Shown here: piece by piece, positions 1 to 64,000 of the stretch
How the letters are laid out: each line of letters starts with the position of its first letter
Position numbering within the stretch: the stretch's first letter is position 1
NCBI GenBank assembly: GCA_010405405.1
Contig: MU004240.1
Span: forward strand, 634,316 to 698,315
Source: Microthyrium microscopicum
Taxonomy: Eukaryota
Direction of reading: 5' to 3'
DNA length: 64,000 nucleotides
Program-made: the position numbers and the translations under genes
Notes under the pieces: model-generated
Databases searched by the model: none
The model's input: the letters and a program-made list of their open reading frames with translations, nothing else
What the model was told of the DNA's origin: nothing

Positions 1-1590
<1,590 letters not shown>

Positions 1591-1774
1591 ACTGCCACGG
1601 GGACTGGAGCAATGGACTGGGGGTATAAATAGGAGGCATGCAAGATATCCAACCGTGTGGGAGTTTTGCAAGATTCGTAATATTGTTACTGTGTATGATA
1701 CCTCGCTTTAGCGGTCTTTTGGACGGAAGTAATGATTAACTTGTTCCAATTATGCTACATGGTCTACCTGCTAA

Positions 1775-3446
1775 TTAACCTGGTGACCGACCGTCTGTGC
1801 CTCGACGGGGGCTATTTGTCGCTGATCCTCCAGGTTTCTTGATCAGGCTGGCGAAAAAGCTGGAGAGCTGCTCGTTTCGTGCCTTTTCATCTTCGACTTC
1901 GCCCGGTGGTGTCTTAGGCGGCTCTGAATCACCCTTGGCCGCGTTACGGTTCTATGAATATCAGGTTAGAAATGAGCTGGAATTTTGGGAGAAATTTCTT
2001 ACATTGAGCTGCTTCAGCGCCTGTTCAACATCCATTTGAATACCGCCAACGTTGAACTGCACATTGCCAATATGCTCTTGCACATCGCCACCAGTTTGAC
2101 CTCCCGCTGCAGCAGATGGCTTCTTTGTCGTTTCCCGGATATGCAAGTTCGCGTCTTCCTTCGCAAGACTCTCAAGCTTCTCAGATTGTTCACTAAGGAA
2201 AGCTTGGACATCTTTGCTGGCCACATCAATACCGGTTTCGTCTTCCGACTGCTGCACGCCAACTAGATCACCTCGTCGGGGATTCTTAATAACCTCTTCG
2301 TACATAGCAACAGCGTCTGTTGCAGACTGTGTCTTTTCGGGGGGAGTGTCCATTTCATTCTCCGTCAAGCCAGTGCTGATATCGTCTGTCCACGCCAAAC
2401 TGACATCCTCTACATAAAAGCTTTCTGTCAGAATGCGTATCTTACCCCAACTATCAAAATTAGGTGGCACAAGTATATGGTCACGATCCGTCGTATTATG
2501 TTTCAGCGGCGTCTTCTTTTGCAACATGCTCTGAATGCCTAGACTGCTGTGGATGAGGGTTTGAAGTGTGCTTCCACTCGTCGTGCCAGGCAAATGGGGC
2601 ATTGCGTAAATCAGCGAGCCACCGTGCTTTAGCAGGATGGTACGCAGGAATTGTTGGACAAAATCAAATTGGGTGTCCCGCCAGCCTTGTTCTTTCTCGA
2701 GAACCTCAATCTTGTTGCTGTTTTGGCATACGACGCATAGCGGGACACCGAGGGGTGAGTCCCATTCTCCTGGACCGAGTGGAAGTGCGACATCTGCGTC
2801 TAGGGAGGCTGCGCCGTCTGCAGTAGTTTCGGTGTCTTTTGAGTCATTGCGCTTGTTGTCACGCCATTCGATGATGTTGTCTTCAAATGCTTGAACTGTG
2901 TCTTTCGGCAGCGATGGGAGAAGGGAATGTAGAAGCCTTATCCAGGACCTGAGTTGCCTTAGCCAGGTCCATGGGTCTGACCAGTCCAATAATATAACGA
3001 GAAGCATGTTTGGGATTGTCTGCGGTGTAAACAAAGGGCGGAGGAGCGGGATGAAATGCGGTGAAGGCTTGGAAAGGGTATATATCGAGAGGCGCGCGAG
3101 CATATCTTCGTGATCGGTATCCAGTACATCTTGATAGGTATATCCGAGAGCGAAATCATTGGCAATGGGGGGTTTTTGCGACGTTTGATTTCGAGATGCG
3201 GGTGTTGGGGTTGCGTCGGTTTCTAGACTTGCGACGAATTCTCTTTGAGACTCTGGAGATCCGCCTTAAGGTGCCTGTTAGATTTCGCGCTTCTCAGTGT
3301 CAAGTGCTCATACCTAGGACGACTAATTGTTTTTCAGCTAACTTCTTTCCGCTGGATACAGACTTCAGGAGAGAGGACCATATCTCCTTCTTCGGCGCAT
3401 TCGACATTGGGGAAGCTGTGGTGGACGGATTGAACTCTTCCTTCAT
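1775..3446 (-). CDS. Cytoplasmic dynein light intermediate chain (spliced; introns ~3266-3313 and ~1952-2001)
   Basis: N-term KEIWSSLLKSVSSGKKLAEKQLVVLG. Core LLVILLDWSDPW, LGVPLCVVCQNS, FVQQFLRTILLKHGGSLIY, DRDHILVPPNFDSWGKIRIL. C-term NEQLSSFFASL. Confidence 0.9.
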
Positions 3447-3913
3447 CTGATGGTAGATTCAAAGCCCGGAGTTGTTCATGTCGTATAAGCTAAGCGAGGG
3501 AAGATTTTGTTATGGCGATATCAAAATACTGGATTGATGAAGTTGAATATCGCGTCTATTCACGCGTGGAATTGTTTCTTAGCGCGTCATGAGGCCGCCC
3601 CTTCCATTCTGACTAGTTTCACGTGATCCAAACTTTTTGATGCCTGTTGAAGCTCTTAGCTCGAGTTGTTTTCATTTCTCTACATCAACTCATGGCAATT
3701 GAACCTCGAAGCCCGACCAAAATACCATCAATCAATTAGAAAGAGCAAGGAATGAACCAACAGTGCAACTTTAGCCGTGAAGAAGCTTGACCGTCAAATT
3801 CTCTAGAAGGGCTTTAGGACCGCTGTTCCGCAAATAGAGGCGCGCAAATTACCTACCTTTCTGGGCCCACTGGAACTACGAGGAGATATTCTCTTAAAAT
3901 CACACACGCCAAA

Positions 3914-4750
3914 ATGAATTCCATAAGAAGAACGCAGCAACTTAATGCGCGGGAATTAGAGGACTGCACACCACCAGGAGGATCGTGGCATCGAGACTAT
4001 GCAGATACAGCATTCATTTACATTGGCGGCCTCGACTCTGCATTATCCGAAGGAGATATCATCACAATTTTCTCTCAGTATGGCGAGCCAGTCTACCTCA
4101 ATCTTGTTCGCGACAAGGAGACTGGCAAGAGCAAGGGTTTTGCCTTTCTCAAGTACGAAGATCAAAGAAGCTGCGATTTAGCAGTCGACAATCTTGGTGG
4201 TGCTAGCGTCCAGGGTCGATTACTGAATGTCGATCACACCAGATACAAGAGACGAGACGATGAAGACTTGGCGGATAACACGCACGGCTTTGGCAACGAT
4301 AAAGCTGCGGGGAAATCAAATTCCCGCCGACAAGACAGGTACGAAAACGACAGCACAGACGCGGAAGGGTCCGATCGTGCGCGTAGAAGAAGACGAAAGC
4401 TCATCAAGGATGGCGGGCAAGATCTGGCTGAAAAGGAAGACGAGGATCCTATGAAAGCGTACATTGCCAAACAACGGAAGGAAGAAGACACTGGGGAGGC
4501 TCGGCGGAAACATCGTCGCAAACGATCTTGGTCGCGAGACCACCATTCACGAGGGGAGAAACATCGCAGTAGACGGGACAAAAAAGATCGCCATCGATCC
4601 TTGTCTCGATCTCAATCTCGGCGGCGGGAATCAAAATCGCCCCGTCGTACTGGAAAGACTAGGGAACCAAAAAGGCAACATGACCGTTCTCGAAGCAGAA
4701 CTCCAGTATTACAAGATCGCGAAGGATCCCGCACTCCCGTCTATACTTAG
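3914..4750 (+). CDS. IST3: U2 snRNP/RES complex RRM protein Ist3/Snu17 (RBMX2) with RS-rich tail
   Basis: SWHRDYADTAFIYIGGL...LVRDKETGKSKGFAFLKYEDQRSCDLAVDNL...VDH, the characteristic RBMX2 RRM. Confidence 0.93.
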   Translation: MNSIRRTQQLNARELEDCTPPGGSWHRDYADTAFIYIGGLDSALSEGDIITIFSQYGEPVYLNLVRDKETGKSKGFAFLKYEDQRSCDLAVDNLGGASVQGRLLNVDHTRYKRRDDEDLADNTHGFGNDKAAGKSNSRRQDRYENDSTDAEGSDRARRRRRKLIKDGGQDLAEKEDEDPMKAYIAKQRKEEDTGEARRKHRRKRSWSRDHHSRGEKHRSRRDKKDRHRSLSRSQSRRRESKSPRRTGKTREPKRQHDRSRSRTPVLQDREGSRTPVYT

Positions 4751-5610
4751 ACGTTAATACAGTATTTGCGCACTTTGCAAGTTTAACCGCCAGTGTTTTA
4801 TGAGAACTCTCAACAGCTGCGAGACTAATGCTTTAGGCCTTAACATGTGGTACAAACGGCGTTATGATCCAGGTTTTGCCAACCAAAACCCTTCTCAATT
4901 GCCTGCGCTCAATATATTTCGTACAGGATGTCAGCTGTCGCTTGCAGTGTTCCCTGTCCTATATTGGTCAAGTAATGCGTTGCATATTTAATCTATTGAT
5001 ATTAATTCTCCCAATCGATAAAACAATTGTTCCTGTTTATTGGTTCAATACCCTCTACTTACTATCCAGGTTCCGTTACATAGTGCCACAAGTAGCAATC
5101 GGGCATTGTCTGGCGCAAAATGCGACCGCGTTGTTCCTCGTCCTTTCGCCGTATTGGTTTGATTGGCACAAGCTCCTTTGATGAGAAAGATATAGTTTGG
5201 TGAGTAGATCATTGTGCACTCCAGAGTCGAAGCGCGGACGCAACCTTAACCTCATCTTACCATTATCCGTGGCAAGAATCTTCCTCTTAATTGTAGTGAA
5301 AGTAAAAGAGACGAGATACGCAAGAGGACTTGGGAACAGTGGGCCTCCGACCTACATAGCCGCCGCGAACTGAAGAGTTTCTCGGGTAATTTACCAAGCT
5401 CTCCACTTCCAACGACATCCAAGTCAGAAGAACCTGACGAGAAGAAATAATTGGACCCGCAGTGCCAAATGAGTTCACCGAACCAAGCAGAGCAATCATA
5501 CAATACGCGATCCTGATCCCATACTTCCTCGATAGAATCACCTTTTCTGAACCCACGCACGCCGCGCTCACCTCCTAATCGTCCTATCCGAATACTTCCC
5601 TCAACTCAAC

Positions 5611-7131
5611 ATGGTGAAACCACAACCGCCACAAGATGTGCTGGATTCGTGGCCGACGCAGAACTTGGTAAACCCCGAATACCATTCACACACAGCGTTC
5701 TTGGGGATAACGTTGGCAATGACAATCCTAACCATGATTGTCATTTCATTAAGAACATATGTGCGGTTCTTCATGCTTCGAGCGCCTGGGTGGGATGACT
5801 ACTTCATATTCATAGCAGCTGTAAGGCTTGCCTCCTTACTTCACTACGAGCTTCGCTAAAGATTACAGATCGCGGACATCGGGTTGTTGATAGTGATCAA
5901 CCTGGGTATTTTAAATTATGGATGGGGTGAGCATAATTCACTCTTGGACATGAGCTTGATCACTAACATGTGGAAGATCGACATCAATGGGATCAGCGAC
6001 CTGAATGGTTCCAGGTATCCGAACTGGTACGTCGAAGCAACAGATAACAAAATACCAATTGCACCTCTAACACTCAGTAGATCCAATACCTGACTCAAAT
6101 ATGCTTCATTATCCTAATGACGTTTTCTAAACTATCGGCTCTGGTCACTTATCTTCGAGCTTCTTCGAGAACCAAATACAACCGTTTTGTCTGGGCTACA
6201 ATGATAATTGTCGCGTTGTGGGGAATATGTATGCGCTCCTCGACAGATCCAAAACTTAAGCTAACTATTTCTTAGCTTTCCTGTTCGCAACGATATTCCA
6301 GTGCACGTAGGTCAATCGACTCTACAGGACGTTGTACTTGCTAACTTATATAGACCGATACATCTATATTGGACCAGCAAAGACGGAAAGGGTTGCACAA
6401 ACGAGGACATCAGGCTCCTTCTGGCGACAGTGGTCAACATCATCACCGATATCATGGTCGTCCTAATGCCCATCCCTATCATCATGAAGCTTCACTTCCC
6501 ACTACGAGAAAAGATCACTCTAGGCATTCTAATGTGTCTCGGCATGGTGTAAGTAATCCAACAGAAACCCTGATTTTCCGCGAAACTAAGAATATCTAGT
6601 GCCACTGTCGCATCCATTGTCCGAACAGTCGTAATGTCCCAATCTCTTAATACCCTGCGCTACGACACAACCTGGAACTCCTTCGTAGTATGGATCTGGC
6701 TATCTCTCGAATGTAACCTCGCCATAATTTGCATCTCCGTTCCTGTCCTCCGTGTTCTTGCCCGCCGCCTCCTCCCACAATACTGGGGTCCCTCCGGCTC
6801 GCGATCAGGAGGATACGCGCATACGTATGGAGCAAAGACCATGCACAGCCACCACATGGCTTCTACCACACACGTTCCACGAGAAGCCAAGCATGCCAGT
6901 TTCACCAGTCTGGAGACTAAAGCACTGAAAGACACCGACGATATAGAAATGTACGGTATACGGAGAACAGACTCGCTAAAGAGCTACAGCTACCCCGATC
7001 CAGGCTATGGACATAGCCAGACGAGCATGAACAGTAGGATACCGGAGGCAGGGGAGTATCACCACCAACACCATTATCGGCCACCGCGGGATGATCACTC
7101 GAGGCATGCTGAAGTGGCTCGTGCGATATGA
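5611..7131 (+). CDS. PTH11-like (fungal rhodopsin-domain) integral membrane protein without CFEM domain; 6 introns
   Basis: LRTYVR...GWDDYFI, GWDRHQWD, SKLS..YLR, IFQCTPI..YW, NIITDIMVVLMPIP, WLSLECNLAIICISVPVL. Canonical introns at ~5821, 5927, 6027, 6229, 6307, 6549 join these in frame. Confidence 0.88.
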
Positions 7132-7350
7132 TCTTTGATACTTGGATTGGAGTCATGTTTTCTTCACTATTATTCCCTGCACAAGGCTTGTGCCTATTAC
7201 ATATATCATGCTTGATGGCTGTGACTCATTTCTGTAACTCTAAGCATGGCTTGGTCGCGATTCGAAGTACATTTTTAGAGCGACTATTGGGACATTAATG
7301 TCTATGGACCTAAAGACAATGAAAGAAAATCACAAATTCCCATTTCGTGC

Positions 7351-9192
7351 CTACTCCATTGCAATTGAACGACGTCTTGGAATGCTAACCAGATTTCTGC
7401 GCTTGTTTCTGGTAACCTCAGGATTCTTCTTCCAAAACTCGCATTTCAGACTATAATCTTCATCTTTAATGGTCTCGATACTCGCGTAAGTGATCAGCAG
7501 GGTCTGATGATTGTCATTATATGACGGCCAATGCGGCTTTTTCTGGGAAATCCATGATTGGTTGTTAGGATTTTGATGGATCATGAAGCTGATGAACCAG
7601 TCTTTCATGTATTCGGCAAGTGTCACATTGTTTCCTGCTGTGGCTGTAGTCTTCATTAGCTTTTGTCATCAGAGACAAGATGAGGACTTACTCTCAAATT
7701 GATCGTTGTAAACAAAGTCACTATCAGAGCCATGTTTCTGTGTTCCAGCGTTAGATATCAGTTTGTATGTTGGTTGGCCTTTCTTGACTCCTGCTTCTAG
7801 AGTCCATCGCGACGGGCAGTCGATGATGAAGTCTCCGAAAATGTCTTGTCGGCGAAAGAAAGTGCTGTTGTAATCTTTGGCGGGATACAGTTGGAAGAGA
7901 CTTGCGAAGAATGATGGGGTAGCTGCTGGGAAAACTTGCTGCAGATCTGCTACCAGTTCTGACTCCGTGGTGATGGATTGGTTTGAGAAATAGAATCCTT
8001 CATACTCAGATCTTGTGGACAGGAGTGGAACCTATGTGAAGTATGTTTAGCTTGATCTTATGAAAGTGGGAATGGGCATACCGATTGGATGTTGCCTTTT
8101 GCGAACTCTCGGCTTGGAAGGTCAAGGATTGTACCACCTTTAGTATCAACGATAGGACCGAAGTAAAAGTCTCCGTAGCCATATGCCTTCTTCTGGTACC
8201 CAGTGGCGTACATGTTCCAGGTTGCGTTGCTCAACTCGGCTTCCGTCAGATTTCGAAGGCACGCGATCGAAGAGCATTTTGTCAAGTTCAGCAAATCGTG
8301 ATATTGGATCTCCTGGATTTTCTTATCATGAAAAGGCTGCCACCACGGGAGCTCTGTTCTAATCAGCACGCCATAGATCTCAATATTTTGATATATGACA
8401 ACATACCTGGCATAGCAGCTTTGAATGGTGCCGGCTCTTTACCGCCAAACAGCATCAACTGTGCTGTGACACTACCGCCGCCTGCGCTGCCACCTTCAAT
8501 AGTAATTCTTTCACTATCACCACCAAAAGCTTGAATATGCCTCTTCACCCATTCAATGGCCAAGCGCTGATCAAGCAATCCAGCATTGAACACACCGTTC
8601 TTCGCGACATCATCACCACCAAGGAAGCCGTAAGCGCCCAGCCTATACTGAATTGATACCCAGATCAACGAGTCCGGTGCATGGCGATGCAGTGCAATTC
8701 CAGCATCCCAATCACTCCATCCCTGTGTAAACCCTCCCCCGTGGATGCGCACCACGACTGGTAGTGTCTTGTTTGATTTCAGTACGGATCTGGGAGCGAC
8801 AACGTCCAGGTACAAGCAATCTTCTGAACCTTCTGGAGTGTAATTGTTCCACGTAGGAGCGCCTTGTACGCACTTGGGGGCCACATTCCAAGCACCTACA
8901 TAGAAATGAGGAACAGGGCCTGGTTGTTGTTCAATTGGTATGGGGGCGCGCCAGCGATTGTTTCCAATTGGTGGTGCGGCATACGGGAGGCTATGCCAGA
9001 TCGAAACACTGCGACAATCAGTCAAGAGCTCAAGCTTGCTTAGGACGGAGATACTCGCTTGGGTGAATCCAGGGTTGTGCCTTCATATGTGGCCCAAGGA
9101 AGTTCTGCAAGTGGGCCTTTACCGTTGATAGTCGGCGCGGCGTGAGCGATGCTCAGAAGCCATGCCGCAAACAATAATCCCAGGAAAGCCAT
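7351..9192 (-). CDS. Secreted type-B carboxylesterase/lipase (multi-exon; first intron GC-AG 9009-9058)
   Basis: Signal peptide MAFLGLLFAAWLLSIAHA. Motifs PYAAPPIG, SEDCLYLDV, IHGGG, QYRLGAYGFL, nucleophile GGSAGG; later YEGFYF and KHGSD as likely acid and His. Confidence 0.9.
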
Positions 9193-10573
9193 CATCACTC
9201 AGAATTCACCTTCTGGCAGGGTTCGGTCTCGAGCAATCTTGAGATGGAGAATAATATCAGCTTCTATACTTTGGCTATACTATCCCCGGAATTTATACCT
9301 TTCGGAATCCCTTCAATATACAACGGTAACGTCCTCAACCACAACTTTACTGTAAAAGCGAGAATCTATTCATGTCTAATTGGTTCAAATAATCGGGAAA
9401 GAGTTGTACCATCGAAATACAACGCAAAGCAAACATTCCTCCTCCACAGGTCTATGCGTGTACCATCTGTCGTACCGGCTGCCTGCCGGCGGTAATGAGC
9501 TTCATGACCAGTCGGATTTAAGCCGTAAAATTTGGAGTTTGCTTTCGTTCCACGAGCAAGGAAATTACGAAAAGAAAAATAGAATACCTACAGCTTGTAC
9601 AAAAGCACTATCCCTACATACTCGGGTTATATTGCATATGTTTATGAGTATAGGCAACGTGCGCAATGGCGCAATATGGAGCTAATCAGGAGAAATTACT
9701 TCCTGTATCAGTGTCAACAGTCCAGCACAGGGACTCATTCTTCGACTAAAGCCAAAAGTTGAATCTGAAATAAACTTCCGGCTATGAGGATCAGGTTTGT
9801 TTTGTGTCTGTGAAGCTTCATGTCGCTACAGAGTGGGACGATGTGGCTTTGTTCAAAGGCGATGATTGGTCGAATGCATATTTCCCGAAATGGTACACCT
9901 TTTTATTCACTGGAACCCAAAACCAGTCCGAGTCCTTTGAATTGCACAGCAGTTCTTATGCGATGTGATGAAGCTCTTGATTTACCATTGTAATGCTGTA
10001 GCAATTTTTACTTCGAACAAAATATAGGTCTACATCTAGCTCGTGATACATTCACAACTGTAATAATAAATTGGCAGATGTGAGAGATTGGAGCCCATGG
10101 AGGTGAACATTGAGATATTTTGACTGTCACGATAATAAGCGTCGTGGGGTCGAGGTGCCAACAACTAGAAGATTTGAAGATTTCTCCCCGTGTTCAAGGT
10201 CACTTAATATGAAGTGACGAAAATAGTATTCGGCATAAAACGTTGTAGTATCCTGTGGTTGGTGGTCTGCTCCCTGTACCAACACCATTCCAACACTTCC
10301 AAGGACCAAATATCAAAGTTGCTTTGATTCTGAGTCACCTCATTTTTCGAGCTTTCAAAGCTTTCAACCCACCAACTAGGTACCGAGACTGAAACTCCTG
10401 AACACCCCAGCCTTGTGGCACCTCCATTAGTCTCTCACCCCGGAATCACTCAACATCGACTCCTGGAAAGCATACATGTTAGCGCAGAGATCTCGAAACC
10501 TCCAACCTCTAGTTGCTAACCTCGTAAACAAACAGGCTGCATCTGTCAGGTGGCCCCTTCCCAGCGTTCGAAT

Positions 10574-11080
10574 ATGTCGGTAATTGTCCGTAATCCAGTT
10601 TGTAGACCAGTCCGCAAACCAGTCTTTGAGGACGACTATTCTTATGACGAGAACGGTTTCTGTATTCAAGCTAAGAACAAGTCCTGCTGGCCGCGGGCTA
10701 ATGAAGAAGAGCTCGAGGCTCTTCTGAAGCCTAAAGACCCCAAACAAATCGAAGAAGATCCAGTAACTCACTGGTGGGAGGCGCAGTTGCGCCATTATGG
10801 ACTGCCAGTCGACTCAGAATCAATTAAAGCGCCTGCAAAAACGCGGATCCTGGAAGCGCTTGATGAGAAGACTTTAGCAGTGCCTTATCACATTAGAGGA
10901 ATAGAAGCAAGACTGAAGAAGAGGTGGGAACAATCATTACGGCAGCCTTCATCTTCGCAGGATGCAGAGTCGACTCATCCAGGCGATAGGAAACGTAAAG
11001 CGTCTGTCGATGGCGTCAACAAAGCAGCATCTCGGAAGAAATTGAAGGAACTTGATCAAGCGTCTGGTAAAGGTCCTTGA
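10574..11080 (+). CDS. Uncharacterised protein; short paralog of the downstream gene
   Basis: Open ORF sharing DPVxHWWEAQLxHYGL...AKTRILxAL...LAVPxHI..IE..LKKRW with 11598-12842. Confidence 0.6.
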   Translation: MSVIVRNPVCRPVRKPVFEDDYSYDENGFCIQAKNKSCWPRANEEELEALLKPKDPKQIEEDPVTHWWEAQLRHYGLPVDSESIKAPAKTRILEALDEKTLAVPYHIRGIEARLKKRWEQSLRQPSSSQDAESTHPGDRKRKASVDGVNKAASRKKLKELDQASGKGP

Positions 11081-11597
11081 ATAAGTGCCAGTTGAACACG
11101 AAAGGCCTGCAGTGATATTATGTGCAATCTGAGCAGATATTAACGGCAAACGTTCCTTACTTTGTTGGACTTTCACTATGGAGACGGCCTACTTCAGACG
11201 CAGGTCTTTTGTTGGTTCGGTAAGAACGATAGACTGCACGTTCCATTCGGACAGAAAACGATAGTGCCATTTTGGAGTTTGATAGTTTCGTCAGTGAGAA
11301 GTCATCAAGTGTCTTCAATTTTCGCCAAACTCAAAAGAGATGTGTCGCTCATTTAAATTGCTACCTTATTATCAGCTTGTCTTTGATCTAGGCATGTCTC
11401 TTCATTTTCATCTAGCTGATGAGTAAAGATGAAGCTGAAAGGTCTAACCATGTTTGGTAAGCTACCAAAGCTACCTACCATTGAAGTCCTTCACCTCTCC
11501 CCACAGTCAAAGCTGCTACTTCCTCCTACCTTCCAACGTCATCCATCTGCAGCTCGTCAGTTACTTCTTGAGTCTGTTTCTCCCATCAACGGCAGTC

Positions 11598-12842
11598 ATG
11601 GCTCATGCTCCTCCAGTCGTTGAGGATGGATACTCCTTTGCTGATGACATCCTATATGTTGAAGTGAGCAACAAGAGCCGCCATCGAAGAGCCACAATAC
11701 CTGAACTACGAGCCATCCTTCGGCCATCTGATGCATCTGACCTGGCACTGTCCGACCCGGTGTGGCATTGGTGGGAAGCTCAGCTTCTTCATTACGGATT
11801 AACTCCATCAAAGACTAAAGCTGTTGCGAAGACACGAATTCTGGACGCGCTGAACAAGGGAACTCTGGCAGTGCCTCGACATATCACTATCATCGAATCG
11901 GACCTCAAGAAACGATGGAACAAGAAAGATCGGGAAGCAAAATCTGCGCTGCGAAAGTCGAATACATCGCAGTCCCAGACTAAGACTACCACCACTACGA
12001 CTACCCACCATACCACAACAACCACAACGACATCTTCTGTGCCTGGCAGCAAGCGCAAAGCAACCACATCGGCTGGGCCGTCTTCCTCCGCCTCTTACAA
12101 AAAGGCCAAAGCAAGTCCACAAAAGATGGTTTCAGCCACCACTCCGCCGAAGGGACGAGGCAAACGGACCGCGAATTACACCAACGATTCTTATAATCAA
12201 TGGATCCCAACGGCGGGGACTGCACAATATGCCCGACGAACCTTTCCGCCTGTTTACGACCAGCCAGATGACTACGAAGACGACGAAGAACCAGATGATG
12301 ACGAACCGGACGATCTTCCACCAAGCTACGACACCGTCCTTCAAGAAACCAGCCACTCCAGTCTTCCTGCTTCCCAGCCACGCCTGGGTCTCCTCAACGG
12401 CCGCTACAATATCGAAAGCTCGGATCTGGATCAATGGACCCAATTCAGCGGCTACCAGATGACACTCATTCTCACTCTCGAAGGCCAAGGTCTTTGGGGT
12501 GCGTATGATTTCGGCATGCACAGTGGAATCATTCGCCTACTCGAGCGTCCATATACCGCCTCGGATGACCGCTTTGATTTCACCTGGCGTGGTCGAGAGA
12601 ACAGTGAGGGCCAGATGACATTCGGCGACACTAATCGAGGCTGGATCCAGTTCCTGGGAGACGGGCGAATCGCTGGCATGATCACTTGCTATGGCCAAGC
12701 GCACTTTGAGGGCATTCGGGTCAGCGGAAATCAGACTCGCAGTGAACGTGATGCGCGCAGCATGAAGAGTGAATGGAACGATTACAATGAGGAAGAGTAT
12801 GAGGTGGAGAATCGTGCACGCTGGGGTCGTTCCAGGTGGTGA
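11598..12842 (+). CDS. Uncharacterised fungal protein: HWWEAQL N-domain, Thr-rich/basic/acidic linker, Gly/aromatic beta-rich C-domain
   Basis: Intronless ORF of ~414 aa from ATG 11598 with coding-like composition and a candidate NLS (KRKA...KKAK). Confidence 0.8.
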   Translation: MAHAPPVVEDGYSFADDILYVEVSNKSRHRRATIPELRAILRPSDASDLALSDPVWHWWEAQLLHYGLTPSKTKAVAKTRILDALNKGTLAVPRHITIIESDLKKRWNKKDREAKSALRKSNTSQSQTKTTTTTTTHHTTTTTTTSSVPGSKRKATTSAGPSSSASYKKAKASPQKMVSATTPPKGRGKRTANYTNDSYNQWIPTAGTAQYARRTFPPVYDQPDDYEDDEEPDDDEPDDLPPSYDTVLQETSHSSLPASQPRLGLLNGRYNIESSDLDQWTQFSGYQMTLILTLEGQGLWGAYDFGMHSGIIRLLERPYTASDDRFDFTWRGRENSEGQMTFGDTNRGWIQFLGDGRIAGMITCYGQAHFEGIRVSGNQTRSERDARSMKSEWNDYNEEEYEVENRARWGRSRW

Positions 12843-13787
12843 TGTGATGCGGACTTATATGGCAGCCTAAGATCCCGGATGTGTAAGAATTGTCTGGGCA
12901 GTCACGGTCAAGCCAATGTCTTGGGCTGTCCTGGACTATTGATTGCAGCAAATTCACTTGCAACTAAACCGCAGACAGCTTTGGATGGCAGTTCGTCGCT
13001 TTAAGTCTCAAATCAGTATTGCATCTCTCACTTTTGCAACAGTATCAAGCTCTTTTTGTGTTACACAATACCTTGTTAGTATTACTATTAATACTACTCG
13101 GCGAACTATAAAGGAAACACGTCCTTTATAAGCACTGCTTGATTGTATTATTTAACGTTTACAAAGTTATCAGTTGTGTTTGCAGCAGGATAATAGAGAT
13201 AAAAACGACCAATATGAATTCGTTCAATCAATTTCCAATCTGGAGTGATAAGAAAGCTGCTGGACGAGGTCCTCGAGGATACAGTAACAATGAGAACAAC
13301 AGGCTCGACCGCAAGAAAGCTATATCATAGAGATTGCCAAGGCTTCAATCTCTAAGGCCTTCTCAACAATACAAGGAGATACAACATGACAACTTACCAA
13401 TCATCTCCCAGAGTCAATCAATGCAGAAATGCGGCACGGTGCTTCAGCCTTGTAGGCTGCCAAAGCCAATCAAATTCGAGATATCGCTTTAGAAAAGACT
13501 TTTGATTGGTTGATTGTTTCCTATCCGCCAACAAACCCTTCAGAATCTATCTTGATATCAACCAGCCCCGCTAGATAACGACTGAAGCAAGGAGAAATAA
13601 TTGCATCTTGCACGTGTGTAAAACATGAGTCCGCTCCAACAGCGAATCTGCCTCGCGAATCCTCGCCGCTCAGTCTAGAACCCAACATATCCCCCTCTCT
13701 ACATTGTACCGATACCTCTTCTCTCCACCACAACATGATATCAACACCAAAACCACACCTTCAACTCCCACCCCAAACACAGCAAAA

Positions 13788-14500
13788 ATGATATCCTTCA
13801 CCCTCTACCCTCCACCCACTAAACCTCCTCCTCCTCCTTCTCGACACCGTCCTCTCCTTCATCCCAACCCACCACACCACCCAAAAGCCCCTAACATCAT
13901 CCCGCGAAGTCCCCTGCGAGCCCATCGAAAAATACACCACCCAAATACCCATCCACCCCAAACCAAAACCCCAAACTAAAAACCATCCAGTAGTTCCTAG
14001 CCAACACCCGCCCCCAATACGCCAGCGCCCTGCCAAACACCCTCTTCTACACCCGCAACATGTCCACCCGCGCAATATCCTAAGCCCACAAACACAAACT
14101 CACCACCATCTGGGTACCCATTTCCCCCATTTCCCCCCTATTTCCCCATTCCTTCACATAAACCGTAACTAACAACCCCAGTCCCCATAGCCATGCCCCC
14201 TCTACATCCACCACCCTCATCCCACCAACCCCATGCGCTGCATCCATGCCACCTCCTCCTCCCGCACCGCCATGTCCCTAGCGTTCGCGCAAAAAGCGAT
14301 TAGGGAAGCAATAGTGATGCATAGTGCGGAAGATTATGCTGCTCCGCCGGAGGATGGGATATGGGCGAGGATAGAGATGCCGGCGCTGCGGAAGGGGGGG
14401 AAGGTGGATGTGGTGCGGAAGGTTGATGAGGGGGGGTGAGAGGGAGGGTGTGGTGTGGAAGGGGAGGGTGGGAGGAGGGCTGGATGATGGTGGTGGTATC
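13788..14500 (+). pseudogene. Disabled small (probably secreted) protein gene
   Basis: One frame reads LKTIQ*FLANTRPQYASALPNTLFYTRNMSTRAIS*AHKHKLTTIW, then intron 14114-14181, then SP*PCPLY...NPMRCI...MSLAFA...PPEDGIWARIEMPAL. Stops at 13991, 14081, 14188; the hydrophobic leader is in another frame. Confidence 0.55.
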
Positions 14501-15087
14501 GGTGGTGCGGAGATGTGTTTGATGCTGGGGGAGTATGCGTATTTTGATGAGGTGGCGTGGTGAGTCTGATGATGCTCTTTGATAATTACGGGATGTTTGG
14601 ACTGGCAGGTCACATTTTTAGATTGGTTGGATGGGTTTGGGCGCGCTTGAGAGGCTCTCAATTGAGTCGCTGATATGGTGGACGGTTTATTACGAAGTTC
14701 ATCACTGCATTAGATTTGCATATCATGTATTAATGAGGATCATTTGATTACAATCAATATCTTGCAGTCACAAGATGCAAGCAGGTATTGATTTCATACA
14801 CATGATATTTGAACTATCTGTGTTCACCTCTAACAGGTGTAAAGTGGATATATACATTGAATGTTACAACTGGCTGTCAAGCATTGCTAACTTTCCACAT
14901 GCCAGTAAAATGCCCGAATTCATAACAGGGCCAAAGAAGAAAGGTCATATTGAACCAAACGCTCAAGCCAGCGCTCGAAAAGAAGAAATGTACAAGAACC
15001 AAAGTCTTGAATGTCGGAAGTAAAAGAACGTTGGAGCAGTTAGAGTGCTCGAGCTTCCCAAAAGTGAAATGCCAGTCATGGCATGGC

Positions 15088-16542
15088 TTAGTTTGCAATG
15101 TAAGCCTTGCCAATGGCGCTCAGAGTCGTGGCAGAGCTGAGGAGAATGCCATCGTTGGCCATGAAGTAGGCATATCGCTCAACATATGGCTGGGCATCGA
15201 GCCAAGGAAGAACAGCAGCGAAGAATGCCGAAACTTGGTCATCGGTTCCAGAGGCGCCGAATTCAGTGATCCAGATTGGTCGGTTACCGCCAGCAGTATA
15301 CGCATCTGAAACGTGTTGTTTGAAGTAGGCTATGTTGGTAGCAGAGTCATACCAATGAATGGCGACGGCATCAATTGTGCAACCAGAGCAAGCCGAGAGG
15401 AAACTGGAGAGCCATGTAAGACCACTTGGAGCGCCTCCATTGGTAACAGCTGGTGATACCAAACGAGCCTTGCAAGCGAGCGGCTCCATGTCTTTCTTCC
15501 AACCCGCAGCGGCGGTAGCGGGGTCAATGTTGGATTGTGTGGAAAGATCGGGCTCGTTGAAACCGAGGAGGTGCTGAGCGCCAGCAGCAATAGCAGCAGT
15601 AGCATCAGCATTCCAAGTGTTGACGCGAGATTGGTCTTGTGAAGTCCAGAGCATGGGCTCGTAGACGACATTGCTTGGCATGGAGCCGGAAGGATTTGAA
15701 CCCCAGTTGTAAGCCCATGAAATGGAAGAGCCAAAAGGTGCGAGTAGGCTGGCAGTGTTGTAGGAGACACCGCGCTTGGTAGAAAGAGTTTTGGCTGCTG
15801 GACGGGCACAAGCGCCATTGTTTCCGGTAGAAGGAGCAGCACTAGGAGCTGATGCTTGAGTAGAAGAAGCAGCTGGTGGAGCTTGAGACGCTGGAGCAGA
15901 TACAACTGGTGCGGGCATGGATGAAGGCTTTGATACTGGAATTGACACTGGAGCAGCGGAAGTTGGAGCAGCGGAGGATGGAGCGGCTGGTACAGGAACC
16001 TTTGCTGCACCTTGGTTATCCGGTACAGAGCTAACGATTGGCACAGCGGCAGCAGAGCTCATTGCAGGGACAGGGGCGGCGATAGAACTTGTGGCAGGAA
16101 CAGGGACAACAGTTGCAGTTGAGGTGGCCGTGAGCGTTGATGTCGAGGTAACAGTGGTATCAGTCGTGTTTGCAATGTTGAGAACAGCTCCCCAAACGCC
16201 AACCTTGGACACTCTGGAGGGAATACCACCTTTGAGATAGCAGTTCGTGTTGTACCAAGCCACAGCCTCGCAGCCAGTGCGGTTAACACACGAGCCAATG
16301 CAATCCGCGAAAGATTGCGTTACTGCGCCGTTTGGAGCTGGCATATCTCCCAGAACCGTGTCGACATTGCATTCAATACCCCAGGTCTTGCCACCCATTG
16401 AAACGACGGTTCCATTGCCAGCTGGACAGGTGATGGAGGTAGTGTTGACAGTAGAATGGTTGATAGTATTTTTCTTATGGCGGCAAGATGGAGCCGCAGA
16501 GACAGTCTGCAAAAGCAGAAGACCGAGAGTTAGATAGACCAT
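15088..16542 (-). CDS. Secreted GH128 beta-1,3-glucanase-like (Asl1-like) protein with N-terminal PAN/Apple-like domain and Ser/Ala/Pro linker
   Basis: Signal peptide MVYLTLGLLLLQTVSA; C-x3-C-x5-C...CYLK apple motif; GH128 motifs WAYNW, LLGFNEPD, AIHWY, PIWITEFG, VERYAYF. Confidence 0.92.
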   Translation of the reverse strand: MVYLTLGLLLLQTVSAAPSCRHKKNTINHSTVNTTSITCPAGNGTVVSMGGKTWGIECNVDTVLGDMPAPNGAVTQSFADCIGSCVNRTGCEAVAWYNTNCYLKGGIPSRVSKVGVWGAVLNIANTTDTTVTSTSTLTATSTATVVPVPATSSIAAPVPAMSSAAAVPIVSSVPDNQGAAKVPVPAAPSSAAPTSAAPVSIPVSKPSSMPAPVVSAPASQAPPAASSTQASAPSAAPSTGNNGACARPAAKTLSTKRGVSYNTASLLAPFGSSISWAYNWGSNPSGSMPSNVVYEPMLWTSQDQSRVNTWNADATAAIAAGAQHLLGFNEPDLSTQSNIDPATAAAGWKKDMEPLACKARLVSPAVTNGGAPSGLTWLSSFLSACSGCTIDAVAIHWYDSATNIAYFKQHVSDAYTAGGNRPIWITEFGASGTDDQVSAFFAAVLPWLDAQPYVERYAYFMANDGILLSSATTLSAIGKAYIAN

Positions 16543-19033
16543 GGTTTTGATAGCTTGTTGATACCAGCCAACAATTGGAAAACAGTGGGATAGTTGGGGC
16601 TGAAGGAGAGGATAGAAAAGCAGGAAAGCACAGCTTGGGTTGTCAATGAGTGTGGTTTTAAAGGTACACTGTACCGTAAGTGAGTGTGTTTGGAGTGGAG
16701 AGGAAGCGTATGATTGATTGATTGTCAATGCAGACGGATGATGTTGGTTCCAAGTGAAGGTGAGAGAGTCAAAGAGTGAGAGAGGGATAGAGAAAGTAGG
16801 ATGAAGACCAAAGCTCCAATAACCAGGAAATGAACAATAACAAGCTTCAAGCTGCGGGGCACAAGAACGACACGGTTGGAGGGAAGGAGACAACGACGAC
16901 CAAGGACCAAAAACTTAGCAGTTGGCAGGAGCCATGGTGTTTATGTAGCAGGTGTAGCAGGTGCGACTGCTAGACTGGACCGCAATTGCCCAACTGGGGA
17001 GCAGGGGAAAGTGACAAGCGCCCGGTGCGGCAAGAGCACCCTAGACTCCCATTAGTGAAAACTACGGGGTGCGGAAGGCGGCATCATGTCAAAATCTAGA
17101 AACAGCAAGTACGTTGGGCGGCCGACTTTTCCTGGATAGGAAAGGGAGGGTGGGTAAGAGGCTAGACGGGCTAGAGCAGACACGTCAGACAGGCAAGACA
17201 GGCCATGTTGAAATTTGACTGCAATTTTCCATCATAGATGCAGGAATGAGCAAGGGGGAACTAGTAGTAGCATAAGTAGCATATCTCCTCAAGTTCGACA
17301 TAAAATCCACTTACCCATGCCTAAAATCAACATGTCTCTTGACTAACGTAGACTCTGTTCCACACTCCACTTGCATGCATCTCAAGTCTCCTAGGAGAAA
17401 CATGCCACCGCACTCGCTCTGTCCAACAACTCGCCCTGAACTACACTCTCGCACTTCCATTTGCCATCCGCACTGCCATCCCGCAGCCTTGAAAGTACAG
17501 AACCTGCTTGTTACCAAAATCCCCAACCGCCGCTCCCAAAATACCATCAACCATTCGTGCCCAACCTTACCACTCAAGCCGTACCTCAAATACAATTTCC
17601 TCGCCCACAAAGAACTAACCTCGTTACAACGGCCGCCAACGCAGCCAATCTAGATTCCAATCCACCCAAATTCCATCCAGGAGACCAGACAGGTTACGTG
17701 GAGTGAGGTTACAAAAGATACCCCTGAAGGCGCCAAGCAACACGCACTAGCGCCAGATGGTGAAACGCCCTCCAACACTCCTTGCCCATTTATTTCTGCA
17801 CTCCCCCCACCACCCAACACCACTTGCGCCCTTGCATTTGCATCAGATCTGAATGCGCTGCCTTGTTCCTGCAGCACGATACCGACCAGTAACAAACCGC
17901 ATACTACTGCATAATTCTGCAGGATTCCAAAAAGACCAAAGTGAACAGAGTGAACAGAGTACCGTAGCGACAACAAACGTTCTCTAGGAGGATGGTAAAA
18001 GTAACGCTGTACAAAAGCGTTTGTTACTTTTATGCCCAGTTTGCACAACCAAAATTGAGGGGCGTTGTGTGTCCACATTTGATTTGAGCCAAGGGGCCGT
18101 TGTATCATTTGATAATTTGACTCGTGTGCCATTCAAATCTCTGCAGTACTCCGAGGCGGAATCGCTATCACGGAATCACATATGACAACTAATAATTACT
18201 TGCAGCAAGAATAATAAGGACAACTTCCACACAAGTCACATAGTCACCACAGTCCTTAGCGTTCAATCACCAAGAAAAAGTCTCAATCCGCGCGTACGGT
18301 ACCTGACCTAACACCCATAACCCAAAGTGACATTCGCCTTCGCAATCAACCTAGTGTAAATCAACAGCCAAGAACGAAAAACTGCATGTTTCTAGGATTG
18401 TTTCGTTTGATGAACAACCGACAGAGCGACACTTGCTTGTACACGTTGTGACAAGCATTGGTCTGTGCTAGGAAGAATAGGGAGATCTCCGTTGGGGATT
18501 CCAGGGGTTTGGTTCCTTGACAGCGGGAGCGCACAGAGCGGTCGAGCGCGGACTGGAAAAGTTTAAAACCTAGGAATATTTTGTACTTGTAGATCTTCAA
18601 GTGGGGAAGAGGTAGTGATGATGGGATTTGGATAGATAGAGTATTGATCGGCTATGATATGTTCATGTGAATTTTGAGGATGCCGATTCTTGTCGAGATA
18701 TTAAGGTTTTCGGATGTTGGTGGTTCGGAGTCTTCGGAGAATTAACATGTGGCTGACTTTTGACATGTTCAGCGACGATCTTGGGATTTTATCACTGCTG
18801 ATCTTCTTTATATGGTTGATGAGTACATGTTATATCAATGTAGGTTGCGTATTTGATTTAAAGAAGACTCGAACGCTGAGTTATAGTTATATACATCGAC
18901 ACCAACTTGAAGCTAAACAGCTCATGACAAGTTTCCCAAAACTCCCTCCGAAATCCGCTTACCAGACGCCTGTCGAATGGAACAGAACGTATGCAATTGT
19001 TTGACCGAAATGATAAACTCCAAATGAAGCATA

Positions 19034-20953
19034 TTATAGCTCCCATTCCATATGATTAACACCACTCCATTCTGAACATCTACCCAACCAATTTCGGCGT
19101 ATGCAAGTTGATGGTTTGGCTGGCGTGCTCGTTGGCGCAGGTACAGCGTTTGTAGGTGGTGGAGTAACGAGCGGAGTCTTTGGCACAGTTGTTGCGGTCA
19201 AGCTAGGATCCTTACATCCGAACCAACCTGGATCGTGACAAGAAGACGTGCTTGTGGCAGGAGCCGTCGTTGGCCGAGTGGTTGTTTGAATAGGTTTTGA
19301 AGGTTTGTCTGTTTTGTCATTGCATCCGAACCAACCGGGCGTTTTACAGGTAGTCGTGGTAGTTGTTTCTGTTGTAGTTGTAGTGGTTGTGACTGAAGTA
19401 GTGGTGGTGACTTTTGTGGTTGTACTTTCATCCAAACAACCCCACCAGCCTGGTGTTTTACATGTTGATGTACGAGTTGCTGTAGAGGTTGATGATGGCT
19501 TTGTTTTCGAGGTGGTGGTCTCCGTATGATTACTCTCGTAGAACTCCCAGTTAAAACAGTCCGTACAGTCAACCATAGGCGTACAATTAGCTGGAGTATC
19601 ATATTTCTCAATCACATCTCTGAGGACGGATTCGATTTTATGGGTGCCAGCTCCGACACGCCAACCTAAATCTCCAACAGTGTCATATGTACAGGTCTGG
19701 CCTGTGTGGCATATACTCTGCATCGCATAGCCAGCAATTGTACAGACCGAAGAATACGTGTTGCAAGACCCCATAAAGATTGGATCAGCGGTATGTCCGA
19801 AATGAAATCCACCAGTACTTGCTCTTTGCTGGTGAGCGCCGAGGTGATATCCAGGGGGAGTGGGAAGACCGAGTCGTTTTGCAGGCATGGCTTCTCCTGG
19901 AGCTTCAAATGTGACCACTGGTAAGCCGTAGGTGAGTGCGACCAAACTACTGACAGAGCCACCAAGTGAATGTCCAGCGATCCAAATATCTGCATGAGGA
20001 TAGATCATACTAACGTTGCGGTAGATTTCTTGAGCAGCGTAATAGTAACGGTTCTTGTTCTTGAGTGCGTCCACAACACATGTCGAGTTGCATTGAAAAG
20101 CAGAAGTTTGGCAGTCGCATACTTGCAGCCAACCATAACGTCCACCTTGACCACAACAGCAGCTGAAGAATAGATTGTCGTTGATCTTGTCATTTGTGGT
20201 GGTACCGGAACCATCGAAAACGGCTGGCGCTGAAAGAGTTAGCGATCATTTAATAAAGCTGTGCCTCCAACTTACAGGTTCCTTTTATAGCAATTACCAC
20301 GGTCTGATTCTCGGAATCGGCAAAAATATGACCACGCAACCCATCATTTTCCCAACCAAAATCTTCGGTATAGTTGAAACCATTTCCAACGTCATGCCAG
20401 TCGTATTGATTATGGTCCGTGATGTAGGCATTTGCCGCCATTCTTGCCATGCTTAGTACTGTTTCCTTGTCGGTCACATTGGGACCAGGGACTTCGTCTA
20501 TAGTCCAAGCAGAAGCGTCCAGTGTAAGTGGAGAGCCTCTCATGCGACCGGCATCGAGAAGATGATCAATATGACCTTGACTTCGATCTGCTAACCGTTC
20601 GATTCGAAGAGTTTGGGATCGCGCTGCGAGCTTTGGTACGGGGACTGGGGGACCGTGGCCTCCCTCTAACATAAGAATGGAAGAGGGATCTGTGACATTG
20701 AACCGCCGGTGGAGGGATGGAAATTTGTGGGATCCATGATGGAAGATGTACTGAAGCGACTAGGTTATGTTAGTGTCAAAATCACGAGATAACTCGAAGA
20801 CAATCATACAAACTCCTTAGGGGGAAGTTCTAGAGATGGCTCTAACAGCTGTTGGTCTCCAGGAAGTAATATAGGTGGTAGATCTTGAGCTGTGATGGTG
20901 GCGGGGCCAAGGAGAGCGAGGAGTGAGAGGGGTAGTAGGAATAGGCGTCGCAT
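19034..20953 (-). CDS. ATG15: Autophagy lipase Atg15 (introns ~20760-20809 and ~20231-20276)
   Basis: [56 protein letters not shown] lipase motif, [14 protein letters not shown]. Confidence 0.95.
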
Positions 20954-21645
20954 TATCGCAAGTCTCCGTAGAGGTTACGAAGGCAGAGGATGAGGATGCA
21001 TAAGATGTTGTAGGAAGGCCTGGTGAAGAAGAGAAGGCAAGAGACTTGGAGGAGAAGAGAGGCTATGTTGATGGGCGAGGAGAGGTTGATGTTTTGGTGA
21101 TGGATGACGCTGAGGAAGGAGCAACGTGATTTGGTCAGTTCCGGCAGGCACCACCGAGTACTGACCCCTGGTTGGCTGGTTCCTTCCAAGGCTGGGTCGC
21201 GCTTGCCACGAGCCTCAGACCAAGCCGCATTAGGAAAGGCTGAAACTGTATGCGCCCTTGGTTGGCTGGAGAGACAAAGAGACCACGTATAATGGCAACA
21301 TTCAACCGTTAGCTATGCCTATAATATACACGAGAAGGGGTAGCAGTATTGTTGGCATTTTATCAAGGTCAGCCCTAAAGTTGACGCGCATCATGTTGAC
21401 GGCGGCAGGTGCAACATCGATTAGTATCAAACCCGCCTCTCGTCTCATCTCTACTATCATCTTCAAAGCTTGAGCGCTCTGCTCTCTCGTTGGCTCACCA
21501 GCCAGAATATAAGAAACATATGGCTGCCTATTAATCCTTTCCTTTTTCACTACTTGTCTACAGCTCACTTCATCCTTTACATCTTCTGCACTCCATCATG
21601 ATGCTTCTATCGTGATAGCCTAGCCTTCATTACCTCACCTCGACC

Positions 21646-23853
21646 ATGCAGACTTCCACTACTACCCGTCCAGTCGCTCAGACATCCATGTCATTCTCAC
21701 GCCTGGATTCTCCTACTTCCGAAACACTCTCCCGAACCCAGTCCACTACATCCATTGCAAGTGGACTCGGTGTCTCTGATGTCCCATTCGTTACTGGAAC
21801 TGTTACTGCCTCTCCAACAACTGAGGTTGAGGATGTATTTTCTTCACCGAAAGAGGATGAGGTTTCATCCCCGGTAGTTGGGAGTGGCCAGATTTGGCCG
21901 CCGCAGGGGTTCGATGATCTACCCATTGAGATTCGTAGTCTTAGTGAACGGTAGGCTGATTCCGCTATCTTCATACTTAATGTGCTAAATAATTCCAGAT
22001 TTCTTGAATCCCTCTCTGCAAAAGTTCACCCAACCCCTCTTTCTATCGATGCCCTCTCAGATCTATTCCAAGATTTTTACATGAAAGCCGAGAAGCCTAT
22101 ATCCACTCATGTTGCTGCTCTGTCATCTCAACTCTCTCGTAATAGTACATCCTTACGGAAGAAGCCAAATGGAAAGCCCGAACAGCAAATGCTTACAGCA
22201 ACTGAGATCAGTGATCGAAAGAAGCAAAGAGTCTTGCTCGCACAAAAGAAGATTGGATTAGAAGAAGCTGTCGAACGAGCCGTTTGCGAGAAGGTCTATC
22301 TCAAGCTATGGCACCATCGAAGCACTGACGATGAGCAAATGGACCAGAAACTACGCTCACGGATTGCCGCCCTTAACCTGGTTGGCATCGGACTAAAAGA
22401 ACTTCTCATCAGTGGTTCAGAAGAAGCTCCAGATGATCTCCTCCGAAAGACGATCGAACAAGAAGACCAGATCAAAGCATCACTAGAATCGGCGAGAGCA
22501 AGCATACAATCCATGACAGAGGAAAAGTACCCGCTTGGGAAGTTGTACCACTTGATAGATGCACATAAGAGCATTGTCGAAACACTCTCCTCCTATTTCC
22601 CTACGAATTCTTCCGCAGACGAAATCCTACCTACGATTATTTATACCTTGATTACTAGCTCCCCTGAAACCATCAACGTTATTAGCGATTTACACTTCAT
22701 TCAACGTTTTCGAAACGGCAGCAAAGTTGCCGGTGAAGCCAGCTACTGCCTCGTAAATCTAGAAGCCGCAATCTCCTTCCTGGAAACCGTCGAACTACCA
22801 ACTCTTCGTGCCGACGAACCTCTTGAGGGTCCAGAAAAGGCCAGCAGTACAATGCCACCAACACCAAGAAGAGATACCGCCCCTATGCAACTAGGCATTA
22901 CACCGGCAGATGACCCCCTAAGCGAACCATTTCCCACTCTCCCTGGCTCTCCAGACACTCCTCAAAAGCCCCTCCTAACAGCCAATCGCACATCGCGCAG
23001 TCTCAGTGAACTCCTCCAAGCGCCAAAGAACATCCTCGAAGACGCGAGCGACTCCTTCCGGAGTACCATCACCAACTCGGCCGATCACGCGGTTAGCACT
23101 CTCGAAAACTTCCGCTTCTTCTTCACCCGCGTGCGTGAAACACCATCCAACACACCTGAAGTCCCCGTTCCAAAAACCCTGGAAGATGCACGCAAACTCG
23201 TCTCCACGCCACCACTTGGCGCAGACCCATTCACCTCTTCCAGCCCACCAGATCAACCATCCCCGCTGCTAGAACAAACGCTTTCAGCAAAGGATTCACG
23301 GGTACTGGATCTGGTCGGCGGAAGGAGGATTCGCGATCGTAGCGCAGATAGTTCAAGATCTGGCAGTAGTTCCGGCAAACGCGTCTCCTTCGCCGGTCCC
23401 TCCACTGTTGACCCACTAGCCGAAAAAGCATTGCCAACCCTGCCGACCCCACCGCCTGCGAGTGCTGAAAATGCAGTCCCTCCAGTGAGTCCATTGCCAC
23501 TCATGACGCATGGGACCGCCGCGGTCGAAAGTATGAGGAATTTGACGAATAGTCTTAATCCGCTCAACCAATTCGCGAAGATGAGCCTGTTTGGTGGACG
23601 CAGTGCAAGCTCGCCTGCAGTCCCACCTACCTCTGCGCCCACGCTAGGCACACCTGGTGCAGATGTAAGGCCTGTAACGCCAACGGAGACGAAGGCGTTG
23701 GCGGCGGTCGAGGAGGTGAGGAAGATTGCAAAGCCGGTGAAGAGATTCATCGAGTGTAAAGATGCGAGAGATTTGAGGATTGGTGATGTGGAGGACTTGT
23801 TGGCAGAGTACAAGAGATTGGCGGCTGCGCTGGCCAAGGTTAGAGCGGAGTGA
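21646..23853 (+). CDS. VPS9-domain Rab5 GEF (Muk1-like); intron ~21951-21998
   Basis: DLPIEIRSLSER/FLESL; VPS9 core PLGKLYHL...SSADEILPTIIYTLI...FIQRFR...GEASYCLVNLEAAISFLE. Confidence 0.9.
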
Positions 23854-24065
23854 TTGATATATACGGATTTGACATTTGGCATATATGGAGGGATGGCTCG
23901 GGAGGCCTAGATTTGACAATTGCATTGCGGAGGTGTTTTGTTTTGGCACAGGCATGGACGTAACGAGCAGTAAATGGAAACTTTACTTCGTTGGATATCA
24001 AAACTCTTCCTCCCATCACTTGACGTCTAAACATGTAGATCTATCTCTCTATCACCCATTCTCCC

Positions 24066-25654
24066 CTACGTCCGACTCCCCACCCTACTCAACGGAAACA
24101 ATCCCTCCACGCTTCCCCTTCTCGCGCCCCAATGAACAGGCTGTCTTCTCAAAAACGCGCCCACAGCACCCAAATATCCCTCATGCCGTAGGAAGAATGC
24201 CTGCTTACTCCCTTTACTCCAAAACTTAATCGCGTAACTTAATGTTGCCATCGTCTGCCAGTGGCCGCCTAAAAAGGAGCCGCCAAAATATATATGTTCA
24301 CAGTTGTGTTTCTCAGCGTGCAGGTAGGCGATTTGCCCAATGTTGTTGGATATGGCGTACAGGAGGGATTTGGATATATCTTCGGGTTTGAATGCTATAT
24401 GGCGAGATGCTGCGTCGCCTGCGTCTGCCGGGGGTGGTGGCTCGGTAGATGGCGTGGGTGTTGGGGCGGTTGATGGGATGTGGGTGGTGTTGTTGGAGGG
24501 TTCGGTGGGAGGGTCGTGAATATCGCCGTTGCGCATGCCGCCATGGTCTTCAGCGTCGCGTTCGGCTTGGCGCTTGGTGCGGTAGACTTTGCCGAAGGAG
24601 CTGGCGATTGTGGTGGATTTGAGGCCGATTTTTGTGTAGTCTGCGCCGTATATGTCGCCGACTAGCATGTCTACTGCTGTGTTGTCGCCTTTTTCGGCTA
24701 GCTTTAGCATGTCGTCAAAGTTTCGCGCGCCTGTTAGTAGACTTAGGAGACCCCAGAGGGTTCCGCCGCCTAGACTTGTGCCGCCTACACGGGTGAATTC
24801 TCGTGGGCCGGATACTTTGATTATGCTGACGCCGGAGCCCATGTTGACGAGTAGATAGGGATGTGTAAATGCGCCGGTGGGCACGAAAGTGTGGGAGCCT
24901 GGCGCATCGCCGAATGTGAAGATTTCGCGGGGCACTTGGCTGATGAAGAAGTCGAGGCCGATTATGAGGCATTCCATCTCATCTTCGCGCATTACGGGCA
25001 CGCCCAGTATGGATTTGATCTTGTCGTAGAATTTGTATGCGCCGCCGCCGGTTGCGACGACGTAGAGGTCGGACGTGGCATTATCATCGTCAATGGCGCT
25101 TTCATGAGATGCTAACGGAGCAGATTGAGACTTGGTAGGAGAGGAAGGTGGACTATTACGTTGGCGGTGTTTGATGGCCAGTTGGCGCATATATTCTATG
25201 CAGGCATCGATGCGGTCGGTGGGGAATTTGAGGAAGTGCATGCGACCGCCGGTGTCTTTGTTGTCAGCTTCGAAGGACCAGTAACATAGTTTGATTAGAC
25301 TGCCGCCAATCTAACGAACGATTAGCGATTACTCGTGAAGCGATCTATTGGATTTACGATCTATGTATATCTGGTCTGATATGCTCGCGTGAGAGGTGCA
25401 TGGTGGGGGATACTCACGTCAACAGCCAAATGACTGACCACATTGTGCTGATGCGGTAATCGGATATCGTTATGTTCATGTTGATAGTCTTCATCGTCGA
25501 CGGTAGCTTCCTTCTCGTCTACACTGTCGACAATGTATGCGCCCTTGACATCGATCCGAACGTCGAGGGCGGATACTGCAGCTGCGACCGTATTCGCATC
25601 TTCCGAGGGTAAAAGTGCATGCGCAGGTGGACCTATTGTCACCGGGACGTCCAT
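24066..25654 (-). CDS. CAB1: Eukaryotic (type II, fumble-family) pantothenate kinase; intron ~25311-25417
   Basis: AVD|IGGSLIKL, ATGGGAYKF, EDEMECLIIGL, YLLVNMGSGVS, RVGGTSLGGGTLWGL, DMLVGDIYG, IASSFGK, FLRHEGYLGAVGA. Confidence 0.95.
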
Positions 25655-25869
25655 GGCGCCAGTTCAAAATTGAACAGCGGAAGAGAGTAAATGAAGCAAC
25701 TGCTGAGCAGCGCGGGGAATAGATAGACTGAGAGATAGGTGGTCATCATGATAGATGGTACGGTGCAGAGCTGATCATGGAAGTTGCATCCATTTGCCCA
25801 CAGCTAACAGCTAACAGCCCACCCACCTTCGCCCGAGGTGTTTGTTCCCGACCACATTGAAGCTCATAG

Positions 25870-26191
25870 CTCGCTAACTCGATTAATTCTCGAAATGTAA
25901 GCAACACTGATACACAGAATAACCTGTCGTGTGCCCATCGGCTTCGCTGGCTCCCATCGAATGCGTAAAAACCTCGACTTCGCATCGAATGCACTGGGAA
26001 AAAACGCATGCGATGGGAGATGTCGAAAACCACGTTGAAAACTCGGCCAACTCGATTACTCCTCGAAACGCAAGCAGCACTGATACACAGATTTACCGGT
26101 CGTATGCCATCGACTTCGCTAGCTCCCATCGAATGCGCAAAACCTCGACACAGTATCGAGTGCGCTGGGAATTACAGCATGTGATGGGAGC
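25870..26191. repeat. Imperfect direct tandem duplication (period ~173 bp), each copy with an internal inverted repeat
   Basis: Copies ~25870-26020 and ~26042-26191 share AACTCGATTA, CACTGATACACAGA, CTTCGCT.GCTCCCATCGAATGCG, AAAACCTCGAC, CTGGGAA and GCATG.GATGGGAG. Confidence 0.9.
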
Positions 26192-26398
26192 GTGCCATTA
26201 ATTTAGTCGAGCGATTGGCAGGCTATGAACCAGAGAAATAAACAGATATTCCGATTAATGACTTCTCAATTACAGCATGGCAGTATACCAGCACTTCTAT
26301 CTGAAGATTTTCAGACGTCCCCATCCCCACAAAATTAATATTTAGACATAAAACGAAGTGAAACCCCGTCAGATCCAGAGCTCGAGACAGCGCAAATT

Positions 26399-28758
26399 TC
26401 ACTCTTCCGCTGGGTTGTTCTGTGCTTGTGCCTGCTGTAGAGCAGTCTGCTCCCATGCCTCCAGCTTCAATCGCATAGCCTTGGAGAGCGACACGCTTGC
26501 GAAATTGCTGGGAAGAGGATGTCCAGCCTTGAGATACTCGAACTTCAAGTTGCGGGCCTTGTCCTTCAACGCAACCTGATCGCGAACCTTGAGGATTGCA
26601 CCACGGTTGGCATCTTCCTTCTGAATTTGCGCCCAGCTTGTTCCGAACTCTTCGATGTACGCAATAAGAGCAGATGTCTCCTCTTCTGTCCATTTCTTGC
26701 GCTCCTGAACCTTACGACCAGCGTCAGCTTTGGCTTCAGCCTTGAGCCCATCAGCGAACGTCTTGCCGCTGCTTTTGACTGCTCGATATTCTTCGGCAAT
26801 CTCTTGTGTACGAGCCTTGAAATAGAGTGGGTCAGATTGACTGGCTTGGGATACAGCGATCAACTCATCCGCAAGTGTATGTGTTCCTGGGTTGGTAAGT
26901 CCGAGTTCGCTGGTGCGTAGAGAGCTATCCGGTGGTGCAGTACGTGGGCCACGTTTGGCTCGGAAGCCTTCGTCTCCGCTCACTTCTTCATCATCGTTTC
27001 GTTTTCGCTTGCGCCTCGAGGTTGGTGCTTGGGCTTGACTGGGCGAAGCCGAGAACGAAATTTTGGTTCCATTAGGTTGTGTATCGAGCATGGATCTAGA
27101 CTGTTGAGTTTGGAAGGCTTGCAATTCTTGAATTCTTGCATCAGTTGCCGCTTGAGCTCCTCCAGCGTTTTGAGCATGCATGGCGAGCTCCTGCATGTAT
27201 CTGAAGTTCTGGTCATTTTGGCTTTGATCATTGAGGAGATTCTCCATTGGTGCTGTCTCAAACTGTGTTCCAGAATCAAAGTTGCCGATAGCTCCTTGGG
27301 ATTGGGAAGTGATCTTGATATCCCCAGATCTCAATCGATCAATGGTATTGACAATTTCGTCAATTCCACCCCGACTCTGGATTTGATTCGAAAGCTCACT
27401 GGATCGTAGTTTTGCCCAATCAAGGCCCTCGAGGATGAAGTTGCGAAGAGGATATTGTTCAGCAAGCTTTTCGATGTAGGCCTTACCTTCACCTTCAAAA
27501 GCATCGCTTTCTTCATCATCTGGCAGATATGCGTCAACCCTCTCGACCCATTCTTTAATCTTCTCAATGTTCTCGGTATCCATCATACTTCCAAGAGCTT
27601 CTGAGCCGAAAGACCGAACTGGGCAATGTTCCTGCATCTCCTTTGTCTTTTCTGACACAGGAATATTGTTTGTATCATAGAACACATCTCGCAACATAAT
27701 TCTAGGATCAAACTCCGAGGTGTGAGCCATGTTGTTGATAATTGATACAGCTAACTGAGTACGCAGTCCGATAGCCGTCGTAAATGTTAGGACTGCCAGG
27801 GCGCTGCTGCCGGATGGAAGTGCCTGTTGGGTGCTGAAGGCTTCCGTATTGCTGAATGAGGTGAGGAAAGGAGCCGAGAAGATGCGATTGTTTTCTTCCA
27901 ATCCTCGAGAGAGATGTTCATCTGCATATGAGTTGTGATACCATTGAGTCAATTGGCAGACAAAGCTCGCAAGATTGATTTTGTAAATGACGTCTTCGAG
28001 GCTGTAGTTGAGGTTCATAGAATGAGCAACAGCATAAGCCTCTTCGTTGCCCTCAAAAAAAGCTTGTTCAATTCTTCCAGGCTCAACATAATAAGCAGTG
28101 CGTTGGTCATCTCGATCCTCGCATCCTAGAATGGTCATCTGAGTCTTGATTTGTCCCAGAGCAGAGGTGATGCGCCGGTTAAGGCGAGAGTTTGGGTCAT
28201 CAAGCGCTGAAATGAGTTGTGGATTTGTCTCTGTATTCTCAAGGCGGCCCAGGATCTTGAGAATCGATTCTGCATTTCCATAGAGAGCTGGGAGTTCCTC
28301 AATAACATCCTCGGCATTAATAGCTTGAGTCGCAGGCCACTGGTCCTGGTTTTGTAGTAGGGCGTCCTCTTGGATGGCGGACAATTCTAGTCAAGTATTA
28401 GCCAACTTGTCAAAGCGTTCAACCCCAACCCTGAATCACGTTCATCTAACCCTGCGGCTGACCTCAAAGTAAACACCTTTTCTAACACCTGCGCTAACTT
28501 TCCAAAACCTTTTCAAACCACAACAAGGGGAACAGCAAACAGCAGAAAAGACGACGAACGCGACGCGGAAAGCTTGCACGTACCTGGATCCATATTGGAG
28601 TCGGGAATGACACGATTTGCAGCTCCTTTCCCTTTGGCTCGATTCTGAGTAGGAGAAGACGCTGGTTCACTAGATTGACCTCGCTTCCTTGTAATTCGGC
28701 CAGTTGTTGTGCTGTCTTCCGGAGGATTGCTTCCTCGTTTGGATCCGCGCGGTGGCAT
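26399..28758 (-). CDS. C-terminal Myb/telobox DNA-binding protein (Tbf1/TRF-like); intron 28387-28583
   Basis: RKKWTEEETSALIAYIEEFGTSWAQI...RDQVALKDKARNLK telobox-type Myb; exon 1 from MPPRGSKR splices in frame. Confidence 0.82.
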
Positions 28759-29471
28759 GATCGAGTATTGAGTGAGATGAGAAAGGCGATAAAGTGAACG
28801 TTGCCTGTAGGTCTCTATCGATTGAGGTGAGGTTAGTTTTGAGGTATATGCGCACGTTGTTGAGACCCTGGGCGGTTTGATCGTGCCTGCCTTTGCTTTG
28901 TGCTTCACGCAGAGTTTGAGATTCTCAAGAGGAAGGAGCGAGTGGTAGGTTTAGGGTATGCAGGCGCGACCGAATAATAAAGAACTACGAGCTGAGCTCT
29001 TGGCATTTGGCAAGTGCAAACCATTTGGGCAGGGACTGGTCCCTCCCAGTTGCCAGCCACAATTCAAAATTGCTACATTACAATTGGTCATAACTTGGTC
29101 AGGTGCAAAATAACATGTCCCAGTGCCTTCGAAGTCAACAATGAAGCTCTATTACTCTAAGCTTCAAAATACTTGACCACCCGGCAGAGACAGTTCTAGT
29201 TTGAGCTATAGGATCGTATCATGTTCAATAGGTGTTCTATGATCACCATAGCACTCGATAAAATAAAGCTTAGCTGGGCACCAGGACACTCGATGGGAGT
29301 TTGCTGTTTATTAAGCTCACTGGATTGACAGCGGCCTAGCGCGTCTCATGCAAGGCGCGACTGCCCCGGCCGAGAATTTCTGACCTCAACTTTCCAATAA
29401 TTTGATAGCTTGACATCCATCTATAAAATTGTTCTTCAATTTCCAAATTTTCCCTGCAGCTATCATCAACA

Positions 29472-30559
29472 ATGCCGTCTAGATCTCCATCCAGATCGAG
29501 GTCGCGGTCAAGGTCTCCTCGTAGATCAGTAACACCTCGCTCAGCCTCGCGATCCGTTTCGCCAGCTCCCCATCGATCACGTACTCCAGAACAACCTCGT
29601 CATAATGGCAGTCGCCGTACTGCTAGCAGATCGCCATCAAGAGGACAGTCTCGGAGCGATAGTCGAGGGCGCAGCTATAGTCGCAGTCGTAGTCGAACTA
29701 GAAGTCGAACACCACCGCGAAGCGCAAAGGTAGGCGCATAAACATCGCTCACCAGCCAGCTCTAACATGCGCGCAGATTGTGGTAGAGAAACTCACGAAG
29801 AACGTGAATCAAGCACACTTGGAGGAGATATTTGGTCATTATGGCAGGATCAATGACATTGACCTGCCGATGAACATGAATTGTACGTAAGCATTACTCT
29901 TTTGTTGTGGTCAATGCTAACTATTCGCAGTCAATACCAATCGTGGAACTGCCTATATCGTATACGAATCCGTCGCATCAGCCGAATCTGCCATAGCACA
30001 TATGCATGAGGCTCAGTTGGATGGCTCTGTCGTGTCTGTTTCCATAGTCCTCCCTCGACGACGATTCTCCGTATCACCCCCGCCGCGCACAGTCGCTCGC
30101 CCACCTCGTCAAGACTATCCACCATACCCATCCGGACCTCAAAGAGGAGGCTACGGTGGCCGCGGTGGAGCTCAAAACAATTATGGAGGCGGACCACGGT
30201 TTGGTGGACCACCAGGTCGCAATGGTCGCTCACGATCACCTCCAAGAGGATACGGCGCGTCTAGAGGACGTAACGACGGACGTAACGATGGCTATTATAG
30301 AAGAAGAAGCTATTCTCGAAGTCGTAGCCCAGCACCCGGAAGAAGGAGTAGATCTCCTACTCGTTCACCAAGTCGTACACCACCACGTCGAGGAGGTGGA
30401 GGTGGAAGTGGCAGTGGAGAGTATCGTCGTCGGGAAAGTCCACCGCCAGCACGTGGTAGTGGCCCATCGAGAAGACGAAGTCCGAGCTACGATAGCTACA
30501 GTGGCTATAGCTCACGTAGTCGCAGCAGGAGCCGGGACAGAGGTGGTCGAAGAAGATGA
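29472..30559 (+). CDS. RNPS1: RNPS1-like SR/RRM splicing (EJC/ASAP) protein; introns ~29730-29777 and ~29883-29930
   Basis: RS-rich termini; RRM KIVVEKLTKNVNQAHLEEIFGHYG.I..IDLPMN..NRGTAYI...AIAHMHEAQLDG. Confidence 0.85.
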
Positions 30560-30901
30560 TCGTGTGGGTAAACAGAATTAGCATTCTTAGGTTGTGCTTA
30601 CCAAAAGTTGAAGCTCCAAAACCAATGAACTGGCATGTCCCAATCAGCTTTGCTTTCTGCCATTTTCGATGCCCCTTATGGGCAGCTATCTCTCTCACCA
30701 AGTGCTAGAAGCGCGGACTAGTCATCGAATATCAGGAAATACCAATACGCGAGCTTTCTGTACCCACTGACTACCATCCAGCTTTTGACAGTTTGCCTTT
30801 GTTGTATGTATCTCTGACACTGAAGGATTCTCATTCATTCATGCTGATGTAAATTGAGACAGATACCGTGAGAAGCAGTTCAAGCTTATTGGATTCCTAC
30901 C

Positions 30902-32448
30902 TCATCGCAATCCTAATGCAACTATATTGGCACTAGTTGCTTTACCGTCCATGATCTCACTAAGTACCAAGCCGCTACCAAGTGACTGTGATATGCCCCA
31001 AGCTCCATGCCCTGAGGCAAGAAACACACCGCTTCTCGCATTCTCTTCTGTCAGCTTGTCGCCTAAGTGTCGATTGGATATCCGACTTATGATCGGCCGT
31101 CCAGTAGCAGTTACGGGCCGGAAACACTAGGGGAAAATCAGTTTGCAGATCTTGGATATAGCAACCAAAGTTAATCGCAAGATCCACTAACTCACCAGGC
31201 TCTCTCTAACTACTTGCAATGAATCTGGCTGCTCGAGTTTGCCAAGCATCTGAGTTGAAGCTCTTTTCAAGCTCTCGATGCATTCGGGAATTGGTGTCGC
31301 ATCAGAGGCCAGTTCTGGAAGAGGCATTGTGGTGCTATTAAGTCCTGCGATATAGATTTGTTCTTCACGACGACTGAATATCTCGGGAGCAAATCCCTCC
31401 ATATCCGTCGCAAATACGGCATGGCATCCGTTAGACTGATGTTCCTTGGTCCATCGACTAGATCTGAGCAATAATGAGTGACCTGCCAATGCAGTCACTG
31501 GAATCTTGATAGGAGCAGATGGAAAGAGCTCAGAGAAGACCCTAGGAGACCATGCGCCTGCACAGATCACAAGGCGTGTGCACGGAACTGATATATCAGT
31601 CTTGGATCTTGAAACAAAACGTGTAATAGATGGCTCGTACATACTCTCGGATTCGATTGCATCTTTGAGAATCGTCACGCCCGACAGGATCCCATCAGCA
31701 TTCTTGACAACAGTGACCGCTTTGGCTGGTTGGTGTACAGTTACACCCTGCTTCTGACATTCATCCAGTAGAAATTGGCACAGTCGAAGCGGATCCCTAT
31801 AGACCGTTAATTCAGGACTTGATCAAATCTCCGCCCAACATACAGCTGGGCAACATCACCATCCCGACTGATCAAGTCCAACGATCCTGACGTTGGCATA
31901 TTCACCCATCCTGGCCGCTCGCTCTCGTTAAACCTCTTTCTATCAGCAGCGCTCGCTCTCGTCGTCCCCTCCAACAACCAGTCTTCTCCACTCCCACCCA
32001 CTGCATCTTCGCTATCGCCTGAGCTCAAGGACGTGCCAACGCTGCGACTATACCCCCATCGCTCTTCTCCATTAAACGTATCTGCCAACTCGCGATGCAG
32101 TCGAAAAGACAACGCACCTAGCGCTGCCACGGGAGGCGCAAACCCTATGTGCGCCCAAAGCTCATCAGTTCCACGTTTGGCAAAGTGGAGGAGGGGTGGT
32201 GGCCGGGTACGTCTATAAGCTGTTTTGAAACAGTATAGTGGCCTTTTTTTTTGGGACTTGGACAACACCCCCTACAATGGGTTTTACTCACAGTCCTCTG
32301 CCAGGAAGCCTCCTGCTAGCCCTGATGCGCACTTGAATAGTTCAGCGGACGAATCTATCAGCACGATACGTCCATTGGACCGCGATGATAGGTAGTAGGC
32401 TGTGGAGAGACCAATAATGCCCGCTCCTATAATGACCGTGTCTGTCAT
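30902..32448 (-). CDS. FAD-dependent oxidoreductase, DAO family (Tda3-like); 3 introns
   Basis: VIIGAGIIGLSTAYYL Rossmann motif, ASGLAGGFLA, LVICAGAWS, CFRPVT..GRP, GHGAWGISQSLGSG. Confidence 0.9.
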
Positions 32449-33235
32449 TGTGCTATCGTGTTCGGGGTATATCTTCAAACCTCGTTCTTAGCGTAGGTTT
32501 GTCTTCCCTCTCAGTTTCTCAGTAGTTGTTGTAAATGGAAGAGTCAGTTATATTCGTTCTTGAGACAAGCTTCGTAATAAGGCGTATTGTAAGGCCAAGC
32601 GAAGGAGTCCGGCTAGTACCGAGTACAAGAATGACTCTAAGGCGCAGAGAGCCCCAATGCACGATATATCATGAGATCGGATAGAAGTGATTGGTCTTCA
32701 AGTCTTGTTTCACTGCTAGGAGGAGAACAACCGGGTTTATCCTGCGCTGGGCTGCATATACTGGAGTGATGTAGACCAACCAGTGGCATGATTATCGGCT
32801 GGGATTGTTGGTGGTGAAGAGAACAGCCCACCACGACCTTGCTCGCGGAATATAGGATGCGAAGCCGTCTCTTGGGAGAAACAACACTATTCACCACTTT
32901 TATACCCGTGGAATATCCCCGCCAGTCTCGAACTCCAGAGGAAATCGCGTTCGCTTCGAAGTGTTTCGTCGTGATGACCTCGAGTCTGGGTTATCGTCCC
33001 TCTGCGATGTTGCACATGTTACAGACGGCTAGTACTCGATATACCAGGTTTGAATGGAGAGGGTCGGCAGCACAAGATATCTTGATCACTCCACTTTTCT
33101 GAAGGTTGACAACTGTAACCTCTTTAAGCCTAGTCTTTTGCAACGATATGAGAGGCATCTTACTGTCTTTATCGAAATCTAGCTAGTTTCCGTTAGGAAG
33201 ACCTACAAGTGATTCAGTTTAAGACGCTAAAGGGA

Positions 33236-33357
33236 AGTGAAATGCGCTATCACTGAGTGATAGCGCATTTCACTCTTTTTAAGTAATTTTTACTTAAGCC
33301 ACAGTTAAGCCAAATTAGGACGAAAGAGTAGTATCGGATCAGGATCCGATACTACTC
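33236..33357. repeat. Cluster of three perfect inverted repeats (19-, 8- and 15-bp arms)
   Basis: AGTGAAATGCGCTATCACT-g-AGTGATAGCGCATTTCACT (33236-33274); TTAAGTAA-ttt-TTACTTAA (33279-33297); GAGTAGTATCGGATC-ag-GATCCGATACTACTC (33326-33357). Confidence 0.95.
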
Positions 33358-34165
33358 GGATACAGATATTTTGTGCTGCCGACCCTCTCCAATACGCTAC
33401 GCCGTCAACGCGCGCAAGCAACGACCAGTTTTGTGGAGATATCATTGTGACAATAGGATTATTTTATGCTCGCATAGTGGGGTAGACGTGGATGAGCTTT
33501 CAAAATCTCAAGCCCTCGCCAGGCCCCAGCGACAAGTTGGTTGTAAATTCGCAATAGCTGTCTTGCCTGTCATATCAAGGCCAACGGCGAGAAGATCTAA
33601 ACATCCAGCCCCAGGCCTTACACCGTTGAGGAGTGACACCTTGTCTTGGAAGAGACATAGCCAACAGCCCAGAACCACCAACAAGAACCGCCCAGAAAAA
33701 CCTAGCCGATATCATACTAGACCATGACAGAATCTACGAGCAACCACCTGGGACCTTGTCCTTCGGAGCTCGGAACATAGCCGCTTCCATGTTTCTGGTA
33801 AATGTCGCTGCGCTACTTCACACGTTCAAACCTAGGAAAGTCCTGTGCGGCAGCTGAAAGGGAAAGGGTATCTGTGTACAACTCAACCAAGCAGCTGCGA
33901 CAATCCCTGAACTTTGGTATCGTATCTATTGTCAAGGACCGTAAATAGCGCCGCGTCCATTTCAACTTTCTTGCCCACATATATTCATCCTGTTACCTGT
34001 TGCCAACGTTGGTTCGACTACTCATCAATTCTTGAGTACTTAAACACTGGTGACGACATCTTTCCTGGTCCATTTACCACTAGTCCGTGTGAGCCACTGA
34101 TTTTATATTTCTCCGTATCCTTTGACGAGTTTGATATCCATCCAGACTAAGCCAGGGAGCACGTC

Positions 34166-35090
34166 ATGAAGGTCATCATTGTTACGGGGGCCTCGAGAGG
34201 TATGCTAGACCGAAATCATCGAACTATATCACAGTTTCTGGATGCTGATTGAGTTGAACAGGCATCGGCCGAGCAGTCGCCAAGTTCCTCCTCGATAAGA
34301 AATGCAAAGTAGTAGTCGCAGCTAGAGACGGTAATGCTCTGGATCAGCTGCGACAAGACTACCCAGATAACGCCTTAGTCGTCGTCGCAGACTTCAGTGA
34401 TCTAAAAGTTGGCCAAGAGGTGGTTAACGCCGCCATAAAAACCTGGGGGAGGCTCGACGGCATTGTAATCAATCATGGTCAGCTAGCACCAGTCAACAGA
34501 GTTGGAAATACAACAGCAGAGCAATGGAGACAAGCATTCGATGTCAATTTCTTTTCGGCTATATCACTGGTATTGATTCTACATCATTATCTACTGCATC
34601 TCGTACTAATCCGACTCAAGGTTCAAGCTGCTCTTCCTGCTTTACGAGAAAGATCGGGGAAGATCATATTCACCTCCTCTGGGGCAGCACTTAATGCATA
34701 CGCAGCATGGGGTCCGTACGGCGCAAGCAAAGCAGCGATAAACCATTTGACAAAAACTTTGAGCGTCGAGGAACCTAAAGTAATCACCGTGGCTATTCGA
34801 CCAGGTACCGTCAATACCGAAATGCAACGAGAAATCCGGGAGGAATATAACGAAGAAATGGACGATAAGGATCTCCAGAAATTCGCAAATCTTAAGGCAG
34901 ATGGCGAGCTTCTACGGCCGGAACAACCTGGCCACGTTATTGCTAAGCTGGTCTTGGAGGCGCCACTGAACTTCAGCGGCAAGTTCTACTCGTAAGTATA
35001 TTCCGCGCAAGAGTCATCTGACCATAACATTACGTTGCTAACTTGAGCAGATGGAACGACGGTGAGCTGGAAAATTTTCAGGATGATTAG
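34166..35090 (+). CDS. Short-chain dehydrogenase/reductase (sepiapterin/benzil reductase-like); 3 introns
   Basis: MKVIIVTGASRG|IG, INHG, IIFTSSGAA, catalytic YGASK, IRPGTVNT. Confidence 0.9.
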
Positions 35091-35169
35091 TCGGCATCTG
35101 AAAATGGCCTATTCGACATTAGCCTTTGATCATAGAGATGAATTTGTACGAGTCAACATTGAAATCAAA

Positions 35170-35257
35170 CAATCAGCCGAAAGATGAAAAGTCTCGATAT
35201 ATTTATTTCCACATAGTGTTTTCGGTTTTAGCATGGAATATTTTTTGTCATCATGAA
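35170..35257 (-). ncRNA. Box C/D snoRNA 3, dual guide: 18S Am796 (snR53-like) and 25S Am807 (snR39/snR59-like)
   Basis: C box ATGATGA 35254-35248. D' guide TATTCCATGCTAA complements 18S UUAGCAUGGAAUA; D guide CATCTTTCGG-CTGA complements 25S CCGAAAGAUG. The +5 rule hits the known methylated A in both. Confidence 0.85.
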
Positions 35258-35393
35258 GAGTGGGCATGGGATAGATCTGATTTGCGTACCTTTTACATTC
35301 ACTTCGGTGCTGAAGAATTCTCTAGGAGCACCTACATCTGTAATCAGCCAAAGGCATTCTGATGGATGCATGGTGTTGTAGGTTGAGGGAAAT

Positions 35394-35476
35394 GGGTTCA
35401 GGTTATCGAATCATATTTTTTTGCTCCACATTGATTGTTCGGCATTTGATAGTACAAAAAGTTTGTTCATCAGGGT
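35394..35476 (-). ncRNA. Box C/D snoRNA 2, guide to 18S U122 (yeast numbering; equivalent of human Um121)
   Basis: C box TGATGA 35472-35467, D' CCGA 35442-35439, C' ATGTGGA, D CTGA 35401-35398. The 12-nt guide GTACTATCAAAT complements fungal 18S AUUUGAUAGUAC. Confidence 0.78.
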
Positions 35477-35691
35477 ATCGAGTATCGCTTTCGTCCATGA
35501 CTTACCGTCTACACAGCAGAATGCGACCCGGCATAGTGTTATCCCCATCATGATGATGGGAGACCCGAGTCTACATAGCAAAATAAGTTCCAGCACCCTT
35601 CATGGTCCAGCCATAGTCCAGAGTCCTACTCGAAGAACAGTTAGCCTCAATCTTAGACGTATGTGGTACGAGCAGTGAATGGTTGAAGGTT

Positions 35692-35771
35692 AAATCAGGA
35701 ACTCCGTTTGGCGTGGAGTGTCGTTCAGCACGAAAATACTATGATAGGGGCGACAACAAGCTCATCATGAT
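35692..35771 (-). ncRNA. Box C/D snoRNA 1, snR60/U80-like guide (25S Gm908, yeast numbering)
   Basis: C box ATGATGA 35768-35762; D box CTGA 35698-35695; C'-like GTGCTGA. Guide TCGCCCCTAT is complementary to conserved LSU AUAGGGGCGA; D' is degenerate. Confidence 0.7.
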
Positions 35772-36186
35772 AACTTGAAATAGTGAATGAAGGAGGCTGT
35801 TCAACTTACTTGGATAGTCCAGGGTGAGACGCGAAGAGACTGGCAATGGAAGGTTGTTGAACGTGTGAAAGTATTTGGTGAGAAGGATGTAGTGCGGTGA
35901 AGGAAATTTTGAGAAAAGGTTTGGCAAAGATAATCTCGCCAAGCCGCTAATAGGTCACAGCGCCCCCTAGTCCATGTTACTTCCCCCCAACAGCATGTCT
36001 TTACCGTTCCACCCCTCAAACATATAAGATGCTGCCTCCTTCTAACATCCACCTCTTTTCAAGATGACAAAATTACACCCAAACTCAACATTCCTCTCTA
36101 CTTCATACTCGCAGCAAACCTATCACCTACCAAATATCTGAGCGCGCCGCTGAGAGCTAGCAGTCTTTGCGCAAACAACTATCACC

Positions 36187-36796
36187 ATGTCAGATCGCGA
36201 GTTCGGAGGTCAGTAAAGCTCAAATGATCTGTTTAGGCAATACTAACATTCAATAGGTGCCGATGACTTGTCTCTCCCGAAAGGTACGCAACACCTGACA
36301 CGCGTTGATGCGCGCTCTCACCTCAAACCGACCTCACTAACCACACCCTCTTGATAGCGACCGTACAGAAGATTATCCAGGAGATATTAGCTGCCGATGG
36401 CGACGCCAGTGTCGCCTTTAGTAAGGAGTCGCGCGATCTGCTTATCGAGTGCTGCGTCGAGTTTGTCACATTGATCTCATCCGAGGCCAACGAGATAGCC
36501 GAGAAGGAAGCAAAGAAGACAATCGCATGCGAACATGTCACAGCAGCCTTGCAGACATTGGGATACCCCGACTATGTACCTGAGATAGACAAAGTGGCGA
36601 GAGAGCATAAGCAGCAGCAAGCCGTAGGTTTCAATCACCCAGCAGCCCATTTCTAGACACTAACAGCAATTAGAGCCGCGAGAAAAAACAGACCAAGATG
36701 GAGAAGAGCGGGTTGACGGAGGAGCAATTGATTGCGCAACAACAGGAACTGTTCAATCAGGCTAACGACAAGTTTGCCCACGTCGCCGCAGACTAA
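36187..36796 (+). CDS. NCB2: Negative cofactor 2 beta subunit (Dr1), histone fold; 3 introns, two very short first exons
   Basis: MSDREFG|GADDLSLPK|ATVQKII...FSKESRDLLIECCVEFVTLISSEANEIAEKEAKKTIACEHV...LIAQQQELF. Confidence 0.95.
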
Positions 36797-37434
36797 GCCT
36801 ACTCTCCCTCGCATATCTTTGACCTTGAAGAAGGCATCCGAAATGTATAATGCTCACGGGGTTGGATAGGTAGGCTTTATTTCCTAACCAAGGCGACAAG
36901 CATGCCAAACAGGATTAGACTCTAGGCGGTGGTCTCCTGATGGTTCATCTGCAAGCAGAGTCGTATAATGTGTCATGAACAAGTTTTGATATTTATCAAT
37001 AATTATGAGCAGCTCCATTGACAGACGCTCCATGCGATGACTGCTTGCTATCTTGTGAAAGTGTCCAGACCAAAGGGCAGGTGACGTGCATCTTGCTTCT
37101 TCTACTGCTACTTCACAACCCTGGTTCTCGGTGTGTGCAATATCCAAGTGTCAAAGCCATTCATCTACACTTTTAAGCCTTAGGCTCACCTCTGCTATGT
37201 TGAAGATTTGGTACCTAATTTGAGGGATCCAGCCTTATTGAGCTAGCACTAGATCCCTACCAAACTGCGGGTCATTGGTCCGTGCTCCCTCAGACCTTTT
37301 ATAACCTTAGGTTGTAGATTCATCTGACCGTCAGCCTATCTCTACTTCATTTCTCCAAGCAAACTTACCAGGAAATTCACCGTTACTCCTCATCTCCAAA
37401 GACACACATTGCGCGCTCGAACCCTGAAGGCATC

Positions 37435-38190
37435 ATGTCGACCGCTTTGCTCAATACGCTCACAAACCTCAAGGTAAGCCAACTTGACCCCGCGATGATA
37501 TTAGCCACTTATTTTGTTGCAGGTGACTGCTTCCCAGCTAAAACGGCAGGCTTTGAAAGCCGAGACAGAATCGAAGTCGCACGAGAAGAAGGCAGAAAAC
37601 GTAAGGAGCAGCTAAACTGATGGTCCGGCAATAAGCTAACCGAATCGCCCAGGCAATGGCGAAAGGGCAACAGGACATCGCTCGGATCTACATGGAGAGC
37701 TCCATCCAGAAATCAAACGAGCACAAAAACGTGCTCAAGCTCTCAGTGCAAGTAGAGATGATGGCTGCTAAAGTACGAACCGCTTCGACTATGCAGACTA
37801 TGGGAAGAAATATGGCGCAGGCTACCAAGGCTATGGAAAATGCAGCACGGGCGATGGATGTAGAAGCTGTGGGTTTCCATTATCACGAAATCTTGCTTGT
37901 TGACTGACCTGAATGTCCAGGTGACCCTTATCATGGATCGATTCCAAGAATCGGCCGAAAACGTTGATGTAACCGTCGGTACCTACGAGCACGCAACATC
38001 CTCCGTCATAGCCACAGCAGCGCCTACCGAACAGGTCGATGAAATGATGGCTAGGCTAGCAGACAAAGTCGGAGTAAAGTTGCAACAAGACCTAGACGCC
38101 GCAAAACCTGCGGACAACAAGGTTGGCAGATTAGACGAGCAAGAAAGTGGCCTGGAGGACAGACTCAAAGCCATCAGAAATACAGCTTAG
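37435..38190 (+). CDS. DID2: ESCRT-III-associated Did2/Vps46 (CHMP1) Snf7-family protein; 3 introns
   Basis: NLK|VTASQLKRQA, AMAKGQQDIARIY, KVRTASTM, IMDRF, QVDEMM.RLAD, C-terminal MIM1-like LEDRLKAIR. Confidence 0.85.
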
Positions 38191-38434
38191 GTTGATTCAA
38201 TACTCGTCGCAACATTATAGTGTATCATTTTGCTCATTGTACATCGGGAAGCTGGAGTTTCGCATTCGCCTGTATTCTACATAACTCCAAGAGTCTTACG
38301 TCTTCTCCCTTGGATCGGGTCTCCTTCAAATAGGCTTCGTACCTAATCAATTTCCTATATCACACTAGCATCTATTCCATACTTGTCCACGTCTCTGGGC
38401 TTGGATCGCCATCAAAGTTGTAATTTGAAGGTTT

Positions 38435-41214
38435 CTATCCAAGCTTGATATCCATGCGCTCAATTGTTTGTTGGTACCAGCTGTTGGCCCAGATCCTTCC
38501 AGCTCCATGACGATATGCGACTCCATTCTCCAATTTTATCCAGAGCACTTGGACGTATTCATACCGATCCTTGTAGAACTCCGTATCTGGCTCAACCTGA
38601 AACTGTGCTACTTCTGGGTAAGCTGAACGAGACGCTGTGATCCAAGGAATGCTACCATGGTGGATAGCAATCAGTAGACACTCTTTTCCTGCTTCATAGT
38701 GAGCCGATGGTATATTCGTCTTCAACGTTCCAGCCCAGGAGTCATGCAAGTCATGAACCATGACCTCAACGCATTCATCATCGTGCGATTTGAACAGCCC
38801 TCGTCTCGCGGGTTGCTTCAGAACGAACTTGGCCGTATCTACTGCTGCAAATATATAGAGAGACCAGGGAGACTGAGAAAGTCTTCTTGGTGCCCTGGAT
38901 GAGACTAATGGTACCGGATTGCCAAATAGAAGGCGCTCCTTCCGGTTCGAGGACTCATCAATGGCCACTTTGTAATAATGTGGCTCTTTTTTGATGAGCC
39001 TTCGTTCCCAACCTTCAGGGGGATCGTCAGTTGTATTAGTAGCCCATTGTTCCCACTTGTGGTACGTGTTGTCGATATTGGCAAAATCTTCATTTCGCAT
39101 GTTCTCGTTCTGCTTTTTCCATTGAACCATTCTGCGATGGAGGATGCGACCTGAAGCTGAATGATGTACCGTCCATTCCTCCATGTCTATCTGACCTTTC
39201 CATCCAAGCCAAGACTAGTACACATTCTCAGTCAGCATACTCCTGGAGCAACATCAGGAGATCATTCGTTTTCTGGACTTACCCAAGACGGAAACTCTTT
39301 CCTTCTTCCGTCTACTTTAACATGACTCCATGCAAGGGCGATGTCAAAGACAAACTCCGGCAGCCCGTACAGAATTCCTCCAGGAAAGCTTGAAGAACAG
39401 GTTGTAATTATAGCACCAAACGCCCTTTCTGCATCTTCTTGCTTCGTTAGCTGTCTTTTCGAGTAGCTATTGCAGTAGTTCCTATATTGTTGCATGTCCG
39501 GCCATAGTTGAGCTGATACCCTATGTCGAGCGCTCTCATCGTGAGAGTCAACCGGGATATCAATTGCTGTATGTATTGATCCTAAATGCTCATGAAAGCT
39601 ACCCTTGAGGCATTCCCATTTGACGGTTTGGTCATAGAAAACTAGGCTTCTTCTCGATAAGGCTCGTTCCTGAAAAGTCCAGCCACGTGAGTGCTGGAAG
39701 TCGTCAGTATGTCTGTGCTAAGGCTGCCAACAGCTTGAGGAATAGGAATGAGGATGTTCTTTATTACTCACCCATGTACTGCTTCTCTCGCTGGGAACAG
39801 TAACACACCCGTAATCCTGTTTACCATAACGAAATATTGGCTCAAAATCTCGAGTACCTGAAGAAGAGTTTGGTATCCCTCGCAGTCCATGTTCTGCATC
39901 CCGCCCATTTGCGGCGATAATAGTGAAATATGCCTGAGAGTATATTGCATCCATTGACCCTATGTCTTCATCTTTCCTTTTCTTATCATTTTGTATGATG
40001 CAAAACCGATCTACCCACAAGTATCGGATTCCCAAAGCTTTCGTGAGGAGGATGGCATCTTTCACAGTTGCAGGGACCTTAGTCCAACTTCTTTCAAAGG
40101 CACCGGGTATCTGGAGAGCCTCGAGGCTCTGCAGATCTGTTTCAAATACTCCAGCAGAATTTTGATTCGAGCCCCTTCAGAATCTTAGCTTATATCCGCC
40201 CTCGCTTCGGCTGACCTACCAGACGTAAGATAGAGCTACGTATTGTATCGGAGTCGCGATGGTTTCAAGACAGCTGCTGAACACATCAATAGCAAGTCGT
40301 GGATGAGAGGTAGTTGATGGGCCTGGGCGAAGACAAGCGCCTTGGTGTTTTCCGTTGCAGTATGAAATCCACTGTCGAAGCTGTGCAACGCTGATTTCAA
40401 ACCTGTCTGGTGTCACGAAGTATTGTTCAGGAGTTTCCTCTCTTCTCTCTACTAAATCCTCTTTGGTAAATTCAGGGTCATAAGGCGACTCATCGTTCAG
40501 TGACCTAGAGTGGCTCAACAGTAAGACATCATTGTCGAAGTCAATAGCATCCTGGAACATATATTAGAAAACAAACACATCTGAACGAACTATTTGCTTT
40601 TGGGTTGTCAAGGCACTTGAGCGTAGAGCTGAAGGTCTTCAAACGATAGACAAGATGAATGGCGGCTTCCGTGAACGATATTATAGGTATGCGCTCTCCG
40701 GGAAACAACACCCTCTTTCGCAGAGCTTCAGAGAATGGAGCCAGTAAAGGTAATGTTATCGGCCATTTATCTTGTCCATTGATGTACTTCTAGGTTATAG
40801 CACATTGCCAAACGGTGGAGGGTTGTGGTAAATAAAAATACTTACTTGACAATGTAACCTAAATGCGTCGTTGCCAAATGACATGAGGCTAAGGACGCAT
40901 TCCGAGTTGTATTTGTGTACACCATTTGATTGAAAATATCTGACAATTTGCTGACACTGAGGACAGCCCACTCCGCCCTCTAGCTGCCCTAGGGTAACAG
41001 TAGCGAGTGCTTCATAATTATCGAACTCTAGAGAATCTTTACGCTTCGGTCTCTCTAGTGCTTGTCGAAAAGTGTTGCAAGTAAGACATGATTCAGGTTC
41101 CTCTATGCTTGGTAGCGTGCGAATGTCGGAGCCGCTTCTGGTCAAGAGTAAATTGTGATTCCAATCTGTTTCTGAACTCGAAGGACTGCAGGCTGTTCCG
41201 GTCGAGGTATTCAT
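38435..41214 (-). CDS. Heterokaryon-incompatibility (HET) domain protein, multi-exon
   Basis: YVALSYVW|G, PATVKDAI..TKALGIRYLWVDRFCIIQ, MDAIYSQAYFTIIAA, W|HSRGWTFQE..LSRR, LT...DA..AF, FPSW|SWLGW. Confidence 0.88.
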
Positions 41215-42227
41215 CTTCTGGATCCAGGGCCGAAGTTCAAAAGACGCATAAAAAGACGTTCATTAGTAGGCACAAAAGACGAAACAGGCAAAACAACTTC
41301 CACACCCCAAAGAGTGCGCCTGTGAGTATACAAGTCTAAAAGATAGTGATCATCAAATTGCAGGTCAACTCGAGGCCGGTAACACGACAAGGCGAGCGGC
41401 TAGCAGCCGCTGGCTATGGTTGAAAGTCAGGCCCGGCATGGCTGAGATACCTGGTAATGCATGAACTTCTAAGCCACAATAGATTTGATTTGCAGCAGGA
41501 CATGGTTGAAGAATGCATGGCTCAACTTCCTCGTGGCTGAATGAAATCTGGTAGGCGAGGTTGAAGGATTGACAGCTCCTCATCAGCGGACAGGGTGAAT
41601 GGCACTCCCGCCGACGGCGAGGCATAGGTATCATAGCCCATCAAGCTTTTGTATTCTCGTTTTGTATAGCGCCTAATAGTTTGCCTGCGTTTTGACGCTT
41701 CTGTCAGAGAAATAAACATTTCGTCTGATAGAGCAGTGGCTGATCGCGATGCGGAGGGAGCATGCAGATCCAACAACGCCCATAATCTATCCTTTACTTA
41801 ACAAATGAGTCCACAAAATGCTCGAGACAGATTAAGTACGACATGATAGCGTTGGTACAAAACCGGATGATACACAAAGTAGAAGTGAAGTTAGACCTGT
41901 ACTGAAGTTGAAGAAAAGGGGCGACAACAGTGTAGCCGAATTAGGCTAGCCAATTTTATGCGGCATCAAGAATCACAGATTTATCAGATTTTCTGGGTAG
42001 AAAAATTGTAGCGCCTTGAAAAAATATGATACTGCAAATTCCTCTCTATCCTCAAGGGTATAACTCTGCCTACTCTTGGATTTTGTTAAAACATCTCACC
42101 GATTCCATACATTCTGTTGCCGAGGCGCAAATCAATGACGAGTACCAAAACATCCAACATGCCAGGGACTGAACCTTTTGCAATGCTATATAGGCAATGA
42201 AAAATATATTTTCTCTGTATCAGCGCA

Positions 42228-44428
42228 ATGTCTTCATCAAGCGGACTTGCTATCACGAATCCTTTAGTACTATATCGATCTCTTGTAGCTACTAGCCGCA
42301 TTCGTCCCGATCCAGCTCAGCATCGACTTGGTAGGTCTAGTCCACGCGTATAGCTTCAAGATAGTTCTGCTGCGCCCCTTATCCAAACTGAAAGCAACAT
42401 GAAGAACGTGGAACTAAGAAAGGGCACATTATGGAAATTCAAAAGACCATGATTTCAATGCTTTCGTAGTTTGAACGCCCTTACTGACCGACCTATCTAG
42501 CGATCCACTTGTCCAACCTATATGACAACCTCAAAGACTACCAACCAACTATTGATCAAAGTCAACGTCTCGCTCAACTCACTCAAGCTCTGAAACAACG
42601 CCCAATTCCAGATGGCCCCGTCAACCCTCAAGCTCGCCGTGCCTCTAGCTTCTGGAAGTCGCTCCTGGCCGACAAGGCCGCCCAGGACTCTCTTGCTTTA
42701 ACCCGCCGTCTGACCTCTCATGATGCCGCCATGAGCATCCCATCTCCACGCGGCTTGTTGCTTCATGGCGCTGTAGGCACCGGCAAAAGCATGCTCGTCG
42801 ACCTCTTCGCTGCTAGTCTGCCAGTCGCGCGAAAGCGCCGCATGCACTATAGCGCCTTTATGTTGTATGTCGTCGCGCGGCTAGAAGCATTGCGGAGAAT
42901 GCGTTTGGCAGAAGGAGCCAGTGATGAGCATGCACTGGTGTGGCTGGCGCGAGAGCTGGCGGAGACGAGTCCGGTGCTGTTCTTGGATGAGTTTCAACTG
43001 CCAGATCGGATGGCAGCAAAGACGCTGGCAGGATTAATGACTGGCTACTTTGCCCTTGGCGGCGTGCTAGTGGCGACGAGTAATCGGTTACCGGATGAGT
43101 TGGCGAAGGCGGCAGGCAGCGAATGGGGACTCGGATTGGGAGGAAGAGCGCGGGAAAAGAGTGACTTTGCGGACTTCTTGGAGCTTTTGAAGACGAGGTG
43201 TGAAGTGTGGGAGATGGAAGGTCGGATGGACTACAGACGGCCGACGGGCGAGAAAGGCGTGGCTGTGGAGCATGGTGTTGATGAAGTTGGCGTTGAAGAT
43301 ATCATTGGTACTGAAAGTTCAGCAAAAGAGATGGATGACGAAAAGCATAATACCACAGCACCGCCAAAGTACATTATGCTACCGGAAACACACAAGCATG
43401 ACCCACAATCTGCCATATCGGACCTTGCATTAAGAGTACTCTCCACAACTCCAACGTGGACGCCAGCCACTGCAATCATCTACGGTCGTACCATTCCGAT
43501 CCCACGCACACACAATGGCATATCGGCCTGGACATTTGATGAACTCTGCGCTATACCTTTGGGCCCAGCAGACTACATCACACTCGCCTCAACCCACCAC
43601 ACCATCTTAATTACCAATGTCCCCACACTCGTCTCAGCACTCAAGAATGAGGCCCGCCGCTTCATCACCCTTCTAGATGCTCTATATGAGGCACGCTGTA
43701 AACTCGCCATCTCTGCCACCGCGCCTCCAGACTCACTCTTCTTTCCCGACTTACATCACACCAGTCAAAACGCCGCCGATGCCGAAGCTGATGCAATGCA
43801 AGCAGAAACCTTTGGCGAAATGCATCAAGATCTAACGTCCCCATTTCGACCTAACATCAGCAGCTACGCTCAACCAGATGATGCAATCGAAGATGATCCG
43901 CCGAACCGCATGCGGCGCAGCGCGCTGGGCGAAGGCCTGAGCGAACAAGATCGCATTGAACGCATTGATGCATTGCGACGGCCAAACAGTACGGTGGATT
44001 TCGCAAAGGCAGGCATGTTTGTTGGCGAGGACGAGCAGTTTGCATACAAGCGGGCAAGGAGTCGGCTGTGGGAGATGTGTGGGGAGCAGTGGTGGGCGCG
44101 AGAGGGAATAGACTGGTGGAAGCCCCTGGAGAAGGAGGCGAGAACATGGGAAGGACTGATGAGCGAAAGGATTGCCGGTATGGACAAAACTGCAAGCGGG
44201 AAAGTGCAGGTGAACGACCAAGAAAGTATGGGTGAGGCCAGAGGAGTGAGTGAGGATCAAGACGAGGTGTTATTTAGGGATGGAGCCAGCCCATTTCGGG
44301 TACATCCAGAAGCACCGCCCAAGATACGCGATGAACACGTGTGGGGAGTCGCGAGTTGGGGAAAACGAGCTGGTGCTTGGGGTCAAGGAGTAGACGGCCT
44401 CAAAGATAGAGACAAAAGTAAGCCATAG
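42228..44428 (+). CDS. AFG1/LACE1/ZapE-family ATPase; intron 42331-42500
   Basis: Exon 1 PLVLYRSLVATSRIRPDPAQHRL; Walker A GLLLHGAVGTGKSML; Walker B LFLDEFQLPD; VATSNRLPDEL, LGPADY, NEARRFITLLDALYE. Confidence 0.92.
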
Positions 44429-44551
44429 ACACATAGAAATCACAAAGATGAGAAATATGATAGTAGTCAATCAAATCCGACCCCAGACACCGGAGTTGGC
44501 CCGTTCATTAGGAACTTGGACATGCAATACAGTATGACTTTTTCTGACCCT

Positions 44552-45119
44552 TCACTCGTTCTCTACGACCGTGGTGTGTAGACCTTTGGGATTCTTGACG
44601 TTGACGGCCTGCACATAGCTGTAGAGCTTCTCCTTTGCGCCCTCCTCGTCATTACGCTTTCTTGAGATGCGAACGCGTAGTCTGTATGGCACACCCTTGA
44701 CACCGGATTCCCAGACCTTCTTGTTGAGCTGGGGGTCGAGGCGGACATCGGAGGTACCCTAGAGTCGTCGCATGAGTAAAAATCGCACAGTGACCAAGCT
44801 GTAGACTTACCATAGCCTTGTGGGCAAATGCGCGAATCTCCTTGATAGCTTTTGGAGCTCTCTTCTTGAAGGCTACGCCATGAACCTGTGCAAAAACGAA
44901 TCAGTCTTCCGCCCGATACCAATGTGCTTTGAGATGCAGATTTGGCCCTTGATGGACTTCACAAAACTGATTTATAGGGAGGGTCTGGGTGTTTGATGCC
45001 ATTGAGGCAATTCAAAAACGTACTCGCTTGTGAAGGTGGATGGTGTATTCGCGGGCGACGACGTCGGCAATGGCACTGCGGCCAGCCTTGGGCTCTTTGG
45101 TAGCTTTCGATTTGGCCAT
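44552..45119 (-). CDS. RPL31: 60S ribosomal protein eL31; 2 introns
   Basis: DVVAREYTIHLHKR|VHGVAFKKRAPKAIKEIRAFAHKAM|GTSDVRLDPQLNKKVWESGVKGVPYRLRVRISRKRNDEE. Confidence 0.97.
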
Positions 45120-47025
45120 TGCTAAATGAAACTGGTTAGAAACGAGCTCTCAAAGAATTTTGGCGATCAGAATACCTGTGATTTGACAATGGTCGTCGTG
45201 TAGTCGAATTGTGCAATTGCTAGGCCTTGCAATATTTTGGAGCAAGAAGTTGGAGAGTGTGGGCTTGGCATGGTCTGTGCTGGATGAATCAGCAGCTCCA
45301 AGGGCTCTAGCCAGATTTGGCTGAGGCGGATTTTCCGACTTCAAAATGCTGGAAAAGTACCTTTTGAATCCGAAACTTGGGACTTCAACCACTCAACTGC
45401 TTTGCCATCAAGGTTCCAAATAGTAACCGTAACTCATTTTCGCTTCATTGTCCGCATCTATTCCCCTATGCGACACTCTTGGTGCCGCTCCATAATAGGA
45501 AGCTACCTATGCACTGCCAACAGATTGCAAAGATATGGAAGGATAACGATGATAGACCTATCTCTTCGAATCCATCGATTGCCGATGCAGATTATTGAGT
45601 ATCTACTCTATCAAGAACTAACCATGAAAACCTGGTGTCGATCGAAAATCGTGGGAGCAAGCTAACCTCATCAGATTTGTTTGAGAATGATAGGCTAAGA
45701 ACTTGTTATTCATGCTTTATAGTAATGATTCCCAAGTATTGCTATTAAAATTGTGCGTTTGCCTCATAAGCCAAGGGATTGCTATATCACAATGTAGTCG
45801 GACTATCAATAACTCGTCATGCTGTGCATAGTACCCGAGAATTGCTCCCACTTGTATATTTGGTGCGCCAAGTAACGGCACAACGACTCCTATGAATTGG
45901 AACATTGCATATTATAATACTTAGTCGTCCAACGCACTTCAATGTGCCTACCTCCGTACTCTGACATGGTTCCAATCAGGTGAGCTAGTTGTGTGCTCCT
46001 CTCATCAACTGCAGGCGTGATGTGCCCCATGACAATTTCTGAAGTAAGACGGCTCTAACTCCCAGGACATTCGATAACGGACATAGAAGTCTAATCAATA
46101 TTATTGAGACGTAGATAGCTTATTTTTGGGTATATCAGCAGCAAGTAATAAACTCACCTATATCCTAGAGCATCTCCTGTACGGCTACTTCGTACTGCTT
46201 CTTGACGTGAAAAGTTTGGAATATCAAACTACCTAAGCAATTGTTAGCAACGACAACAACTGCATTGGACTTCTATCAATTCTCGGGGACTTTCCCGTTC
46301 CAACTGCTGTTGCACCAGTAATCTTCACCGGGCCGAATGCATGAAAATGTTCCTGACTCCTGAGCCTGTCAAAATAAACTCCGAGCCGGTGAAGCTGTAG
46401 GTTTCAGAGATGGCCGGCGCCACATCGCCAGGTCTGAAGCTAGGATCCACTACGAAGCACCAATTGAATTGGCGAATCGCATACTTAGTGTTAAAAAACC
46501 TGGACTTGCGGCTGAACCAAAATATTATGCTTGTCCTTTCTTGGAACCATGGCTGGGTATCGCGTCGCCTTTCCCCAACTCCACCGTGACCAAGTGAGAT
46601 TGAAGTCTGAAGGTTGTCAGTCGTACGAACTTGCTGAGAACGTGTTCAATGCTTTGTTTGAACTACCTTTGATATGTTTTCCAGCTGCAGTACATGGTAA
46701 TACATGCTTCAGATGGTTGCTCAGGCAGCGTTGCTGCATAGCAGAATCAATCACGACGTCTTGACCAATGTTAGAATTTCCGGTTGACACTTGGCTGGCT
46801 GCAAGAAGAAAGTGGCGTCACGATCCGCGACTTTGTGGAGTCAATCAGAAAAGGGTGAGAAACTCGTGGTCAGACAATAATATCTTAGGAAAACAATTCC
46901 GATCAGAATCGTTCCTACTTCCTACCATTTCCTCCTTTTTTCCATCACGAAACTCTGACCTCTAACGACATCTCGCGCTTCAATCGTACAAAAAGATACC
47001 TTAATCTCTAATACAACTCCTCAAA

Positions 47026-47764
47026 ATGCGTTACGCTGCTGCCATTTCCTTCTTCGCTAGCCTTGCTGCTGCCGCGACCACTACGACCACGGCTGCCGCT
47101 TCCGGCAGCACCATTTGTCCTGCTACGAAGTAAGACCAGTTCATACAAGTCAGAATCATTATGTTCCTTCAGTAGAACTGAAGGACTACATTGAGGACCA
47201 CAAATTTTAGTTGGCTACGGGTTTCAATAAGTTGCTAACTTTATCTCCTCACAGCATTGTCGATGCCTGCCTGTCAACCACCCAAGCCATACTTACATCT
47301 TGCGCAGCTAATGACTGGTCATGTATGTGCACAGCTCAGCAATCGGTTGTAACGTGAGTTTCTGCACGCCGGGTGTATATTATGCAACCATCGGTATTAG
47401 TCTTGTTTGAACATCCATTGACTTGCCAATCTAGCTGCTTCAACAACTGCCCTCAAGACGCGCGCGCCTCCTCAGCCAACAGCGAGCTCATTCAATGGTG
47501 TGCCGCTGCTAGCCAGTACGTTATATCATATATGGCAAAACCTGCCAAAATACATGAACAGGGCATCTCTAACATTTGACTAGGGTCGCTACCACTTCAA
47601 CCGCTGCCGTCTCTGGATCGTCTACCAAGGCCACTGCTGCCAGTGCTACCACCGGTACAGGAAGCTCTACCAGCAGCACTGCCGCTGTTAAGACTGGTGC
47701 TGCTGGTATCATCGCTCCAGGAAGCGGCATGCTCGCCATGGCCATTGGCGCTGCTCTTCTTTAA
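47026..47764 (+). CDS. Small GPI-anchored Ser/Thr-rich cell-surface protein with 8-Cys N-domain; 3 introns
   Basis: Signal peptide MRYAAAISFFASLAAA; C..IVDAC...SCAANDWSCMC...CFNNCP...WC; S/T stalk; hydrophobic GPI-type tail GMLAMAIGAALL. Confidence 0.85.
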
Positions 47765-50700
47765 GCAATCGCTTTGCTTTACCATTCGACCAAAATTCGC
47801 GCAACGGAGTATACCAAATCAAACTGCGATTTCACAATCAAGCGAGTTTCTGAGATTTACACAAATGTAATTAGCTAATGAACAAAATTTTCAAAGAGCC
47901 TTCAAAATCCTTGGCTCAACATTCGTGGAGAGGTATATATATGCTGCGTACAAGTATAAATACCCTCTTCAGAGCTGAGCACTGAGCAACACATCCCGTA
48001 CTAGATACAGTCCAATGCCCGGAATGAGCTTCTCGATATCCTTCCTCCCCGTCTCTGCGGTACGTGCGTTTTCCACGTTTCCTGAAGAAATGGTTAAGCA
48101 AACAAGGGTTTGCATGTCTCGCAGCAACGTCGACGCATGCGAGCAATAAAGTCTGAGAGACAGCGTAACCTGAAAACACCATCGTTTATCCTACCGGTAT
48201 GGCAAAGATAGCTCAGTCGTCCGCGCGTTAAGACCAATTAGCCCAACCGTGGCCCTGGAGCCCGGTATGAGACGCTGGATATATTGCGGGTTCACATGCA
48301 CGGGCTTCTGGTATCATGTCCTCACCATGCTGGTCTCTATTGGGAAGAAGATGGGGACAGCCAGGAGACAAGTGAACGAGTTTGGCCGATGTATACTCTG
48401 GCTATACATTAAATTCGGTTGCACAAAATCGCGCAGACGAACCCGAACAGCACGCGGGTGTACGCATCCCTGTGAAGATATGGTCCTCGGTAAGGGTCGT
48501 CTGGTTCAGTCACGGACGTCGTAGTTCCGTTTAACGTCACTCTGAAGAGCCTAGACGATGATTTTTAAATTAAGGGCAGGTCCCATCTCGGCTTGACTAC
48601 CCTGGGTGGTCAAAGTGAAAGGGCCCCGCAGTATTTTGGAATTTCCACTGGTTCGAGGCTACGCTACAAAGTATTTGTTGCAAGGGTGAGAGTATGTTTG
48701 GCAGGCAATATAGTACGAGCGGTTCGTTGTAACCCTTCAAAAGCTTGAGTGCAGATGCTTACTGGTATATCGTTCCCAGAACCACGATGTAGCTTCCAAG
48801 TGCCGCGGCGTGCAGAGTTTTATCCAGGATATTGAGTGATAGACATTACAGAGGAGTACAGTCTTCCATAGATGGTGCCCCCTGGGCTGATTTAGTTACG
48901 CTTTGGGCATTCCATCCGAGCATCTGGGGAAAGCACCGACTCGGCGGATGGGTGTTTATGGGCATATTGAATAACTGGAAGAATGCTTTGCGTTCGCTTG
49001 TCACATGGATTCTGGCACGAGTTGCTGTGATGGTGACAGTCGCAAGGGACTCACCACACCCGCACAAGCTATCCAGAAGTAATTGGATGAGGGCCTGGCA
49101 GCAGAAGTGATCAGGGCTCCTGGAAGATGTATCTGATGACCAAGAAAGGAAACACTGCCCACAGATATGGTCATGATCGTTGACAGAGAAGATGGTTGAA
49201 TTTCAACGGTAATAATTACTTTGTGGGCACTGTTTGACAGATGGTTGACAGCGGATGGATGGAGATCAATTGATAGATGCCAAGTAAACTCATAAATAGC
49301 AGACGTGGCGATAGATGAGAAAGGCTGGGCATGTACTGTAGACCACTCAGCCAACTACTGGAGTAGAATACATGTCGATTGAATACGCCATATGGTGTGG
49401 GGTGCATAAAGCATGCAGCACGATAGTGGATTGATGAATGTATGATCTGATCCATCCAGCAGGAGCCGGGGCGGTTTTGATATTGACACTAGCTGAGGTA
49501 CCTCGTGGTACTGATACTGCTCTCCCCACACAGGAACATGGCGTGGCGCGAACATCCTACTTCTCGACTACTCGGGCCCGGTTCCTATAATCCGCTGTGG
49601 TGGGACACTGATATCGTATCTGGGGTCGCGCGTGTGCAAGTACGTGTGGGGCTTGTTCCACCCAAACCAGAACGTCAACTGGTACAGTGGGCACCGTCAG
49701 GCTTAGAGTCGTAACAACTTACGGGCCGAATCCTACCAAGTCGACCTGCAATCCTGAATTTCTAATAATGCCTTTTGGGTCCAAACTCAAAGTCTAAAAG
49801 AACCAGAAACTTACATCTACCTCAAGCAGGGTCCTCCAACTGCTCTCGGCCACAGTACGTCCGCGCATTGCCGCTCCATTTGGCCGTGACAAGTTCCCCC
49901 ATACCCTACAAGGGAAAAATCAAATATGCAAGAGCGCGTGTGCCATATTTACAGCTCTTTCGTCTTGCTACCTGCCGCCGTCGCCTTTAGCCCTGTCTGC
50001 TATAGCTAACCTCTACGATATGCTTCTGAGATCACTTACTGCGGCCCGCATACCCAGCTTGTCCATTGGCTTGAGGTCCGCCCATGCATGCCCAGCCCAA
50101 TATCGAGTCCCATTTTGTCGCCTGCATCTTGCCCGTTTTTCCAATTGCTCCCAGACAGGGCCATCTATGCTGATCCAGCACTCTATGACTACTCTTCGGC
50201 CCTACTAGCTGGCTTGGGTTTGGTGCTGCTCCTCTTCCCTGCTCTCCGCTTTGCAAAAGCCCAGACAGATCGCCACCATCATCGTGGCCGATGAGCTGCG
50301 TTGGGCGTGTGCTCCTAACATTCCCTTTGTGCAATGCGGAGGTCATGTCACCGGATCCTGGTTGAAGAACTGACCAAGCTCGTCCTGGCCTCTCTCGTCA
50401 GTCCCGGCCGACGGGACTATTCAGTTGTAGCAGTTCCCATCGACCACTACTCTTTCCCTTCTCCATAAATCCAATTTGTGCGCTTTGGCCTCGGCGAACT
50501 GCTCGTGCCCAGGTTCATTCATCTCCCATCTGTTCCAAAAGTATACTTTTCTTCCTTAGCTTTGTTTGTGAATTACTCTCCACCTCATCATCGTCGACGC
50601 CTATGACACGAAGTCCTTTGCGAACGCCATTACCGTGACCGATATCTGATAGTCGCAATTCTTCTTGATATGACGCTCGATACCACTGGACTCGAACATC

Positions 50701-50806
50701 GCCACATCACGTCCGCTCGCTGTTAAATCTAGCTGTTGCTGCTGTTGAGCACATCCAGAACCAATGGGTTGCCAACCGCCGTCCAAATCGCTAGACATTG
50801 ATTATC

Positions 50807-53647
50807 ATGGCTGATAATCTGACACCCTATGTGATGTCCGTGGCTCAGCCTATGACTGGCGAGTCTCGAGGGCCAATAGTTCTGGTGGTGACGGCGGTGA
50901 TACTTATATTGTCGACACTTTTCGTCCTCTTACGACTGATATCGAAATTCGGTGTTGTGCGGAGGGTGGCATGGGATGACTATTTCATGATACTAGCCTG
51001 GGTGAGTTTGTTGTACGTGTGATGTACTCTGTCAACATTACTGACGCAAATGCAGTTCTTGGCTTTTGGATTATCATTCGCAATATGTTATGGTACACGA
51101 GTAGGACTGGGTATGCATGAGAATACTGTACCTCAGGAATGGCAGAGTGCTCTGAAAAAATCAGAATTCGCATTTTCGGTCTTATACGTACGTTGTCGAT
51201 TCAAACTAAACATCTATTCAAACGAAACTTACTCTATCCAGAATCCTGCTCTCATGGCGACCAAAACTTCGATTCTTACTTTCTACCTCTCATTATCTCA
51301 CGGCAACAAATTCTTTCGATATTCCACCTTTGCAACGCTTGCAGTTGTTAACATTGCTGGGATCGCGTTGACGTTTCTCAATATTTTTCAATGTCGACCG
51401 ATGACCGCAATATTCAAGACTCCAGTGCCGGCAACTGCTCGTTGCACTGATATTGTTACACTCTATCTATCATCGGCACCCGCTAATATCATTACGGATC
51501 TAGCAATCTTGTTTCTACCGATGCCGATATTGACTGCTATGCGCCTACCCCGAAAGCAGAAAACAATTTTGGTAATCACCTTCGGCTTTGGCTTTTTCGT
51601 GGCCGTGGTCGACGTAATCCGGATCATATACCTCCAGGATGCATCTCTCAATCGCCTCGAGGAACTCACTAGATCTAATGGAGCCACATCTACTCTGGAC
51701 CAAAGAGACCAGACTGACGTGTCTTGGTACGCATCGCTCTCTTTCATGTGGTCAGCAATAGAAGTCAATGTCGGGATAATGTGCGCAAACGTCCCAGGCT
51801 TGAAACCTTTAGTTTCTCGCTTCATGCCATATATTCTTCGCGACAAGGGAGATCAAAGCATGTCTGCCAATGGCCCCGAAAAGATTACCTCACTAGATCG
51901 AGCACATCAAAGGCTAGGCTCTGATGCTACACCTGCCGCTCCAGCAGCGCAGGAGTCAGAGGCTCAATTTGGCTCAGCGCAAGAGCGGCCTTATAACGAT
52001 ATGATTGATATGATGGACTTTCTGACAACTCCGGACATGGCTGAATTACCATCCAACTTGAGACGACCACCCACCGCAGTCCCAACGGAACGAGCACCTA
52101 GCAGAGGCCCGCAGACGTTTTTCGACTTCGTGGTGGTGGAGCAAAAGAAGAGCATGGTCAAACTAACCAATCGAGAATCTCTATTTCCAATTGCAATGGT
52201 CACGGTTCTATTCTTTCTCTGGGGTGTTGCCTACGGCTTTCTGGACACACTAAATGCTCGATTTCAGTCGATCGCTCATATGACTCAGGCCCAAAGTGTT
52301 GGTATTCATAGCGCATACTTCGGTGCTTATTCCGTGGGGACGCTTACCGTTGGTCGTTTGATATTGAAGCATTTCGGGTTCAAAGCATGCTATGTAGCTG
52401 GTCTTTGTTTGTATGGTTGTGGGACTCTGGTTTTCTGGCCATCTGCCGTCCTGAGTTCTTTTCCGGCTTTTCTCATCTCCAATTTCATGGTCGGCATGGG
52501 ACTGTCCCTTCTTGAAATAGCGGCAAATCCTTTTGTCGCGCTCTGTGGACCACAAGAATGGATGGAACTAAGACTTAATCTTTCCCAAGGCATCCAAGCG
52601 ATTGGCACCGTCTTCTCTCCTCTTCTGGCCTCCAAAGTTCTATTCAAAGAAACCACAAGCGCTCCAAGTCTAATCGATGTTCAATGGACATATCTCGGAA
52701 TCGCGCTATTCACAATCGTCCTAGCAGTAGCATACTTCTACCTCCCTCTTCCCGAAGCTACCGACGACGAACTCGAAGAAGCCGCCGAACATCCTGATCT
52801 TCTCAATCTCACCGAAATCCGCGGCACCCGTCTAGTCCTAATCACCTTAATAATGGGCTGCATATGCATGTTCTGCTATGTCGGTGCTCAAGAAGCAATC
52901 TCTACCACGTTCCCCCAATACATCAAGCTGCAACTGAAAAGCCGCGGCGAACTCCTCATCGACGTTGGAAGCACCGAATTCCTCGCCATTGGCCACAGCA
53001 CCTTTGCCGCCGGTCGCTTCCTCGCCGCCTTTTTAAACCTCTTCATCAAACCTCGCATCCTCCTCCTCATCTTCTTCCTAGGCGCAGTCATTACCAGCGC
53101 CCTTGCTATGCGCCTCGACTCTAATGCGACCGAGGCCGTAGTCCTTCTTCTCTATTTCTTCGAAGGTCCCATCTTCGCCTTCATCTACGGCATGAGTCTG
53201 CGTGGCCTTGGACGTCACACCAAGGACGGCGCAGCTCTCATTACTGCCAGCATATCTGGCGGCGGTGTGTTCCCACCAATTCTATATGGTGTGGCAGGTG
53301 GTAATCCGGCGTACTTCCAAGGCGCTTACCGCGTCATCGTGGCAGCCTTTGCCATCGGCATGCTATTCCCACTGTACCTCAACTTCTTCCCACTGGCCCG
53401 CCGAATCGCCGACCCAGTCCGCAAGTCCAACGGACTACCGCGCCATGACCGCACGTCCACGCAGCCGCCAGCATTTGGCCGAATGAGCAACAGCTCCGGA
53501 CGACCATCGTCGAATCTCGAAGTCCTCGATGGGTCAAAGATGGCAGTCCCGATGCTGAGTATGCCAAAACCACCCGTACTACGAACAGGCTCAGAGACGA
53601 CATCAACAAGCCAACGCGCAGTCTCACGACCAGTCTCACCACTATAA
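50807..53647 (+). CDS. Fusion protein: N-terminal PTH11-like rhodopsin-domain 7TM plus C-terminal MFS fucose/glucose-galactose:H+ symporter (FucP-like); introns 51002-51055 and 51188-51241
   Basis: LRL..K...WDDYFMILAW, GLGMH, TKTSIL.FY, FQCRP, NIITDLAILFLPMP, WSAIEVNVGIMCA; then LFFLWGVAYG, AYFGAY, LEIAANPF, RLNLSQGIQAIG, YVGAQE, FAAGRF, FFEGPIF. Confidence 0.92.
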
Positions 53648-54404
53648 AACCAAAACCAAACACCTATACCCACAAAACCAACTTCTCGAAACGAGCAGCA
53701 CGACGAGACGACCATTTCATTATTCACTCCTAACCCACCACTGTACTTTTCCTTAATGTCTGATACCATCTCACCATATTTCCTATCCATCTCATTAACG
53801 ACACCGGACGGTTGGTAAAGTCCATATAGTACCATATTCTTGCGCATATACCCCTCGGTCATTGTGTTTTTTTCGGCTGCGATTTCCCTTCTTATTAGCA
53901 TCTTGCGTTAGCTGATCAGAGAGCGAGAAAAAAAACTGTCGACGAGCGATTGCAATCTTTGAGATATTCGCACGCTTCTACGCAACAGCGATTTGCGTTT
54001 GCAGCGATTCAAGAAGGCTTAGTGCTTATACTTATTATTTTATGTATCCAGAGATACGCAAGCCTGTAGCGGCTAGACCGGTATATAATGGGCACCGCGT
54101 CGACATAGCATAGTAAAAGTACTGTAATATAAAAAGTTCACAATCACAAGTCTACTTGAGTAAAGTGGCACAGTGATGTATGATACGACACAAAGATATG
54201 TATGAGTAATAAACTCAAATGCTAGTATTTTTCATTTCGACATGAGCTCCTACGGTCAAGGGGTATTGCGATAAGTTGTATGACTCCGTACCACCCCTAA
54301 GCGTTCATTATACATCCAGCAGGCATGAATGCTAAAGCTTGTCACAATAGCAAAATGCAAAAAATATGTGCACATAAGCAGAGAAAAGAACACCCCAACA
54401 ACAG

Positions 54405-57400
54405 CTATCGCTGAACGGCAGCCAAAGCAGCCGCTAGTCCCACAACGCGCAAGCTTCCACCTCTCTTGAGCGGCTTTCCGGTATTACCTGATGTTTCCGG
54501 CTGAGGACTGGTTACGGGCTTTGGTGGGTCGCTCCAGCGTCGGAAGACAGCTTTCATATCTCGAGGAGCACCTTCGAGGACTACCGTTGAGACAGGCACA
54601 AACGGTCGGTCTTCTACTGATGCGGCGAGAATGCCATAGTCCTGAGCAAACAGCAGAGCGGTAGCAAAGGCATGATGCTGGGTGTGCGATTGAGGAGACA
54701 ATACGCTTATATGACGTTAGAAAGCAACAGCAAAGGTTCGTTAGTGGAAGACTTACATGTAGACCTCAAAGAACGCATCAAGCACCCAAACACCCTCACC
54801 AGAGATGTCTTCTCTTGAAAATGGCACAACCTCTTCGACATCGCAGGTGAATTCGCCAGCGGGACTCCTCGGTGTCGTGGGAGTGGAAAGTAGCGAAATA
54901 GACTTGATATCCTTCTCAGCACGTGGACTTGGTAACGATAGGGAAGCGTTCGGAGTAGAAGGCGAGGCAGGCAGGGGAAGAAGGCTGGCTGCGCTCGCCG
55001 CCCAACCGCCTAAGAAGTAGCTCACCTGGAAAGCGCTGCCTTTGCGCGCGGGTCGTTGCGTCACCTTGAAAAGGCGCGACCGATATTTATCGCCAATCGA
55101 AGGCTTGAGTCGCCAGTGCGTGGCAGATGGCGGTATGCCGGGCATCTTTGACTTGTTGTTGGCTGATGGGAAGATCTTGAGGAACTTTTCGGGTTCTTGC
55201 CCGTCGGCGATTTCTTCAACGTCAGGAGTGGCGCCAATGTCCATGGCTATGAGACGAGCACAGCCGACTTCGTCTGCTGAAGACCCTGATCCGCGCCAGA
55301 GATAAAGTTTGGAGTTGCCTGAGCACACTAGATATGAAAACCCGGAGCAGAAAGATGTTCGAGCAAAGTCGACTTCATCAAAGGCTACATGCCCTAGATG
55401 ACGACGACCACAGAGAACAAAGTCTGCAGGAAGGCCTGTAGGTGTTGTCTTAGACCGTGATCCCCTGAAAGTGATGACGATGCCACCAAGCGCCTGGAAG
55501 AAGTAAGGATGCTCTTTCCCTTGTTTCACAACAAGAAGTTTTCCTGAGTTGGCTTTGGAAATGTTTCGAGCAAAGAATTGGGCATCTTCTGCAGCTGCTG
55601 GAGATACACTGGATCCGATCCAAAGATATACTTCTGTAATCTTTGACCCTTTGCTGTTTTTGAATATGTGTACACAGACATACATGTGATCCTCAAATAG
55701 AATATGGTCCTGGCCACCAGGCATTGGTAATAGCTTTCCATCATTGCCCATTTGCTGAGTTTGAGCTTTGATAGTCTCAATCTTGTCCGCCGAAAGTGGG
55801 CTAGCTTCTATGACTTTCAGCACGTCAATCTCAGCACCTCCAGTTATTCGGGGTTGGTCATCGAAGACTTCCGAAAATAATCTAGCAGCGTCTGTAGTGT
55901 GCGGAATAGGTGATTCGAGTGGCGGTGGAACAGTTATAGTCATTGAAGCAGGCCGAGATGACTTTCCAGTTTTAGTTGGAATGGCTGGGGAATTGGGCCT
56001 TTCAATTGGCGATGGTTTGGCAACTGGCACAGCTTTTGCGGTGATATTTGGTGGTTCTTTGATCTGAGGTGGTTTCGTTCTTACTGCGATCGAAGCAGTC
56101 GTTGATTTCTGGGGAGTGATCCTCTCTTGAGCCTTCGCCGCAACCTCAACAGCAGCCACATTTGCAAGGCCTAAGCCCACTGGTTTACTTTGTTTTTGTG
56201 GGGTGGAGGATTCCCGCGGAGCTGTTAAAGTAGCTGCTTTTTGTTCATCCGCCCATGTTGGCAATTTGACAGGGGATCTTGGACGAACGGGTGAAGACGC
56301 TCTGGAGTTGTCTGCCTTACTAGCGAATTTTGAGGCAGCATCTCGAACTGATATGTTGGACTCTCTGACAGGAGATTTAGAAGGACTATCCGGTCGAGAT
56401 GGACTCTTTTTAAAATTGAGCGGCGCCACTTTGGGCTCGGGCATTTCCGAGCCTGCAGGCAGCCCAAAATCAAAAGAACCCAGGACTGCAGATTCGCGAA
56501 CAGGAGGACTCTGCGCCGATGGTTGTAGAGTTTTTGCGAGCTCCGGTGACTTTTTAGGTGCATCTGGCTTTGATTTAGGCGTTGAAGCACTGTCGAACCC
56601 AGATTTCCGAGGTGTACCAGCAGGCTTTTCTGTCTCAGCCTTTTTGATATCAAGAGCTGATGGCTTTTTGACCAGAGATGGCAGAGGTCTAGCACCAGCC
56701 ATAGTTTCAAATTTCTGAGCGAACTTGGACGGTGCTGTATTCGATGGTGTTGACTCGGCTCCAGGCGATGCTTCATTTTCTAACGCAGGAGCTACTAAAG
56801 GCGCATCTGAAGAAGTCGCTGTCGTCCTTGGTGCTCGTCGTTTTGGACCCCGAGCTCGACCCTTTGTCATGTGCGTGAGTTCTGGAGTATCTTTCAGCGG
56901 CTCATCGGAAGCTCTAGGCGCGCCATTGCTGCGATCTGATGCGCCAGGTGCAGAAGCCATTGGAGGTGGTCCTCGAGCAAGCATCCCAGCGAGTGCAGGA
57001 TTGAATCTATTTGCCAGTTTCGCTCCTATGGCTGGACCTTTTGCTGAAGTCCTGACTGGTGAATCAGCGGCCTTTACGGGCGCAACAGCCGGTGAATTAG
57101 AAGCTAGGGTCTTTGTCTGGTTCCAGGACTTGGCTGCAGATGATTCTTCTGTACTTCTTGAATTTGAAATTGTGCCTACATCAGGACTCTTCTGACTTAT
57201 AAGAGGCGGACTTGTCACTCTAGGTGAAGCAAGGGGTTTTGTCGATGGGCTGTCTGTTCTCTGGGGTGCAGTTGGCTTTGTCTTGAAGGCCTGCTGTCGG
57301 GCCAATGCCTCTGGAATGGCGTTGACTTTGAGAGGCTCTTTTGACACCTCATTCGGGCTGGTCGAACGGCTCAAAGCTTGTCTTGCAACCAATGCTTCAG

Positions 57401-59482
57401 GAGATGCTAAATCTTTTGGTTTATCCGGCTTCTTAGGCTCTGGAGTAGAAGTTGCAGCCTTTTCCTTCATTTCTTGTTTCCTCTTAATGAGACTCTCCTT
57501 GAGTTCGTCTACTCGCTCTCTTTTGGCCGGACCACCAGTAATATTCAAGCCAGCCTTGCCCCGAAGGATGTTGTCCTTAAGAACATCCTGGGCCACAAAC
57601 TTCTCGGTTTGAGTGCGTCGCAGTTTACCAAAAACATTCTTGAACTCTGGCTCATTATTGTTATCTTGGTCTTTGGGCGCGACTCGAGGCTTAAGATTGG
57701 CACGGAAATCATGTTTGCCAGGTACGATAGGTTTGGTATCGGTCTTAGGAAGAGGCGAAGAAGGGAGTGTCGGGGACTTTCGCAGTGGTAATATACGTTC
57801 GGGCTCGGAAGGTGAAGCAAGTGAAGGCTTTGGGGAGGGTTCGGGGGCGGAAATCGAAGGTTTTAGGATTGGCGGAGAGATCGCGGCTCTAGGTTCGGGG
57901 GAAGAAGGTTTACTGAGAGGCATGTCTTGCGACAATTTTGGGGGATTGTCAATTGAAGCGCTCATGCGCTGCTGCTTCGCTTTCGCAAGATCTGACATCC
58001 AAGAAGGTTGAGCAGGCGGTGGAGCAGGCTTGGCCTTTTCCTCTGTTTTTGTGATTTTTGATTCAAGCCAGCTGGATTTTGTTGGACTCCATCGTTTGGA
58101 TGGACTACTAGGAGGAGAGGAGAAATCGGGGTTTCGTTCATTTCCCGTCTCAGAATTTTTGAGTGAGACCATAGACTTGGAACGACTGTGCAATGAAGGA
58201 GTGGTGCGGCCCGCGACATCCTTGTCATCATCAGTGTTTTGGCTGACGGTTTGGATGGTATGATTGCTTTGGGCAGTAGATGGCTCGAGCGAGTTTTCAC
58301 GAGTGAGACTGGAGGGCCTTGCATCTAGACGCGAAATTGTGTTCGTAGGCGATATAAAATCGCTCCGACTACCGCGATTACTTGCAGATGATCCAGCACG
58401 CTGTAAACTTGGACTCGAAGTTGCGCTCCATCGTTTGGTGATGCTATCTGAGCGTTTCATCATCGCGCTTTGCACAAAACCACCCATTCCCTTGGTAGGA
58501 GAAGCTCTTCCGGAGTTTATTGGTGTCGTAGTGTCGTCACTAGTTGGAGTAAGCTTTGGAGCATCATATATTGAGGATGCTCGCAAGTTAGGAGTTCCCA
58601 TATCAGATATAGAGGTAGTAACAGAATGACGATTGCTCCAAGCTGCGCTTCCACGAATCGAGCCCGCTCGTGATGGTGAAACTGATCGAAAGCTGTCTGG
58701 TGGTGGACTCATAGTACCCTCGGAGGCAATTGGCCCGCTTTTGACGTCTTTTGCCATTCCAGCAAGCGCGAATTGGTTCTGTGCTGGACTCTCTGGTCGG
58801 TCTTCGCGCGATTTCCTATATGCGGCAGATCCAACACCTCGATCAGCAGTTTGCTTGAACCACGAAGGGTCTTTCGCTCCTAACGACTCGGATATCTTAG
58901 TTCGCGAAGGTTCATCATCGGTAGTCTTGGTCGGGGATTCGGCACGCGGCTTTGGGGATTGAGCGCGATTGTTCTCAGCGGCGACTTGGGATAGTGGACG
59001 GCGACGTTGCTGCCACGAGAGCGTACCGGAGCGAGCAAGGCCAGTGGGAGATTCGGGTGGGTTTGACATTCTTGTTCTATCTGGGCTGGGACTCTTGGTG
59101 GATTGTGAGGGTATATGTTTGGGTGGTGGGGAGGTGGAAATTGATTTTGATGCTGTGGAAGGAGCAACTGGTAGCACGGAGTCTAAAGCGGCAGGAGCAG
59201 TGGATAGCGACCTAGCAACGTCTTGAAGCGGAAGGCGGTGTTAGAAAGAGTCTCAACTTCAAAGAAACAATCATGGTGATGCAGCAATTGAGTTGCTTGA
59301 GTTCAATGTTGCTTACCGGCCCTGCGCTGCCGTCGTTGCTCGCGGCTCTGCAAAATGTCCTTCTCGAGGTTGGCTGCTCTAGCGCGATCCTCTCGGTCCC
59401 TCTCTTGGGTCATTTCTGCTACACGCTTGAGAAAGGACTCGGGAGACACGTCGTCTTCAGCGGATGAAGTGGGCGGAGACAT
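54405..59482 (-). CDS. Large Ser/Pro-rich DUF4045-type protein with C-terminal gelsolin-like repeats (putative actin-associated); introns near both ends
   Basis: Exon 1 FLKRVAEM...DRARAANLEKDILQSREQRRQRRA; SPTKGMGGFVQSAMMKRSDS..KRWS, LTHMTKGRARGPKRR; gelsolin-like EVYLWIG, QGKE..FFQALGG, LYLWRG.GS, GQEP..F, VWVLDAFFEVY. Confidence 0.85.
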
Positions 59483-60271
59483 GGCGCAGGCAAAAACCAG
59501 TTTGCCAACAACAGGTCAACAGCAAGATTCGGGTTTCGTGTGAATCACCCCTGTCCTAGGCGTGATGCTGGTAACAATGGCTGAAGAGAAAGGCTCTCCG
59601 CATACCACCCGCCAGAGTGTTCCAGCTTTCCTATGATCGATCAATCGAGTAAGCGGTGGAATAAATGGAATCAAATATCAAAAGACAGACAAGAAACAAA
59701 CTAAACTTTGAAGAGAGACAGAGTTTAAGATAGAGACTAGACTCTAGCACATTCCCTTTGTCGATTTGCTGCAAGTCACCCCTGCATCATCAAAGCACAA
59801 AACACGCGACAATCCATCGCACTTGGCTTTTAGCGCGCTTCAATGTTTACCCTCCAAGCCTCCACCGCAAAAAAAGTCTAAATCCATCACCGGATCATCT
59901 TGATATGATCAAATTGTTTCGTTCTACTCTTGAACTGCGCGGCCTATTGATTCTGAAAAGGTGTCATACAACTTCCGTCGATATCTTGAAATTCAAGCAA
60001 TCTTGAACCCTTTATCCATGCTCAAGCTCTCTTCCTTGTTTCTCTTCATCACTATTGGTTGAAACCAGTCTACCAGCAAGGAGTCAAGGTTCAATTCAAT
60101 ATCAATACTCGGATATTGTACCGGTCAGTCACCGCTGCTGGCAATGCTGACAGGCATAATCGATTCCTCAGCAAGGCAAAGTCCCAAATCATAGACAAGT
60201 TAAATTATCTATGATCTAGTATCGCGCAATTGGCAGTATGAAAGATGGAGTGATCAAGTTGATTCAAAATA

Positions 60272-61183
60272 TCAGAAAACCATTTGTCCACCATCCACAG
60301 GAATATCTGCGCCATTGATATAAGATCCAGCATCACTGGCCAGCAACAGAATCGCTCCAGTCAGCTCACTCGGCAGACCCATCCTCCCACTAGGATTCCT
60401 GCTTGTCCAAATCTGCCTGCACTCCTCCAGCCCAGCTCCCTCGTTTAGGATCGTGTCCATGTATCCTGGGCTAATACTGTTGGTCCGAATCCCATATCTT
60501 GCCCATTCAGCCGCCAGACAATTCTTCATTGCCAAGACGGCTGCCTTGCTCACATTATAAGCTATCTGCGGTTGGGGAAAATTTACGCGATGGCCTGATA
60601 TGGACGCGACAAAGACTATGGAGCCGCCAGTTCCTTGATGCACCATTTGTCGCGCAACAGCTTGTGAACATATGAAGCCGCCGGTCGTATTGATGTCCAA
60701 GACGCGACGGAACTGCGCAATGGGAATGTCGAGTGCATGGTTGGTGTTGACCACACCGGCGAAGTTGAGGAGAATATCGACGGTGTCAAAGAGCTCCACG
60801 GTTTTCGCAACTGCTTGGGCAATGGCCACGTCGTCTGTGATATCAACATCTAGTGCTTCAATCCGAGAGTCGCGGAACTGTTCTCGCAGAAGGGAAATGA
60901 TATCTTGACAGCTGGATGTGTTAAGGTCGAAAAGCATCAGCTTATTGAGGCCGTGTTGTAGCAGTGCTGTTGCGGCTTGTAGACCCAGAGTACCAGTACC
61001 GCCCGTCACGATTGCAGTGCCTTTGATTGCAAATCGTTGCTGAGCTGCAACTTGGTGATCAGTAACCGCTTCTTTTATGGGTGGAGCCGTGAGAGATGTC
61101 GCGCTGCCATCGCTCAAAGTCATTTGCGGAATAATTCGATTGGTGAGTTCATCGCGGCTGGTGATCTGCGATTGGTCTGCCAT
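60272..61183 (-). CDS. SDR polyol dehydrogenase (D-arabinitol 2-dehydrogenase/sorbose reductase-like)
   Basis: TGGTGTLG, NFAGVV, ASISG..VNFPQPQIAYNVSKAAV, NSISPGYMDTILN, VDGG. Confidence 0.92.
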   Translation of the reverse strand: MADQSQITSRDELTNRIIPQMTLSDGSATSLTAPPIKEAVTDHQVAAQQRFAIKGTAIVTGGTGTLGLQAATALLQHGLNKLMLFDLNTSSCQDIISLLREQFRDSRIEALDVDITDDVAIAQAVAKTVELFDTVDILLNFAGVVNTNHALDIPIAQFRRVLDINTTGGFICSQAVARQMVHQGTGGSIVFVASISGHRVNFPQPQIAYNVSKAAVLAMKNCLAAEWARYGIRTNSISPGYMDTILNEGAGLEECRQIWTSRNPSGRMGLPSELTGAILLLASDAGSYINGADIPVDGGQMVF

Positions 61184-61531
61184 GGCAAAATCAAATATCT
61201 GAAGTTTCGCACCGGCTCAGAAGAGGATGTCTAAGTAGGGGATTAAATGAGAGCGCTGAAGCAATTGAAAAATGAAATGCGGCGGTGTTGGTAGTATCGA
61301 AGTTGTCAACTCCCCTGTAAAAACTCAACATCGCCTTCTGGGCAAGACTGTCTACGATTTGCCACATCGTGAGATCCACTCGCCCACTTCAATGCCCACT
61401 TTTAAAATGGTGTCACTGTGCAGCCATTTCACGTTAAAAAAAGAAGAGATAAATCCGTATCAGGAAGTAACCATGAAGGTGTATTCAGGCGAATTTCGAT
61501 GATTCAGGCTTTCCTATCATACAAGGCTTTC

Positions 61532-62563
61532 TCATGAGCTGTCATCCTCTAGCTTTACATCTTCAGACTTCTCCTTTTTCTCCTTTTTCTCCGACACATT
61601 GTCTTTTGCTTTGCTCTTTGGAAATGCTTTCCTCAGCTCGCACTTCCCCAAATTCTTCCTACCAGCCTTACACTCATCACACTTCTTCCCATGAGATACC
61701 ATCAAAATATGCAACCCATACTTATCCTCATCAGGAATCCTCACATCCAAATGCGCATGTGTCTCATCTCGCGACGCCTTCGGTGGCCTCCATCCCAGCA
61801 AACCCGCAATGCGATGCACATGTGTATCCACCGCAAAGCTCTCCCTCCTTAGACAGAACAGCAACACACAAGACGCCGTTTTGGGCCCAACGCCCTGAAA
61901 ACCTAACATCTCCTGCATCGCATCCTCGTTGCTGAGTTTAAACATGTGATCCAGACTATACTCGCCATACTTCTCCTTGACTTGCTCTAGGATTGACAAT
62001 ATCACCTTACTCTTCGTCTTACTTAGGCCACCACACCTGATTGCTTCCTCCAACTTCTCCTGGCCACCTTCTGCAATAGCCTCCCACTTGTCGCTGCGTC
62101 CATAAACAGAGTCCATACTACGTTTCGCCCTAGTACTATTCGTATCGCTTGTATTCTGCGATAAAATCGTCCGCACCAGCGCATCCAGCACCGATGGCGA
62201 ATCACCACAGCCCGCTCGGTCAGCGCTCGCGACGACTTCCTTGGGCCTGTTGCGCGCGCCGTGCAGTTTGCGCAGAATGCGATGCGCTTCCTTTGCCTCG
62301 GCGGGCGTGGGGTGTACAAAGTCTGGAAAGGGTGATTGGCCAGCTGTTGCAGAGTAGGCTTTGAGTTTGCGGTCCTTGAGAAGTATGGTTGGATCTTTCA
62401 TGTCAATGTCGGCAGGTTTAGTGTCGTTGTCTTTCGAGCGGGTGTATTTGGTGGCGAGGGCGGGGAGGGTCTTGTCGAGTGCATCTTGGACTTGTTCCTT
62501 TTTGACCTTTTTGATGGGTGGTGAGGCTTTTGTGGATCCCTTGCTCTTGCGTTTGGGTGCCAT
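61532..62563 (-). CDS. HhH-GPD superfamily base-excision DNA glycosylase (endonuclease III-like)
   Basis: LVRTILSQNT, IRCGGL..KSK.I, HhH GVGPKTASCVLLF, FAVDTHVHRI. Confidence 0.92.
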   Translation of the reverse strand: MAPKRKSKGSTKASPPIKKVKKEQVQDALDKTLPALATKYTRSKDNDTKPADIDMKDPTILLKDRKLKAYSATAGQSPFPDFVHPTPAEAKEAHRILRKLHGARNRPKEVVASADRAGCGDSPSVLDALVRTILSQNTSDTNSTRAKRSMDSVYGRSDKWEAIAEGGQEKLEEAIRCGGLSKTKSKVILSILEQVKEKYGEYSLDHMFKLSNEDAMQEMLGFQGVGPKTASCVLLFCLRRESFAVDTHVHRIAGLLGWRPPKASRDETHAHLDVRIPDEDKYGLHILMVSHGKKCDECKAGRKNLGKCELRKAFPKSKAKDNVSEKKEKKEKSEDVKLEDDSS

Positions 62564-63097
62564 GGTGCTCTTGAAATGGAGTTGTTGTGTTGAAGTTGAC
62601 AAGAGCCTGATGAAGTTGCCCCTGACACGATGGGAGACGCCGCCACAGGGTTTCCAAAGCTCTTTTGATAGAAAATGCCGAATGATTCCGATGTACGCTT
62701 GAACTATTTTCAGAAATGTAATATTGCAAATGTGAGGTAACTGATTATGGGTTCAAAAAGAAAACTGTGGAAGGACAAGATCATCTGAGTCCTAGAAAGT
62801 AGAGTAGAAAGGGAGAAGAGTCAACGCGTCATTGGCGTTTTTAACATTTCGAGACAGCTTTGACTCGTTTTAGCAACATAGTGTTATTGCTCGAAAGCGC
62901 AATAATTATTCTTTCTCAAATTATAAGTATGGGGTTTGACGATGATTTCCAGCGATTTCCAATGATTTGGAAAATGGTGATCAGATGAGCATTCTCGAGG
63001 CAGTCCAAGGGAATGATCGGCGCTGAAATTTAGCTCAGCCTTATGGTCGGCATAAGGCTGAATGGCGGCGTTAAGCTGTTACGTCAATAGAATACTT

Positions 63098-64000
63098 CTA
63101 TTGAACCTTTGCAGAACAATCTTGCATCTGCAGTTTCCTTTCCGCTTCCTGTCGCCATTCGACCCAGATCTCCATGGCAGCAAGCTCAATGATGTCCTTC
63201 TCAGCCTGAGGCCAGGTAACCTGTTTAACAGGTTTAGGTCGGGTGCGTAGAGATTTGAAAATATCTCTCGGGGGTGTAGGCTGTTCAGGGAACCTGCCTC
63301 TCAATCCAGGCACAAAGTCCATAATCTCCTCACGTACTGGGAACTCTGCAGATTCAACAATCGTTCGAGCGAACCAGGTCTTATCCCATTGGTATGGCTC
63401 AAATAGAAACTCTCCCGACACTATATGAGTCTTGACATATGCAACAAACAGCCACCAATCTGGGTGTTGTTCAATCTTCTTAGTTTTGTAAGTAAGGTTC
63501 CATTTGTGCTCTTTGATGTACTCTCGGTTATTAAACATTTGTTGGAGCTCACGATCTCTTGATTTTTTTGAGTAGAAAAAGTAATCAGGGGCGCATAATG
63601 GTGCCCTTTGAGTCCGAAATGACGCCCGAATAATTTATTGAAACAGAATTTGGTCATAGACATTATCCAAAGTTATGTTGAAATGAGGAAAGGGTTGGAT
63701 CGGCCAGCGATGTCGCCATGGGTATCCACTAAACTCTGGAAAGCTCATTACGGATGGTAGTTGATGAAGAAGCGGATAGCTATGATGAAGTCGAATAAGC
63801 TGAACTAGATCGTCGAAGGAATACGGCTTGTTAGCCCAAATGGCTACTCCCTCTAGAAAATTGCCTGTTCGGTTCGGATATACTACTAGCTGGAATTTGT
63901 TTGTAGCTCGACCATCCTGCACCAGCTGAGAGCCATGGACTCTGGTTTCCCAGTTATGTTGCTCTTTCTTGATAGATGGTAATTCTTCTTTGTGTGAAGC
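63098..64000 (-). pseudogene. Uncharacterised reading frame entering from the window edge, broken by one in-frame TAA (63635-63637)
   Basis: The frame is open 64000-63638 and again 63634-63098 in the same phase, with no convincing splice sites around the stop. Confidence 0.4.

Follow-up and report, generated by a model that had tools for sequence, protein, structure and literature searches.

A spliced host gene for three box C/D snoRNA units between NCB2 and an SDR gene of Microthyrium microscopicum, a very probable intronic counterpart of the yeast snR67-snR53 cluster

Region 35090-35930 of the minus strand, within a window of 64,000 nt of Microthyrium microscopicum contig MU004240.1 (the window being the whole stretch of DNA analysed, to which all coordinates refer), is read as a spliced gene lying between the NCB2 and SDR genes. 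We regard it as very probable that Pol II transcribes this region as a spliced, non-coding snoRNA host gene of the UHG/gas5 kind in a filamentous ascomycete, and that the gene represents the form that the yeast snR67-snR53 polycistron takes, within introns, in Pezizomycotina. As such it is nothing exceptional: a fungal equivalent of a yeast snoRNA cluster that is well known, enlarged by one snoRNA placed between the other two. An annotation gap is thereby filled with an expressed gene, and four rRNA methylation guides are predicted in a fungus whose snoRNAs are probably unannotated.

Results

Splicing of the minus-strand transcript

Splicing was evaluated on contigs from a single public sequencing run, whose record gives only a guessed type ('RNA?'). 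Their alignment produced 7 joints on 34500-36700. Three of these fall within 35090-35930 and read CT..AC on the plus strand, corresponding to GT..AG on the minus strand; with skipped lengths of 184, 174 and 181 nt, they define the introns 35809-35626, 35505-35332 and 35289-35109. The other four are plus-strand GT..AG introns, one in the SDR gene and three in the NCB2 gene. Because its joints are of the GT..AG type and include these four introns of neighbouring coding genes, the run holds spliced cDNA. The contigs are unstranded. All three minus-strand joints are carried by one and the same contig, which is colinear over 34620-35107 and then takes the three joints, passing from the SDR gene into the host exons. 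The parts of the gene, all on the minus strand, are as follows.

35810..35905, minus strand: host exon 1; contig sequence before joint 35809; bin 35832-35905 has depth 9.9, and 35905 is the upper edge of the last covered bin, not a mapped 5' end
35626..35809, minus strand: intron 1, 184 nt; joint 35624>35809, CT..AC, shorter side 27 letters; donor GTAAGT, branch-like site CTAAC 16 nt from the TAG acceptor
35692..35773 (ends approximate), minus strand: sno1, snR67/CD_26-like box C/D unit; Rfam snR67 25.7 bits, 10 bp with 25S AUAGGGGCGA
Elements of sno1, minus strand: C box 35768-35762; D' guide UCGCCCCUAU 35753-35744; degenerate D' box CAUA 35743-35740; D box 35698-35695
35506..35625, minus strand: host exon 2, 120 nt; contig piece 35504-35624 between two joints
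35332..35505, minus strand: intron 2, 174 nt; joint 35329>35504, CT..AC, shorter side 41 letters; donor GTAAGT, branch-like site CTGAT 13 nt from the TAG acceptor at 35334-35332
35395..35477, minus strand: sno2, middle box C/D unit; 13 bp with 18S UAUUUGAUAGUAC, same guide and spacing in related loci L056 and L059
Elements of sno2, minus strand: C box CUGAUGA 35473-35467; D' guide GUACUAUCAAAUG 35455-35443; D' box CCGA 35442-35439; D box 35401-35398
35290..35331, minus strand: host exon 3, 42 nt; 41 letters between two joints
35109..35289, minus strand: intron 3, 181 nt; joint 35107>35289, CT..AC, shorter side 41 letters; donor GTACGC, branch-like site CTAAT 11 nt from the TAG acceptor
35170..35259, minus strand: sno3, snR53/CD_11-like double-guide box C/D unit; 13 bp with 18S, 15 bp with 25S
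Elements of sno3, minus strand: C box 35254-35248; D' guide UAUUCCAUGCUAA 35240-35228; D' box CCGA 35225-35222; D guide CUUUUCAUCUUUCGG 35191-35177; D box 35176-35173
34991..35108, minus strand: host exon 4, 3' end not mapped; antisense to the last SDR exon and intron, contig colinear over 34620-35107

The initial annotation had proposed a spliced minus-strand transcript with one box C/D unit per intron and no real ORF, transcribed divergently from NCB2. The three joints, the positions of the boxes and the size of the longest ORF (52 aa, see below) bear this out, as does the orientation at the locus, where the transcript is divergent from NCB2 and convergent with the SDR gene. Two of the junctions that it had predicted, 35809/35626 and 35289/35109, recur exactly in the cDNA-like contigs; for intron 2, predicted as 35505/35338, the donor is the same, while the acceptor is found 6 nt further on, at 35332 (AG 35333-35332).

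Contig cover is absent from bins 35166-35239, 35388-35461 and 35684-35757, which correspond to the snoRNA bodies, as well as from 35906-36053; nothing is concluded from this distribution.

Box C/D architecture and similarity to Rfam families

The C box reads AUGAUGA in sno1 and sno3 and CUGAUGA in sno2, where the first base is a C instead of the purine expected from the RUGAUGA consensus; the D box is CUGA in all three units. C and D boxes delimit units of about 74-82 nt, within the spacing of 60-100 nt used to define a C/D pair. Measured from the donor, the C boxes of sno1, sno2 and sno3 begin at 41, 32 and 35 nt, respectively; counted from the last base of the D box, the branch-like A follows at 53 nt in each of the three introns.

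At the gathering level, Rfam yields no match in the whole 64,000-nt window. Allowing E values up to 10 over 34900-36200, ten weak matches are obtained, all of them to minus-strand box C/D families and all lying on the three units, so that the Rfam comparison proposed in the initial annotation supports the boxes by position, none of the matches reaching its gathering score. For sno1 there is a match to snR67 (RF01177), with 25.7 bits and an E value of 0.0099, below the gathering score of 55; over the same interval and E range, snR53 (RF00338) is not listed for sno3, which is matched by U6-53 with 14.8 bits (E 4.9). Guide strings common to the units and to these weak matches are those of snR67 (GUUGUCGCCCC), of Z196/R39/R59 (CAUCUUUCGGCUGA) and of U6-53 (CCAUGCUAA), the last being the string shared by sno3.

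Pairing of the guides with rRNA

Targets were searched on rDNA of other organisms, namely L016, a fungal contig present as a contaminant, and the plant-like L047 and L065. A pattern for an LSU primer matched, within 10 contaminated assemblies, the plant-like L065 only, and matched none of the viral contigs; the 25S G2619 site was accordingly paired on plant-like 25S only. Duplexes were compared with those formed by 1000 shuffled guides on L016, allowing at most one G-U pair, since unlimited G-U pairing was too lax. On this rDNA of another fungus, duplexes of 13, 13, 15 and 10 bp are formed next to a D or D' box, all reaching the 10 bp taken as minimum and all placing the target opposite the fifth position.

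For sno3, the D' guide forms 13 Watson-Crick pairs with 18S, the partner being A793 in L016 (A793/A796), and the D guide forms 15 bp with 25S around A360. Only 1 and 0 of the 1000 shuffles, respectively, reach these lengths. Thus sno3 carries the guides by which CD_11 is defined, directed to 18S A796 at D' and, in Pezizomycotina, to 25S-356/359 at D. Of the two targets that the initial annotation had assigned to this unit, A796 is retained; A807 has been demoted from main to secondary target, as its site, which reads GAAGG in L016, pairs over 11 bp only, against 15 bp at 25S ~A360. Both types of site are given for CD_11 in the portion of Canzler et al. (2018, PMC5824354) covering this family, the ~A360 type being much the stronger, and the corresponding entry for N. 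crassa CD11 in Liu et al. (2009, PMC2780460, Table 1) gives 18S-Am793 (D', 13/0), U6-Am47 (D') and 26S-Am356 (D, 15/0). A candidate U6 segment for pairing with the sno3 D' guide is UUAGCAUGG.

The sno2 D' guide pairs with 18S UAUUUGAUAGUAC over 13 bp, 12 Watson-Crick and one G-U, a length reached by 1 of the 1000 shuffles. This agrees with the initial assignment to 18S U122: position 5 faces U121 in L016 and, in the plant-like L047, nucleotide 123 of 18S (18S U121/U122).

The D' guide of sno1 forms 10 bp with AUAGGGGCGA of 25S, at the site equivalent to G908 when the D/D'+5 rule is applied: counted upstream from CAUA, guide position 5 lies opposite the second G, placed by means of Gm888 and Am897 of Table 1 in Liu et al. 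(2009). Duplexes of this length were formed by 52 of the 1000 shuffles. At the G2619 site, GGGGCGGCA in plant-like 25S, pairing is limited to 9 bp with one G-U, versus 10 bp at G908. The sno1 guide features the GUCGCCCC element and a target among the two, 25S-2619 and 25S-908, that define CD_26. The G908 target, already suggested in the initial annotation, is in line with the target switch reported in the CD_26 section of Canzler et al. (2018), where the D' target of snR67/CD_26 in Dothideo-, Eurotio- and Leotiomycetes is the equivalent of S. cerevisiae 25S-908 instead of 25S-2619.

No target above chance was found on L016 for the D-side elements of sno1 and sno2, whose best pairing was reached by 406 and 506 of the 1000 shuffles. 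Some further pairings were discarded as chance duplexes, namely those of the sno1 5' end, including the C box, with 18S (12 bp), of sno3 with a plant-like spacer (13 bp) and of sno3 with 18S (12 bp, AU-rich).

Conservation in related fungi

Eleven metagenomic fungal loci were gathered by means of the sno3 guides; as the scan pattern required these guides, their conservation in the set is partly by construction. In all 11 loci the snR53-like unit is preceded by a snR67-like unit, 245-509 nt upstream. A middle C/D unit is present in 7 and missing in 4 of them; it carries the same D' guide, identical over 12 nt and at the same spacing, in L056 and L059, and a different one in L054, L058 and L063. 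Neighbouring genes are also maintained, with NCB2 upstream in 9 loci, as the synteny comparison proposed in the initial annotation would have it, and a convergent SDR gene downstream in 10; in the relatives, the alignment to the end of the SDR main exon (window 34992) and the first base of the snR53-type guide are 181-451 nt apart.

When the host gene is divided into 13 parts, only sno1 (in 6 loci) and sno3 (in 11) match the relatives at E < 0.01, and none of the four exon parts or six intron flanks does so in the 11 loci. Conserved flanks around non-conserved boxes, the pattern named beforehand as contrary to a snoRNA host, are thus not what is found. The longest ATG ORF in the spliced model encodes 52 aa and spans exons 2-4; its best tblastn E value in the 11 related loci is 0.19. 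The gene combines the features of UHG-like hosts: its transcript is spliced, with one snoRNA per intron, as given by joints and box positions, it lacks a conserved ORF, and conservation is lower in its exons than in the snoRNAs.

Discussion

Proposed function

Established box C/D biology includes intron debranching, protection by core proteins, exonuclease trimming and methylation at the +5 position. By this route, after splicing and debranching, the three units are predicted to be protected by Snu13, Nop56, Nop58 and fibrillarin and to be trimmed by exonucleases to about 80-90 nt; each guide would then direct 2'-O-methylation of its target at the nucleotide that pairs with guide position 5, counted upstream from the D or D' box, and the exons would be disposable.

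Alternative explanations

A different view of the same transcript would be that of a short protein-coding or micropeptide gene, in which the snoRNA-like units are incidental, and the 52-aa ATG ORF spanning three exons of the spliced model could be taken in its favour. We consider this extremely improbable, since the ORF is not conserved and no exon matches the relatives, whereas two of the snoRNA units do; moreover, ORFs of similar size, 159-267 bp, occur in N. crassa hosts regarded as non-coding in the host-gene data of Liu et al. (2009). Somewhat less remote, and still very unlikely, is a main role in antisense regulation of the SDR gene, the snoRNAs being a secondary cargo. From the end of the SDR coding sequence at 35090 to the intron 3 acceptor there are 18 nt, one contig runs from the SDR gene into the host exons, and the convergent SDR neighbour, at the distances reported above, recurs in 10 of the 11 relatives. 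However, tight tail-to-tail packing is common in compact fungal genomes, unstranded contigs cannot reveal a regulatory effect, and it is the snoRNA units, not the sequence of exon 4, that are conserved.

The remaining alternative, that at least one unit is a decaying, non-functional snoRNA copy, concerns sno2 most and sno1 next, and appears unlikely to us. The sno2 C box starts with a non-purine base, and its D element shows three mismatches at a 25S site with which the elements of L056 and L058 pair over 10-12 bp; to this may be added the absence of the middle unit from 4 of the 11 relatives and the different D' guides of three others. In sno1, GUGCUGA is found where the relatives have a conserved UGGUGAU. 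Against decay, sno2 retains its full 13-bp D' guide, which is shared over 12 nt with L056 and L059, UGAUGA and CUGA are preserved in every C and D box, and the three introns agree in their spacing between D box and branch site.

Relation to known snoRNA clusters

The initial annotation had considered this guide combination as not belonging to any S. cerevisiae cluster. That statement is wrong, because yeast has a snR67-snR53 polycistron with the same 5'-3' order; it is one of five yeast polycistronic clusters mentioned in the part of a bioRxiv preprint dealing with them (10.1101/352906). Both systems share the two guide families, arranged with the snR67 type first within one transcription unit, as well as the D' guide of the snR53-type unit to 18S A796 and the GUCGCCCC element of the snR67-type unit. 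They differ in the way the snoRNAs are embedded: yeast cluster snoRNAs are released from an unspliced precursor by endonuclease cuts, whereas here each snoRNA is hosted in its own spliced intron and an extra one lies in between. Targets also differ in part, the snR67-type D' guide fitting G908, not G2619, and the snR53-type unit having a second guide, to 25S ~A360. The yeast snR67-snR53 polycistron and the intronic host gene are very probably two forms of one ancient unit.

In N. crassa an intronic location is common: Liu et al. (2009, PMC2780460) report 45 out of 55 C/D snoRNAs as intronic, with UHG-like hosts containing short ORFs. The present gene resembles these hosts in being spliced, with one snoRNA per intron and short ORFs only, and sno3 resembles CD11 in being intronic and in giving the same 13-bp and 15-bp duplexes. 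A difference is found for the other family, Nc CD26 being annotated with a U2 target in the corresponding table of that report. In comparison with the CD_26 family of Canzler et al. (2018, PMC5824354), the window and 7 out of 8 distinct related sequences (all except L054) feature a CCCUAUC- or CCUAUC-type guide, which extends the pairing into AUAGGGG; the internal part of the window's sno1 departs from that of the relatives, and RF01177 gives 25.7 bits, its gathering score being 55.

Mammalian UHG and GAS5 are also comparable, as they have non-coding, poorly conserved exons and one box C/D snoRNA per intron. The optimal position of mammalian intronic snoRNAs is about 50 nt upstream of the branch point, to which the 53 nt found here in all three introns come close. 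The fungal gene has much shorter introns and exons than its mammalian analogues. Neither the cluster nor a promoter motif of Pezizomycotina is dealt with in two further reports (PMC3596301 and PMC4138321).

The middle unit

Of the three snoRNAs, only sno2 may add to current knowledge, as it predicts methylation of 18S U122, a modification known in human and plants, not in S. cerevisiae. Its D' guide fits the 18S nucleotide homologous to human Um121 and plant Um123, the guides for which are Arabidopsis At1gCDbox51.1 and human SNORD4 (Z17). It differs from both in having no detectable sequence relation to them, with no Rfam match to such a family at E up to 10. In tables of two published reports (PMC8583080, PMC11542601) plant 18S Um123 is equated with human Um121, and no yeast site is given there. 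Similarly, no guide for 18S U119-122 appears in Table 1 of Liu et al. (2009, PMC2780460), the part of that catalogue compared here, and searching literature text for 18S-Um119, Um120, Um121 and Um122, or for 18S-U121 and U122, retrieved a single match, the prefix of 18S-Um1227.

Thus sno2, alone of the three, is absent from the snoRNA catalogues consulted; the supplementary tables of Canzler et al. (2018) may already list its family. That it constitutes a Pezizomycotina box C/D family outside the published N. crassa and A. fumigatus catalogues, guiding 2'-O-methylation of 18S U122 (S. cerevisiae numbering), is for the moment a tentative proposal, to which we give rather less than even weight. 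If true, the ancient site of human Um121 and plant Um123 would have been kept in filamentous fungi and lost only in the yeast lineage; a snR67-snR53 unit of older date would have gained the sno2 guide through an additional intron, and some lineages would later have lost it, such as those of the 4 loci out of 11 in which the middle unit is missing.

The microsyntenic block formed by NCB2, the host gene and the SDR gene persists down to 46-60% SDR identity, and can conveniently serve to locate the cluster in other Pezizomycotina.

Splicing of the host gene

The host gene, a minus-strand spliced non-coding gene noted at 35090..35930, is real; its kind is well described, and it is an ordinary example. 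The core of the initial annotation proved correct: a spliced minus-strand transcript carries box C/D units, whose guides are complementary to rRNA according to the +5 rule (the fifth position upstream of the box marks the target nucleotide), and these units, not the exons, are conserved. Direct reading of the minus strand of 34700-36400, together with transcript contigs, gives the following features.

Features of the locus (window positions)
Flank, plus strand: short-chain dehydrogenase (SDR) gene (adh_short, E 1.5e-25)
34992-35050, plus strand: further SDR intron, 59 nt, GTAAGT...CTAAC...CAG
Stop at 35088-35090, plus strand: last SDR exon, 40 nt, encoding WNDGELENFQDD*
35289-35109, minus strand: host intron 3, 181 nt; joint, shorter side 41 letters
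35505-35332, minus strand: host intron 2, 174 nt; joint, shorter side 41 letters
35809-35626, minus strand: host intron 1, 184 nt; joint, shorter side only 27 letters
Flank, plus strand: NCB2-like histone-fold gene (CBFD_NFYB_HMF, E 8e-15)

Since the SDR coding sequence ends at 35090, the host-gene region begins directly behind it. A plain ORF listing, lacking the 34992-35050 intron, cuts the SDR protein early, at 34995; the cDNA contig of the single run used does not skip this intron. The W(N/D)D(G/K)EL motif of the last SDR exon is also readable in two relatives, L057 and L060.

Splice evidence comes from contigs of one public run of one study, whose type is only guessed in the record ('RNA?'). 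Aligned to the window, they show 7 joints in 34500-36700, 4 of which are plus-strand GT..AG introns of coding genes (one in SDR, three in NCB2); as introns of two coding genes are joined in its contigs, the run is cDNA. The other three joints have CT..AC ends on the plus strand and therefore belong to the minus strand. All three introns proposed initially are thus joined in this run, with the junctions 35809/35626 and 35289/35109 matching exactly; for intron 2 the donor at 35505 stands, while the acceptor lies 6 nt downstream of the predicted 35338. Two AG acceptors, CAG at 35338 and TAG at 35332, are found 6 nt apart at the end of this intron (35339-35332, minus strand), and the distal one is the only intron 2 acceptor in the contigs of the run. 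The available part of Liu et al. (2009, PMC2780460) reports alternative 3' splice sites in snoRNA host genes of N. crassa. A single 1823-nt contig is colinear from the SDR gene up to 35107 and then crosses all three minus-strand joints; the contigs being unstranded, it shows only a tail-to-tail overlap of the last host exon with the SDR 3' end. In the spliced model no ORF exceeds 52 aa, and the longest one has a best E-value among relatives of 0.19.

Anatomy of the box C/D units

Each of the three introns holds one C box...D box unit, named sno1, sno2 and sno3 after introns 1 to 3. Rfam gave no match at gathering level; at E up to 10, all ten matches in 34900-36200 are minus-strand box C/D families on the three units (best match snR67, 25.7 bits, E 0.0099, gathering score 55). 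From donor to C box start there are 41, 32 and 35 nt, and from D box end to acceptor 69, 66 and 64 nt. A branch-like site precedes the acceptor by 16, 13 and 11 nt, so that every intron has 53 nt between D box and branch-like site. Spacing of this kind is known to help box C/D snoRNPs assemble on introns in step with splicing. Similarly regular spacing is described for N. crassa intronic snoRNAs in the same part of Liu et al. (PMC2780460).

By established snoRNP biology, snoRNPs would assemble on the intronic units during splicing, the snoRNAs would be released by debranching and exonucleolytic trimming, and fibrillarin would 2'-O-methylate four predicted sites.

Predicted rRNA targets

Target sequences were obtained by scanning prokaryote assemblies with a published 18S primer (at least 53 loci). 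L016, a Pezizomycotina-like contaminant contig with complete 18S and the first ~940 nt of 25S, is another fungus's rDNA; L030 and L047 are plant-like rDNA, and L065 a plant-like 25S 3' part. Duplexes are from ungapped scans.

Guide duplexes (antisense elements upstream of D or D' boxes)
sno2 D', box CCGA: 13 bp (12 Watson-Crick, 1 G-U) with 18S UAUUUGAUAGUAC; fifth position opposite U121 of L016, position 123 of plant-like 18S
sno3 D', box CCGA: 13 Watson-Crick bp with 18S UUAGCAUGGAAUA; opposite A793 of L016
sno3 D, box CUGA: 15 bp with 25S UCGAAAGAUGAAAAG, about position 360
sno3 D, second site, box CUGA: 11 bp with CCGAAAGAUGG, the S. cerevisiae A807 site; L016 reads GAAGG there
sno1 D', box CAUA (degenerate): 10 bp with 25S AUAGGGGCGA
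sno1 D', second site, box UAUC: 9 bp with one G-U, GGGGCGGCA, the G2619 site; plant-like 25S only

Per 1000 shuffled guides, with at most one G-U pair allowed, the observed duplex was reached by 1 for sno2 D', 1 for sno3 D', 0 for sno3 D and 52 for sno1 D'. Pairing of the D-side elements of sno1 and sno2 with rRNA is at chance level (406 and 506 of 1000 shuffles). G908, the second G of GGGG, faces the fifth guide position counted upstream from CAUA, as placed by means of Gm888 and Am897 in the portion of the Liu et al. table at hand (PMC2780460).

Upstream of the sno1 D box lies a hairpin (35722-35702, minus strand; loop (U)AGCCAAAC), present at the same place in L056-L064, whose stem reads CUCC/GGAG in the window versus GUCC/GGAC in most relatives, one compensatory change. 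This hairpin may be the reason why the sno1 D-side element has no rRNA target; its loop CCAAA could pair with UUUGG directly 5' of the G908 duplex.

Conservation in relatives

Scanning metagenome contigs for both sno3 guides separated by a gap yielded 11 loci, of which L054/L055/L062 and L060/L061 are near-identical; the sno3 guides, kept in all 11 by construction, are therefore not counted as evidence. All 11 loci have the snR67-like unit (C box, GUCGCCCC, D box) at 245-509 nt upstream: 10 contain the exact string, and L063 has a one-base variant. Between the two, a middle C/D unit is present in 7 loci (L054/55/62, L056, L058, L059, L063) and is absent from the other four (L057, L060, L061, L064), which have two introns only. 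Donor and CTAAC-like sites flank the units in relatives too.

A convergent SDR gene lies downstream in 10 of 11 loci, the exception, L063, having only 291 nt of flank. The synteny with NCB2 proposed for checking holds in 9 of 11 loci, where NCB2 is upstream on the other strand; it was not found at L058 or L059. When 13 parts of the host gene were compared with relatives at E < 0.01, matches were limited to sno1 (6 loci) and sno3 (11 loci); exons and intron flanks gave none, nor did sno2, which has a conserved core of just 12 nt. This is the opposite of the contrary pattern named at the outset, flanks kept with boxes and guides lost: snoRNA units are conserved, exons and intron flanks unmatched.

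Relation to known families

The locus is the intronic orthologue of the yeast snR67-snR53 cluster. The initial annotation had placed the guide combination outside the known S. cerevisiae clusters; this was mistaken, snR67-snR53 being one of five yeast polycistronic clusters in the accessible text of bioRxiv 10.1101/352906.

The predicted target pattern of sno3 is that of the intronic N. crassa CD11, listed in the available part of Liu et al. (2009, PMC2780460) with 18S-Am793 (D', 13/0, homologue snR53), U6-Am47 (D') and 26S-Am356 (D, 15/0). That part also counts 45 of 55 N. crassa C/D snoRNAs as intronic and describes six clusters, five conserved with yeast, and UHG-like hosts with ORFs of 159-267 bp. 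For CD_11, the available sections of Canzler et al. (2018, PMC5824354) confirm both D-side targets in all Pezizomycotina, in N. crassa 25S-359 (mean mfe -21 kcal/mol) and 25S-790 (-11.5 kcal/mol). In the same sections, the D' target of snR67/CD_26 in Dikarya is 25S-2619, except in Dothideo-, Eurotio- and Leotiomycetes, where it is the equivalent of S. cerevisiae 25S-908. The snR67-like unit of the window and most relatives carries CCCCUAUC, extending the pairing into AUAGGGG; in L054 the yeast-like CCCCAAUC takes its place.

The one part that may be new is sno2. Its predicted target is the 18S position of Arabidopsis Um123, equivalent to human Um121, for which the consulted parts of PMC8583080 and PMC11542601 list no yeast site. 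A guide for this site is absent from Table 1 of Liu et al. (PMC2780460) and Table 1 of the A. fumigatus survey (PMC2377427), as far as the available portions go. A literature search on the site under several spellings gave a single hit, an artefact of a shared prefix; the family may be listed in the supplementary tables of Canzler et al. L056 and L059 have the 18S U122 guide unchanged, with spacing as in the window; in L054, L058 and L063 it differs. In L056 and L058 the middle-unit D element (GGUUCGAUUA) pairs over 10-12 bp with 25S UAAUCGAACC, ~14 nt 3' of the G908 equivalent; the sno2 D element of the window (35415-35402, minus strand) has 3 mismatches to this site, suggesting that a second target was lost in a lineage-specific manner.

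Eukaryotic rDNA in prokaryote records

The single 18S primer string matches at least 53 contigs (L001-L053) in assemblies labelled bacteria or archaea, several of them fungal-like or plant-like, so eukaryotic rDNA contaminates many prokaryote genome records. The rDNA of L035 (~8 kb, from a cyanobacterial assembly) matches the plant-like L030 as a series of many blocks set apart from one another. Such a pattern points to insertions, perhaps group I introns, within both rRNA genes (18S and 25S) of the contaminant eukaryote.
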